From: Octopus sinensis
Taxonomy: Eukaryota
Direction: 5' to 3'
NCBI RefSeq assembly: GCF_006345805.1
Contig: NC_042997.1
Location: 154,814,001 to 154,878,000 of the forward strand
Length of the DNA stretch: 64,000 nucleotides
In this document: positions 1 through 64,000 of the stretch, piece after piece
Position numbering within the stretch: position 1 is the stretch's first letter
Layout: the number at the start of each line of letters is the position of its first letter
The notes under the pieces: model-generated
The model's database searches: none
The model's input: only the letters and a program-made list of their open reading frames with translations
Told to the model about the DNA's origin: nothing
Translations under genes and position numbers: made by a program

Positions 1-2734
1 TCCCCCTCTCTCTCTCTCTCTCTCATCCTCCCTCTCTCTCTTCCAAGAAATTTATTCCCCTACACTTTATTCTACTTAAACATACTTTCACTTTTATACA
101 TATAGGTAAAACAAATTTGCAACATTAGTTCTCTCCCTCCCGCTCTCTTCCCTCCCTCTCTCTCTCTCTCTCTCTCTCTGACTTTCCCTTTCCCTTCCTC
201 CTCACTCTCTCTCCCCCTCTCTCTCTCTAACCGGTCTACGACAGGCAGGTTGTCAGCAGAATGACGAGGTGTACCCCCTCAGATTCACCTTCCCACATAC
301 ACCATATTTCCGCCTGACTGAGGCCTATATTACAAATTTCCGGTCAACAAGAGATCTACGTGGTCGGACAACATTCAAGAAATTGCAGTCAAACTTATCT
401 AACACACTATCTACAAGAAAAAAAATGATTAGTCAAAATGAACTAATCCCAAATGTACGTTAGAAAATATAGCGAGACGATCATGGCTTGAATGTCAGAC
501 GAACGATTATTTTCCGTCATACAGAAATATTTCCCACCCACGGAATGTAATTTGATTTAATGTTTAGTGTGTTTTCCTGTGATGCTTGTTATTGCAGTGT
601 CAGTCCTTATCTCGTGTACGATACATATTTCAATTAGATAAAAAAAAAAATTAATGTGCTCTGCATTCTCAAAAAACAAAATATCGTTTCAAACTAATGG
701 AACTTACTTGATAGATAACAGAAACTGCTCAAATGCGATAAGCGCTCTGTATTTACTATGAAAAATATTTTGATGACGTCTGCATGAAGAAGAAATAATT
801 TTTTTTTGTGATCATCTCTCTTTAGCTTATCTGGAATTTTCGTCTATTTTGTAAGATAGTAGAATAAGATTTGAAGTGGATTTCAATGCAGATTAGACAG
901 GTTGAGCGACTGCTTGGAAGCTCAATAAGTGGAGGTTATGATATAATCGGAAAAAATGTTCGACTGATTTCCTGCCTACTATAGATATATTCGATCAGAA
1001 CTGACATGGAGTTGTACAACAAACCAACAACAACGAAAAATAAAAATAACCAGCAATGTAAAGAATACTTCTTGATATTTCACAAACTAATTGATAACGA
1101 AATAACAAACACAGCCAACTTTGATTTATACCTGGAATAGATGTCTTACAGTGTAACTCAAAACAAGAAAATAAGTGATGGTAAAATTCAAAATAGTATT
1201 ATATTAGTGATGATGTTTTTAAGTATATCAGTCAGACAGTTTTGCTTGGTTTTACACATTTTATCCTCGCGACCTTCGTAAACTTAAAGGGCAACTATTC
1301 ATTAATTTACAAACCCAAATGCTTGATATAACTCACACATATTTTAACTCTTACAGTTAAAAAATAACTTTTAGCACGCTTCATAAACGAAATAAAAAGT
1401 GAAAATATAAATAAAATACTGGAACTTAGGCACGGTCAGTAGCCATGAATATTTGAATTACCCTCTGTGAATAGGATGTTAGCCTGTCGTATAATTTTCA
1501 AATAAATATCCAAGAACTATTGTTGTTGTTGTTACGGTAGTTAAGCTGCAGATCATCCTTGGTCGAACAGACTTATCATCAAAAGCATTCCAGCCGTGAC
1601 ATTTCATATTTTTGTACATAAGGAACTCCATTGATAACTGTACCATTTAAGGCAGTTAAGTATGATTTGAGGGAGATTTTACTGATTTTCTGAACAAGAC
1701 GAATGACTACGAAGAGATTTTCTTGAGTCTATTCCCCTATTGTTTTTGTCAGTAAGTTATACTAACTAGTAGAAAATTAGTCAGTTGGTGCTAGTTTATT
1801 TGTCAGGCTCTGCCAATGAAGATATACCCATTGATATTCAACTTGGCCCACAAGCTCCGGCATAATGCTCCGGTAAACTAATTCAGCGAATAATAATTAC
1901 TTTAAATAGATTAAGTCGAATGTTTGTTTTCGATTACGATTGCAATGTGCGGTGACATTTAACTCAAAACGTTGAGTCAGAAGAAATGCTGCTTAGCAGT
2001 TTGCCTGGTATACCAACTATTCTGCCAGCTCGCAGATTTGATATATATTGATATTAATATTTAAAACAAAATTTAAATGTGTGAAAATATGAAGCCAAAT
2101 GTTCTGCTTTACGCTATCTCCAAAAATAATTCTTTCTTAAGTTGATAAATATTCTCAAAGTTGTAAGGAAGAGTCATAACCGATGAATTCGATAGCAAAA
2201 AGTAGAAAATACTTATCTTAAAATTCTACTAGAAGTAAATTCGTCTCTGGTAAAATGTTTGATATATATCTAACGGAAAATGCTCAATAATTTAAATACT
2301 TTCAGGATCATAGACTGACATTTTACCAATATACCTACATGATATGGGAACTAAAAGATTCTGCATAATTTTTTTTTTATATATAGTTTATCAAATGTAT
2401 GTGTTTTGAAGAATATGCACAGAGGCGTCTTCTGCATATAAAAAGAAGTGCTGGTTGTGAGCTAACATAGTTAAGATAGGACATAAAATTAAAATTTCTT
2501 TGCTACTGTTTACACTCACTCAAATTTTGGTACAAAGCCAACACTTCCGAGGTGGTGTGATTAAGTCGATTATATCGACTCCAGTGCTCAACTGGTACTT
2601 ATTCGAAAGAATGAAAGACAAACTCGACCCCGGAGACATTTGAACTCAGAACGTGAAGTCGGAAGAAATACCGCTAAGCGGTTTACCCGCCATACTGACG
2701 ATTTTGACCGCTCGCCACTTTGTTATATACTACA

Positions 2735-2767
<33 letters not shown>

Positions 2768-3354
2768 ATTGTAAGAGGTAAGGGAGAAAGTGTGCGGGAG
2801 AGAGAGAGAGAGAGAGAAATAAATTGCTGAAGGAGAAAGGAAAAAAAGCTCGACGTGACAAGCTGACACCATTTCAGTACCTCACACTGACACTCTTATT
2901 CAACAATTACGCCAATAAAATTTTCAGTCCCTCTACATCTCCTCTCCCTCATAAACTCATTATTATGTATTATCATGGGTTGTATCTTGAGCTGCGAAAT
3001 CTAATAAAGATTCTTTGAAACATGACGATATTGTTTGAAGATAAACAGACAAAACTTCGATGCTTATAAATATATAGAAGCTTATTATTAGCTGCACAAT
3101 TTAAGATAAAGTGTGCAATGCATTATTGCATTAATGCAGAATAGGATGTATTTGTTTTCAAAAACCAGTAACACTTGAAAAATTAGTGTGGTTTCCTTCT
3201 TTTATGTATTTTTGTCACACAACGCACGCTTTGAAAAAACATACAAGGAAAGTAATCTAGTTTTGTAAATGTCATTGTTTTTGTCTCCACCCCGTTCTCT
3301 CCCCCGTCTCTCTCTCTCTTTTTTTCTCCTTTTATATGTGTGTGTATGTGTATC

Positions 3355-3567
3355 TGCATCCTCGCCATGACAGATCGCTAGCCACTACACATTCTTTATT
3401 TTCTCTCTTTATTTTCTCTCCTTGTTTCTTTCTGTATTCCTTTCTGTGGAAGAGCGTAGGCTTGAAACATTAAAGACTTTTTCACTTCCCGAGCGTTATA
3501 CTAATACATCTGTTTGTTGTCTACACCACCTGTCTTCGTCTTTTGCTTTTTTTGTGAATTCTTCCCC
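3355..3567 (+). mobile_element. Solo Penelope-type terminal repeat (same family as 29985-30226) with decayed hammerhead-like motif at 3440-3476
   Basis: CTTT CTGTGGA A GAGC GTAG GCTT GAAAC ATT AAAGA followed by GAGCG.TATACTAATACA..CCACCTG.CTTCGTCTTTTG, shared with the 30.1 kb copy. Motif differences include CpG-type transitions. Confidence 0.75.
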
Positions 3568-3874
3568 TATATATACATACAGGTAAATATGCACATATAT
3601 ACATAAATGCATGCATACACTGATATATGTATAGATATACATAAATGCATAAATACATACAGAAAGAGTGAGAGAGGAAGGAAGAGAGAGAGAGAAAATT
3701 AGGAACACAACGTGAGTTATGAATAAATGCGTATTCGGAAATTATATGTAATATGACAGAGATGTTTAATCGACATATATTTTCTCTCGTTGTGAAAATA
3801 TAACCTGTGGATAAGTTGCAGGAGTTTCAGAAGTTGACACTAAATATCGCTCAACTATATATATATATATATAC

Positions 3875-3911
3875 ACTAGCAGCTAAACCCGGTTTCACCC
3901 GGTCGGTTTGG
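3875..3911 (-). mobile_element. Helitron 3' terminus (GC-rich hairpin + CTAG|T)
   Basis: Minus strand CAAACCGACCGGGTGAAACCGGGTTTAGCTGCTAG|T, abutting (TA)n. Confidence 0.6.
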
Positions 3912-4385
3912 ATGATGTGGCTGTAAAACCTGCTCTGTGTAAGCATTCGAATTGCTTAACAACCGATGCTTAGCGGTTCGGCAAATGCCATCGATAGAAT
4001 AAGTACTAGGCTTACAAAGAATATGTGCTGGGGACGATTTCTTCGACTAAAAGCCTTGAAGGTGGTGCTGCAACATTGCCGCAGTCAAATGACTGAAACA
4101 AATAAGAGAATATATATACTTTTAAGATATATATATATATATATTAGCTTTTATCTTTTTACTTATTTCAATAATTTGACTGTGGCCATGCTGGGGCACC
4201 GCCTTGAGAAAGTTTTAGTCTAACTTATCGACCCCAGTACTTATTTTATCAGTTCCTTTTGACGAACCGTTAAGTTACAGGGATGTAAACACACCGACAC
4301 CAGTTGTCACACGGTGGGGGGGGGGTAAAGACAGACAGATACACACGCACTCACATGCACATACATACATACATACATACATACA

Positions 4386-4418
<33 letters not shown>

Positions 4419-4599
4419 CTTTTAAATTTATTTATGAGAAACGTTTTGAATATGCAAATAAAGCTCGTGTTCCATTATGCCGGTCATAGTCTAATGATGC
4501 TAGCTGATGAACCAGTTTTGGGGGTTGTATCGAGCTGTACCGATATAATGTGGGATAAATATAGTAATAATAACAATAATCCTTGAATGGAATTTATAA

Positions 4600-5000
4600 T
4601 CATTTAATGCATCGCTACAGACGTTTCCAGAAATCACATGTCTCTTCAGATCACAGTTCCTATTCTTTGGATGTTTACAGTGAAGTCCGTAGTATCCGTG
4701 GGCATCGGGTAGATCACCTTCATGTATTCATTTCTTCAGGCGACATAGCATTAATGGATGTCTAACAGAGGGTTGTTTATCCCTTTTGACCACTGAGAAG
4801 GTTGATTGAGTTATGTGGGTATTTCTGTGCTGGAAAGAGAAGAAGCAATGGTAGTTATATGGGGATGGAGGTGTATGTGGTGATGTTGGACTTATTTTGC
4901 TATTCAATCTGCAGATATCAAGGATGGGTAGTACATTCCTTTGTTCGATCTCATTTAAGGCATGACTATCTTCAATGCGGTCTGAAGTAAACAGGTCAGC
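4600..5000 (-). pseudogene. Very decayed Penelope-like fragment
   Basis: NEIEQRNVLPILDICRLNSKIS resembles the PLE RT motif E..N.LPFLD. Hammerhead-like CTGAAGA..GAAACGTC at 4617-4650 on the same strand. Confidence 0.4.
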
Positions 5001-6473
5001 TGGTATATCAGCTGTTGGAGTTCATTGTCTGATACTTTCTTAGGGTGATCTTTTAATTATTTCTGGTGGTACAGTCGTACAGTGTATAGCATCCTAAACA
5101 TTGGTTGGATTGTTTATTTGTTTGTGTTCCTACCTTGTTATATAATATACATTGATGCTATTCCAGCTGAACACTATTGTTGATGGAATCGACGAGTGTC
5201 CTTCTGCCAAATTTCGGTCCTTGTGCCGATAGTAAAAAGAAATATAGGATCTAGTCTTTCTCATACGCAAAATGATTCCCACTTAATTTTGCTCAGATTG
5301 TTTTCAATTTTGGCGTATCGATGCAACTCTGAATTCTAATTACGACCAGCCAATTACTTTATCTTGTAAATTACAGAATCTGAGGTTATTTGGAATTAAA
5401 GTTGGTGAAATTTGGGTAATTTTAGCTAATCAACAGACAGCGTAGTATTAGCAGCTTGCTACCATGACGACTGCATGCTGTGTTGTGGTTCACTGGTGTC
5501 TGTGTCGCTGTTGTCTATGTTGATTTTCCACACTTAGTATTTTTACATATTTTTCGTTTCATATTTTTTCGGGACTCATTGACTAAAATAGCTGGAATTA
5601 TGATTTCAACAGATTAATTCTTTTCATAAATATTTTAATTAGAAGTATTTCTTAAACTGTTAGCTTCTTATTTCAATAGCTTAACTGAAATTTAGCACAC
5701 GTAACAGGAACTGAAAGGTATATCGTGGAACAGAAAAACCGTGAGTGATACAGATAATTTTACATTGTTTTTGAATTCTGCCTGCAAAAACATATAAGAT
5801 ACAGGTATTCTTTTCTTTGGAACAAATTCTTTGTTGACCAGTGTTATTCTTATCTTAGTTTACAAAGCCAAATATGAAAACCTTACACAACTTCAGAGTT
5901 TTGATGGAATCTTCCCACACACACACACACATACGCACTCACAAACACAGCACAACACACACATACACATGCACTTATATATTAATGATGTACAAAAATA
6001 TATGGCAGGTATACATAATACGGAAGTACGCATAAAGTAAACACATGCAGACAAATATATTAATATAACAAATTTTTTAAAATGATAAAAACATACAATC
6101 AATGAAGAAACAAACATTAAGGTGATACATGTTGATTTTGTTAGGTATTTCTGTTTATTTAGAAACCTACAATGAACAGATTAGACGCTAAACTATAAAT
6201 TTTGCAGGGTACAACCTTAAAGTTGACACCGCTCCGCTAAACGCAGAAAATTTCTGTCTCGCTATTAACTAAAAAATACCCAGCTGTTTTTGATTTTTAA
6301 ACCTCTGTAATTTTTTTCTGCAATTTTTTTCTTCACTATATCATACCTTCAGAGCAATGGGACTGGAAGGCTACAAGCCGATTTTTAGATTTTTTACTTC
6401 CTTTTAAAAAATGCATATCTTGCGAATGAAAAAACTAGATCCTATATCAATTATAAATACTATAGGAATTTTT

Positions 6474-6505
<32 letters not shown>

Positions 6506-6990
6506 GAAAGACCAAATAAATGTTTGCAATATTATCTTTTTATTGATTCCAGTAACCTGAAAGCTAAATAAAAACCAGCGACGTTGAAGAAAGGACGAAA
6601 CAAGATATTACAAGACACCCTACTATTTATGGTTACTCGTTGTCCTCATTTGCATATACTTATTTTGGCCTGTCCCACTAATTTCTAGGGCTGGGACACA
6701 ATAAAATGAATTGACTTCCTATTCATGTTTTTCCTGTTAAGTTCAAGGTGAAAATCAACCACATTCATTTTTAGATTGCCTACTAAGGTCATTAGGACCT
6801 GTATTTCTCAGATTAACTGATGAAAAGATGAAAAGAGAGAATTCATGACGACTAACGAGAGAAAAAGATTTTAGAATTGTTTTGAATAGGTTGTTGTCGT
6901 CGTCGTCTTCGTTGCTGCTATTCTTTGATAACGCAGGTGAACCCTGATCATTCCAATCGCTACCATCCCGAGATCAGCCTTTTCGTCGAG

Positions 6991-7054
6991 ACTTGTACCC
7001 CGGAAGGAAACCTCTAAGGTGCACCCACGGTCATTCGTGACCGACGGAGTCGAG

Positions 7055-7130
<76 letters not shown>

Positions 7131-7215
7131 GGTACTTGTACCCAGGAAGGAAACCTCTAAGGTGCACCCATGGTCATTCGTGACCGACGGAGTCGAGAGT
7201 TTATATATATTATAT

Positions 7216-7252
<37 letters not shown>

Positions 7253-7260
7253 CTGGTACT
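6991..7260 (+). repeat. Tandem ~70-bp retroelement 3'-end units each followed by (TA)n
   Basis: ACTTGTACCC..GGAAACCTCTAAGGTGCACCCA.GGTCATTCGTGACCGACGGAGTCGAGAGTT at 6991-7059 and 7134-7202; third copy ~10814-10881 as the tail of a family D SINE. Confidence 0.8.
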
Positions 7261-9691
7261 ATATTATCTAATGTGTTCTTCCCCATTTTTTTAAAGAGGG
7301 TAATTTGCAGGATTTTACGTTGTTATTTCTAGTAGATCGAGCTATAAAATAAACAGTCACCTACTAGAATCCATTTAACCAGTTTAATTGACTGCAACCT
7401 TTCGCTTAATATGTAGCATTGTACCTGTATCAGAAATCAGTATGGCTATTAGTTCGAATGTTGTTAACAAGTGTAAAAGATTGTGATCATTACCTGTCAG
7501 AAGTGTTCGTTTGATTTTTGTGGCGCACAGCCAAGATTTCTATTTTTGTTCACACGATGAAGAGATTACTGTTCTGATGTGAAACAGTAAATATAAAAAA
7601 AATATTATTTTGCACCATTATGATCCTATAAGCCGAGAATTGGGTCATTACAAACCGAAATACCACAAAATACCAAATTAATCTTTTCGCTTCATATGGA
7701 ATGTTATTTGCTCGTATTTGTGTATTTATACATTATTTTTATTTTTACATTATTACTACACAAGAGAACGAGGAACTTCAAAAACAAAACGAAAAGAAAG
7801 GTTATTTTTTACTTTAGTTTGACATTTTGTCGGTTTAACACCATGCCAAGTATTTAAGAAAAGTTGTAACAAACCTGCGATATTTACTGAAAGCTAAAAA
7901 TGGATTTTCGTATTTCAACCAATTAGATTTTGACATTTTAATAACAATAGAACAGTATTTTTTTATACATGACTGATTCAGTTTATAATTCAAATCGTTT
8001 CAAAACTGTTAAATTTTCTATTTACAACAACCAATGATAAAAAAAAAACAACGGCAAAAATAATGTGATTATATCAGCTGTAGAATAGAAATTTAGGAAA
8101 ACCGTATTTGTTTTTGCTGTTGTTTATCTAGGTTAGCTGTTATTGAACGGATCTGTGATCAAAGGCGCTCAATCCATGAACATACCGTTTTATATTCAAA
8201 TATATGGTATCTAGAAATACATTAACCAATGCGTCCTTCCTTTTTAATGTATCAAAGGAAAATCCGGTTGATGTTTCTAGTGAAAACAAAAAACTGCCTT
8301 CACTTCATTGTAAACTCCAGATGTTGTGGTCGTTGTTGGTGGTGGTGGCGGTGGTAGTAGTGATGATGGTAGTGGAGGTGGTGATGCGGCTGCTGCTACT
8401 GGCTGTTGTTGTTGTTGTTGTTAAGCAACAAGACGGGTAAGGATGATTAGGTGATGGTCTAGGGCTTAGGGGCGGGAGACCCCAGACCTTGGGAAAAAAA
8501 AAACTTTGGTCGTCTTGTTGTAGTCGAGGGCTCTTCGTTGACGCTCGACACCACTGGGAGGTGGCCCTCGAAGTCGCTGGAAATCGAGATCTCCAGGTCC
8601 AAATTCTTGAACGGCTGTTGTTGCTGCTAGTGATGGTGGTCAAGTGGTGCTTACATTCAAATTGCCCTAATCGAACATACTGATCATTGAAGACATTCCA
8701 CTAAACCATTCACAAATAAGTTATGATATCCAGTATATGTTTCTGCAAGATGTAGAGTTCAGTTTGAAGGTTTGCTTACTACTATTAACTGTTCGAGCGA
8801 CCTCCAAGGGATCTCCATCATCGGGCGGTAAATAATTCTGTTCTTGATGTCGTTTAACCCTAGGTCAGTTCTAACAGAACAGATCGGATGTCAGAATTAT
8901 TCAAATATTCTCCAGGAACAGTATACACTGGACTGTAAAGCTCTTAGTTCTTTCCATTGGTAATAATTAATAAAATCTCATCTATTCTCTAATTTAAAAA
9001 ATTAACACAACATTGTGTAGCAGTTTTACTCAAAAAAGTGTCTGTGTTTAAAAGTACATATACATAGGAAATAAACCAACTAAAACACCGTTTACATTCC
9101 AGCATTAAAATAATGGCATTTCTAATTAATGCTGCTTTTTATTTTTATCACTCACAGAATTATAAGACTCAGAGTTGGTATCAATGTAATTTGAACTTGC
9201 GACAGCTTGATACACTTAAAATGGTTTAGTTATATTGTCAAGATCTCCAAAGAAAGGAAAGAAGTTATTCTTAGATCGAGGACCTGGCTCGAAAACTTGC
9301 AGCCCAATAACCAATCCTGATGATGGATTAAGTCGACCAGCAACCAAGAAAGCCTGGCCCAGAGAAACTTCCCCACGATTTCCATCTACTAAAGTTTACT
9401 CGCTGTACTTTGGCCAACTCGAGGCAGAAAATACAGGTACCATGCTGTGAATTCGAACAGTAAATTGGATATTGTAAGTAATGTGTAAGGCTGTCTGCCT
9501 GCATTGACTTTTCATGTTATCTTTACAGAAGTTAATTTCAATATTTTCTTATGGGAAAAGGTAGCTTATTCTTTTATGGTTTTCGCCTTTCCTGTAAGGC
9601 ATTGTTCTGTCCCGTGTCCGGGAAACAATTTAATTTAGATATTCGATATACAGTAATGGGCAATTTAGATGCAAACTAGATACAAAAATGA

Positions 9692-9829
9692 AGAGTCGCT
9701 TACCAGCCACACGGTTCCGCATTCAGTCCCACTCCGTGGCACCGTGGGCAAGTGGCTTTTACTATAGCATCGGACTAACCAAAGCCTTGTGAGTGGATAT
9801 GGAAGATGGAAACTGAAAGAAGCCCGTCG

Positions 9830-9865
<36 letters not shown>

Positions 9866-10100
9866 GTGTGTGTGTGTGTGTGTGTGTGTTTGTTTGTTTG
9901 TCTGTGTTTGTCCCCCCAACATCGCTTGACAACCGATGCTTGTGTGTTTACGTCCCCGTAGCGTAGCGGTTCAGTAAAAGAGCTCGATAGAATAAGTACT
10001 AGGCTTACAAAGAATAAGTCCTGGGATCGATTTGCTCGACTAAAGGCGGCGCTCCAGCTTGGCGGCAGTCAAATGACAAGCAAATAAAAGAATAAAAGAA
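9692..10100 (+). mobile_element. tRNA-derived SINE family A (internal (TA)/(GT) microsatellite); representative copy
   Basis: GGTTC(A/C)GTCCCAC B-box region, body GCCTTGTGAGTGGATTTGG..GAAACTGAAAGAAGCCCGTCG, tail GACTAAAGGCGGTGCTCCAGC..AAAGAATAAAAGAAT. Other copies ~3960, 4165, 10255, 12275, 12480, 12985, 14155, 27035, 30605, 36665, 47870. Confidence 0.85.
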
Positions 10101-10420
10101 TATATGTATGTATACAACAAGGAAAACAAACAGAGAAACGAACATACAACATAAAGAATATTCCCCTTCTTCAGTTGTCCCTGTTTCAACAAATTTGCGA
10201 TTTTTTGCGGACGGTGAAAGTGGTAACAAGAATATATATATATATATCAAACCTAAGACTTATTCTTTGTAAGCCTAGTATTTATTCTATTGGTATCTTT
10301 TGCCGAACCGCTAAGTTACGGAGACGTAAACACACCAATATCGTTTGTCAAACAATGGTAGGGGAGTAACACAGACACACAAACACAAACACACACAAAC
10401 ACAAACACACACAAACACAA

Positions 10421-10459
<39 letters not shown>

Positions 10460-10876
10460 CGACGGGCTTCTTTCAGTTTCCGTTTACCAAATCCACTCAC
10501 AAGGCTTTGGTCGGCTCGAAGCCTTAATAGAAGACACTTGTCTAAGGTGCCACGCTGAAAAATTGAACTCAGAACCAGGTAATTGGTAAGCAAGCTACTT
10601 ACCACACAGTCACTGTATATGTTGCTCCAGTTCACTCAGCTGTAGAAATGAATAGGGACTTCACTAATGCCAAGCTATGTCAGCCTGTGTCTTTCCTTTG
10701 GATAACATCAGTTGCATGGAAAGGGGAGACTGGAATGCGTGGGCAACTGCTGTTCTTTCATAAAAACAACCCTAGGTTTGTGCATTTGCCGGTGAGGCGA
10801 CTTTCCGCCGAGACTTGTATCCCGGATGGAAACCTCTAAGGTGCACCCATGGCCATTCGTGACCGACGGAGTCGAG

Positions 10877-10921
<45 letters not shown>

Positions 10922-12196
10922 TTGGCGTTTCAATTTTGCCACAAAGAAACGCAACATGATATCAATACATTATTTAACTATCGATTTAGTACCAGGCTGC
11001 GAGTGACACCGTTACATACTTTGATATCCTGCTGTGCCTCTCCAGCATTAAAATATATGTGTGTATGTATGTATATATATATGTGTGTGTGTGTATGTAT
11101 GTATGTATTATGTATGTATGATAATAATATACTTTTTAATATGCAAATAATATTACAATGACAATGAGATTTTAAGCTAGGGAGCTAATTAACTTTTTAC
11201 TGATTCCTACATTAAATATGTTACCCACTAATTTAGCTACTAGTCTATTCATGCAGATGGCGTCTCTGGGATTTTTGTAGTTTAAAACGCTTCTAAATTT
11301 CTAGGCCTACGATTTTCGATATTATTCATTGAATTAATGATATTCGCAATTAGTGAGTTTCAGCATATTCGATGGGGCTTATATTTTATTGATCGGCGTA
11401 TTATAATAACAAAACTGAAAAGGCTTAGTGATTAGGGTATTTGGCTCCGGTTCATTAGGTCGAGAGTTCAATACCCGGTCGTGTGTTGTGCCCTTCAGCA
11501 AGGCTATTTATTAAACGTTGCTCCAGTCCACTCAGCTGGCATAAATGAATACTATCTATATTTCGAAAAGCTAGCCTTGTCACATTGTGTCACGCTGAAT
11601 CTCCCTGGGAACATTAAAAGTCGGCTCAGCCACTTGCATGTCAAACAAGCAGGCTGTTCCGCTGATCGAATCAAATGGAACTCTGATTGCCGTAACTGAA
11701 AGAGTAATAGTTCTGAATAGTGAAATACTTCCGGAGTTATCTCCCGCACTTGCCAAAATAATTCTTTCTACTATAGGCACAAGGCCTGAAATTTTGGGGA
11801 AGGGGGCCAGTAACAACTGGTACTTAATGAAAGGTAAAGTCGACCTCGGCGGAATTTGAACTCAGAACACGAAGACAGACGAAATGTAGGTAAGCATTTC
11901 GCCCACAGTGAAAACGATTCCGCCAGCTCGCCGCTCAGTACGTGCTACAATAATTCAAATGTAATTAGCCTTTGATTCTTGGTATTTTTATTCCTAGTTT
12001 GCATTCAATATTCCCTGTATTGAATATGTTAGCACTAACTTGCGTTTTTTAAAGTATTATCATTCACAGCTGTTCCAACAGTTGCGATACCGCAGTATTA
12101 TGGAGAATTTTAATCTTGCAAATATAGAGAGTATTAACGCAGTATCCAATACATAATGGTGCATTAGTGTCTCGTCTCATATATATATATAATATA

Positions 12197-12234
<38 letters not shown>

Positions 12235-13782
12235 GCATATAAATATCTGGAATAAGGATCTTTATCTTTTATCTCATACTTGCTTCAGTCATTAGATTGC
12301 GACCACGCTGGAATACCGTTGTTTGAGATTTAACCGATCAAATCGACCCGGCGCTTTTATTTTTTTAAAGTCTGTTGCTTAATTTATCAAACTCTATTGT
12401 GGAACTGCTAAACAAACCAATCCCGATTGTCAAACCGGTGGGAGAGGATACAAGAACAAAAACCCCACCATATATAGGTGCAAGAGTGGCTGTGCAGTAA
12501 GAAGCTTGCTTACCAACCACATGGTTCGGGTATCAATCCCAATGAGTGGCACCTTGGGCAACTGTCTACTACTATCGCCTCGGACTGACTAAAGCCTTGC
12601 GAGTGAATTTGGTAGGCGGAAACTGAAAGAAGCCCGTCGTATATATGTGTGTATATATATACGTGTGTGTGTCTGTGTGTGTGCGTGTGTGTGTGTATGT
12701 GTGTCTTCCCCACCATTGCTTGACAGCGGATGTTGGTGTGTTTACGTCCTCGTAACTTAGCGGTTCGGCAAAAAAAACATAGAATAAGTACTAAGCTTAC
12801 AAAAAAGTCCTGGGTTTGATTCGTTCGACTAAAGGCGGTGCTCAAGCATGGCCGTAGTCAAATGGCTGAAACAAATAAGAGAATAATAGAATATATATAA
12901 ACATACATACATACATACATACATACATACATACATACATACATACATACATACATAAATACATACATATATGCACAGGGAGCTTCCACACAGTTTCTAT
13001 TTACAAAATTTCTTTCACAAGGCATTGGTCAGCCCAGGCCTATAGTAGGAGACACTTGCCAAAGGTGCCACGGAGTGGGACCGAATACAAAACCACGTTG
13101 AAGCAAGCGAGCTTCTTAATCACATAACCACACATTTACCGAGAGATATAAATTAACATTTATCTTTTCATAACGTACAAGCCCAGACCTGATTTGAACT
13201 GATTTATGATCTAAAGGCATTCTACTAAGACCACTCCATAATCATTGCATAAATAGTATATTTAACACCACGTTACTCACTGCGTCCTTTTTTTTAAGAC
13301 GATAAATTTTAATGAACTGGGATTTGATTATTATTTCTAGCGGAGCAACCACATAGAGGTTTCCTCATTACATACAGCTTAAGTGGCCCACTACTGCAAC
13401 ACCTTCACGATTATAGTATCAACTTCTAGTTAATCGATCTCTTAGGAGTGAAAGCAAAATCCACCTCTACGTTGACTTGAACATTTTTTTTTTAGTTTTT
13501 TACTCCTATGAGATCGATAAAACAAGCAGCAGTTGGTGCTGGCATCAATAGATACACATGTAAAAATGCGTATGCACATAATATATCAACACAGAATACA
13601 TAACAGGAAATATGTTAAAGCACTGACTATATAAATATATATGCAAAACACAAACAAAACGCATACACACACACATACACATACACACATATGTATAATC
13701 TTATTCATAAGTATGCAAATATACATGCATATATGTATGCATATACATACGCACATATTTGCGTGTATGTATATACTTATAC

Positions 13783-13885
<103 letters not shown>

Positions 13886-14942
13886 TTATTTGAGGGAATA
13901 AAATCCAAACTTACAAGGAAAAAATTCAGTTTAGAAATACTAAACCAAATTTCACACAATATAATATATATATATAAAAATTAGAAAGAAAACACCTTTT
14001 ATCAATTCAAAATGAACAATTAAATTACACCATCTAGAAAATTACATATAATAGAAATATTAAAATTAAAATAACAATAAAATGTCAATGATTAAGTAAA
14101 TTGCAAAATAATAATAATAACGTATATATACACACACATATACACGCACATATTATCTTTTGCTTACTTCAGTCATTAGACTGCAGCCATGCTGGGGTAC
14201 CGCCATAAAAGATTTAGTCGAATAAATCGACCCCAGTATTTATCCTTAACTCAGTATTTATTCTATCGGTCTCGTTATGCCGAGTCACTACCTATTGAAA
14301 ACGTAAACAAACCAACACCAGTTGGCAACAGATAGTTGGGGACAAACAAAAACACAAGCGACAGGTTTCTTTCAGTTTCCATCTGCCGAAATCACTCAAC
14401 AGTTTTTGATCGACTCGAGGCTATAGTAGAAAACTCTTGCTCAAGATGCTGCACAGTGTACACAGAATCATGTGGAAAGCGAATTCCTTAAACGCACAGA
14501 CACAATGCCTATATTTATATTTATATATAAATTCGCGCGTAAATAAGCGCAAATGCATGCTTGATTGAATAGTACTGTCTAGGTGCCGAAAGCATAGTGA
14601 TATTTGTTTGGCAGCTGATGATGGAATTACATATCATTATACCTGTTTGTGGATTGTTAGTTTCATTATTCTGAGTTATCCTTCGTTCTAGATTCTAGTA
14701 AAGTGGAAAGTGTTTATCGAGTCATGGTCTGTGGAGATTACTTACATTGATGTTGGTTGTCTGTCTTCATAGAAAATCTTATTAGACTTAGATAAAGCTT
14801 AGATATTGGTGTCTAGTTTTGGAAGTCTTCTGTGGCATATATATCTATACATGTATGTATGTATGTATGTATGTATGTATGTATGTGTGTGTGTATGTAT
14901 GAAATTAGGCACACACACATATATAAATATATATATATATAC

Positions 14943-14979
<37 letters not shown>

Positions 14980-15031
14980 AATTTATATATAGAGGGCATT
15001 ATACATACATGCCAGAGGGCATTATACATAC
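14980..15031. repeat. Inverted repeat arm, perfect reverse complement of 20941-20992 (52 bp; inner 40 bp made of two 17-mers GAGGGCATTATACATAC)
   Basis: Base-by-base comparison: 14992-15031 is the reverse complement of 20941-20980, and the match extends 12 bp outward (AATTTATATATA / TATATATAAATT). Confidence 0.95.
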
Positions 15032-15261
15032 CTCACCCATGTGCTTCGTTGATGTTGATCGGCTTAAGCGGGGCAGGGTCGTTTATTTATGATACATTCA
15101 GGCCTGCTGATGAATACGTAAGTATGAAATCACTGTGATACAGGTCTATATTTTTTTAATGTCTTACTTTGAAAAATTGCATTCGGTGGGATTAGTAATA
15201 TTTTTGGTAGAAATGACTAATTGTCCCTCTTAGCGTGTGGCTTGTATGTATAATGCCCTCT
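15032..15261 (+). repeat. Left copy of ~230-bp hammerhead-bearing direct repeat
   Basis: Matches 20717-20958 except that it lacks AGTTAGCTGATC (12 bp) and has one T/A substitution in the T-run near 15157. Confidence 0.95.
15100..15147 (+). ncRNA. Type I hammerhead ribozyme, copy 1
   Basis: AGGCCUG (stem I) CUGAUGA (core) AUAC-GUAA-GUAU (stem II, GNRA loop) GAAA UCA-CUG-UGAU (stem III) A (cleavage triplet AUA, cut 15140/15141) CAGGUCU (stem I, 7 bp incl. one G-U). All conserved core nucleotides are present. Confidence 0.9.
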
Positions 15262-15519
15262 TATTTCTTTATTATGATTATACAATCGTTACATAGAAGT
15301 ACAAATACAAGACATACATGCAAAAAAAACAATTAAGAGGTTCGATTAAAAATTTTCCATAACATTTGGATTATACATTATAAAAATTCGTCTATAAATT
15401 GTCCTTTACGTAACCAATAGAGTATTATAACATTCCATAAACTTTCGATCTTACCGAAGTTTTAAACCCCGGCAATTTATAAGGCCCCGCAGCTTTTGTT
15501 TCCTCTCCTCCCTCCATAG

Positions 15520-18500
15520 TTAAGCTGGGTTTCTGACACCCACCTTTTTTTCCACTTCCTTCCATCTTTTCTCATACACACCCCGTCGTAAGATCCTCTT
15601 TTCCAGCCCCATTTTGCTCTTCAGATGATATCTGAAGTAAGTGAGCAAGCCGGGGCCCGAGACAAAGGATCCTATCGCGACTCCTTCCATTCTTGTTCGC
15701 CACATGCATTCTTTTACTACTGCAACCGTGCAGTGAAAACATGCCTCACCTTCCTTCGAGAGTCCAGTTGGCGGTATCATCTTAATCATAGACTCAGCCG
15801 ACAGCTGTACTCGTCCCAGATGCGATAACACGTGTTCTGCGTAACTTATCAAGTCGGACAACTTCCGACAGTGTACAAAAGCGTGCTGGACGGTTTCATC
15901 GTCCAACTCGCACCTTGGACACGTCGGTGGCACTGAAATTCCGTGCCGCGATAACTTCTCGCGAACAGGTAAAGCATTCCTATAGCACTGCCAGGCCAGG
16001 GATCTTTGGAAATTATCCAAGTACCCCGTCCTGAAAGTCTTTTTAAACAGGTTGGTAAGCTGGTCTTCGTCAAACCCCAGAGCCCCTCCTAGGACGTCGT
16101 CGTTCTTTGCCTCTACCAGCCTTCTATAAAATACCGAGGTGGTATTTCCGCAGCCGGCCTTGCCCGCCTTGTGGATCAGCGTGAGTGCCTGTCGGCACTC
16201 CTTTTGCCATAAAGTCAGTTTCCATCTTTTGATGCGACCGGGTTTAAAATTCACTAAGGAGGCCGGTCTCGGGAAAACTTCCCCTGCCAGCGGACTCCAC
16301 ACCTTATCACCCTCCAGGTGGTGCCAGAGATGCTTCAGCCTCAACGCATGTCTGCGCATCATCAACCAAGGCATTCCTAACCCACCCTTTAACGGTTCCT
16401 GGCAGCAAACGGAGCGCCTCACAAGTGGCTTTCCTCCCTTCCACAAAAAGCGGAAAAGGATTCGCTCCAACTTGCTAAGCCATGAATCGGGGCAAGGGAC
16501 AACGGTCAGGCGGTAAGTGATTACAGATGCAATGAACATCTGCACCACCTCCACCCTTCCTTTCAAGGACAGAAACCTTCCGGACCAGGTCCGTACTATG
16601 GCCTCCACCTTGCTCGTCACCTCACTCCAGTTCCTCTCCGTTTGGGAGTCTGGCCCAAACCAGACTCCTAGCAACTTAACAGGGCCATCCGTCCAGTGTC
16701 CCACGACACTGGACGATATCGACTTGCTCCTCCAGGTGCCGAGGCGCAAGCCAACCGACTTGTCCTTGTTAACCTTTGCTCCTGCCACCGCCTCGTATCC
16801 TCTGATAGCCTCTTCCACACAAGGTAGCTGGGCCTCATTGGACACGATGAGGGTGACGTCATCCGCATAAGCAGTAACCGTCCTCCCACCTCCGATCTCA
16901 TCCGAGTTGCTTCCCAGCCTCTCCAACTTTCGCAGCAATGGCTCAAGAGCCAACACGTACAAAAGTGGTGACAAGGGGCACCCTTGACGAACTGAACATT
17001 CGATCGAAAACGGTTCCGTTAGGTAACCGTTTATCTGGACGGTGGACTTGATGCCGCTATACATAGCGGAGATCCACCCGCGAAATTCAGGGCCCAGTCC
17101 AGCCGCTTCGAGGACCGTCGCCAGGTACTCATGGTCTACCCTATCGAACGCTTTACTTTGGTCTAAATGGACCATTACCCCGCCCTTGCCGGTTAATTTA
17201 CCCACCCTGTCTAAGGTGTAGCGTATAAGGTGAAGATTGTCCTGGATCGACCTGCCTGGAATTGCACATGTCTGTGCTCTCCCTACAAGTTTCTCCACGA
17301 CAACCGTCAACCTTTTTGCCAACACCTTGGCCAAAATCTTTAACTCTACATTAAGTAGAGTTATGGGCCTGTAGTTACTAATGTTATCCCCCTTGCTCGG
17401 GTCTTTCTGGATTAGCGTCACCACTCCCCGGCTTACAGAACTGGGAATTCTCCCATTCTGCTGCCAGTTCGTGTAGACGCCTGCCAATATTCCCCCGAAC
17501 AAGTCCGGCATACTTTGGTAAAAGTCGTAGGGCAGACCATCCAACCCCGGCGACTTCTCCCCGGCGCATCCGGCCAGTACCCCCTCTATCTCCGCGGGAG
17601 TGATCGCTTCTTCACAGCACTCCACCTCACGCCCCGAGAGCCGCGGTCCGCCGGCCAGGAAGTCCTTTAAGGTCCTCCCCCGCTCCGGCGCCACACCACC
17701 CCCGAACACGCGGGCGAAATGCTGGTGAAGAAACTTTTGCATCTCCTCCTGTCCATAGATCTTTTGTCCCTGTTCGTCAGTTAAAGATTTGATTGAGGCT
17801 TTGTTACCTCTCTGACTCTCCACTCGACGGGCCCATCCGGCAACGTTAATACCTTCTCGTTTCCCAGCGCGTAGCTTAGCTCTGACTCTGCAACCTTCGT
17901 GTTTGGAGTTAAGGTGACGGTACAATACCGTCCTTGCCGCCATCACTCCGGATGCAGAGCCAGCTTCCATTGCCTCGTTTAGATTCTTAACTAAATCGTC
18001 CTCTATCCTAGACCTATCTAACCTTAGCTGATTGCTAAATCTAATGGACTCTGAACGAATGGCTCTTTTGAGGGAGTGCCACCATCTATTGTTAATGATG
18101 GTGCCACACAATGCCCTCTGTACTAACACCTTAATCCGGGTACGGAAGTCTTCACAATTCAAAATAGCCTTGTTCAGCTTCCAGTACCCGGGTCCCTGTC
18201 TATGACACTTGTCTAATTGCATCCTACACGTCACAAATTTGTGATCCGTGTAAGGCACAATGTGAAATTGTGGACAACTAAACGTATCCTTATCTCTTTT
18301 CTTAATAAATATCCTATCTAAATACGATCTGCGTGAGCCGTCGTTGTTACTCCACGTCCACTGTGGAACGCTCGGCTCATCCAGTCGGTAACGGTCCACT
18401 AGATCAAAGCTCTCTAGTAGACCCTTGAGGCTAGGGTTCCCCTTCCTATTGGTTGAGCCAACACTGTCGACCCGCGCTTCAAGGACAGTGTTAAAGTCCC

Positions 18501-18909
18501 CTACTAGGATTACCGTTTTCGACGTCGCTAAAAAGGGCTCCAGGTTCCGAAAAAAACCCGTCTGTCTACTCTCGTTCGGAGCGTAGACAGCTACCAACCT
18601 GAAGGACTGTTTACTTACGTGGGTCACATCCAGAACAACCAGCCTGCCTTCTGGGTCCAGAAAGACAGTACTTACCTGCAAGTCCAAGCTCTTCCTGATA
18701 AGGACTGCCACGCCTCTGCCTCTTCCTCGGCTAGGAGAAATAAATTTCTCGAACCCATTTAGAAGAGGCGAGAACGCTTGGGCCCCGTTCATCTTGGACT
18801 CGGTTGCAATAGCTATGTCTACTCCATGTGTCGTGAGGTCGTCCAGGAAGCAAATTTGTTTCCATTCCGACCCCATTCCACGTACATTCACACAACCCAG
18901 CTTAGCCAT
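15520..18909 (-). CDS. LINE ORF2: apurinic-like endonuclease + reverse transcriptase + C-terminal zinc finger, 1129 aa, uninterrupted
   Basis: APE motifs NVRG, ATES, VYAPN, GDFN, LVDRYR, TWSN, SYLDRIF, TDH. RT motifs KSPGLDGLP, YRPITLLNVELKILAK, LDQSKAFDRVDH, RQGCPLSPLLY, YADD. Cys/His motif CPRCELDDETVQHAFVHC. Confidence 0.97.
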   Translation of the reverse strand: MAKLGCVNVRGMGSEWKQICFLDDLTTHGVDIAIATESKMNGAQAFSPLLNGFEKFISPSRGRGRGVAVLIRKSLDLQVSTVFLDPEGRLVVLDVTHVSKQSFRLVAVYAPNESRQTGFFRNLEPFLATSKTVILVGDFNTVLEARVDSVGSTNRKGNPSLKGLLESFDLVDRYRLDEPSVPQWTWSNNDGSRRSYLDRIFIKKRDKDTFSCPQFHIVPYTDHKFVTCRMQLDKCHRQGPGYWKLNKAILNCEDFRTRIKVLVQRALCGTIINNRWWHSLKRAIRSESIRFSNQLRLDRSRIEDDLVKNLNEAMEAGSASGVMAARTVLYRHLNSKHEGCRVRAKLRAGKREGINVAGWARRVESQRGNKASIKSLTDEQGQKIYGQEEMQKFLHQHFARVFGGGVAPERGRTLKDFLAGGPRLSGREVECCEEAITPAEIEGVLAGCAGEKSPGLDGLPYDFYQSMPDLFGGILAGVYTNWQQNGRIPSSVSRGVVTLIQKDPSKGDNISNYRPITLLNVELKILAKVLAKRLTVVVEKLVGRAQTCAIPGRSIQDNLHLIRYTLDRVGKLTGKGGVMVHLDQSKAFDRVDHEYLATVLEAAGLGPEFRGWISAMYSGIKSTVQINGYLTEPFSIECSVRQGCPLSPLLYVLALEPLLRKLERLGSNSDEIGGGRTVTAYADDVTLIVSNEAQLPCVEEAIRGYEAVAGAKVNKDKSVGLRLGTWRSKSISSSVVGHWTDGPVKLLGVWFGPDSQTERNWSEVTSKVEAIVRTWSGRFLSLKGRVEVVQMFIASVITYRLTVVPCPDSWLSKLERILFRFLWKGGKPLVRRSVCCQEPLKGGLGMPWLMMRRHALRLKHLWHHLEGDKVWSPLAGEVFPRPASLVNFKPGRIKRWKLTLWQKECRQALTLIHKAGKAGCGNTTSVFYRRLVEAKNDDVLGGALGFDEDQLTNLFKKTFRTGYLDNFQRSLAWQCYRNALPVREKLSRHGISVPPTCPRCELDDETVQHAFVHCRKLSDLISYAEHVLSHLGRVQLSAESMIKMIPPTGLSKEGEACFHCTVAVVKECMWRTRMEGVAIGSFVSGPGLLTYFRYHLKSKMGLEKRILRRGVYEKRWKEVEKKVGVRNPA

Positions 18910-18936
18910 TGTCGGTGAGAGAAAAAATAAATGAAC

Positions 18937-20369
18937 TTACGGTTGAGAAAGGGAGCATGACAGTTTAAATCTGCCCGCTTCCCCTTCTTCCTCCCTTGTG
19001 GCCGTAGCTGCAGGGCTCTTAACCGGCGTTGTCACCGGGCTCTGGGTAGGTGTGGTTGCCGGGGTTATTACAAGTTTACCCTCCAGTACTTCTTTTGTTA
19101 CATCTCTAATCAGTCTGTTCTTTAGATGTTCCTGCAGTACTTCCTCCTTCCACCCGTCTTCCCCCACTTTTGCGAAGCGAGTGGTTGCTTTTATGTCAGA
19201 AGCCTTGCTAAATAGTTTAAATTTTGAAAGTTTATAGTATTTATATACCCTTTCGTTTTTTTCATCGAAAGCAATGATCTTATCATTTTTTTTTAAAGAC
19301 TTTTTCACATCTTGTTTTATGGGGAGGGGCTTGGCAAACTGTTTCCCAATGAATACAGTGCCATGGGGGTAGGGCTGGGGAATTTGCTTTATGTGTGTGT
19401 CTGCGGTGCTTGCTGATTTTTTCCTTGTTTGGGGAGGGGAGTCCAGGGTGTTGTCTTTTTTTCTTTTGTGTGTCACCTGTGTAAAATCCATTTGTTCGGT
19501 ACAATCCGTTTCTGTTTCTTTTCTTGTCGTCGTCTTGTTTTCTTTTTCCGCCTTCTCCCCTGCAGTGTTAGAAGCACTTTGAGGAGGGGCTTCAATGGTT
19601 TTCTTTTTTTTTAAGCAGTTCGAGCGGACGTGACCCTTCTCTCCACATTTAAAACATCTAGGTCTGCGCCCCTCCACTGACACTCTCATGGACGTTCCAT
19701 CTTCGTTAAATATCCTATCGGGCAGGTTCTCCAATATCTTGTTCTCCGCCTGAACGAGGAGTTCCAGCGTCTGTCCCTTCCAGCGTACCTCCTCTTTCTT
19801 TCTCATCTGCAGAATCGAAATCTCCCGCTCTACATTGTGCAGGACCGCCGCTGCTACCCACATAATATCATACCCTCTCGGTATGTCCTCTACCAGCAGT
19901 TTAGCTGTTCTTTTTCCCATATACGAGGGTAGCAGCATGATATCATCATTTTTCAGGGTCAACGATGACACCTCTCTTGCTACCTCAGCCGAGTCAAAAT
20001 GTGCTTCAACAGTAGCGCTGCGAGCACCTCGAACGACATGGCGAATTTTGTCCACACCGGGGACAAGCACTTTTCGACAATTTCGTTTCTGACGTCCATA
20101 ATTTTCTTTTCTTTGTAGCTATACACTTTGTATATCACTGTTTTTTCCTTTATTTCTTGTACCTTCGCTTGCGGCGGTACAAGTTTGATCTCGTTTCCTT
20201 CCATTTTCACCAAGTTCCTAAATTCGAATAGTTGTTCGATCTTGAATTCAACGTCCATCATGGTTCCGCCTACCGCGGCCGAAAAAGACTGTTTTGTTAC
20301 TTCCGTGTCCTTTAATTCACTTGTTCCCATCGCGGGAAAATCATTCTTCGACGCCAAGTCGAAATCCAT
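18937..20369 (-). CDS. LINE ORF1 (gag-like, RRM-like region + CCHC knuckle), ~477 aa if one base is restored at ~20071
   Basis: Track ORFs 19980-20369 and 18937-20070 join as ...NEIVEKVLVPGVDKIRH... when one A is added to the GAAAA run (plus-strand TTTT 20071-20074); span 1433 = 3x477+2. Contains CFKCGEKGHVRSNC. Stops 27 nt before the ORF2 ATG. Confidence 0.88.
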
Positions 20370-20546
20370 TTCTCAAAAAAATTACCTCGAAGGTAATAAC
20401 AATTTTAAATACAGAATTTTCTGCCCCGTAGGGCGAAAATTACCGTTACACAACGGGCACTGTTCAAATAACAATTAACACAATCACCGATAAGCAAAAA
20501 TTCGAACTCTCTTAACAAAAGGCAGCAAATTTCTCAAAACGCAGAT

Positions 20547-21105
20547 GAAATTTTTTCTCTTATGAGGTTTTCACGCTATCTACCTGACAATTTCTTGTTA
20601 AGTTTTCCTTATTAAGTAGTTGTCCTTAATTGCTAAATTTTTATTCCGAAAAAACTTTTCCTTCCCGAAATGCAATTCGTAAAAGTATGCCATTTACAGG
20701 ATGTAATATATGTAAACTCACCCATGTGCTTCGTTGATGTTGATCAGTTAGCTGATCGGCTTAAGCGGGGCAGGGTCGTTTATTTATGATACATTCAGGC
20801 CTGCTGATGAATACGTAAGTATGAAATCACTGTGATACAGGTCTATATTTTTTAAATGTCTTACTTTGAAAAATTGCATTCGGTGGGATTAGTAATATTT
20901 TTGGTAGAAATGACTAATTGTCCCTCTTAGCGTGTGGCTTGTATGTATAATGCCCTCTGGCATGTATGTATAATGCCCTCTATATATAAATTAATATGTT
21001 CAATAAGAAATAATTATTTTCGAAATTATTCTCTTATGAGGTTTTCACGCTATCTACCTGACAATTCTTGTTAAGTTTTCCTTATTAAGTAGTTGTCCTT
21101 AATTG

Positions 21106-21108
<3 letters not shown>
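20547..21108 (+). repeat. ~1.2 units of a ~475-bp hammerhead-containing tandem repeat (retrozyme-like), terminal redundancy 20547-20635 = 21022-21108
   Basis: The 87-89 bp segment GAAATT..CTCTTATGAGGTTTTCACGCTATC..AATTGCTA occurs twice, 475 bp apart, and brackets the second hammerhead repeat (20717-20958). Confidence 0.8.
20797..20844 (+). ncRNA. Type I hammerhead ribozyme, copy 2
   Basis: Identical 48-nt sequence to copy 1; predicted cut 20837/20838. Confidence 0.9.
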
Positions 21109-21157
<49 letters not shown>

Positions 21158-21997
21158 TATATATATATTATGCAAGCCACTCCATAATATTTCCACAGTT
21201 GATTCCCAATTCTAATAATTTTTATATTTTAAGTTTAATTATTTTCTTGTATTATAGTGCTCACTTACTTAGTAAATATTGCTTTCATTATTTTATCAGA
21301 CATAATCTTTTTTAAATAAACATCATGGTAGTCCAACTATGTTTAATGTGCGAAAAAATAGCAGCGATCACATAGAGATATTTTAATACCTGTAGTATAT
21401 CAAATAGACATAGCAACATATTCCCTTGCTAATTCTTAGATAACGAGAGAAAGAACATAAGTAAATTTTAATAGGTTGTCCAATATAATTTATTTTCAGT
21501 ATGTATAAACAATAAACTAAGGATATTTACACACCGAATTTAAGTCAACAAAATATCTAATTTTTTCATCTGAAATAACGAAATAAAACTTGAAATGAAA
21601 ATATTGCAATGGATATGTATTAAGTAAATCATTATTAATGAAAACAATTAGAAGCAGGAGAGTGAGACTGTGTTGCAAATGAAAACGAAAGACTTTGTCA
21701 GAACATATTAATATTGTTTATCAAATGTTAAAACCTACTCTGCATTGAACGAAAAGCTTGGCATCAAATATTTAAATTTGTGATAGTAAATAATAGACGC
21801 TTTGAAAGTGCCTTTTTATCGATATATATTAACAGAGGAATTTGTAAAAATTTCCCAGAGTCAAACCTATAATATGCCTATTATGGAGGGTGTGAATAAC
21901 TAACAGACATCACAGAGCTTTATATGTAGATATATAGCTGAGTCAATCTGTTATATATATTTATCATTGATAATTGGTAGAATTTACATAGGTGTGC

Positions 21998-22035
<38 letters not shown>

Positions 22036-22149
22036 GGATGATGGATGGATGGATGGATGGATGGATGGATACACACACACGTACACACACAAAAATCTGG
22101 TGCTGTGAGAACACATGGGAATGGCATTTCCTTACCTTTTTCAAATATA

Positions 22150-22700
22150 GTGAAACTTTTATCCGGTCAAGAGAAAATCATTCACAAATTGTGCTGCTTC
22201 GTTTGTTGGAGTAACAATGGTTATGTTTGCAAGCCAAACAGGGTTTGTGATGTTATTTTTGAGGTCAGCATATACAAAATCATATAGACCTGAAAGAGTA
22301 CCACTTTCAAGGCAAAGGTCATTGGGTAGTTTGATTTTGAATTCACTTAGGCTTTGTTCAACAGAAATGTTACTATAGCAAACTCTCTTTTATCAGAATG
22401 ACCTTCTGTAAGAAGTCTTAAATTGGTTGTCAACTCCACTACTTCCACATGATTGCAAAGAAAAGATCTCTTTAGTGTTGCATCAACAATTTGTGATCTG
22501 ACACCATTGATTTGAAGTAGAATATTCTCCTCTTGAGATACCCTAACCAGTCGGTCATGTGTTGCGGAAACAGAATCATGTCCACGTCTCCGTGCATATT
22601 CAGACATCTATTTCAGTCGCTTTGTTCTGGTTTCATCTGATTCAGTTGCCCGCTTTTCTGTCTACCGTTGTGCCTTTGCTGCTAAATTTTCTTTTTCAGC
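22150..22700 (-). pseudogene. Helitron Rep-Hel remnant: N-terminal-like charged repeat fused to PIF1 helicase segment
   Basis: GVRSQIVDATLKRSFLCNHVEVVELTTNLRL..EFA..FLL and WLANITIVTPTNEAAQFVNDFLL resemble PIF1/Helitron helicase motifs. RATESDETRTKRL..EYARRR resembles Helitron N-terminal repeats. Confidence 0.75.
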
Positions 22701-23539
22701 TGCATGTTATAAGTGAACGTTCGTTAAAACTATCTTATTTAGCGTGCTGGAAATAGCAACGATCACATAGTTATTATTGCTATACTAACAAAATCACTTT
22801 TTCATTTAAAAGAAAAAAATTCTACCGGTATATTAAAGAATTTTTATTTTATCAAGAATTCGTGAAATTGTGCCTTGTATCAAAGTTATGCAGCTATTTT
22901 GTGTAAACATGAAATGAAAAAAAATCGTATAAATGAAAGCGTGTTAAAAACTATCTTGTTTAGCGTGCTAGAAATAGCAGCGATCACATAGTTATTATTG
23001 TAAGGCTTATAGCCTTCTAAGCAGCTATACCAACAAAATCACTTCATTAAAAAAGAAATTATACCACAATATTAAAGAATTTTCATTTTATCAAAAGTAT
23101 TCATTTAACAAACTCCGGAAATTGATAATATTCTTGAAATTGTGTCTCGTATCAAAGTTATATTGCTATTATTAAATTATCATTAATGGAAATAGAAACT
23201 AGCGAGAATGAGAGACTGTTGCAAATAAAAACGTAAAATATTGTCTGCAACGAATTATTATTTTTTATTATTAAACATTAAAAATCTACTCCGCAGTGAA
23301 TGCAATGAATATTTAAATTTATGAAGAATTGGACGCAGCGACTGAAATGAATAACTAAATTTGCGAGAATTTGGAGTTTAAAAAATTCAGTAAACTTCAG
23401 AAATCGAAATTATAGGAAATTTCTAAGAACTGTGCAAAAGTTTCTGGCTACCGCACAAACCAATCAAAATACAGTGTTTTAGAACAGAAAATGTACATAA
23501 TGAAAATGTATTGCCTAATTTACATTTCAAGAAGTTACT

Positions 23540-24240
23540 GTACATTGTTAATATTTCGTATGGATTCCCATAGTTTGAATAATTGCTTTAATGCGCCTGG
23601 GAAGAGATGCGCAGAAATCCTTCACCATCTTCACAGATATGCCATTCTCTGTGACTGAGCTCCCACAACTCTTCGAGATTGCGTTGATTCTTCTGACGAA
23701 CTCTTCTCTTTAGTTCTGTTCACGTTTGCTCGATGATATTTATGCTAGGGCTCTGGACTGGCCAATCTTTCAATACAGTAACACCTTCGTCAGCCAAACT
23801 GTTGTGTTGCATACGATCTGTGGCATGGAGCTCCGAAATGATGAAAAATCTCACCTTCATCCAAGTCTGGTATCAAACTGTCCTTCAGCAACTGGATTTG
23901 ACACTATTCAAGTTTACCGCCATTTTAACCAATTCTCTTGAACCATCACTTTTTACGTATCCCTAAAGCATCAGATTCTTACTTCAAACTTCACTGTTTT
24001 CGTTGTGTAACGTGGGTCGTTTCGCTTTCCTAGAGGCCTTCTGACAAATTCTTGCTTAATTTTTGTGGTTCTCTCACATCTTGCCCTCTCATTCAGAATC
24101 CCTACTACAAAGTATAATGACTAGGTATAGAAATGACCCCAACAGGGCCAATATTTCATCTGCAAAAAAACGCAATGCGAAACATCCACTTATAAGTTGG
24201 CAATTAGTAAAAATTTACAATAGTTTAAAGTGGCCGAAGA
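23540..24240 (-). pseudogene. Decayed Tc1-like (DD34E) transposase fragment
   Basis: Minus-strand translation across frameshifts gives EFVRRPLGKRNDPRYTTKTVKF and GAPCHRSYATQQF/ADEGVTVLKDWPVQSPSINIIEQ. TACAGTG at 23470 is a possible end. Confidence 0.75.
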
Positions 24241-25818
24241 CTCTTGTATGGTATTGTAAATGTACGTATGCTATTATCATGTTTGCACCTGTGTTCTAAT
24301 TGAAAGTAGTTCACAACTTAAAGCAATGCAAACGCAACATTGACAGACGCTTAACATTCCATATTTCATAATGGATTTACTTAAATGCCATTTCGCTTGA
24401 CTGACGAGCAACAATAAGGATGCTTTAGTCTGAAAGTCTACCACCAACTTGCTAATGCGTAATACTTCTTTCAGAATGATTTTCTTACAAAGATAGACGA
24501 CCAGATATTTCTGAACGGGGACAGTCGATTATATCGATCGAATCCACTTCTTGATTAATGTATATTTTAACAGTGACAATCTCGATTGTCTGATTATATA
24601 TAAAAATATATTGTTACATGTTTCTGTTTTTAAAAGACAATAGTGAATGATTTGAGTAATCTGGCTGTTATTTAAACGACCGTGTATTGGGGTTTCTTTT
24701 TTATACATATTTCTGTTTGTCTTCTAAATTGTATAATTGCACGAGAATATATCACAGAAACAGCGACTGCTCTATAAAAGCTTATTGTCCTGACAGTATC
24801 ATGAATGAGATCCGAATCAAGAGAGTGCTAGACAAATATCGTGTTGCATGAGGTTTGTGTTCAAGTCGGTAGTATTAGAACTCAAAACATAAGGCACCTT
24901 AACACATAATACAAGGTATTCGGAACGCTCTAACGATTCTGCCAATTTGGAAAACAGAAACAAAGATTTTTTAAATAAAAGCATGAGTGAACGAGGAAAC
25001 TTCTGCATAATTGGTCGATGTAGTAGAAATAGTAACCAAATATTTCTTAATTCAGACACAATAATCTTTAAAAAAGGAAGGACTTAAGGACCTATTAAAC
25101 GATGCACTTTGTTTCAAAATATGATACGTTAGTTATAGTTGGAATGCATTTGCTCTGATGAATGTCAACCAACTTGGTCACCCTACAAGCTAGAAATTTT
25201 CGTTCACATAACATTCTGCTATCTCAAACTAATTGATGGTTTGGGTGGACTTTAAAACTACAAATACAATCCATTTGACTGGTTACCCCAGTTTCCGGCT
25301 ACCCAGTCTCATTACAATATTTAGATCCATCCGAAGTATGTTTCAAATCTCTTGCCCAAGATGATACGCAATGGGATTATAAGACTGGAGCTCTTGAATG
25401 CTAAGCGAATTTCTTAACCATCGGACATGCTAGTTATTCATCGTCAATGTTTCTAGAGACAGGAAATAAAAAAAGACATGCATTCTCAGTACAAAGAAGT
25501 TATGGCAAGCCTTGATGATGAAATACGGCTCTAAAGAGAACTTCATCATCAATAAAGATCAATGGAAACTAAGAAAAAATTCCATTCCTAAATTGATCAG
25601 TTTAGTTACCTACTGGTGTCTTCCTTTTTATTTTAGACGATCTCAGTAGTCCACAATCCTTCTCTCATACACACAATGTTGAAGAAATCACCACCCTGAT
25701 TACATCATATATAAGGTTTCCTTATTACATGGTTGGATAGAAATAAAGATCGATGAAAAAAGAAGTTAGAAAAGAAGAGATTAATTTAGGCGGAAAGATA
25801 TATAGATAGACAGACAGT

Positions 25819-25973
<155 letters not shown>

Positions 25974-26412
25974 GACATGGATAAGGAGGGAGGAAATGTG
26001 GACAAAGAGAGCTACGTATAGGAGAGAGTTACAGTTACCTTACAGTTGAAATTGTGAAACAATAACTGAAGTGTCTCATGAGATAGACTGGTGGGATGGA
26101 CAATGGATTAATCGAATATATCGATAGATGTTTCTATGAGCTCTGATGCATGTAAGGACAGGTTTGTGTTTTATTTCGTATTTTGTTCTTTACATAGCCT
26201 CTAGTCAAACACTGAGGGAATATGTAGAACTAAGAGAGACGTGGTGAGTCAGTGGCTTGTTTCTTAACTTCTTTTCTGCGTCAATCGTCTGTTAGAGACA
26301 CGTGTAAAAGTTGTCGCCTGCGAAACGTGCCGAATATGAAGGGGTCCATCGACGTTTTTCACTCAGTTTCTCTCTCTTTCTACAACACACAAACACACAC
26401 ACACACACACAC

Positions 26413-26464
<52 letters not shown>

Positions 26465-26600
26465 CACACACACGAATATATGATTGATATATATATATAA
26501 ATATATATATAATTATTATTATTTGAGGGAATAGAATCCAAACTTACAAGGAAAAAGAATTCAATTTAGAAATACTAAATCAAATTCCACACAAAAATAA

Positions 26601-26917
26601 TATATATAAAATATTAGAAAAAAACCACCTTTTATCAATTCGAAATGAATAATTAAATTACACCATCTAGAAAATTACATATAATAGAAAAGTTAAAATT
26701 AAAATAACAATTAAAAAGTAAAGATTAAGTAAATTACAAGAATAATATAATGTATTATATTATATACGTTATATTATTCTTGTAATTTACTTAATCTTTA
26801 CTTTTTAATTGTTATTTTAATTTTAACTTTTCTATTATATGTAATTTTCTAGATGGTGTAGTTTAATTATTCATTTTGAATTGATAAAAGGTGGATGTTT
26901 TCTGATATTTTATATAT
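26601..26917. repeat. AT-rich palindrome, ~155-bp arms, <=18-nt spacer
   Basis: 26661-26750 pairs without mismatch to 26769-26858; only a few mismatches in the outer arms. The left arm belongs to a dispersed repeat also at ~13883-14125. Confidence 0.92.
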
Positions 26918-27386
26918 ATATATATATAATATATATATATAATATATATATATATATACATGGGGGTGTGTATGTATGTATGAGATATATACATACTTAA
27001 ATGTATGTATATATATATATATATATATACATACATTTTCGGTCATTAGATGCGGCCATAATTGGGCACCAACTTGAATAATATTTGGTACTTATCTTTT
27101 TGTTTTTAAAGCCTGGTACTTACTCTATCGGTATCTTTTTGCCGAAGTGTTAATTAACAGGAACATAAACACAAGCGGTGGTCGGGGAGACAAACAGAGA
27201 CACAAAGGCACACACACACAGAGGACGGGCTGCTTTCAGTTTCCCTCTATCAAATCCACTCACGATGCTGCAGTCGACCCGAGGCTATAGTTGAAGGCAC
27301 TGACCCAAAATGCCAGGCAGTGTGACAGAACCCGAAACCATGTGGTTGGGAAGCAAGATTTTTACCACACAGCCACACCTGCGTAC

Positions 27387-27435
<49 letters not shown>

Positions 27436-27448
27436 TACACACACACAC

Positions 27449-29248
27449 ATCATCAAACCGGCTGACAAGGGTGGAGCTGTAGTGGTGTGGCGCGCGGACC
27501 TCTATAGGGCCGAGGCTTTCCGCCAACTCAATGACACCTCCTTCTATTCCCCTCTGCCCTCTAACCCCACACGTAGCTACCAACAGACGGTATCCTCTAC
27601 CGTCCAAGACCTCATCTCGTCCTCCGTCTCCTCCGCACCGCATCCAACCTAATTGTGCGAACCCCACGTACCCCCACCATTTACTTCCTCCCCAAAATCC
27701 ACAAACCCAACAACCCTGGCCGCCCCATCGTCTCCGCCTGTAACTGCCCCACGGAGCTCATCTCTAAATACCTCGACCGTGTCCTTGCCCCCCTAGTGGC
27801 ATCTCTTCCCTCCCACATCCACGATACCAACCATGCTCTCCGGCTTTTCAACTCTTTCTCCTTTCCTCCCGGCTCCTCCAAAATCCTTTTTACTATGGAC
27901 ATCCGAAGCCTCTATACTGTTATCCCTCACCACGAAGGACTGCAGGCCCTTCGACACTTTCTTGACCTCCGCTCTAACCCTGTACCTGACACCTCCACAC
28001 TCATTCGTCTGGCCGAACTTGTCCTTACTCTGAACTGCTTCTCGTTCGCGGGCGAGTTCTACCATCAGGTCTCGGGAGTGGCCATGGGAACGCGAATGGG
28101 CCCCAACTATGCGAACCTGTTCGTTGGCTATGTTGAGGCCCAAATATTCTCTAATTTCACTGGTCCCACTCCTGAACTATATGGTCGTTATATGACGACA
28201 TTATCGGTGCCACCTCACTCTCCCGCGAACATCTAGATTCCTTCCTCTCTTTCGTCCAATCTTTCCATCCAGCCCTCCACTTCACTTCCACTATCTCCAA
28301 CACCTCTGTCTCCTTCCTCGACATTTCGGTTAGCATTCTTCACTCCACTCTTACCACCTCCATTCACTACAAACACACAGACTCACACTCATACCTCAAC
28401 TTCTCTTCCTCCCACCCAGAACACACCAAGCTTTCCATCCCCTATTCCCAATTCCTCCGTCTACGTAGGCTCTGTAGTGACGACCATGACTTTGAGACTC
28501 AGTCTCAACGTATGGCTCACCACTTCACCCTACGTGGATACCCCCTCACCACTATCCACACCGCCCTTGCCAGAGCACGGTCCGTGGACCGTGTATCTGC
28601 TCTCTCTCCCCGAACCCGCCCTGTAGTCTCCCGCCTCCCTTTTCCCCTCACTTACCACCCCACGACCCTACGTCTCCAACGCACCATTCTTCGAGCTTTC
28701 CGTCATCTCCAGTCCGACCCGTCCACTTCACACCTCTTCCCTAACCGACCCCTCCCCTCTTTCAAACGAGCCCACAACCTTCGAGACCTTTTGGTCCATA
28801 GCTCCTTCCCTGACCCTACCTCCCAACCCGGCTCGTTCCCCTGCTCCCGCCCACGTTGCCGCACTTGCCCTTACCTCTCCAAAACACCACCCGCCTCACT
28901 AGCACCCACCATCGACCCTATCCCATCATCCACTCCTTCACCTGCACCTCCAGCAATATTATCTATTGCATCTCTTGCTCTCTCTGCAATTCCTTGTACA
29001 TCGGACAAACGGGACGCCGCTTGGCTGACCGGTTCGCGGAACACCTTCGTGACATCCACCTTGCGAACGACACACCGGTCTCACGCCATTTCCGCTCCAC
29101 CGGTCACTCCTTGCAACACCTATCTGTGTTCGGTTTGTCCTTACACAGAGGCCATCCGGATTCCCGTTTGCGCCGTGAACAGGAATTAATCTTCTCTCTT
29201 CGCTCTTATACGCCATTTGGTCTCAACTCTCCCCCCCTCCTCTTCTAA
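27449..29248 (+). pseudogene. Penelope-like RT + GIY-YIG endonuclease ORF, three 1-bp deletions, no in-frame stops
   Basis: YFLPKIHKPNNPGRPIVS, FTMDIRSLYT, GVAMGTRMGPNYANLF, RY(I)DDI (frameshift ~28192), FLDISV, HYKHTDSHSYL, CSRPRCRTC, IIYCISCSLCNSLYIGQTGRRLADRFAEH. Other shifts at ~27625 and ~28881. Confidence 0.93.
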
Positions 29249-29545
29249 CCCCCCTCTCCCCCCCTCCTCACCTATCCTTTCTCCCCCGACCCCTACTTCT
29301 TCAGTCCTTCATCCTTTCACCCCTACTCCCCTTCCCTTCTTCCCTCTTTCTCCCTCCCTCTTCCCCTTCCCTCTGCTCCCTCACTCCCTCTCTCCCCCTC
29401 TCCCTCTTTCCTCCTTCATCCCCCTCCTCCCCTTCCTTCTCCCCATCCTCTCCTCTTCCCCCTTCTCTTCCCCCTTCTCCTCCCCCTCTTCTTCCCCTCC
29501 CCTTCTCTCCCCCCTCTTCTCCCCCTCCCCCTCTTCTCCTCACTA
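29225..29545 (+). repeat. ~320-bp polypyrimidine (C/T) tract
   Basis: Almost purine-free on the plus strand, immediately after the PLE stop codon. Confidence 0.9.
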
Positions 29546-30082
29546 CACCACATGACTTTACACATCACATCACATATGATGTGCCATACTAATACACACA
29601 CCAACTAATACATACTAATACGTACTAATACATACTAGTACATACTAATACTTACACCAACCCTATACATACACACGTCCAGACCCCGCATACGCACTTA
29701 TACTCTCTCACACACACATACCTATACATACCAATACGTACTAATACATACTAATATATACTAATACATACACCAACCCCATACATACGCATGTCCAGAC
29801 CAATCTTACGCACTAATACTCTCTCATACACACACACACACACACCCTTATACATACTAATACATACACCAACCCTATACATACACACATCCAGACCCCT
29901 CCCACGCACTTTTAGCTGGTCCCTCAACCCTTTTATCAACCCTGTTATCTCCCCTTATTTCGCTCTCGCGTCTCATGTTTGACCTTTGACCTCTGGCCGA
30001 AATCAGATCGCCATGTTGATTCGTTAGCTACTGCACGCATTTTTTTTCTCTCCTTCTTTCTGTGTTTTTCTCTCTCTGTGTA

Positions 30083-30120
30083 TCTTTCTGTTGAAGAGCG
30101 TAGGCTCGAAACGTTAAAGA
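30083..30120 (+). ncRNA. Minimal hammerhead-like motif with variant core (CUGUUGA-A) in Penelope pseudo-LTR
   Basis: UCUUU / CUGUUGA A / GAGC-GUAG-GCUC / GAAA CGU U / AAAGA: 5-bp stem I, 4-bp stem II, palindromic ACGU stem III. A6 is replaced by U. Confidence 0.55.
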
Positions 30121-30217
30121 CTTGTTTTATTTATATTTCCTGAGCGCCATACTAATACAATTGTTCGTTTTTTTTCCACCTGCCTTCGTCTTTTGTTTAT
30201 TTTCATAAAGCTTCCCG

Positions 30218-30255
<38 letters not shown>

Positions 30256-30785
30256 GGAGGAGATGAGTGTGCAATATAAAAAGAACTGGCCGTCAAACAG
30301 GTATGACTCGACTGCAGGTACCACGTTTTCAATAACTGTTTCTGTGGTCACGAGCAGACAGGGCTCTTTGGGCTTTCCTATATTTCACCCTTCGGAGTAT
30401 CAACGGTGTGACAGCTGCAAAGTGAGAAAATTGCACCAAAACTTTTCAGATTTTCAACTGAGTATGCTTGTTTGATGTGAAACGTGCCGTTTGAGAGAAC
30501 ATAAGAGTCAAGAATCGAACTCATGATCTTATTTTTGTAAACCCTTCACATTAACCTCTACTTTGAGCGACTTCATTTATATTTATGATTATGTATTAAT
30601 GAACTATAGGCGCAGTTATGACAGTGTGGTTCAGAAACTCACTTTGCAACTACCTTTACTTCGGTTTCTATCCCACCCCTGCGCAGCATTTTCGGCAAAT
30701 GTTTTCTATCATCACCTTGGGTTGACCAAGCTTTCTGAGTGAACTTGGTAGATGGGAGCTATGTGGAAACCCATTGTATATATAC

Positions 30786-30847
<62 letters not shown>

Positions 30848-32900
30848 TGTGTGTGTGTTTGTGTGTGTTTGTGTGTACTTTTGAGTGTATTTGTGGTTGT
30901 CTTTGTGTGTGTCTTTGTGTTTGTTTGGCCACCCTCACTGCTTGACAACCGGCGTTGGCTTGTCTACGTCCCCGCAACTTACCAGTTCAGCAAATGAATC
31001 TGATAGAATAAGTATCAGACTTTTAAAAAAGAATAAGTACTTGGGTAGATTTGTTCGACTAAACACTTCAAGACAGTCTCGTTGCATGGCCTCAGTTCAA
31101 TCTCTGAAACAAGTAAAATATAAAAAGTTATCGATTCTCAAGTTTTGTGACTTTGTGTCTATGTTATAAATTATTATAAAAATTGGATTATAAATTATTT
31201 TCTAATTATTTATAATTTAATGTTTATAATAAGTTCTAACAGACACAAAGCCGCAATTATTAAGTGATCAATATCTTAACTTAAGCGGACCCGGTAATCA
31301 ATTAGCACTATATTTTATCGACCACAGAAAGTTAGCAAATTTATGCTGCTATTTCTAGCCTGTCGCATTACCGTGTGGCGGAGCCATCTTTGGCGTGTTT
31401 GAAATATGAAAATCTTCACTCATTTTAGTGCTATTCTTGCGCTAGCTTATATTAGCTTCGCCAATACATATACAAAACAAAGAAATCTAACTAAATACTA
31501 GCTCCACCTACTTTCAACATCCGCAAAATTAGGTTAATAATATTTTCGTCTTAAATTTTTTGCGGAAACCACACCCTAGGTTTCTGTACACTAGCGCTTT
31601 CAGAAAAACGTTTTGTGATATATGTAAAAGTTGTCGCTAACGTTGAATCCTAGTCCAGCCATCATATAGTGATCTGCATTGAATGGGATTCCAACCGTGA
31701 CAATATTTTTCTGTATATCAGTGACTACATTTTCCAATGCGTTTTGTTTCAGACTGGAGCATGTAATTTGAGTGATATTTGGTTATTACTTCTAGCAGAG
31801 GAAGTTACTGCATCAAGGATCTCTTGCTGGTACATTATATTCCAAACACAATCTAACCAAGGTTCAACTTAGTTTTTTATTAGAGTTTTATTAGTCCTCA
31901 CATTAAGAAGAAATTCTTAAAACGAGTTTAAATCCAACATCTAAATGAATAGAACTCAACCCCCTAATTATCTTACAAGTCTCGTAATATCTCTTCTCGT
32001 GAGTGCGAGACTGTGAGAGGACTGTAGTTGTTGGTTTTGCTACTGTCGATGTTGTTGGTAGTGCTTCTGTTACTGTTATCACCAGATCGGCTCTAAATAA
32101 ACAGATCTATGATCAAATGCAACCAGAATTGCATTTTATTTATGTTTAATTTATCTACGGGTACGTATCTTTAAGTATCCTTTTTTACTGAAGACGGCAA
32201 GATGTGATTTGAGCCAAATTGTACTGCTATTTTTGGCGTGTCGCATGACCGTGTCGAGGAACTTTCGTTAGCGTGTTTGAAATATAAAAAAAAAAATTCA
32301 CTGGTTTAAGTGCCATCCTTGCGCAAGCCTGTATTAGCGTCTCCAGTACTAACACAAAAGTGAGAACGATAAAGAGATAGCATGAAGAGAATCGCTTGGT
32401 ATTATGGAAGAAAGAAAGCGAAAAGTCGTGGTTTCTGTGTATTTCTTAATGGCTTCTGCACATTTGTTGAAGTTGTTGCGATCGATCAATCGATAGATCT
32501 ATCTGTATGTTATAATAAATTGTCAGATTGAATTGAGTGGAGGAGACTATTAAAATTGGCTTTCAATAATAAATTTTTACCTAAAAAGTAAAAAGCTATG
32601 AAGTGTTTCTATATTTCATGTTATAATTACGAGATAGAGAGAGAGCTAGATAATAGGTCTGAGTTTGCGTGCATGAATGTTTGTGCTTTTATATGCGTGT
32701 GTATGGATATATGTTACATGATATCGTCTATTACAGGAAAAATTCCCTTACTTCAAGTTTCCTATTTAGTTGAGAACTAAAAAAACTTATCAATTTGAAT
32801 TTTCAATTAAATAAGAAGCTTGAAGTATCAAGGTTTTACTTGTAATACATTACAACCTATTATATCTAAATACATGTGTATGTGTGCGCGTGTGTGTATA

Positions 32901-32966
<66 letters not shown>

Positions 32967-33826
32967 GTGTGTGTGTGTGGTGTGTGTGTGTGTGTGTGTA
33001 CATTCGTATATAAATATATATATATATTATATTCACATATATATATATATTCACATACATATATACATTCATATATATAAATATATATATATTTATATAT
33101 ATATATATATAAATTCATATATATATATATATATATTCTTATATCTGTAAATGTAATATGTGACAATTATTTGGTAGCCAAGATAAAACTCCGAGTTTCG
33201 GATGTATGTATGTATTTATGTAAGTGTGTGTGTGTGTAGGCATGTGCTTATATACTTATGTAGGAGCATATGCATACGGTGAAGAACAAAAAGCAAAGCA
33301 CAAAATAACCAAAAAAAAAAAAACAAACAAATTTCTAATTAATACTATTAGCTTGATGCTCTCGAGGAAGGAAAAAAAGTTAATGAGTATAACGTTTCAG
33401 ATATTGTCCTTTTTCGGATACTGGAAAAAGAGATGAGAGACAATCCGGAGAAACTGAGGCAAGTAAAATGGAAACAAATTTTAAAAAGTAACGTACCTAA
33501 GGTATTCACCAACTCCCCTTCCAACACATGCAAGGTTATCGATCATTTGCATAAAGGGTAAAAGTGTATATTTCTGGAGTGTCGACATTGATTGTTGTAT
33601 TTACAGCAGGACACTGATAAGGTAAAATGAATGATCCCATAATGTTTTTGCAACTGCTGTGTAATTATTTCAGCATTTTGGGGAAATGCGTGAATTTACC
33701 ATAAGGCTTTTACTACCACATGTTTTCTGCTTATTATTAGTTCTTTTATCTCTCTCTATCTATGTATCTTTATATATATACATAAATATACACACACATG
33801 TATACATACATACATACATACATACA

Positions 33827-33862
<36 letters not shown>

Positions 33863-34264
33863 TATAATCCTACATTTGTATTAATAGCCTATTTTTATTC
33901 GTATAAACCATTTTACAAACACAAGCACGCAATCATAAATACATACATATATATCATGCATTTGAGTGTGTCAGTGTGTCTGCGTGTGTGTGTGTGGTGT
34001 GTGTGTGTGTGTGTGTGTGTTGTGTGTGCGTGTGTGTGTGTGTGTGATGGTAAAGTGGTTCACTTGAAACGAATTGTTTAGTGTCATGGAAGAAAAATTG
34101 GAAAGTCGTGTCATCTATGTATTTCTTAAGGGTTTCTGCACAATTGCTGAAACTGTTTCGATCGATAGAATTGTTATGATAACTCGTGAGAAAAATATCC
34201 TAAAAACAGCAACAAATAATTAGAATACAAATATAAACCCTCTCAGAAGAATTCTATAATAAAC

Positions 34265-34790
34265 AAAACAAAAAGAAACATCAAGCTGCGTTTCAGTTAA
34301 AACTTAGCGACAAATGTGGGGAAAAAACTGCGTAGCATTAATCATCGAAAACCTCCAAATGGACTACAGATACCACGAACAATTCAGTAGGAGCACCGAA
34401 AAAATTAGCTGCACAAGAAGCCAATAAGATATCATCTAAGTTATAAACAGCAATATATTTCAAAGCCTACTGTTAACAGTCAAAAATGAATGTATCTACG
34501 ACAAATCGAAGTTAAACTTGTGAAGAAGGAATTACCTAAACAAAGAAGTGATCTACAAGAGAGCCATGCCACCTGTATTGTAGCCACAGATGGAACGTTC
34601 AAAGTCGGATTCACACAACAAATACATTCATTCTGCAATATTTATGGGAAAATGAAATTCCCCTATCAAAGTACAATGGGTCTTAAAGGAGAATAATATA
34701 AATATAAAAGGAATAATTACTTGCAGTATCATACCTTATATAAATGGCACCAGTATATGCATTGTAGAATATATAAACCACAATTACTTT
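34265..34790 (+). pseudogene. Decayed Penelope-like element C-terminal/GIY-YIG fragment (second family)
   Basis: KRNI..FS*NLATNVGKK, YHEQFSRSTEKIS, LNKEVIYK, TDGTFK...HSF and LSKY/WVLKENNIN match the marine-invertebrate PLE pattern (TNVGKKFL, IFNRNTVKISYSC, TELSKYIWELK). Confidence 0.6.
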
Positions 34791-34975
34791 ACAAGTATGA
34801 TGGTTCTAGATGAAAAATAAGATGCATTTACGTTACAGAAACGAAAATAAAGTTAATGTTAATAGATTAACGTTAACTTCCGTTAAATTTTCAAACGAAG
34901 AATTAACGCTTTAACGATTAACGAAGTTAGCTTTTCGATTATCGGTGCCCACTTCTGTGTGTGTGTATATATATA

Positions 34976-35022
<47 letters not shown>

Positions 35023-35201
35023 ATATTGGAAAATAGGTGTATGTGTTCGTGTGTGAAGGAAAAGTGATTAATATAAAAAAGAATGGAGGAAATAAACTGA
35101 CACTGATAATGAAGGTCAACAATATGGTTGAGGGAATTGAAATAACTAAGGAAAGGGTTTTAAGTACTAAACAAATACCAAAATGTATGTGTGTGTATAT
35201 G

Positions 35202-35245
<44 letters not shown>

Positions 35246-35973
35246 TGTGTATGTATATAAATAATATATAAATATATGCATATATACATATATATATGTA
35301 CATTCCTACGTATGTATATATACATGCATATATGGGTATAGGACATCAAAACCCGTAGACAAAATGAGAAACGAGAACATAAAAATCAAAAGCATAGAAA
35401 ACGAACTTTTTCGAACAACGAAAAAAAAAAACAGAGAAACGAGACATGTAACATAAAGAACATTCTCTTCATCAGTTGTCCCTTGTTTTATCTACTCTGC
35501 GTTTTCGAAGGTAATGACAAGACGCGACTTCGTTAAAACAGTCCTTCCCGCAAACAAATTAAATAAAATTTGGGATTTTTTGCGGAGGGTGAAACACTTC
35601 ATATTGTCTTGGCTTAACAGCCCTCACCGTTTGTTTTTACTGTTTCGTTCTCACTGTCCTGTTTTTGTTATCACTTCCATGTATATAATATATATGGCAT
35701 CGGTTATAACGACGAGAATTCAAGTTCATCCGATCAACGGAACAGACTGCCCGTGAAATTAACGCGCAAGTGGCTCAGCGACCCACAGGTACGTGTACCC
35801 TAAACGTAGTTCTCAGAGAGATTCGGGGTGACGCAGAGTGACAAGGCTGGCCCTTTGAAATACAAAGTAATATAAAATAGATAGATAGATATGCATACAC
35901 ACACATATATACGTATGTATGTATGTATGTATGTATGTATGTATGTATGTATGTATGTATGTATGTATGTATG

Positions 35974-36200
35974 AAGGCGGCGAACTGGCAGAAACGTTAA
36001 CATGCCGGGCAAAATACTAAGCGGTATTTCGTCTATGTTCTGAGTTCAAATTCGCCGAGGTCGACTTTGCCTTTCATCCTTTCGGGGTCGATAAATTAAG
36101 TACCAGTTACGCACTGGGGTCGATGTAATCGACTTAATCCGTTTGTCTGTCCTTGTTTGTCCCCTCTGTGTTTAACCCCTTGTGGGTAGTAAAGAAATAG
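35974..36200 (+). mobile_element. tRNA-derived SINE family B; representative copy
   Basis: GGCGGCGAACTGGCAGAAACGTTA..GAGTTCAAATTC (B box)..GGTCGACTTTGCCTTTCATCCTTTCGGGGTCGATAAATTAAGTACCAG. Other copies ~1850, 2520, 11680, 36200, 38770, 39055, 39310, 45640, 46105, 47322, 48850, 50285, 55795. Confidence 0.85.
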
Positions 36201-36664
36201 GTATTTCGTCTGTCTTTACGTCATGAGTCCAAATTCCACCAGGTCGACTTTGCCTTTCAACGTTTTCGGGGTCGATAAATTAAATACCAGTTGCGTACTG
36301 GGGTCGGTCTAATCGACTGGCCCCCTCCCCAAAATTTCAGGCCTTATGCCTAGAGTAGAAAAGTATATATGTATACTTACACACAAGGAGAGAGAAAGAG
36401 AGAGAGAGAGAGAGTTCTATTATTTCTGAAAGTTAGAAATCATGCGGCCTAGAGATTAGAGTATTGTAATGACGATCGCCAGACCGTGGGTTCGATTTGA
36501 TGGAGGGTGTGAGCTAATATACAGCACATACATTTGATAAATCATTTGTGCAAGTCATTTGGCCAAAGCGAAACACTCATTCATCGTCTTCCACGGGGGA
36601 TTCCTACATATATATATGATGGCTTAGCTCGCCAAAACTTCGAAGTCACTGTCAATACTTTTCT

Positions 36665-37042
36665 TACTCTTTTACTTGTTTCAGTCATTTGACTGTAGCT
36701 ATGCTGGAGCACCCCAGGACTTACTCTTTGTATGCCTAGTACTTATTCTATCGGTCTCTTTTGCCGAACCGCTAAGTGACGGGGACATAAACACACCAGC
36801 ATCGGTTGTCAAGCAATGCGGGGGGTGGGGTGGAACACAGACACACAAACATATATACACACACACATACATATATACGATGGGCTTCTTTCAGCTTCCA
36901 TCTACCAAATTCACTCACAAGGATTTGGTCGGCCCAAAGGCTATAGTAGAAGACACTAGCCCAAGGTACCACGCAGTGGGACTGAACCCAGAACCATGTG
37001 GTTGATAAGCAAGCTACTTACCACACAGCCACTCCTGCGCCT
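36665..37042 (-). mobile_element. SINE family A, near-complete copy
   Basis: Minus strand starts GGCGCAGGAGTGGCTGTGTGG (A box) ... GGGTTCAGTCCC (B box). Confidence 0.85.
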
Positions 37043-37494
37043 TTTATTCTTATAAAAGAATAATAATTTTATATGCTTCAAAATTATGGAGTAACCTTTT
37101 AACTTAAAATTGTTTTTATTATAATTGAACATAAAAGCATATATATACTCTTCTGTGTATATATATACAGTATACAAAAATTAAAAGAAAATGGAAATTT
37201 ATGATTGACACGTTTTAATTTATTAACATAATATTATATTATAATCATAATATAATATAATATAATACAATATGAATATAAATATTTATCTACAAATTGT
37301 TTCGATTCAGATCCAATAATGAATTTATTAAAAAAAACTCATGTTTATGGGTAAGAATCTTATCAGGGAAATATTTGACAAAATTAGACAAAAATTACAT
37401 ATGAAGATTGTTACATCCTAAAACAGACTGATTGCACCTAGAAAGTTACCCTCCGAGGCAGAAGTCAGAGCAAGATTGTTTGTGAAAGGCTAGC

Positions 37495-37738
37495 AGTCAC
37501 CCACGCATACCAGCCTCCCCTCTCCACACCACTGATGTTATCTAAGGGAAAGGCAAAGGGGCCGATGCAGCTTGGCACCAGTGATGTCGCAACTCATTTC
37601 TACAGCTGAGTTAACTGGTGCAACGTGAAATAAAGTGTCTTGCTCAAGAACACAACACGCAGCCCGGTCCAGGAATCGAACTCACAACCTCACGATCGTA
37701 AGCTCTATGCTCTAACCACTGAGCCATACGCCTTCACA
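37495..37738 (-). mobile_element. tRNA-derived SINE family D
   Basis: Minus strand TGGCTCAGTGG (A box), GAGTTCGATTCC (B box), GTGTTGTGTTCTTGAGCAAGACAC core. Related pieces at 10621-10880, 11420-11560, 55255-55350. Confidence 0.8.
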
Positions 37739-38603
37739 GGCTGAATATATACAGTATGTGTGTGTGTGTGTGTGTGTGTGTGTATCAGTATTTTTTTTAT
37801 TTACCGATTTGTATATCTGAACCAATATTTTTCGGACTTGCTCAGAATGTGTGGGGTTGTTCGTCTCTTAGAAGACCAAATGAAGTCGTAACACTGTGTC
37901 TCACCATACACCGACGACATTCTGAGTAAGCTCTCTGTTGTTTAACTCGCAAGTCTTTTTAACCAGTTTCTCTAAAACAAAACATTACAACCAGCGTTGT
38001 TGAACGTTTGGATATGTATTATAAAATATTATACGCATTGTCCTTTTCGTGAAAATCACCTTAAAAACTGAATGAAACATCGAATAATGTTGTCTTAGAT
38101 AAATTATACCTGAAACAAAGGCGGAATGATCTCGGTTACATTTTCTTTGATCACAGATCAGCACAATCAGGGTTGACTTTAGGTTAAGCCACAACAACAG
38201 TAACAGCAGCATCTTTTCTCGTTGCTTTCTTCCAACTTTCATTTTCTATATTCTCCAGCATGAACTAGCATAATAATTCGCTAAATTACACTGCCTCAGA
38301 GCCGAGTAATCAATAATTAAATCTGATTGATTTTGTTCCATTAACTCAACAAATAACAACTGTTCTCTTAATTATTTTGCGAACAACCGAGTGATGTTTT
38401 TAAAACAACAATAGTAATAGCGACAAGAACAACAGAAGAAATTACAGCAGCAGCAGCAACAACAACAACAACAATAATAAAAATGACAACAGTAGTATCA
38501 TCAATAACAACATCAAAAATCAGTAACAATAACAGAAGTAATGTTCTTTTATTCTGCTAATATAACATCTAAAACTTTTAAATAAGACAAGATAATACAT
38601 TTA

Positions 38604-38605
38604 TG

Positions 38606-38665
<60 letters not shown>

Positions 38666-38735
38666 TATCATCATTATCATCATCATTATCATCATCATCA
38701 TCATCATCATTGTCATCGTCATCACCATCATCATA
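38604..38735 (+). repeat. (CAT)n microsatellite
   Basis: Trinucleotide run that produces the poly-His and poly-Met artefact ORFs. Confidence 0.97.
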
Positions 38736-39457
38736 TCATTTTCATTATTATTGCTATTATTAAGGTGATGATCTGGCAGAAGCGTTAATGTGTCGGGAAA
38801 ATTTGCCTAGCAGCATTTCCTCTGTCTTTACATTCTGAGTTCAAATTCCGCTGAGGTCGACTTTGCCTTTCACTCTTTCAGGGTCGATAAGATAAGTACC
38901 AGTTGAGTATTGGTAATTGACTCGGCCCCCTCCCCTCAAATTTTTCAGGCCTTGTGCCTACAGTAGAAAGGATGATCCTCATCATCCTCATCATCATCAT
39001 CGTCATTATCATCATCACCACGATCATCATTATTGTTATCATTATTACTCTTATTAAGGCTGTGGCCTGGAAGAATCGTTAGTGAGTTAAGCAAAATGCT
39101 CAGCGGCATTTCCTTCAGTTCTTTACGTTGTGAGTTCAAATAACGCTGAGGTTACCCATGTTTTTCATTTTTATTTTTTTCCAGGTTGATAAAATAAGGA
39201 AAAAAAAGACAATCAAGTTCTGGGATCGTTGTAAATGACTAACCCTTTCTCCCATCACATTTACTGGCACTGTGCCAAAATTTGAAACTTTCATAATTAT
39301 CATCTACATTCTAAGTTCGAATTCCGCCTAGGTCGACTTTACCTTTCATCCTTTTCGAGTCAATGAAATAATTACCATTGAACACTGAGGTCAGTGTAAT
39401 CGACTGCTCCCTCCTACAAATTTCAGACCTTGTGCCTGTAGTAGAAAGGATCGTCGT

Positions 39458-39489
<32 letters not shown>

Positions 39490-39609
39490 AGCCTAGCATC
39501 ATCGTTATCATCAGCTACAGTAACAGCATCGCTATCATTATTATCGTCACCTCCTTTTTCCCTTCCTTCAGCTTCTCCTCTTACTACTTCTTAACATCAA
39601 TATCATCAT

Positions 39610-39641
<32 letters not shown>

Positions 39642-40132
39642 GTTGTATCCTTGTTTTATTTATTGTATTCATCAATTATAGCTGCAGAAGAATGTCGACG
39701 CTGTAGCCAGATTAATTCCAATTAACTGTAAATTAACGTTTAAACCCCTCTCTCCAAATGATCGTACAACATGTTCAACTTTAAAGACAATATGGCGACA
39801 ACTAAAATTGAAAGCAACACACTTAAATAAACAACAAAAATCAAATGCTTTGTTCAATCATTAATATTTGTTCTACAGGAAAAAAGCTGACGTTGCTACC
39901 CAAACGTAAGAAAAAACCGTATGGTGCTACAGAATTCCAGCGAGAAGAGGTTCTGAGCAGGAAGATTTAGAAGATTAGCTCGTGAGTGGCCTATGTTTTG
40001 AGATATAAGTCAACGAACTAAACATGGACATTAGATGCAGTCAAGTGACTCGTTACAAATAGCGACCAAATTTACCCGAAATCACACTATGCTGTTTTGA
40101 CAATGGAGACATTTGATAATGCAGTAATTGAT

Positions 40133-40215
40133 ATAAGCGAGAAAGAAACTGGCTCCTCTTAGGTGAAAAGTATCATAAGCGAGAAAGAAACTGGCTCCTC
40201 TTAGGTGAAAGTATC
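40133..40215 (+). repeat. 42-bp tandem duplication
   Basis: ATAAGCGAGAAAGAAACTGGCTCCTCTTAGGTGAAA(A)GTATC twice. Confidence 0.95.
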
Positions 40216-40247
40216 ATGGTTGTCGTGAACAAGATGTTTCAAATTCA

Positions 40248-40459
40248 CAGTAATCTCTCGACTATCACGGTGTTACGTTCCAAAACCCCTGCGATATGTA
40301 AAAATCCGCAAAGTAGAAAGTGTACTGTATTTTTTAATTATTTTTATAATTTGTATAAATTTATTTTATTATAAATGCGAAGCAACACCAGGGAGGAATC
40401 GACGTAAGCTTAAATAATATACCGCGATAGGTGAACCGCGATATGACGAGGGATTGCTG
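40248..40459. mobile_element. pogo/Tigger-type MITE, ~212 bp
   Basis: Imperfect TIRs CAGTAATCTCTCGACTATCACGGT / ACCGCGATATGACGAGGGATTGCTG. TA on the right, CA (probably mutated TA) on the left. Confidence 0.7.
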
Positions 40460-41399
40460 TATACACAAGACCACCAATTTGATTGAAAAGGTATTAGTAC
40501 TTGACTGGCACTTTACTTTATCGATCCCAATAGATGAAAGGCAAAATTGACCTACTTGAGACTCGAGCTCAGAACAAAGCGCCGAAAAAAATACCACAAG
40601 GTATTCTGACAGACATTATAATGACTGAACATAATGACAACAAACCAACATACTTAGTCTCGAGCCGCTAAGATTCATAGCTAAATCGTGTAACCAAATC
40701 ACTTCCTACCAACTTTTAAAAATTGGCAGGCGACATTGGATAATATAGTTCCACATAGATGATGCCTGAAGAAAGGACGGGAATTTCTAGTGTTGAGTGT
40801 CGGAACGCTTTTCCTGATAAGTCTGTTTGATCAATGCTGACTTTGATTCTAAGCAAGAACCGGCGTTTCAGAGGCAACAAAACAATAATAATTGCATTAA
40901 TAGTATCAATTACCACAGCGATGAATTAGCAGAGTCAGTAGATCGTTGGATAATACTCTATGTGTTATTTGTTCCGAGGCTCAGCAATCCGAAGACCAAA
41001 GTGTATCATAGACTTAATCTGTCGTCCGGTTAAATAGTACACCTTGGGTATCTTTACTGGAGACCGCTATGCTGCAAACATTCATTCCAGGTTGCTTTCC
41101 TCTCTCCCTTCCACCAGTCTTGGATACCCTGTAAAGAGTTATGGGTATTGTCTTTTTTTCTGACTAAAAAAAACTCAGTTGTAAACAACAATTATAATGT
41201 TCAAATCCCTCCCAAACATACAGAAATAAAACCACATATATAAATATAGTAGCAATACCCAATAATCTCATTCATTTCCCGGAGACAGCACAGTAAGCCA
41301 ATCAAGGCTAAGGTGCGTACTCAGAAGCTCTACGTTCCCGGGGAAGTTCACTCATACTATAAAGTTCCTACACTCAGCCATAAAGTACCCATGACTCGC

Positions 41400-42330
41400 A
41401 GATTAACTGAAGCTCTGCACAGTTTGGTGTTAATGTGAGAGTCAAGCATGAGTGCAAGATAACACCATTATTCTCACTTTATTTGTAATCCAAGCTCAGA
41501 GTAATTTCACACCTAAACTGAAGATGAATACAGACAGACAATTTTAAAGTATCACCCCAAAGCTACGATGAGGCTATACATATCTTAAGGAAAGAAATTT
41601 ATTTGCGAGTCGATTTGCATTTGTGTCCCATAATGCACGGGACATTCAGAGTTTGGTGGATGCTTGTGAAGGTGCAGCCACAGAAACGTTTTGTTTGAAA
41701 ATTATCATCCGGAAGGTTGAGATTATTTATCATCTAAATTCTGGCACGAACCAAGTGACATTTCTTGAAACTATTATAATCGAAACGAAATAATTGACAG
41801 TGGCAAATCATCTTATCTACCAGAGTACTACAATTAGTAACAGTACTGAGTTCAGTTAGAGCAAGAAGTGATAGAGGCAAACCATTTTATCTGAGCTGTA
41901 TAATTAGTAAAGATAGAAGGCTCAGTAATGAACTGCATTACAGGGTGAGCAAGATTAACTCTGCATTAAGAAGTTTGAGAGAGCGACTATGGAACAACAA
42001 GCATGTATCGACAGGTTTAACGATCAATAGTATTAACCACTATGTTTTAACGATCGGTTGCATGGACAATGTACTGCATAATGAAAACAAACTACATTTA
42101 TTTATTATGAAACACTTGAAATAGGTCACGGACATCACATAAAAAGACATGAATAGCTTCATCCAAGCAAAATCAAACTCTCTGACATGGAAGACCTAGT
42201 TGTGTAAAGAAACTTCGTCTGGCTTGAGAAAGTCCAAATAGCAGGAAAAAAACTCTGCTGCCAAGTCAAAGTTGTCTGGTCTTGCAAGAGATTACAGGAA
42301 ATCCGACTGAGTTACAAACGTCTGTGTACG
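41400..42330 (+). pseudogene. Decayed RTE-clade LINE RT fragment
   Basis: FGVNVRVKHECKITPLFSLYL, HNARDIQSLVDACE, SKDRRLSNELHYRVSKINSALRSLRERLWNNKHV. Many stops and shifts. Confidence 0.7.
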
Positions 42331-44804
42331 CGTAACATGAGGAGATAGTTGTTTGAACACAGCAGATAAGGACAAAAACCAGTGGAAAATATCGATTAAC
42401 TTCTGATACGGTGACGCATGACATGCTGTATAGACAGTCATCGTTCGTGTCAGCAATAGTATATGAACTTTTGACTCCCAAGAAGAAAAACCATCATATT
42501 TTATTCCGTCAAGAACGACAGTTTTACTTTTCCAATGTAATTTAACCCATGGTCAACACATCATTACATTGTATTTATACTTTATTCGGTTTTCCATTGT
42601 GGTATAAAACAATTTTGACACGCGATTTATTTTTAAATCAATAAGTTTTAAGACATTTGCGGTGAAACTAATGCTGTGTTTGCCTCAAGAAATACCAAAT
42701 ACCCAATAAAAGAATAAGTTAATAATAAATGAAAATTATATATGGTAATATTTTTGATCAATATCTCCCGTTGAAGTAGCTGAATTAACAACTCTTTAAC
42801 ACCTACAAATTACTAAAAACTGAAATGTTCAACGTGGGAACTTGCTTCAAAGAAATAGCCATAAAATATACCTAAAGACATCGATATATTGACAGAAAAC
42901 CAAAATAATGACATTGAGAGGAAAGACATAAATTCCAATATAAGAAAGTGACAAGAATGCTTTATGAGAACAACTAAATTGTTTCAAATACGTCTATCAG
43001 AACATCTTGAATGAAATTATTTGTAAAATAAACTGTAAAAGGACAGTCTTTTGTCCAATAATTGGAACAGAGAGGTGAATGTCAGTAAATATTAAGAAAG
43101 CTTCGTATATTTACTTATATAATATTGCGTTTCTTAAATAAAGATCTTCGCTATATACGTGCAGTGTTTTCGAAACTCGTGTAAGACAAGTGTGTTACAA
43201 AAGCCGAGACTGATCGTTGCGTACTTACCACGAATGGAGATAATAGAAAGTAAAAGAAATATTAACTGAAGAGATATTCGTCATCAGCATTAAGAGTAGG
43301 GAAAAATTTTTATAGAAAAACTGCTTACGGTGAGAAACGTACGTTGGATATATTAACATTATATGGCTCAATATTTTAAATGAAGAATAATTATTGTCGA
43401 TAATAGATGAAAAACACACTGGTCTATATGCCTAACATATTTTTGTAAAGCACTTTGAGAAACATGAGCGATGATTATTATCAGGTGTTTTGCTCAAGTA
43501 TTTTTAATAGGGTTGGGATTGAATTCGCCAACTGTTTTTCACACGGGTTTCTGTGACATAAGCATATAAATTATAGATCACTACATTCAAAATAAGTTGG
43601 GGAATTCAATTCTCACGAAGAATGTTTACTTGATGACTCGTTTACCTGCTTAAAATGCATTGTCTTGCAATAGGGAAACAAAACAAATAAGGGAAAAAAA
43701 GAGCAGGTGATCTTAACAATCTGAAATATTTTTCCATCAGTGTCTGTAGGGATCTTTGTAACGGGAGGCTGAAATATTTCATAGAATATAAAGTTCCATA
43801 TTACATATAGAGACAAGAAACACTTATTGGATGTATCTTCCTGTGCATTAGCAAATGATCATTAAAGGGAAAATATTTCATGTTTGCCGTGGTGAAGACT
43901 TTATATGCTTCTAGGCAAAGTGATAGACTGCAAAGTTGACTTGTAGAGTACATAACAACTGAAGCCATATAATAAGTTGGTATCTATAAAGAAAGCTTAG
44001 TTCTAACCCTTAGAACAGTACTCTCTTCAATCAGAGAAATTGAAGGCTGTCCTCAATGTCATTTAGAACTCTTTCCAGTTCTTTAATGAAGAGCTTTTAC
44101 CTGAAGCACCAGATCTCACTTCTCCTCACGACACCTAAACTTAATCATGTTTTACGAATTCATTATCGGCTTTTACTGTGGTAAATCATCATTGGGTTCC
44201 GCAAATGTTAATGTATTTTCTTTGCCATCGGATGTCTACCAAAAGTGAAAAATTAACTCCAAACACAGCAGAAGATAATTTTCTCTTTACCAAGAAGACT
44301 ATATTAGTAGCAAAAGTATGCTATGTTTTTCATCCTAATAAGTAAACGATATTTCAATGACTAAATTTCATTAGTATTGCAAAATATATTCACATGTATC
44401 GAGGAAATATTTATTCCAGTAGCTGCTAACTTATTCCATACAGAAGTGCATGAATGATACACTTCAGTCAGTTGATAAACGCTTAAATATAACAAACGTA
44501 CAAGTCTACAGTCAAATTTTCGTTGTACATTTTATTTGAGATAAAAATGAGTAAGTAAACAGAGATTACCAGGCAAACATGTGAACTATTTACTGCTCCA
44601 AGTAATCAAATCTATTGTCTGAAAATTCTATTTTAGCTTAATTTTTAAGCCTAGATTCACTTTCAAGTTTCCAGTGAGTTTTCCTTTTATGTGTGTGTAA
44701 GAAGGCTATAGTCATCGAGTTAGCTAAGTAATCAATATCATGAATGGTTGATCACAACAAAAAGTTCTCTAGTTTCATTCGAATGTCGAGATACAGACAT
44801 TTGC

Positions 44805-45022
44805 TATACATACATACATACATACATACATACATACATACATTCATACATACATACATACATACATACATACATACATACATACATACATGCATGCCTA
44901 GATACATACATACATACATACATACATACATACATACATACATACATACATACATACATACATACATACATACATACATACATACATACATACATACATA
45001 CATACATACATACATACATACA
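44805..45022 (+). repeat. (TACA)n microsatellite
   Basis: Long tetranucleotide run. Similar runs at ~4360, 12900, 33800, 35915, 51530. Confidence 0.97.
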
Positions 45023-45829
45023 TGCATATATCTTTTCAAGGTTAATCAGGAACTAGATGAATAACAATCTTCTTCCGCACGCATTCTGGAAATATTCGAG
45101 TCAGCTGCTTCTTAAGGAATTTTTAGCAACCTATGTTCTTGATAATTTCCAGTCGATTTGATGTGTTCGTGAGTTGGAATGGCTTTAAGTAGATCTATTT
45201 CAAATAGTTATTTATATTTTGTTGTGTACTTTTCGACGAAAGTTTTCTATTAGAAAATTAAAATTCATTAAATGCAATTCTTACCTTTATAGTAGCCGGC
45301 TAAATTCTAAATGTATCATTACTCAAACTAATGGTAAAGAAACAGGAAATCTACTTTTAATCCAGATTGTTGACAACGTAGATACGTATTTTAATTTTCT
45401 TCGCTTTCTTGTCACAGGAATCCACGTTGCCTTCTCAACTACTTTTATAACCTTTCCGTGAAGTAGAAACAGTTTCATTGACAGATATCGCCAACACAAT
45501 TCAAATCCGAATTTTTCAGACATCTAGCTTTATGCAAATCCACCCACTTAGCCTGTATTTTCTGACTTCAATCGATTATTTTCATTATTTAGCAGCCTAT
45601 TTAGATTCAGTATTACCTGTATTTCAGTATTACAACACTAGTTACATTCTGAGTTCAAATTTCGCTGAGGTCGACTATGCCTTTCATCGTTTCAAGCTCG
45701 ATAAAATAAGTATCAGTTGAACAATGGGGTTGATATTATCGACTTACTCTGCGCTCGAACTTTCTGGCCTTATGCCATAATTTGAAACCAATATTACAAC
45801 ACTACTGAAGTAATGTATCAGCGATCATG

Positions 45830-46088
45830 TTGTTGTTTGTACCTTCTCGAGCCATGCCTGGCTAATAAGGGCCAGTTTCCCAGTTTCATTGGCGTATAGG
45901 TTCCCCACCTGGACAGGACGTCGGTCCGTCGCAGGTGAGCTGCTAGGTGCAGGAGGAAAGAGTGAGAGAAATTTGTGGTGAAAGAGTCAGCAGAAGTTCG
46001 CCATTATCTTCTGCCGAAGTCGTGTGGAGCTTAGGTGATTCGCTCATAAACACACACATTGCTCGGTCTGAGATTCGAACCCACGACA
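45830..46088 (-). mobile_element. SINE of a further family, head truncated
   Basis: Minus strand GTGGGTTCGAATCTC B box and CCTGCGACGGACCGACGTCCTGTCCAGG tail of the type shared by L2-partnered SINEs. Confidence 0.55.
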
Positions 46089-47321
46089 TTATTAATTCCT
46101 CATAAGGTGGCGAGCTGACAGAAACGTTAACCTCCCGGGCGAAATGCTTAAAGGTATTTCGTCTGCCTTTACGTTCTGAGTTAAAATTCCGTCGAGGTCG
46201 ACTTTGCCTTTCATCCTTTCGGGGTCGATAGATTAAGTACCAATTACGCACTGGGGTCGATGTAATCAACTTAATCCATTTGTCTGTCCTTGTTTGTCCT
46301 CCTTTATGTGGGCAATAAAGAAATAATTATTAATTCATCATAACATAAATGGTAATGTAATAAAATAATGAGAGGGTAAAAATAAATACGACAGTGTATC
46401 ATTTCAATGTTTACAATGAGTCTACCACGATGGAGTTTAGTCCCAACGAAATCATTTACTAAATAAATACAAATAACGAGTAAATATTTTGTTCACTATA
46501 TATATCTATAGCATCTGAATTAAGTAAATCGTACAGTTAATAGCTCTTGTATAACTTCACTTATCGCTTTTAATCCATCTAGATGCATTTGTGTACTAAT
46601 GCATTCATGGTTTTATCTGTGGGGTAAGTTTGGATAGTGAAAGAAAAATTTAGCTTGTATTTCAAAGTATGCTTTAGGTTTTAGTATTTAATAGTCGTTC
46701 TAGAGACAACCATTATTTTATATTCCAATGATAGCATCAGTGTAAGGCAGGCAAATTATAATTAACAGCCTGAAAATGAAATTAACGTAACTAACCAGTT
46801 TTGCATCTGGAAATAAACTAGAAAGGAATTCTGACAAAATATAATTATGAGCGGATGTTATAAATCAGTCAACATTTATTATCACTAAGCTTCCATCTTC
46901 ACATCATATCGCTCGTGACCACAGCAGCTAAATCCCAACAAGCAGCAGCAGCCAAAATCGGGAATATCCTGCCATTGTTCTTTAAGGGAACACGTTTAAA
47001 ATTATATATATCCTGTTGTCTACATTTATTACACATAACTTTACTGAGTATAATTTGTACCCTAGGGAACAGGCTGGTATCCGCAAATTTACTTCTAAAT
47101 ATGTATGACTCTGTGGCAAGGCTAAAGTTAATTTGTGTATGAGAAAGTTAGACGTTTATATTTTATATAGTGTACCATGCAGTTTCATATGAAGGGTTGT
47201 GGATTGGCAGAATCGTTAGAATGTCAAACGAAATAACTTCTGGTATGTGTTTCGGCACTTTCCATTCTGAATCCAACTCTTACACAGATATACTTGTGTT
47301 TAAATATCTTTTTCTACTCTT

Positions 47322-47522
47322 AGCACAAGACCCGAAATTTTGGGGGGAGGGGGCCAGTCGATTAGATCGACGCCAGTACGCAGCTGGTACTTAATTTATC
47401 GACCCCGAAAGGATGAAAGGCAAAGTCGACCTCGGAGGAATTTGAACTCAGAACGTAACGGCAGACGAAATACGGCTACGCATTTCACCCGGCGTGCTAA
47501 CGTTTCTGCCAGCTCGCCGCCT
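47322..47522 (-). mobile_element. SINE family B copy
   Basis: Reverse complement of the family B consensus with few differences. Confidence 0.85.
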
Positions 47523-47717
47523 TCTGTTTAAATATCGAAATCAGTTTACTCATCAACAGATTTGTGACAACAAGCAATGGGTTAGAATCGTGCTGTAGGA
47601 CCCAAATCTTCAGTGCTAAGTGTAACTCTCTTTGTCATTGCCAACACAATACACACATATATCTTATCATTCACTCAGACACATACACATACACATACAT
47701 ACAGAGTCTCTCTTATT

Positions 47718-47765
<48 letters not shown>

Positions 47766-47869
47766 ATTTTTTCTTTCTACATAAAGTAAACCCCTGATAT
47801 GTGTGTCTATATGGAATATTTAAGAGTATATAAGTATGTATATAAATACGTACACTACATATATGTAAG

Positions 47870-48240
47870 CGCAAGAGTTGCTGTATGGTAAGAGGCTTGC
47901 TTCCCAACCACATAGCTCCGGGTTCAGTTCCACTGCGTGACACCTTGGGCAAGTGTCTTCTACTATAGCCTCGGGCTGACTAAAGTCATGTGAGTAGATT
48001 TGGTAGACGGAAACTGTAAGAAGCCTTCGTGTATATATATCTATGTGTGTGTGTGTATTTTTGTCAGTGTTTGCCCTCCCCCACTATCGCTTGACAACCA
48101 TTGCGGTTCGGCATAAGAGACCGATAGAATAAGTAGTAGGCTTATAAAGAATAAATCCTGGGGTAGATTTGCTCGACTAAAGGCGGTGCTCCAGCATGGC
48201 CGCAATCAAATGACTGAAACAAGTAAAAGAATAAAAGAAT
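47870..48240 (+). mobile_element. SINE family A copy
   Basis: GCGCAAGAGTTGCTGTATGG..GGTTCAGTTCCAC head, family body and AAAAGAATAAAAGAAT tail. Confidence 0.85.
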
Positions 48241-48580
48241 ATCTATATACTATATACATATAACTAGTTGTTTTCTCTTTACGGGATCAGCATCTGTGTG
48301 TCGCTTTAAAAGTATATACTGTGACCACGAGCGAGTGGCTGCTATCTCTAACCGGCGGTTGTCCTGTACCGACGAAGGGAAATTACCCAGAAACCATTGG
48401 TCTGCAGGTATCGCTATGGCTAGAAAGGGGGCAGTAGACTCTCTTTCTCACAGTTTACTGACACAGACCATGTGTCGGTAGCCAGCTGGAAAAGATATTT
48501 TCTTGGGGCTAAAAAGTAGTAACATCGTCCTACGTTGGACTTTGCCACTTTGCGTTGGCAAATAGACATTATGTGTGTGC

Positions 48581-48616
<36 letters not shown>

Positions 48617-49604
48617 AACTCTTGGCCTTCGAGTTACTCTGTAGCTTCTACCAGTTAAACGTGTATATATGTGTTTGTGTATGTGTGTGTGTTTGCGCGC
48701 GCGTGAGTGAGTGAAAATTTTTGCCATTAAAATTTATCGAGAAAAGATCTTGAAAACACAATTTAACACAGATCTAATGGAAGATGATTTTTGCTGTCTT
48801 CGATTTTTAAACAAGTAGAGACTACTAAAGTGTTTTCCATATTTTTTATACTCTAGGCACAAGGCCCGAGAATATTTTTGGTGGCTATGGGGCCAGTCGA
48901 CTACATCGATTAGATCGACCCCAATACGCAACTGGTACTTTATTTATCAACCCCGAAAGGATGAAAGGCAAAGTCAACCTCGGCGAAATTTGAACTCGGA
49001 ACATAAAGACAGGCGAAAAATGTTTCTATATTACTAACCGTTCGGTAGTTGTCTTTATTTTCCGTTTAGTTTGAAGATTTTTACAAAATATTCTTCTCTT
49101 ACTTTGTAATTGTTCATTTTCTTCTTTCATTTTGCAAAAGCGGAATATTTTGAACTTCCCATTTGCGTAGATGTCGAATAGTTCATTACAAAGAATATTT
49201 CTTACAGATCGACCATTGTTTTGTTATTTATGTTCCTTGACTTAGTCCGTTCATTTTGCTTCCGTGACCAATATAGTTTTTACTGAACTGTTAACAAATA
49301 ATGCAGTAAATTAGGTATTTTGTTTAGCTATTCAGCTTTTACTTTAGCCTTCAATGCTTTACCATTCTCGAGTTTTTGAATGATATCATATGTCCCATGA
49401 CAAAGATCTTCACATTTTGACATCCGCTTTATTTCTTCTAATGTAAATTTCGTCTTTCTTAAGAGTCTTTTATGATTATTTTTGTTATCTTCGACAGTTT
49501 CTATTTCAGGACTTTGCACGGCGCGAGCTAGCAGAATCGTTAACACGCCGGATAAAATGCTTAGCAGTATTTCGTTGCTGTTAAATAATGTTGCTGTTAA
49601 ACTA

Positions 49605-50154
49605 CAGTAACACCTTACGAGGATCCACTTTACCAGACCCTGGTTTTACGAGTGTTATTTTTCAAGCACGAGATTCAAATTTTGAACAAAGTGCAAGAGT
49701 TTCTACCACCATAACAAATGCTTCTGTATGTTACCGAGAAATTTATAAAGAGCGAAAATAAACTTTCTTCTTAGTAAACAACTTTAGACTTATTTTTTTT
49801 AAATAAATATACAAGTCCGTCTACTAGTGCTTGTGAGTTGACGATCGCGTCTACAAATGATCGTGTGCACGAATCTAGTGCGAGCGAAAGTGATTCAGAA
49901 AACGAATATAATCATTTTTTTATTATAAATGATCTTGACATTCCTTTCACTTTACATAAAATATTATTTACATTCTACTGTTGCTTTATTGCAATTTATA
50001 TACGAGTATCATAAATTTCATAGGTTAAATATTTTTCTGGGAACGAATTACAATTCATAACATAGCTACTATGAGAAATTATTGCTGTTTTACGAGTTTT
50101 CGCTTTACGAGAGGTCTCCTGGAACACATTAACTCCATTATCGAGGCATTACTG
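49605..50154. mobile_element. Tigger-type MITE, 550 bp
   Basis: TA|CAGTAACACCT ... CGAGGCATTACTG|TA termini and repeated internal TTACGAG motifs. Confidence 0.7.
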
Positions 50155-51869
50155 TATATACAATGCCATCTATAGAAAAGACTACTCTGCAATAGATATA
50201 AAGATCTCTGCTATTGACTGTTTATAAATTTGTATCAACACTAAGAATATAAGTATTCTACAAATATTTCCATCAAAACTAAGATGGTGAGCTGGCAGAA
50301 TCGTTTGTACTCCGGGAAAAAAATGCTTATCTGCATTTCGACCGTCCTGAAGTTCTGAGTTCAAATTCCGTCGAGGTTGACTTTGATTTTCAACCCTTTT
50401 GAGGTCGATAAAGTAACTACCAGCTGCACAGTGGGATCGATGTAATCGATTTACCCATTCGCTCCGGATTTGTTGGCTTATTGCCAAAAGTCGAAACCAA
50501 TATTTCCATCAATACGTCCACCATGTACGAGCATAACAGGCCTGGTAAAATTGTTTGTGACAGATAGGAAAATTATGCACAATCACTAAGTAATCGCTGC
50601 ATTGAAGATGTGAACACCTAAAGCCAAAATCAGTGAGAAAGGGAATATTTACGGCAACTGCTACGGAGTCTACAGCTTCTCTTCTCAGAGGATAAATTCA
50701 CACTTATACCTATAATTAGCGATGATATGAAATGCAAATGTGACAATCAAGAAAATGTTGCCAGGCAAAGTAACCAAAGGACAAGTATTTGGCAATCGCT
50801 CACAGTTTTTATTTCTAATTACTGAAAATATTTTTTTAAAAATTAATCCCATTGTAGCGCACTGGAATCAAAGGCTCTAATTTGATCTTAGACCCGAGGT
50901 TAATGTGTTAATGAAGAATAGAATTAGAGAGCAAACATTCTAATCACTAATGAAGTGCCAAAAACATTTATAGAGAATTGTATTTGTAAATACAAAACTA
51001 TATAATTAATTTTAAAAAATAAAATAAATGTAAGTGATGTGGCACTCTGAAGCAGCCATAGTCAATAAAAGCTGATGGGCAAGTGCATTCACTGAATAAT
51101 TGAATTGCTTAAAAAATGCTACATTGGCAGCTTGTAAATTGACTATTCTATAGCAGGCTAGTTTATATAGATTAGTTTGTGGTATGGTAGTTTCAACGGT
51201 AAACAAAGTGAGTGGTCACAGAATTGGTAGGAGATTAAGTAACTTAAAGAGAGAGATTGGTTGCGGATTAACTAAAAGATAGTGGGGGTGCTTTTGTAGA
51301 AGTGATGCAATTATTAATTTTATTGACATAAAGTATACTAAATCGAAAGAATTAAAAGATGAAAATGCATCTAATGTAAATTAATTTATAATAAAATTTA
51401 TATTATACATACATTATATTACACACAAACACATACACACACACTCACCCACACGCATATATTTATATATATATATATATATATATATGCATAGAACATA
51501 ATACATAAATACATACATACACACATGCATATATACATACATACATACACACACATACATACATACATACATACATACATACATACATACATACATACAT
51601 ACATACATACACACACATACATACATACATACATACATACATACATACATACATACATACATACATACATACATACATACATACACACACATGCTGGAAT
51701 CGACTCATGTCCGAATAAAACCATTTTCCATGCGCATTTCCCTCTAAGAAGCATCTCAATTTTGATGTCCTCATTACTGATGACGTTTCATCTGGGTCGT
51801 AAGGCCTGCAAAATAATAACAAGTCAGCCCCTATCCCCAACCCTCAGCAGCAGCCTGATCATCTGGACG

Positions 51870-53355
51870 TCAGGACTTATAATGCTGAATAAGTCCGCCT
51901 TCCGACTCACACACTCTGCTGCACAAGTTGCACGAGAGATCATGCTAGACGTCTCATAAGTAGAAAATTATGCCCCCATGGACATGCATGTGGCTAAGTA
52001 AATCTACCTTTGAGAAGCAGACACAGCCATACTTGTTACACGAAAGACACTCATTCGTATCCTTCACAAGAAGAGTGTCCATATACTCCATATATTTACA
52101 GTACGTCTTAATGTATACAGTCCTGTTGCTCTCAAATTCTTCATCAGCATTAATATCGATATTTCCCGGCATTAATATCGATATCGATCTTGGTGTGTAA
52201 AGATTGTCTCTGAAACGCTTGCGTGGCTTCCACTGGGGACGTTTTCCCTGCTCCAGTTCACCATACAACACCTGTTTTGCCATGCTGAACGGATATGACC
52301 AGACCATCTAAGCTGGTGTTTCATAATCATGGGTTCGATAATCATCATTTTCGCCAGCTGCAGTACTCTTTTATCAGGAACACGAGATCGACATAAGATC
52401 TTTAGAATAATACACAAGCATCACTAGTGGAATCGGTCGAGACGGTGGATTTGCCTGCGGTAGGTTGTCCAGGTTTCGCATCCATTCAATAGCACTAAGA
52501 CGCATGCTTGATAGACTTCAACGACCAGAGTCTCAGTTCAAGCTTTCCAAATTATCAGAGTCCTTAGAAAATCAATAACTGACCACCTCGTCAAGTGTAT
52601 TAAATTTAGATAGTGTGCTATCAAAGTAGACAAACGTAACCACGAAGTCTAATGTAATGTACGTATCCACGAATTTTCATTTTCCCCTTTGACACATATC
52701 GACGGTGTGATGACTATAATTATAGTACAACCGATCTGGTGCTGGTTGTAACATGATTACGGTTTGATTGTAAGTCCAAACTCATCACAGGCAGCTGCAA
52801 GTCTTCCTCAGTGTGGGTTACGAGATCGCAATCTTCAGCGTAAATGAGATCATGAATGAGAGCCACGAAAGATTTAGTTACTGCAGTAAAACAAGGGATA
52901 TTGAAGAACTTTTTTCTTTTATGGTAACGGATCTAGATACCACTATTGTTATGTGCAAGAGCTTGCAAGCTAACAACAGCAGAGAAAATGACGAATAATT
53001 TTGAAGCCAGGAGGCCATTCTGTTTAACATCAGATTCAACTAAGATGGGTTGTAGTTGGTCACCGTTGACACAAAACCTTTGTCTGGTGCAGCATGGTCC
53101 AGCAACCGAATGAGAAGCATCCTTGCAAAAATGTTGCCAACAACTGACAAAGGGAGGTCCCACAGTAGTTGTCACATCTCTTTGGGTTCTTTGGTTGTAC
53201 AATGAAACGAAGGTGGTGTCGCTCCACTCTTGAGAAGTTTCGCCTCTTGTCCACTCTATGTGAAATATGATAGATGAAAGCCCCAGTATCTCATCACCAG
53301 TTCAGCAACAATGCCATCAATACTAAGGGCTTTGCCTGGTATTCATCAACTTTAC
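51870..53355 (-). pseudogene. Decayed RTE-clade LINE (RT to C-terminal zinc finger)
   Basis: PGKALSIDGIVAEL, RCDNYCGTSL, VESDVKQNGLLASKLF, QLRWSGHI, KQVLYGELEQGKRPQWKPRKRFRDNL, and C2H2-like motifs CNKYGCVCFSKVDLLSHMHVH and CNLCSRVCESEGGLIQHYK. Confidence 0.85.
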
Positions 53356-53502
53356 AGCTTCCGATTTTTCATCATTAGAGGGTAGAATATAGAAAAGGAT
53401 CGACGACTAATTCTCCATCTAAGGGTATTTTTCATCTTAAAGTTCCGCACGCAGTTGTCTATAACATTAATTACGCTCACCATTAAAAATAATATATTGT
53501 AC

Positions 53503-53551
<49 letters not shown>

Positions 53552-54483
53552 AACATGTATGTATATACATACATGTAATAAATATATATACACCTATATG
53601 TTTATCCTTAAACAAGAATATTGTTGACGGAGACTTCGAAGTTTCGGCCAGTTAATCCATCGTCGACCGAAATTTCGAAAGCACTATCAACTACATCCTC
53701 TGTAAAAGTATAGAGTAATTTCTCAGATTTACTCTATACTTAAAATTTGTGTAACGTTGTTTTTATTACGACTAAACAAGAAAACAAAATATTAATATAT
53801 ATGTGTGTGTATGTGTATGAGTGTGTATGTGTGTATGTGTGTGTGTGTGAGTGTGTGAGTGTGTGTGTGTGTATATATGTTTATGCATATAAATATATAT
53901 ATATATATACGCGTATATGTGTGTATATACGCTTATATATGTATAAATGCATGTACATATGTGTACATAAATGTGTGTGTGTGTGTGTTTGTTTTTGTGT
54001 GTGTATAGTATGAGTGTGTATTTCGCAAGTGGCTATATTATTAATAAAGTCATGTCTACATTTTTTATGAAAAGCAGAGAGAATATCGTAGAGGTAGAAT
54101 TAGAACTAAAAGCAACTGAAAAAAAGATATTTTGTCATTTTTTAAGTGTATAAAAATATTAGAAGTAGAGGTTTCTCATATCTGCATATACATTTTATGA
54201 ATTCACTGCTACAGTCAATGTTATTAGTAGTTCAGCTATACCACTTAGAATATAAAACAATTTCAAGTATCAGTCAGTACCTATTTCCTATCAAATCTAG
54301 AATATGCATTACTCGTATGATATCCTGCCGAATACCTGCAATTCTAATATTTTATGTTCGATTATAATGCATTTTTCTGTGTGCCTATTAATTTTCTTAG
54401 AGGATAATGTAATTCACTTGATACACGTACAAAAGCACTAGGTCATACACATGCGTGTGTGTGTGTATGGATATATAATCATA

Positions 54484-54715
54484 TCTATTATATAAAATCC
54501 GTTCTGTCTGTCTATGTGTGTGTATCTTCTAGGATCTCAGGCATCCTCTATCCGATTGCGCTCAAATTTGATATATAGATACCGACGATATCAAGGCGTG
54601 TATAAGTCTTGAAAAAATTACAAAAATCAATTCCAGGTGAGAATGCGATCGATAAAGCCGTGGGAAAGTACATTTGTACGCGCAAGTACATCAGCACCGT
54701 CCATTGGACGGGGAG
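54484..54715 (+). mobile_element. Non-autonomous Helitron 5' portion
   Basis: A|TCTATTATATAAAA start followed by CTGTCTGTCT and CCGATTGCGCTCAAATTTG, typical of small animal Helitrons. No 3' CTAG end seen. Confidence 0.55.
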
Positions 54716-54797
54716 GGTGGCGTTTTGCTCGTATTATATATAATAATAAATGTTACAAAAAGAAAATAGAGACTACACACACACATACATACACACA

Positions 54798-54836
<39 letters not shown>

Positions 54837-55360
54837 TATATATATATATATATATATAATTGATGAAGGAAACGGAAGATTTAGCTCTAGTCTTTATTCG
54901 GTACGACGATTGTTTCGACCCATCCTGCCACTGTATGTTATGGGTAGGATTTTGCGCATCTAATTGTCTTGCCTCAATCTGTGCAGTTTGTATCACATCA
55001 GGTACATGCATAAAGAAGGAGATACGCCGCTAGATATCCTGAGATATCTTAGGCATGTTATACGTGCCTGCTGTATTATGATGGACTTTTCCTTCGAGGA
55101 CGACCTATGAGTGTTCAGATTTTTTACCGAACGACCTACACAAATGATTTGTTTATAGTGATCAAATGTATGTGCTGTACAATAGCTCACTCCCTCCATC
55201 AAATCAACATAGTTTTGAACAGGGGCACGGTGTACTCATCAGATGTCGAAGTGAGTGTAGAACAACGTGGGATGAAGTGTTTTGCTCAAGAGCACAACGC
55301 ACACGCAGTCTAGGAACTGAAACCAAAATCTTACGATTGTGAGTGTAACATCCTTACCAC

Positions 55361-55413
<53 letters not shown>

Positions 55414-55415
55414 TT

Positions 55416-55459
<44 letters not shown>

Positions 55460-56723
55460 GTTTCAGAATTCGATGGAATCAAGGTATTTAAATAGCAAAG
55501 CACCGACTAAAGAAAATACAAATTTATCCTTCCAGCTTTGCACACGTTCACAAGTACTGACCAAATACACAACGTGTATACGAAGTCACACAAGAATACG
55601 TTTCGGAACGTAGTCACCTATAAGCTCAACGTAGGGATTGCTCTGAGTGTAGTGAAGTGTAAACAATCACATAGATGGGTTGAGGTTAACTACAGGTGTT
55701 TCAGACGAGTTCTTCATTGATGAATAAAAATATTACATCATGTAAAAATTTAACATTTAGAATTTTTCGCATAAATAGAACATTATCATTTCTACTAAAG
55801 GCACAAGGCCTGAAATTTGGCGTGAGGGAACTAGTCGATTGCATTAATCCCAGTGTTTCACTGATACTTCATTTGTCGACCATGAAAGGATGAAAGACAA
55901 GTCGAACTCGGCGGAATTTGAACTCAGAACGTAAAGACGGACGAAATGCCGCTCATTGCTGTTTATTTGTTTGAGTTTCGATCGAGTGTCATATGGTTAA
56001 GCGCAGGGTGGATGAGAGCGTCTTACTCGTGGTCCTTTTAGGATTCTAGTGGGGGTTTTAGTTTGTCTATCTATAGTGGGATGGTTAATGTGTCTAGTAG
56101 TGGGGCTTGTTCCCCCCGGAACTTAGTTCAGAGATGTGTTTTTTAAGTCTAGTGTTTGCTATGAATTTAATTTGCTGAAAGAAGCTGCTAGCGGCTAGTG
56201 CCTGGTTTTAGTATGTGGCGTGGTTATTGCAGATTTCCTCCGTGGCTAAGAGATCCGATATCCGGATAGACATGCCTTCGATTATACTATCGAAGGTAGA
56301 TTTATGGTGATTAGAGTTTATGCTAATGTATCGGAGGTATTAATTAGGTTTATGGTAGAGGGAGTTTGTTTTCCCTGTCCTGTTTGTGTTACCAATTTTG
56401 ACCCTCCGCAATATCCCCAATTTTCTTTAATTTGCTTTGCGGGAGCAACTGTTTTATTGAAAGAGTATATTGTTAAACACTCGAAATGCGAGAGTAGAAT
56501 AACAGCCAACAACTGATGAAGGGTTGTTCTTTATGTTGTTTGTCTTGATTTCCATTTGCGTCTTTCGTTGTTAGAAAAAATAGTTCATATTCCATGTACT
56601 TCTATTTCGTATTTTTTTGTTGTACACGTTTCGTGATGTCCTGTGCCTACATATGCAAATACATATCTACGAATTGATGTAAGTATGTACATATACGTAT
56701 GTATATATGCATATATAGTATTC

Positions 56724-56779
<56 letters not shown>

Positions 56780-57121
56780 GTTGAAATGCACTGGGATTCA
56801 TTTAAATTTTTATTTTTTTAATTTTTAAAGACTTAACCGGTTTTCCAGTTGTTTCTGATTTTCAATAGTTGAGATAAAAATACGTTGATCTTTGTTGCAA
56901 CTGCCTTTCTTCTGGTCAGAATTCAAAAATTGTCTTGTTTTTATAGAGAGAACATGGTTCAAATTAGTATCTGTTTTCGTGATTGGTCAAGGATGATCAG
57001 GTGATCAGGTTTTAAGAATTTTTGTAAGTTCTCTGCTAACTCCGTTCTTTAATGCCATGTGACAATATCTTTGGTGCCCAACGACACCAAATATGTTGTG
57101 CATGTATATGTGTGTGTGCCC

Positions 57122-57153
<32 letters not shown>

Positions 57154-60100
57154 TTGTGTGTGTGTGCGTGAGTATGTGAGCATGAGTATGTGAGCGTGCA
57201 TGCAGTTGTGTTTGTACTTGCTCACTCATGTGTATATACTGCAGCGCTTGTTACATTGATGATATACAGTTTTCATGAACGGGGGTTGAAGCAATGAAGC
57301 TGTCCAGGTTGTAAAATGTCGGCCGTGAGTGATGTGTGAGCATCACATAACATTTTGCAACAAAAGCAATGAGAGGGAGGAGGAGGGGGAGAGAGAAATA
57401 GAGCGAAAGAGGGGAGAAACGAAAAAACACTGAAACAAAATCAGAAACATAAATTGAAATATAGAACGGGAGAGTGTTTTGTACAGTTCATCACTTGCAG
57501 GTATTTTGCTTGTTTGTTAGATTATAATTTAAAAGGGAAAATTCCATAATTTGACAGAGTCGTTATCATAAAGAAATGTAATGTCAAATATGAAGTTACA
57601 CGCAACAGATCACCTTTGATATAAATGTTTTTAAAACTCGTTCTTCGCATCGTTGTTGGGCTTTTATTTCAGCTTTAATTATTAAATGTTTTATTTATTT
57701 ATTTGTTTATTGTTATGGCGCCTTTGTCTAATTAAGTAATCATCATTTTAGTATATTCATTATTATTGATATTACAGTTAATTCTGTTTAATGTATGGAT
57801 TTGAAAAAGAACATTATTATTTCGTGGTAATATAAAACAACGAACATTCACAAAGAAAACATAATCACAAATAATGCTATTTATTCGGAAAGGGAGAAAT
57901 AAAAAGAAAATCAGAATTTCAAATTAATAAAGAATAAAGCTAATGGTTATATTAATATCTGCATAATGTCTTCGTTCAGTATCTCTGCTGAAAAATGGGA
58001 TGAATGTTCCTTGTTCGTTTATAATGGCAAAAGCATGTAGAAAAGGTATGAGAAATCTATCGATCTATCGATCAAACACAACCAAAGTAGTTCATCATTC
58101 CGGAACATGATCGATAAGATACGTTACATGTTATAATTTATACTCATGTGAGAGTGGATTGATGTATATTTTATCACAAATGACATCTTTTTCTCTTCAA
58201 TACATCAGATGAATGATAGCAACGATGGCCGCTCATTTTCCGACATGCCACGTAATTTGTGAAAGACTTGTAATGAGAACACAAAACCCTTTACTGTGAA
58301 ACAGAGACTATTGAGCGTTCATGTTTTTTTTCTCCAACCATATTGGTAGCCTAAATGATTTAAATGTGCTACATTTGAGAATCGAAACTGGTTCAAAAAG
58401 TTGGATCTGTGGTGGATTAGATTTAGTGTACATTGCTCTCTACTACGCCAACCCTATGCGCCACCAAGGTGGGGTGAGAAATCTTGCGGGAAGACGAAAT
58501 TTGGCCTGCATTAAAATTTGTAACAGCTCTGTGACAAAGTTTTATTAAGAAAAAAATTATTTAAAAGAACTATTTAAGGTTGAAGGCGAAGAAGTAATAT
58601 ACGAAAAGTTGCTTTGAACACCCACAAGATATCCTCAAATTTCTCTTGTAGCATTAATCACGCGTCAGAATATATATGAATTGATGACGAGTAGATCATA
58701 CCATTGTCATAGCCAATTATATTTCAGCATTTGTTTTCCTTCCACCGCCTTCAAAAAACATTGTTTGCGGGCATTTATTGTCTTATGTGCTTTTTATCCG
58801 CGATAAATAGCAAAAATGTTTGCTAGTTGCGTTAAGTTCAATAATTTTGAATCCTGGAAAATTTACAGTCCATTTGCTTACTTGCATTAAAGATTTTAGA
58901 TCCTCATTGTAAAGCGCAATAACTAGTATTAATAAATATAATAAAATTTATGGCAAAAGGTCTTTGTTCAATGAAAAACGGACGTGTAACATTTTCTTAG
59001 GAGTAAATGAAAAGTATGTAGAATATTGATAAAAAGTTTCGATTTCAGTTTCTTAAAAAATGTAATATTGAAGTTCCAAGCATAAAGGATAGGATAAATT
59101 AAATAGAAATCTGTATTTAGACAAGCTATTTTTTATTTTCAAAATTCTGTCAATAGCAATCTATTTTCAAAAGACATTGATGAACGGAATGTGAGTTGGG
59201 TGGGATAAATTTAAAGAAAGTGAAATCACACATTGAAGGTGATTTTATTATAGAGTGAGAAAACATCTGCTATTGTAATTCAAAAGTCAGACAGAAGAAT
59301 AGTTTTAGACTGTGTATTCTTTGTATTATATTCGCTAGCTGTAGATGAGACAAGAAATATAGCAAATATTGAATAGTTTGCTATAATTTATAATTTACGA
59401 TATGAGATTTATTTACTTCAAAATCCATGAATAAGGTTATAATGGTAAAGAACATTTTTCTAGTTTTTATAGTGTGCCATATCTATAGCTTTATTCAATA
59501 AGAGTGTCAATACCTTAATAGTGCCTCATTGCTTTATTCATTGACAGAATTGATGTGCATATTGTCAAATAATGTGATGAAAGTAGTGAAAAAATATATC
59601 TACTTCGTGAAAATTAAAGGTTAAACAACAAAGAATTTAAAGAATTTTAATGGTATCAAACCGGTGATTTATGGCACCTTCTTGAAGTTCGCTAGGCAAA
59701 AGATGTAATCTCAAACTTTACTTCATCGCTGGAGTAAAGCTTTTAATAAGTGTTAACTCTTTGCCTGTCCTACGTATCACATGTGTCCATGCATCATACA
59801 TGATGCAAATTCCCAATTTTTTCGACCACAAGAGTAACTTGAGACTTTATATTACTCAGAAGGCTGGAAATCAGAGCCAACTAAAAATCTGAAAACAAGC
59901 ATGGAGGTTTAGAAAATCCCCAGACAATGTTTTGGGCAAACAAATTAAAAGTATTTACATTTGACGATTTGAGGACCAAAGGTGATACGGGGTTTGGAAT
60001 TTTTGCTCGATATCACTAGCCCCATAACTCTCATCTTAGTTTGAAATTATGAGAGCCAAATCAGTTATTACTTCTCTTTCCAAATCAGGGACTTTGAAAT

Positions 60101-61356
60101 ACTACTGCTATTGTTCATAGCTCGAACTAAAATCAGTGGCTGATTCATATTCTAACACTGTTAAAACCAGAAACCACGACCAGTGATGAAGTATATAACA
60201 GAGCATTTCGATATTTTTTCAATTTCAAAAATTTCAAGATTTAGAAGAAGGGGGTTCGAACTCTAAATAAGTGCAACTCCTTTTGGTGTGATGCCTAGTA
60301 ATTCAAGTTAATATATTTGCAATCAGATATTTTGATATTCGAATATAATAGTTTATCTATTTTGGAATTTTGTACATACCACGTCGATAAAAAAATTTAT
60401 TCACTTTTTAGGAATCAGGTATTTTATATTAGAATTTTATCGAAATTTATTCTGCTAATTTATTCTTTTTATCAGCCTGCACCCAAAATCTTTCTCCAGA
60501 GCTACAAATATTTCTATCACCCAAATCTAAATATGTTCGCCATATACTTTTTCACAATAATAATTTCTTTACTATAACTTTTGAATTTACTTCTAAATAT
60601 TTAAGTTTCTGTCACTTTTCCATAATTGTTTAATTCATAATTTTAAATACTACAAAATGTTTTTATTTCGCTTAATTTAAAAGATATATGTACTAATATT
60701 AAAGTAAAAATACTAGTAAATTATTTCCCTGTCGACGAGAACTCTTGTTTCATTGAATAAAGTGGAGAGACCTTGAGTCAGGATGTAATTTAAGCGTATG
60801 AAACTTGAAGGTTAAAGAAAGGAATAAAATGTAAAGATTGAGTGACTAGCTGATGAAGGTGTGGGATGAATATGTAAAGAAGTTTAACTTTCAGCTTAGA
60901 TATTTGTGAAGATATGCATGATTGAAAAGTTTAAAAGTTTTATAGAATTTATAGTGTAAGTTATTTTTACATGAATCAAAATTTCTAATCTTTTTTAAAT
61001 ATAAAAAACGCTGATAATATAACAAACAAGAAAGTGAAATTTAATTATTTTTTAGCAAAATATAAAGCTCATTATATAGTATATAGTAGAAGTTATTGAA
61101 GTATGTATGTGTAAAGGTGGTAAAGCATTGATTCGATGCCAAAAGCCATTTTTCTACAAATCACATAAAGAGTAAAATCTAAATGTATTAACGAATTTTT
61201 ATAAACAGAAGAGTGGACTGTAATGTGAAGCCTATTGTTATAGGAAGTTATCTATTATCAGCTACAAATAACAAAACACCAAAATATTCCACAGAGTATA
61301 ACGTTTTAATTTCAATCAAAGTTATTACCGTGTAATGAGAAGTCGAGGTATACATA

Positions 61357-62626
61357 CGAGGGACGTTCAATAAGTAATGCCCCTGACCCACTTGCATTTG
61401 TTTGATCTAGCTGAAATTTTGCATGTGTAATTATTTATATCTCTATAGATTAAGTGGCAAATTACAGCTCTGAACTAATTGTGATTTCTGATTTACAGGT
61501 GTTTGAACTGAGTCAAGTGTGAAATGGAGCATGTTGAGTGTCGAGCAGTGATCCGGTTTTTGTATTTGAAAGAACGCACACCACGGGAGACTTTTGATGA
61601 AAGGAAAGTAACTTATGGTGATGATGCCCCATCATATGACCTTGTAAAACGCTGGCATCGTGAATTCAAACATGGTCGGAACTCTGTGGAAACTGCTCCC
61701 AGATCTGGTCGCCCCCTGTCCATCAAGTTGAGGCTGCCATTTTGGAAGATCGACACATAACTATTCGTCAAATAGCCCATGAGGTCAAGATTAGTACCGG
61801 GTCTGTGGAAACTATCATTTATGACCATTTGCATATGCAAAAGGTGTCTGCCAGATGGATTCCCAGGTTGCTCACACCTTTCCAGAAGCAAGAACGCGTC
61901 GAGTGCTCGAGGGTGAATTTGGAGATGTGCCAAGAAGATGTGTCAAAATTTTTCAAAAGACTGATTACACAGGATGAAACCTGGGTCCATCACTATGATC
62001 CAGAGACCAAAGCCCAGTCAATGCAGTAGAAGCACCGTGACTCACCTCCTCCAAAGAAGGCAAGGGTGCAGCCCTCTGCTGGCAAGAACATGCTCACAGT
62101 CTTCTGGGACCAGGACGGAGTAGTTATGACAGATTTCCTGGCAAAGGGTACCACAATGACAGGAGCCTATTATGCTTCACTTTTGAGGAAATTAAGAGAA
62201 GCTATCAAAATCAAGAGGCGGGGCAAGATCAGCAAAGGCATCCTCCTCCTGCAGGACAACGCTCCTGTCCACAACTCGCGTGTTGTCAGATCAGAAGCAC
62301 ACGCGTGCAGCTATGAACTCCTCTCCCATCCCCCTACTCTCCTGACCTTGCACCCTCTGATTTTCACCTCTTCCCAGCCATGAAGTTGTTTTTGAAAGGA
62401 AAGTGTTTCCCAGATGATGCAGCCTTGATTTCTGAAGTCACATCGTGGTTGGAGGACCAAGCTGGAGTCTTCTACAAAAACGGTCTCCAGAGCTGCATCA
62501 AACGATGGGAGAAATGCGCAACTCTGGGTGGTTCCTATGTAGAAAAAGACTAATAACTGTGCCAAGTTTCGTTGCTCTACTGCTATGGGAAGTGGGTCAG
62601 GGGCATTACTTATTGAACGCCCCTCG
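61357..62626 (+). mobile_element. Mariner (DD34D) DNA transposon, complete 1270 bp
   Basis: 37-bp TIRs CGAGGG(A/G)CGTTCAATAAGTAATGCCCCTGACCCACTT (61357-61393 / 62590-62626, 1 mismatch) with TA duplication on both sides. Confidence 0.96.
61524..62553 (+). pseudogene. Mariner transposase pseudogene
   Basis: PRSGRP, WIPRLL, ITQDETW, LLQDNAPVH, HPPYSPDLAPSDFHLF motifs. Deletion frameshift ~61722, TAG in place of Trp at 62027-62029, 1-bp deletion in the C-run ~62331. Confidence 0.95.
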
Positions 62627-62810
62627 TAGCTTTGGTTAATATGGTTAAGAGATTGATACTGGTAATTCTTGATTAATTAGTATGCTAGTGGTTCTTGGCA
62701 AAATTTAATGTTGAGTAAAGCTGTTTGCCACTTCACTTCCTCCGGAAGCGATGGTGTTTAATTAGAAGACTTAATTTTGCCAAACAAAATGCAAGTAATT
62801 CATTCGAGTG

Positions 62811-62878
<68 letters not shown>

Positions 62879-62924
62879 GTATGTATGTATGTATGTATGC
62901 ATGATTGAATAAACATAATACAAA

Positions 62925-63290
62925 AGAAACAAAGACAACACGAGTTCAACAAGGATGTACATATGTGATCTTTCAGACGGTGAGCACGTGAACTAACCCG
63001 CTTGCATTTTCTCCTGGCTCTTTTCTCGTTATCTCTTTTCCTCTCTTTTCTCAAGCATCTGATGAAGATCTATGTCCGAAACGTTCTAACTTTGTTTTCC
63101 TTCTTTAACCGTCAACCTATTGACTGTGAACGCCCCTTGAACATTTGTTGCTCATTTTTGCTATTTGTAATTGTTTTGCTTTATTTATTGCACGCTTACG
63201 TGCGCCTTCCATGTGTTTCGAACCGATAATTTCGAGTAACTTAGATCTCGGATTACGCCGAAGATTTTTCCCAAATGATGTTACACACAC
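62925..63290 (+). mobile_element. Probable solo Penelope-type terminal repeat containing hammerhead core CTGATGA..GAAACGT (63059-63085)
   Basis: Pyrimidine-rich leader, then CTGATGA AGATCTATGTCC GAAACGTT. Stem II is weak and stem I is not supported. Confidence 0.5.
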
Positions 63291-63305
63291 AGTCACACAC
63301 ACACA

Positions 63306-63354
<49 letters not shown>

Positions 63355-63652
63355 ATAATATATATATATATATTGTATTTGGAATATATTCATTTAGACG
63401 CTTAATTGTCTTATTAAGTTAACGTGATATTAACAATTTAGAGCCCTTTGAAAAAGGACTCCTAATTTTTTATTGTAAGTCCATATTTATTAATATTATG
63501 ATTATTATTACTACACCGGTCTATGCCTATATTTATAGTTAATATATTTCAACATTTATATATATTCGTCTATACATAGGAGTATGAATGTGAGAATAGT
63601 TCAATCACACATAACACGCACATATATACACACATATACATATTCATATATA

Positions 63653-63716
<64 letters not shown>

Positions 63717-64000
63717 TGTTGTGTCTGGGGGAGTTTTTTCTTTTTGTGCCTTATAATCTAACACACTCACCGATAAAATTTCCACTTGTTTCTTATTTTT
63801 TTATTTTCCTAAAATTTTCGTTGCGTCTTGCAACCTTTTCAATAGTCTTGACTCTTGAAAAGTGGTATAAACGTTGCAAGACACAACGAAAATTTTAGGA
63901 AAATAAAAAATAAAAAATAAGTGGAAATTTTACCGGTGAGTGTGTTATAAGGCACAAAAAGAAAATTACTCTCTCCAGACACAACAGAATATGCTTCAAC

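What the first reader, a model, noticed from the sequence alone, without database searches (positions are those of the whole stretch)
15100..20844. Two complete type I hammerhead ribozymes in the direct repeats flanking an intact LINE
Seen: identical 48-nt motifs at 15100-15147 and 20797-20844 with every core nucleotide (CUGAUGA, GAAA, AUA triplet), 7-bp stem I, 4-bp stem II with GUAA loop and 4-bp stem III. Stem I can extend (ACAUU 15094-15098 with AAUGU 15158-15162) across a U-rich bulge. Established: in type I hammerheads, loop II contacts a stem I internal loop for fast cleavage. Inference: these are functional ribozymes. They are antisense to the LINE, so they would cut plus-strand transcripts rather than LINE mRNA, releasing a 5697-nt RNA that is almost entirely antisense LINE and could circularise.
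Basis: partly seen in the sequence, partly recalled or inferred. Interest (0 to 1): 0.9.

Follow-up and report, generated by a model that had tools for sequence, protein, structure and literature searches.

The report
Duplicated hammerhead motif around a LINE insertion
Both hammerhead ribozyme motifs are really there, but they are one motif from a small repeat element, copied when a LINE landed in that element, so the ribozyme-LINE pairing looks accidental and cleavage is unproven.

Summary
Identical 48-nt type I hammerhead motifs lie at 15100-15147 and 20797-20844 (+), with a complete core, helices of 7, 4 and 4 bp, an AUA cleavage triplet, and cut sites 5697 nt apart. A minus-strand L1-group LINE lies between them.

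- **One motif, not two.** The motifs sit in a 230/242-bp direct repeat that differs by one base and one 12-nt indel. That repeat lies inside a roughly 293-bp element with perfect 40-bp terminal inverted repeats. The simplest reading is that a young LINE inserted into this element and duplicated 230 bp of target.
- **Activity is unproven.** Rfam gives 16.6 bits against a 52-bit threshold. A model I built from tested retrozyme hammerheads gives 27.5 bits (E about 1e-4). The monomer is predicted to misfold, and two copies are predicted to form a double hammerhead, as in many animal hammerheads.
- **No further copies.** None could be found, so covariation is untestable here.
- **LINE not clearly intact.** ORF2 is intact, but ORF1 changes frame near its start.
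- **Context.** The window also holds a decayed Penelope-like element and a third, mutated hammerhead relic.

Verdict: a new member of a known kind in an incidental nested-transposon arrangement. Interest is modest.

The parts
14992..15031 (+). Left 40-bp terminal inverted repeat of the small host element (17-mer GAGGGCATTATACATAC, spacer ATGCCA, 17-mer again)
   Evidence: (inverted repeat I6). It is perfectly complementary to 20941-20980.
15032..15261 (+). Left copy of the direct repeat (230 bp), abutting the LINE 3' end. It carries hammerhead copy 1 and ends with the inner 17-mer of the right-hand inverted repeat
   Evidence: One substitution (15157) and one 12-nt indel separate it from the right copy.
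15100..15147 (+). Hammerhead motif copy 1 (type I). Predicted cleavage is between 15140 and 15141
   Evidence: Rfam Hammerhead_HH9 gives 16.6 bits. Model R1 gives 27.5 bits, E 9e-05.
15262..20716 (-). L1-group LINE, about 5.46 kb. Its 3' end reads AATAAAGAAATAA(A) with no poly(A) run. The 5' boundary is assumed to lie at the start of the right repeat copy
   Evidence: No other copy is present in the window.
15520..18909 (-). LINE ORF2, 1129 aa, uninterrupted: endonuclease, reverse transcriptase and zf-RVT domains
   Evidence: Pfam. Human L1 ORF2p structures match at E 1e-69 over residues 8-907. The closest relative in the protein database is 57% identical.
18937..20070 (-). LINE ORF1 main frame (377 codons, CCHC zinc knuckle), lacking an in-frame ATG near its start
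   Evidence: It aligns from its residue 17 to residue 11 of the ORF1 of a related LINE.
19980..20369 (-). ATG-initiated 129-codon ORF in a different frame that overlaps the start of ORF1. It implies a frame change in an A-run near 20065-20075 (mutation, sequencing error or frameshifting)
20549..20644 (+). 96-nt block A, inside the presumed LINE 5' UTR. It is 94% identical to block A' outside the element
   Evidence: (D6, D7).
20717..20958 (+). Right copy of the direct repeat (242 bp, with a 12-nt insertion at 20745-20756), abutting the LINE 5' end. It carries hammerhead copy 2
20797..20844 (+). Hammerhead motif copy 2, identical to copy 1. Predicted cleavage is between 20837 and 20838
20941..20980 (-). 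Right 40-bp terminal inverted repeat. Its inner 17-mer (20941-20957) is part of the direct repeat
   Evidence: Joining the two flanks gives a 293-nt unit whose ends form a 40-bp perfect stem.
21023..21117 (+). Block A', a diverged copy of block A, lying 42 nt beyond the right inverted repeat and followed by a (TA)n run. Its relation to the LINE is unexplained
   Evidence: It is more diverged than the direct repeat (Fisher p = 0.009).

Best explanation
A small non-coding element of about 293 bp, bounded by perfect 40-bp terminal inverted repeats and sitting in TA-rich DNA, carries one hammerhead motif of the animal type I kind. A young L1-group LINE inserted into the right-hand inverted repeat of this element in the opposite orientation. 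The integration duplicated 230 bp of target, namely the whole body of the element plus the inner 17-mer of the repeat. The single motif therefore now appears twice, 5697 nt apart, bracketing the LINE on its antisense strand.

The hammerhead most likely descends from the retrozyme and Penelope-associated hammerheads that are common in invertebrate genomes. Like many of them it has a weak, nearly palindromic helix III. It would cleave, if at all, mainly when two copies pair as a double hammerhead. The bracketing of the LINE is a by-product of nesting rather than a LINE-processing device.

Shown here: the motif, the repeats, the inverted repeats, the LINE domains, and the fold predictions. Inferred: the order of events, the origin of the repeat as a target-site duplication, and any catalytic activity.
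For: Motif:
- It is complete and identical at both sites.
- It fits the published descriptor CUGANGA / GAAAY / RUH (supplement of PMC7229834).
- It fits the published animal type I architecture: helix I about 6 bp, helix II 4 bp, and a short palindromic helix III that works as a dimer (PMC4209133).
- Covariance model R1, built only from four tested retrozyme hammerheads plus the Rfam HH9 consensus, ranks the two sites first in the window at 27.5 bits, E 9e-05. The background is below 10 bits.
- Rfam HH9 aligns with the expected structure.
- For two copies, the predicted minimum-energy structure is the double hammerhead, at -31.1 against 2 x -12.1 kcal/mol.

Locus anatomy:
- Both repeat copies abut the LINE exactly.
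- They differ by one base and one indel in 230 bp.
- The outer 40-bp inverted repeats match 40 of 40, and the joined flanks give a hairpin-ended 293-nt unit.
- LINE ORF2 is uninterrupted, so the insertion is young.

Genome context:
- A decayed Penelope-like element lies at 27407-29248.
- An independent hammerhead relic lies at 48363-48408. Hammerhead-bearing repeats are thus at home in this genome.

Precedent: an L1-group LINE nested in a DNA-transposon-like element is known from Tx1L in Tx1D (PMC1950540).
Against: - A 230-bp target-site duplication is far longer than the roughly 15 bp usual for full-length L1 insertions. Extremely long duplications are reported mainly for aberrant insertions in cultured cells (PMC2912911).
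- A 12-nt indel in 230 bp of repeat sits oddly beside about 4.5 kb of LINE coding sequence with at most one frame change.
- The 96-nt block A in the presumed LINE 5' UTR recurs 65 nt outside the insertion site. This model does not explain that.
- No second copy of the small element was found anywhere. Its status as a mobile family and the conservation of the hammerhead are both untested.
- The TA-rich flanks make its own target duplication ambiguous at 2-8 bp.
- Rfam support is far below threshold.
Confidence: 0.5

Rival explanations
1. The locus already held a head-to-tail dimer of a 230-242-bp hammerhead repeat, like an animal non-LTR retrozyme. The LINE then landed between the two monomers. 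The two hammerheads pre-date the LINE and once formed an ordinary two-copy retrozyme-like array.
For: - Unit sizes of 230 and 242 bp, GC below 50% and a type I hammerhead match non-LTR retrozymes. Those are 170-400 nt, and coral monomers are 220-245 bp with length variants caused by a roughly 20-nt insertion (PMC7229834).
- The 12-nt indel between the copies is natural for two older monomers.
- A dimer-dependent hammerhead makes sense in a tandem array.
- A Penelope-like element, the proposed mobiliser of retrozymes, is present in the window (bioRxiv 10.64898/2026.07.22.740005).
Against: - Homology stops exactly one unit to each side of the LINE. The array would have had exactly 2.0 units and the LINE would have hit the junction to the base, a chance of roughly 1 in 230.
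- The array would also be enclosed by perfect 40-bp inverted repeats, which retrozymes are not described as having.
- No further monomers occur in the window.
- The circular fold of the 230-nt unit is not strongly rod-like.
Confidence: 0.17
2. One reading: the hammerhead-bearing repeats and the LINE form a working unit. Plus-strand transcripts are cut at both ribozymes, releasing a 5697-nt antisense-LINE RNA that may be circularised, for example as a regulator or a mobile intermediate.
For: - The two complete motifs have the same orientation and cut sites 5697 nt apart.
- Two copies are predicted to pair as a double hammerhead.
- Hammerhead-flanked RNAs are circularised in retrozymes (PMC7229834).
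- Only four canonical poly(A) hexamers lie on the plus strand between the sites.
Against: - Relatives of this LINE on four contigs carry no hammerhead.
- The outer inverted repeats show that the repeat belongs to a separate small element.
- In Penelope-like elements, described as an ORF between two flanking repeats that carry the hammerheads (PMC4209133), the ORF encodes a GIY-YIG endonuclease. Here ORF2 is of the L1 type and the motifs are antisense to it.
- The monomer is predicted to misfold, and pairing across 5.7 kb is less likely than in 300-nt tandems.
- There is no evidence of a plus-strand promoter or transcript.
Confidence: 0.05
3. The motif is a chance look-alike in AT-rich repetitive DNA. 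It does not descend from a hammerhead and is inactive. It appears twice only because the segment was duplicated.
For: - There is only one independent instance.
- About 0.7 motifs of this quality are expected per Gb by chance.
- Rfam gives 16.6 bits against a threshold of 52, and nothing in wider searches.
- Helix II is weak, with A-U at 10.1-11.1.
- No recognisable loop-loop contact is present.
- The 86-nt context folds no better than shuffles, z = -0.17.
Against: - Only about 5e-5 are expected per window.
- Model R1 gives E 9e-05 in the window.
- The nearly palindromic helix III and the predicted double hammerhead are specific traits of animal hammerheads.
- The same window holds a Penelope-like element and a second, unrelated hammerhead relic. 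Real hammerhead descendants probably far outnumber chance hits in this genome.
Confidence: 0.13
4. The right-hand copy was brought in with the LINE. Either the reverse transcriptase switched template from the LINE RNA 5' end to an RNA or DNA of the small element, or a 5'-transduced flank was copied. The 5' junction was then resolved by annealing to the homologous target.
For: - Extra sequence at LINE 5' junctions is known, and chimeric LINE insertions with other RNAs are reported (PMC2912911, for 5' extra nucleotides; abstract of PMC13174262, listed, for chimeras).
- It could accommodate the 12-nt difference and the odd block A next to the junction.
Against: It needs both a template switch onto the same element family that happens to be the target and a junction that restores the inverted repeat exactly. 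Nothing here points to it directly.
Confidence: 0.05

Closest known systems
Canonical animal type I hammerhead ribozymes of non-LTR retrozymes (coral, mussel, axolotl; PMC7229834) and the Rfam family Hammerhead_HH9
   Same: - Type I topology and a complete CUGANGA/GAAAY/RUH core.
- Helix I of 6-7 bp and helix II of 4 bp.
- A short, nearly palindromic helix III that favours a double hammerhead.
- Residence in an AT-rich unit of about 230-240 bp.
   Different: - Loop 2 is a GUAA tetraloop rather than the 5-6-nt loops of the reference sequences.
- Pair 10.1-11.1 is A-U.
- No recognisable loop 1/loop 2 contact.
- Not in a tandem array: the two copies are separated by a LINE.
- The unit is enclosed by 40-bp inverted repeats.
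- The Rfam score is far below threshold.
Hammerheads in the flanking repeats (pLTRs) of Penelope-like elements (PMC4209133)
   Same: Two hammerheads in the same orientation lie in direct repeats that flank a reverse-transcriptase-encoding element a few kb long. The motifs are dimer-dependent.
   Different: - The enclosed element is an L1-group LINE with an apurinic-type endonuclease, not a Penelope-like element with GIY-YIG.
- The motifs are antisense to it.
- The motif is canonical-like rather than the minimal Penelope type (long helix II, no helix III).
- The true Penelope-like remnant in the window (27407-29248) carries no detectable hammerhead.
Tx1L/Tx1D composite elements of Xenopus laevis: an L1-group LINE inserted in an apparent DNA transposon (PMC1950540)
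   Same: A LINE with an apurinic-type endonuclease is nested inside a small element with terminal inverted repeats. It is precisely joined, without a long poly(A) tail.
   Different: - Site specificity cannot be shown from one insertion.
- The flanking duplication here is 230 bp.
- Clade membership (Tx1 versus L1 proper) was not resolved.
- Tx1D is not reported to carry a hammerhead, to my knowledge.
Miniature inverted-repeat transposable elements (MITEs)
   Same: About 293 bp, non-coding, perfect terminal inverted repeats, TA-rich insertion site, hairpin-forming.
   Different: - The target duplication is ambiguous.
- No other copy has been seen, so mobility and family status are unproven.
- A hammerhead inside such an element is not a described feature, to my knowledge.

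Membership tests
Hammerhead ribozyme, type I | Conserved core: C3 U4 G5 A6 N7 G8 A9, G12 A13 A14, the A15.1-U16.1 pair, and H17 not G | tested here: met
   CUGAUGA, GAAA, A-U closing helix III, and H17 = A at both sites.
Hammerhead ribozyme, type I | Three helices around the core, with helix I open and helices II and III closed by loops | tested here: met
   Helices of 7, 4 and 4 bp. The same architecture is recovered by the Rfam HH9 alignment and by model R1.
Hammerhead ribozyme, type I | Score at or above the Rfam gathering threshold of a hammerhead family | tested here: not met
   No match at gathering or at E <= 10 in 6.5 kb or 131 nt. Hammerhead_HH9 reaches 16.6 bits against 52 only when 54 nt are searched.
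Hammerhead ribozyme, type I | Tertiary contact between loop 2 and a loop or bulge of helix I, needed for fast cleavage at physiological Mg2+ | tested here: inconclusive
   Loop 2 is GUAA. The proposed helix I extension across a U-rich bulge is disfavoured by 1 kcal/mol and is absent from the minimum-energy fold. Tertiary contacts are not modelled by these tools.
Hammerhead ribozyme, type I | Core conservation and helix covariation among homologous copies | not testable with these tools
   There is only one independent copy. No relatives turned up in the window, in metagenome, viral or prokaryotic contigs, or through translated-ORF look-up.
Hammerhead ribozyme, type I | Site-specific self-cleavage | not testable with these tools
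   This needs in vitro transcription. The prediction is that the monomer misfolds (helix III probability about 3%) and that the dimer forms a double hammerhead.
Animal non-LTR retrozyme | Type I hammerhead inside a unit of about 170-400 bp with low GC | tested here: met
   The units are 230 and 242 bp, and the window GC is 0.37. The criteria come from PMC7229834.
Animal non-LTR retrozyme | Head-to-tail tandem copies, in a multicopy family | tested here: inconclusive
   The two copies are separated by a 5.46-kb LINE, and removing it leaves either one or two units. No other copy is present in the window.
Animal non-LTR retrozyme | Expression as linear and circular RNAs of unit length | not testable with these tools
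   No expression data are available.
Penelope-like element with hammerhead-bearing flanking repeats | Flanking repeats enclose an ORF with a Penelope-type reverse transcriptase and a GIY-YIG endonuclease | tested here: not met
   The enclosed ORF2 has Exo_endo_phos, RVT_1 and zf-RVT domains and matches L1 ORF2p. The motifs are antisense to it.
L1-group LINE | ORF2 with an apurinic-type endonuclease and a reverse transcriptase; ORF1 upstream | tested here: met
   Caveat: ORF1 shows a frame change near its start.
L1-group LINE | Short target-site duplication (about 15 bp in L1) and a 3' poly(A) tail | tested here: not met
   The flanking repeat is 230 bp, and the 3' end is AATAAAGAAATAA(A) without an A-run. 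The usual values come from PMC2912911.
MITE-like element with terminal inverted repeats | Terminal inverted repeats, a target-site duplication, and multiple genomic copies | tested here: inconclusive
   The inverted repeats match 40 of 40. The TA-rich flanks allow a duplication of 2-8 bp but do not prove one. No other copy was found.

The most novel reading that the evidence does not exclude
The LINE insertion created, by accident or by selection, a working two-hammerhead cassette. Plus-strand read-through transcripts fold into a double hammerhead across 5.7 kb, and a 5697-nt antisense-LINE RNA is excised and ligated into a circle. This would be a giant retrozyme-like circular RNA that could feed antisense small-RNA silencing of this LINE family.

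A milder novel reading is that hammerheads also ride in a family of DNA-transposon-like elements with terminal inverted repeats. I would give that about 0.25.
Probability: 0.04. Interest if true: 0.8.

Novelty: new member of a known kind. Interest (0 to 1): 0.3.

Why it matters
If the hammerhead is active, this adds one more lineage to the very large set of animal type I hammerheads. It also offers a natural example of how a transposon insertion can turn a lone, dimer-dependent ribozyme into a two-copy cassette.

The more useful lesson is for interpretation. Two identical ribozyme motifs bracketing a retrotransposon need not be part of that retrotransposon. Here the outer inverted repeats and the exact abutment of the repeats show that the pair arose from duplication of one host element.

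The unusually long duplication (230 bp), at an inverted-repeat element that can form a hairpin, may interest people who study LINE integration at structured DNA.

Tried and rejected
- **Rfam.** Searches at gathering threshold and at E <= 10 over 64 kb, 6.5 kb and 131 nt gave no hammerhead. The only hits were microsatellite-driven microRNA look-alikes at 14836-14947.
- **Other copies of the motif, the 17-mer or the element body.** Scans of metagenome, viral and prokaryotic genome contigs gave only chance matches without hammerhead helices.
- **Translated-ORF trick.** I looked for the longest stop-free translation of the element among 5.8 billion predicted proteins, hoping to catch spurious ORFs on other copies. 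Nothing came back.
- **Exact look-up of LINE ORF2.** It is not on record. The source genome appears to be absent from the collections, and the best relative is 57% identical.
- **Contigs of LINE relatives.** L001, L002, L009 and L010 carry no hammerhead, and L011, the locus of a Penelope-like relative, has no sequence similar to the element. L011 holds only a minimal Penelope-type motif unrelated to ours.
- **Third CTGATGA...GAAA match at 63059-63081.** Rejected, because it has no helices.
- **One older tandem duplication explaining both the 230-bp repeat and block A/A'.** Rejected, because A/A' is significantly more diverged (p = 0.009).
- **A Penelope-like origin for the enclosed ORF.** Rejected on its domains.
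- **Identifying the assembly GCA_024449705.1 or the organism through the paper library.** This failed.
- **The original Tx1 papers.** They are not held in the library.
- **First alignment of reference hammerheads.** MAFFT misaligned the helices. I replaced it with an N-padded ungapped alignment.

Full report
**1. The observation**

The 48-nt sequence AGGCCTGCTGATGAATACGTAAGTATGAAATCACTGTGATACAGGTCT is present and identical at 15100-15147 and 20797-20844 on the + strand. Read as RNA, it has every invariant hammerhead position:
- CUGAUGA, GAA, and the A15.1-U16.1 pair.
- H17 = A, in an AUA triplet. AUA occurs in natural hammerheads, for example eggplant latent viroid (abstract of PMC1636495, listed).
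- Helix I of 7 bp, including one G-U.
- Helix II of 4 bp (AUAC/GUAU), closed by a GNRA-type GUAA loop.
- Helix III of 4 bp (AUCA/UGAU), with a CUG loop.

Helices II and III are closed and helix I is open, so the motif is type I. The predicted cut sites are 15140/15141 and 20837/20838, exactly 5697 nt apart.

**2. Is it more than chance?**

- The simple pattern CTGATGA-N12-GAAA is expected 0.05 times per window.
- My full descriptor finds only these two sites in the window. It finds 0.04 loose hits per shuffled window, and no strict hit in 300 shuffles or in 40 Mb of composition-matched simulated sequence.
- Extrapolating from the 9 loose hits in 40 Mb gives about 5e-5 strict hits per window, but about 0.7 per Gb. 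Counting alone therefore cannot exclude a single chance hit somewhere in a large genome. The two sites are also one independent instance.
- Rfam is weak. It reports nothing at gathering score and nothing at E <= 10 in 6.5 kb or 131 nt. Hammerhead_HH9 reaches 16.6 bits against a threshold of 52 when only 54 nt are searched, although the alignment has exactly the expected architecture.
- As an independent test I built covariance model R1. It uses four experimentally tested retrozyme hammerheads (coral, mussel and two axolotl; supplementary table 2 of PMC7229834) plus the Rfam HH9 consensus. Searching the whole window without filters, the two sites rank first at 27.5 bits, E 9e-05 (a rough calibration). 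The background is below 10 bits.
- The same search revealed a third, unrelated site at 48363-48408 (26.3 bits). It looks like a decayed hammerhead, with U4 changed to C and an A.A at the base of helix II.
- The window also holds a decayed Penelope-like element at 27407-29248, with a reverse transcriptase and a GIY-YIG motif. Its relatives are 55-70% identical, and the named ones come from corals.

Together these show that hammerhead-bearing repeats live in this genome. That raises the odds that the motif is a true hammerhead descendant.

**3. Would it cleave?**

- The 48-mer's minimum-energy fold forms helices I and II. It then pairs UGAU of the core with AUCA, destroying helix III.
- The active fold is 2.4 kcal/mol worse than that, and helix III has about 3% probability.
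- For two copies, the predicted minimum-energy structure is the classic double hammerhead. It has an 11-position intermolecular helix III (10 pairs and a central U.U) and both cores free, at -31.1 against 2 x -12.1 kcal/mol.
- This is the behaviour described for most animal type I hammerheads: a short palindromic helix III and activity as dimers (PMC4209133; PMC7229834).

Three points count against high activity:
- The 10.1-11.1 pair is A-U. Four of the five reference sequences have G-C.
- Loop 2 differs from the reference loops.

Activity remains untested.

**4. Anatomy of the locus**

- The direct repeat runs 15032-15261 and 20717-20958. The two copies differ by T/A at 15157/20854 and by a 12-nt insertion at 20745-20756.
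- Outside them lie perfect 40-bp inverted repeats at 14992-15031 and 20941-20980. Each is made of the 17-mer GAGGGCATTATACATAC twice, with a 6-nt spacer. The inner right-hand 17-mer belongs to the direct repeat and therefore also occurs at 15244-15260.
- The flanks on both sides are TA-rich (TATATATA).
- Joining the flanks gives a 293-nt unit whose ends form a 40-bp perfect stem, with the hammerhead in the middle.
- Between the repeats lies a minus-strand L1-group LINE.
  - ORF2 is 1129 aa and uninterrupted, with endonuclease, reverse transcriptase and zf-RVT domains. It matches human L1 ORF2p at E 1e-69.
  - ORF1 has a CCHC knuckle, but its 377-codon frame has no ATG near its start. An ATG-initiated 129-codon ORF overlaps it in another frame, which implies a one-base frame change in an A-run near 20065-20075.
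  - The 3' end carries AATAAA but no poly(A) run.
- Neither the LINE nor the small element has another copy in the window.

**5. How the pair arose**

Both repeat copies abut the LINE exactly, and homology stops exactly one unit away on each side. A target duplication made at integration explains this automatically. A pre-existing tandem dimer would need exactly two units and an insertion at the junction to the base. A composite LINE with its own terminal repeats would leave the perfect outer inverted repeats unexplained. I therefore favour insertion of a young LINE into a small inverted-repeat element, with a 230-bp target duplication.

This model has three weaknesses:
- The duplication is far longer than the usual 15 bp or so (PMC2912911).
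- The 12-nt indel is unexpected next to about 4.5 kb of nearly undamaged coding sequence.
- A 96-nt block in the presumed LINE 5' UTR (20549-20644) recurs at 21023-21117, 42 nt beyond the right inverted repeat. It is significantly more diverged than the 230-bp repeat (p = 0.009), so it belongs to a different and older event. I cannot explain it.

Both break points lie at the top of the hairpin that the inverted repeats can form. Breakage provoked by that structure could lie behind the long duplication, but that is inference only.

**6. Comparison with known systems**

- The motif works like, and probably belongs with, the canonical animal type I hammerheads of non-LTR retrozymes. The 230-242-bp unit is the size of cnidarian retrozyme monomers. 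Tandem arrangement and family membership could not be shown, and inverted repeats are not a retrozyme trait.
- It is not a Penelope-like flanking-repeat system, because the enclosed ORF is of the L1 type and antisense.
- The nesting of an L1-group LINE in a DNA-transposon-like element has a precedent in Tx1L/Tx1D (PMC1950540).

**7.

The architecture, the orientation and the arithmetic are right. 'Functional ribozymes' and the 5697-nt circular antisense RNA are untested inferences. The evidence that the pair is one duplicated motif belonging to a separate small element makes a dedicated LINE-processing role unlikely (about 5%). Four canonical poly(A) hexamers on the plus strand between the sites would not forbid such a transcript, but nothing shows that it exists.

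**8. What failed**

- No further copies of the motif, the 17-mer or the element were found in metagenome, viral or prokaryotic contigs, or through translated-ORF look-up.
- The LINE's exact ORF2 is not on record, and its best relative is 57% identical.
- Contigs of LINE relatives carry no hammerhead.
- The source organism could not be identified.
- The decisive covariation test therefore has to be run on the source genome.

**Verdict**

This is a real and complete hammerhead motif of the animal type I kind, present twice because of a LINE-associated duplication. It is a new member of a known kind in an incidental nested-transposon arrangement. Interest is modest (0.3).

Noticed in passing
window 48363-48408 (+): A third hammerhead-like site, found only by model R1 (26.3 bits, E 1.9e-4): CCUGUA-CCGACGA-AGGG-AAAUUA-CCCA-GAAA-CCAUUGG-UC-UGCAGG. 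It has type I architecture with a GUC triplet, but U4 is changed to C in the core and there is an A.A at the base of helix II. It is probably a decayed canonical hammerhead. Its surroundings are unique in the window and unrelated to the 293-bp element.
   Followed up: partly
window 27407-29248 (+): A decayed Penelope-like retroelement. It has reverse-transcriptase ORF fragments (27655-28236, weak RVT_1 match) and a GIY-YIG motif (28856-29248, 21.4 bits), split over several frames. Relatives are 55-70% identical in large eukaryotic contigs, and the named ones are from stony corals. No hammerhead was detected beside it.
   Followed up: partly
window 20549-20644 and 21023-21117 (+): A 96-nt block is repeated at 94% identity, once inside the presumed LINE 5' UTR and once just outside the right inverted repeat. 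It is more diverged than the 230-bp repeat (p = 0.009). Its origin is unexplained.
   Followed up: partly
window 19980-20369 and 18937-20070 (-): LINE ORF1 is split between two overlapping frames. The change lies in an A-run near 20065-20075. It could be a real frameshift, a homopolymer sequencing error or programmed frameshifting.
   Followed up: partly
window 46100-50450: Several copies, in both orientations, of a repeat of about 80-170 nt (for example 46101-46271, 47356-47526, 48899-49025 and 50321-50453 at 78-88% identity), together with SINE-like sequence carrying embedded GT/TA microsatellites around 47900-48250.
   Followed up: no
window 13624-13905, 14826-15017, 21099-21179 and many other sites: Very dense TA, GT and GTAT microsatellites. 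They produce spurious sub-threshold Rfam matches to microRNA families (mir-297, mir-466) at 14836-14947.
   Followed up: no
window 22726-22779 and 22947-23000 (+): A 54-nt direct repeat at 94% identity, 221 nt apart. A similar stretch (…AATAGCAGCGATCACATAG…) occurs near 21350-21375.
   Followed up: no
window 63059-63081 (+): CTGATGAAGATCTATGTCCGAAA matches the bare core spacing of a hammerhead but has no helix I, II or III. I take it to be chance.
   Followed up: yes
L011 about 576 (-), an ENA eukaryotic contig holding a relative of the window's Penelope-like element: A minimal Penelope-type hammerhead candidate (GACU-CUGAAGA-long helix II-GAAAC-GU-C-AGUC), unrelated in sequence to the window's motif.
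   Followed up: no
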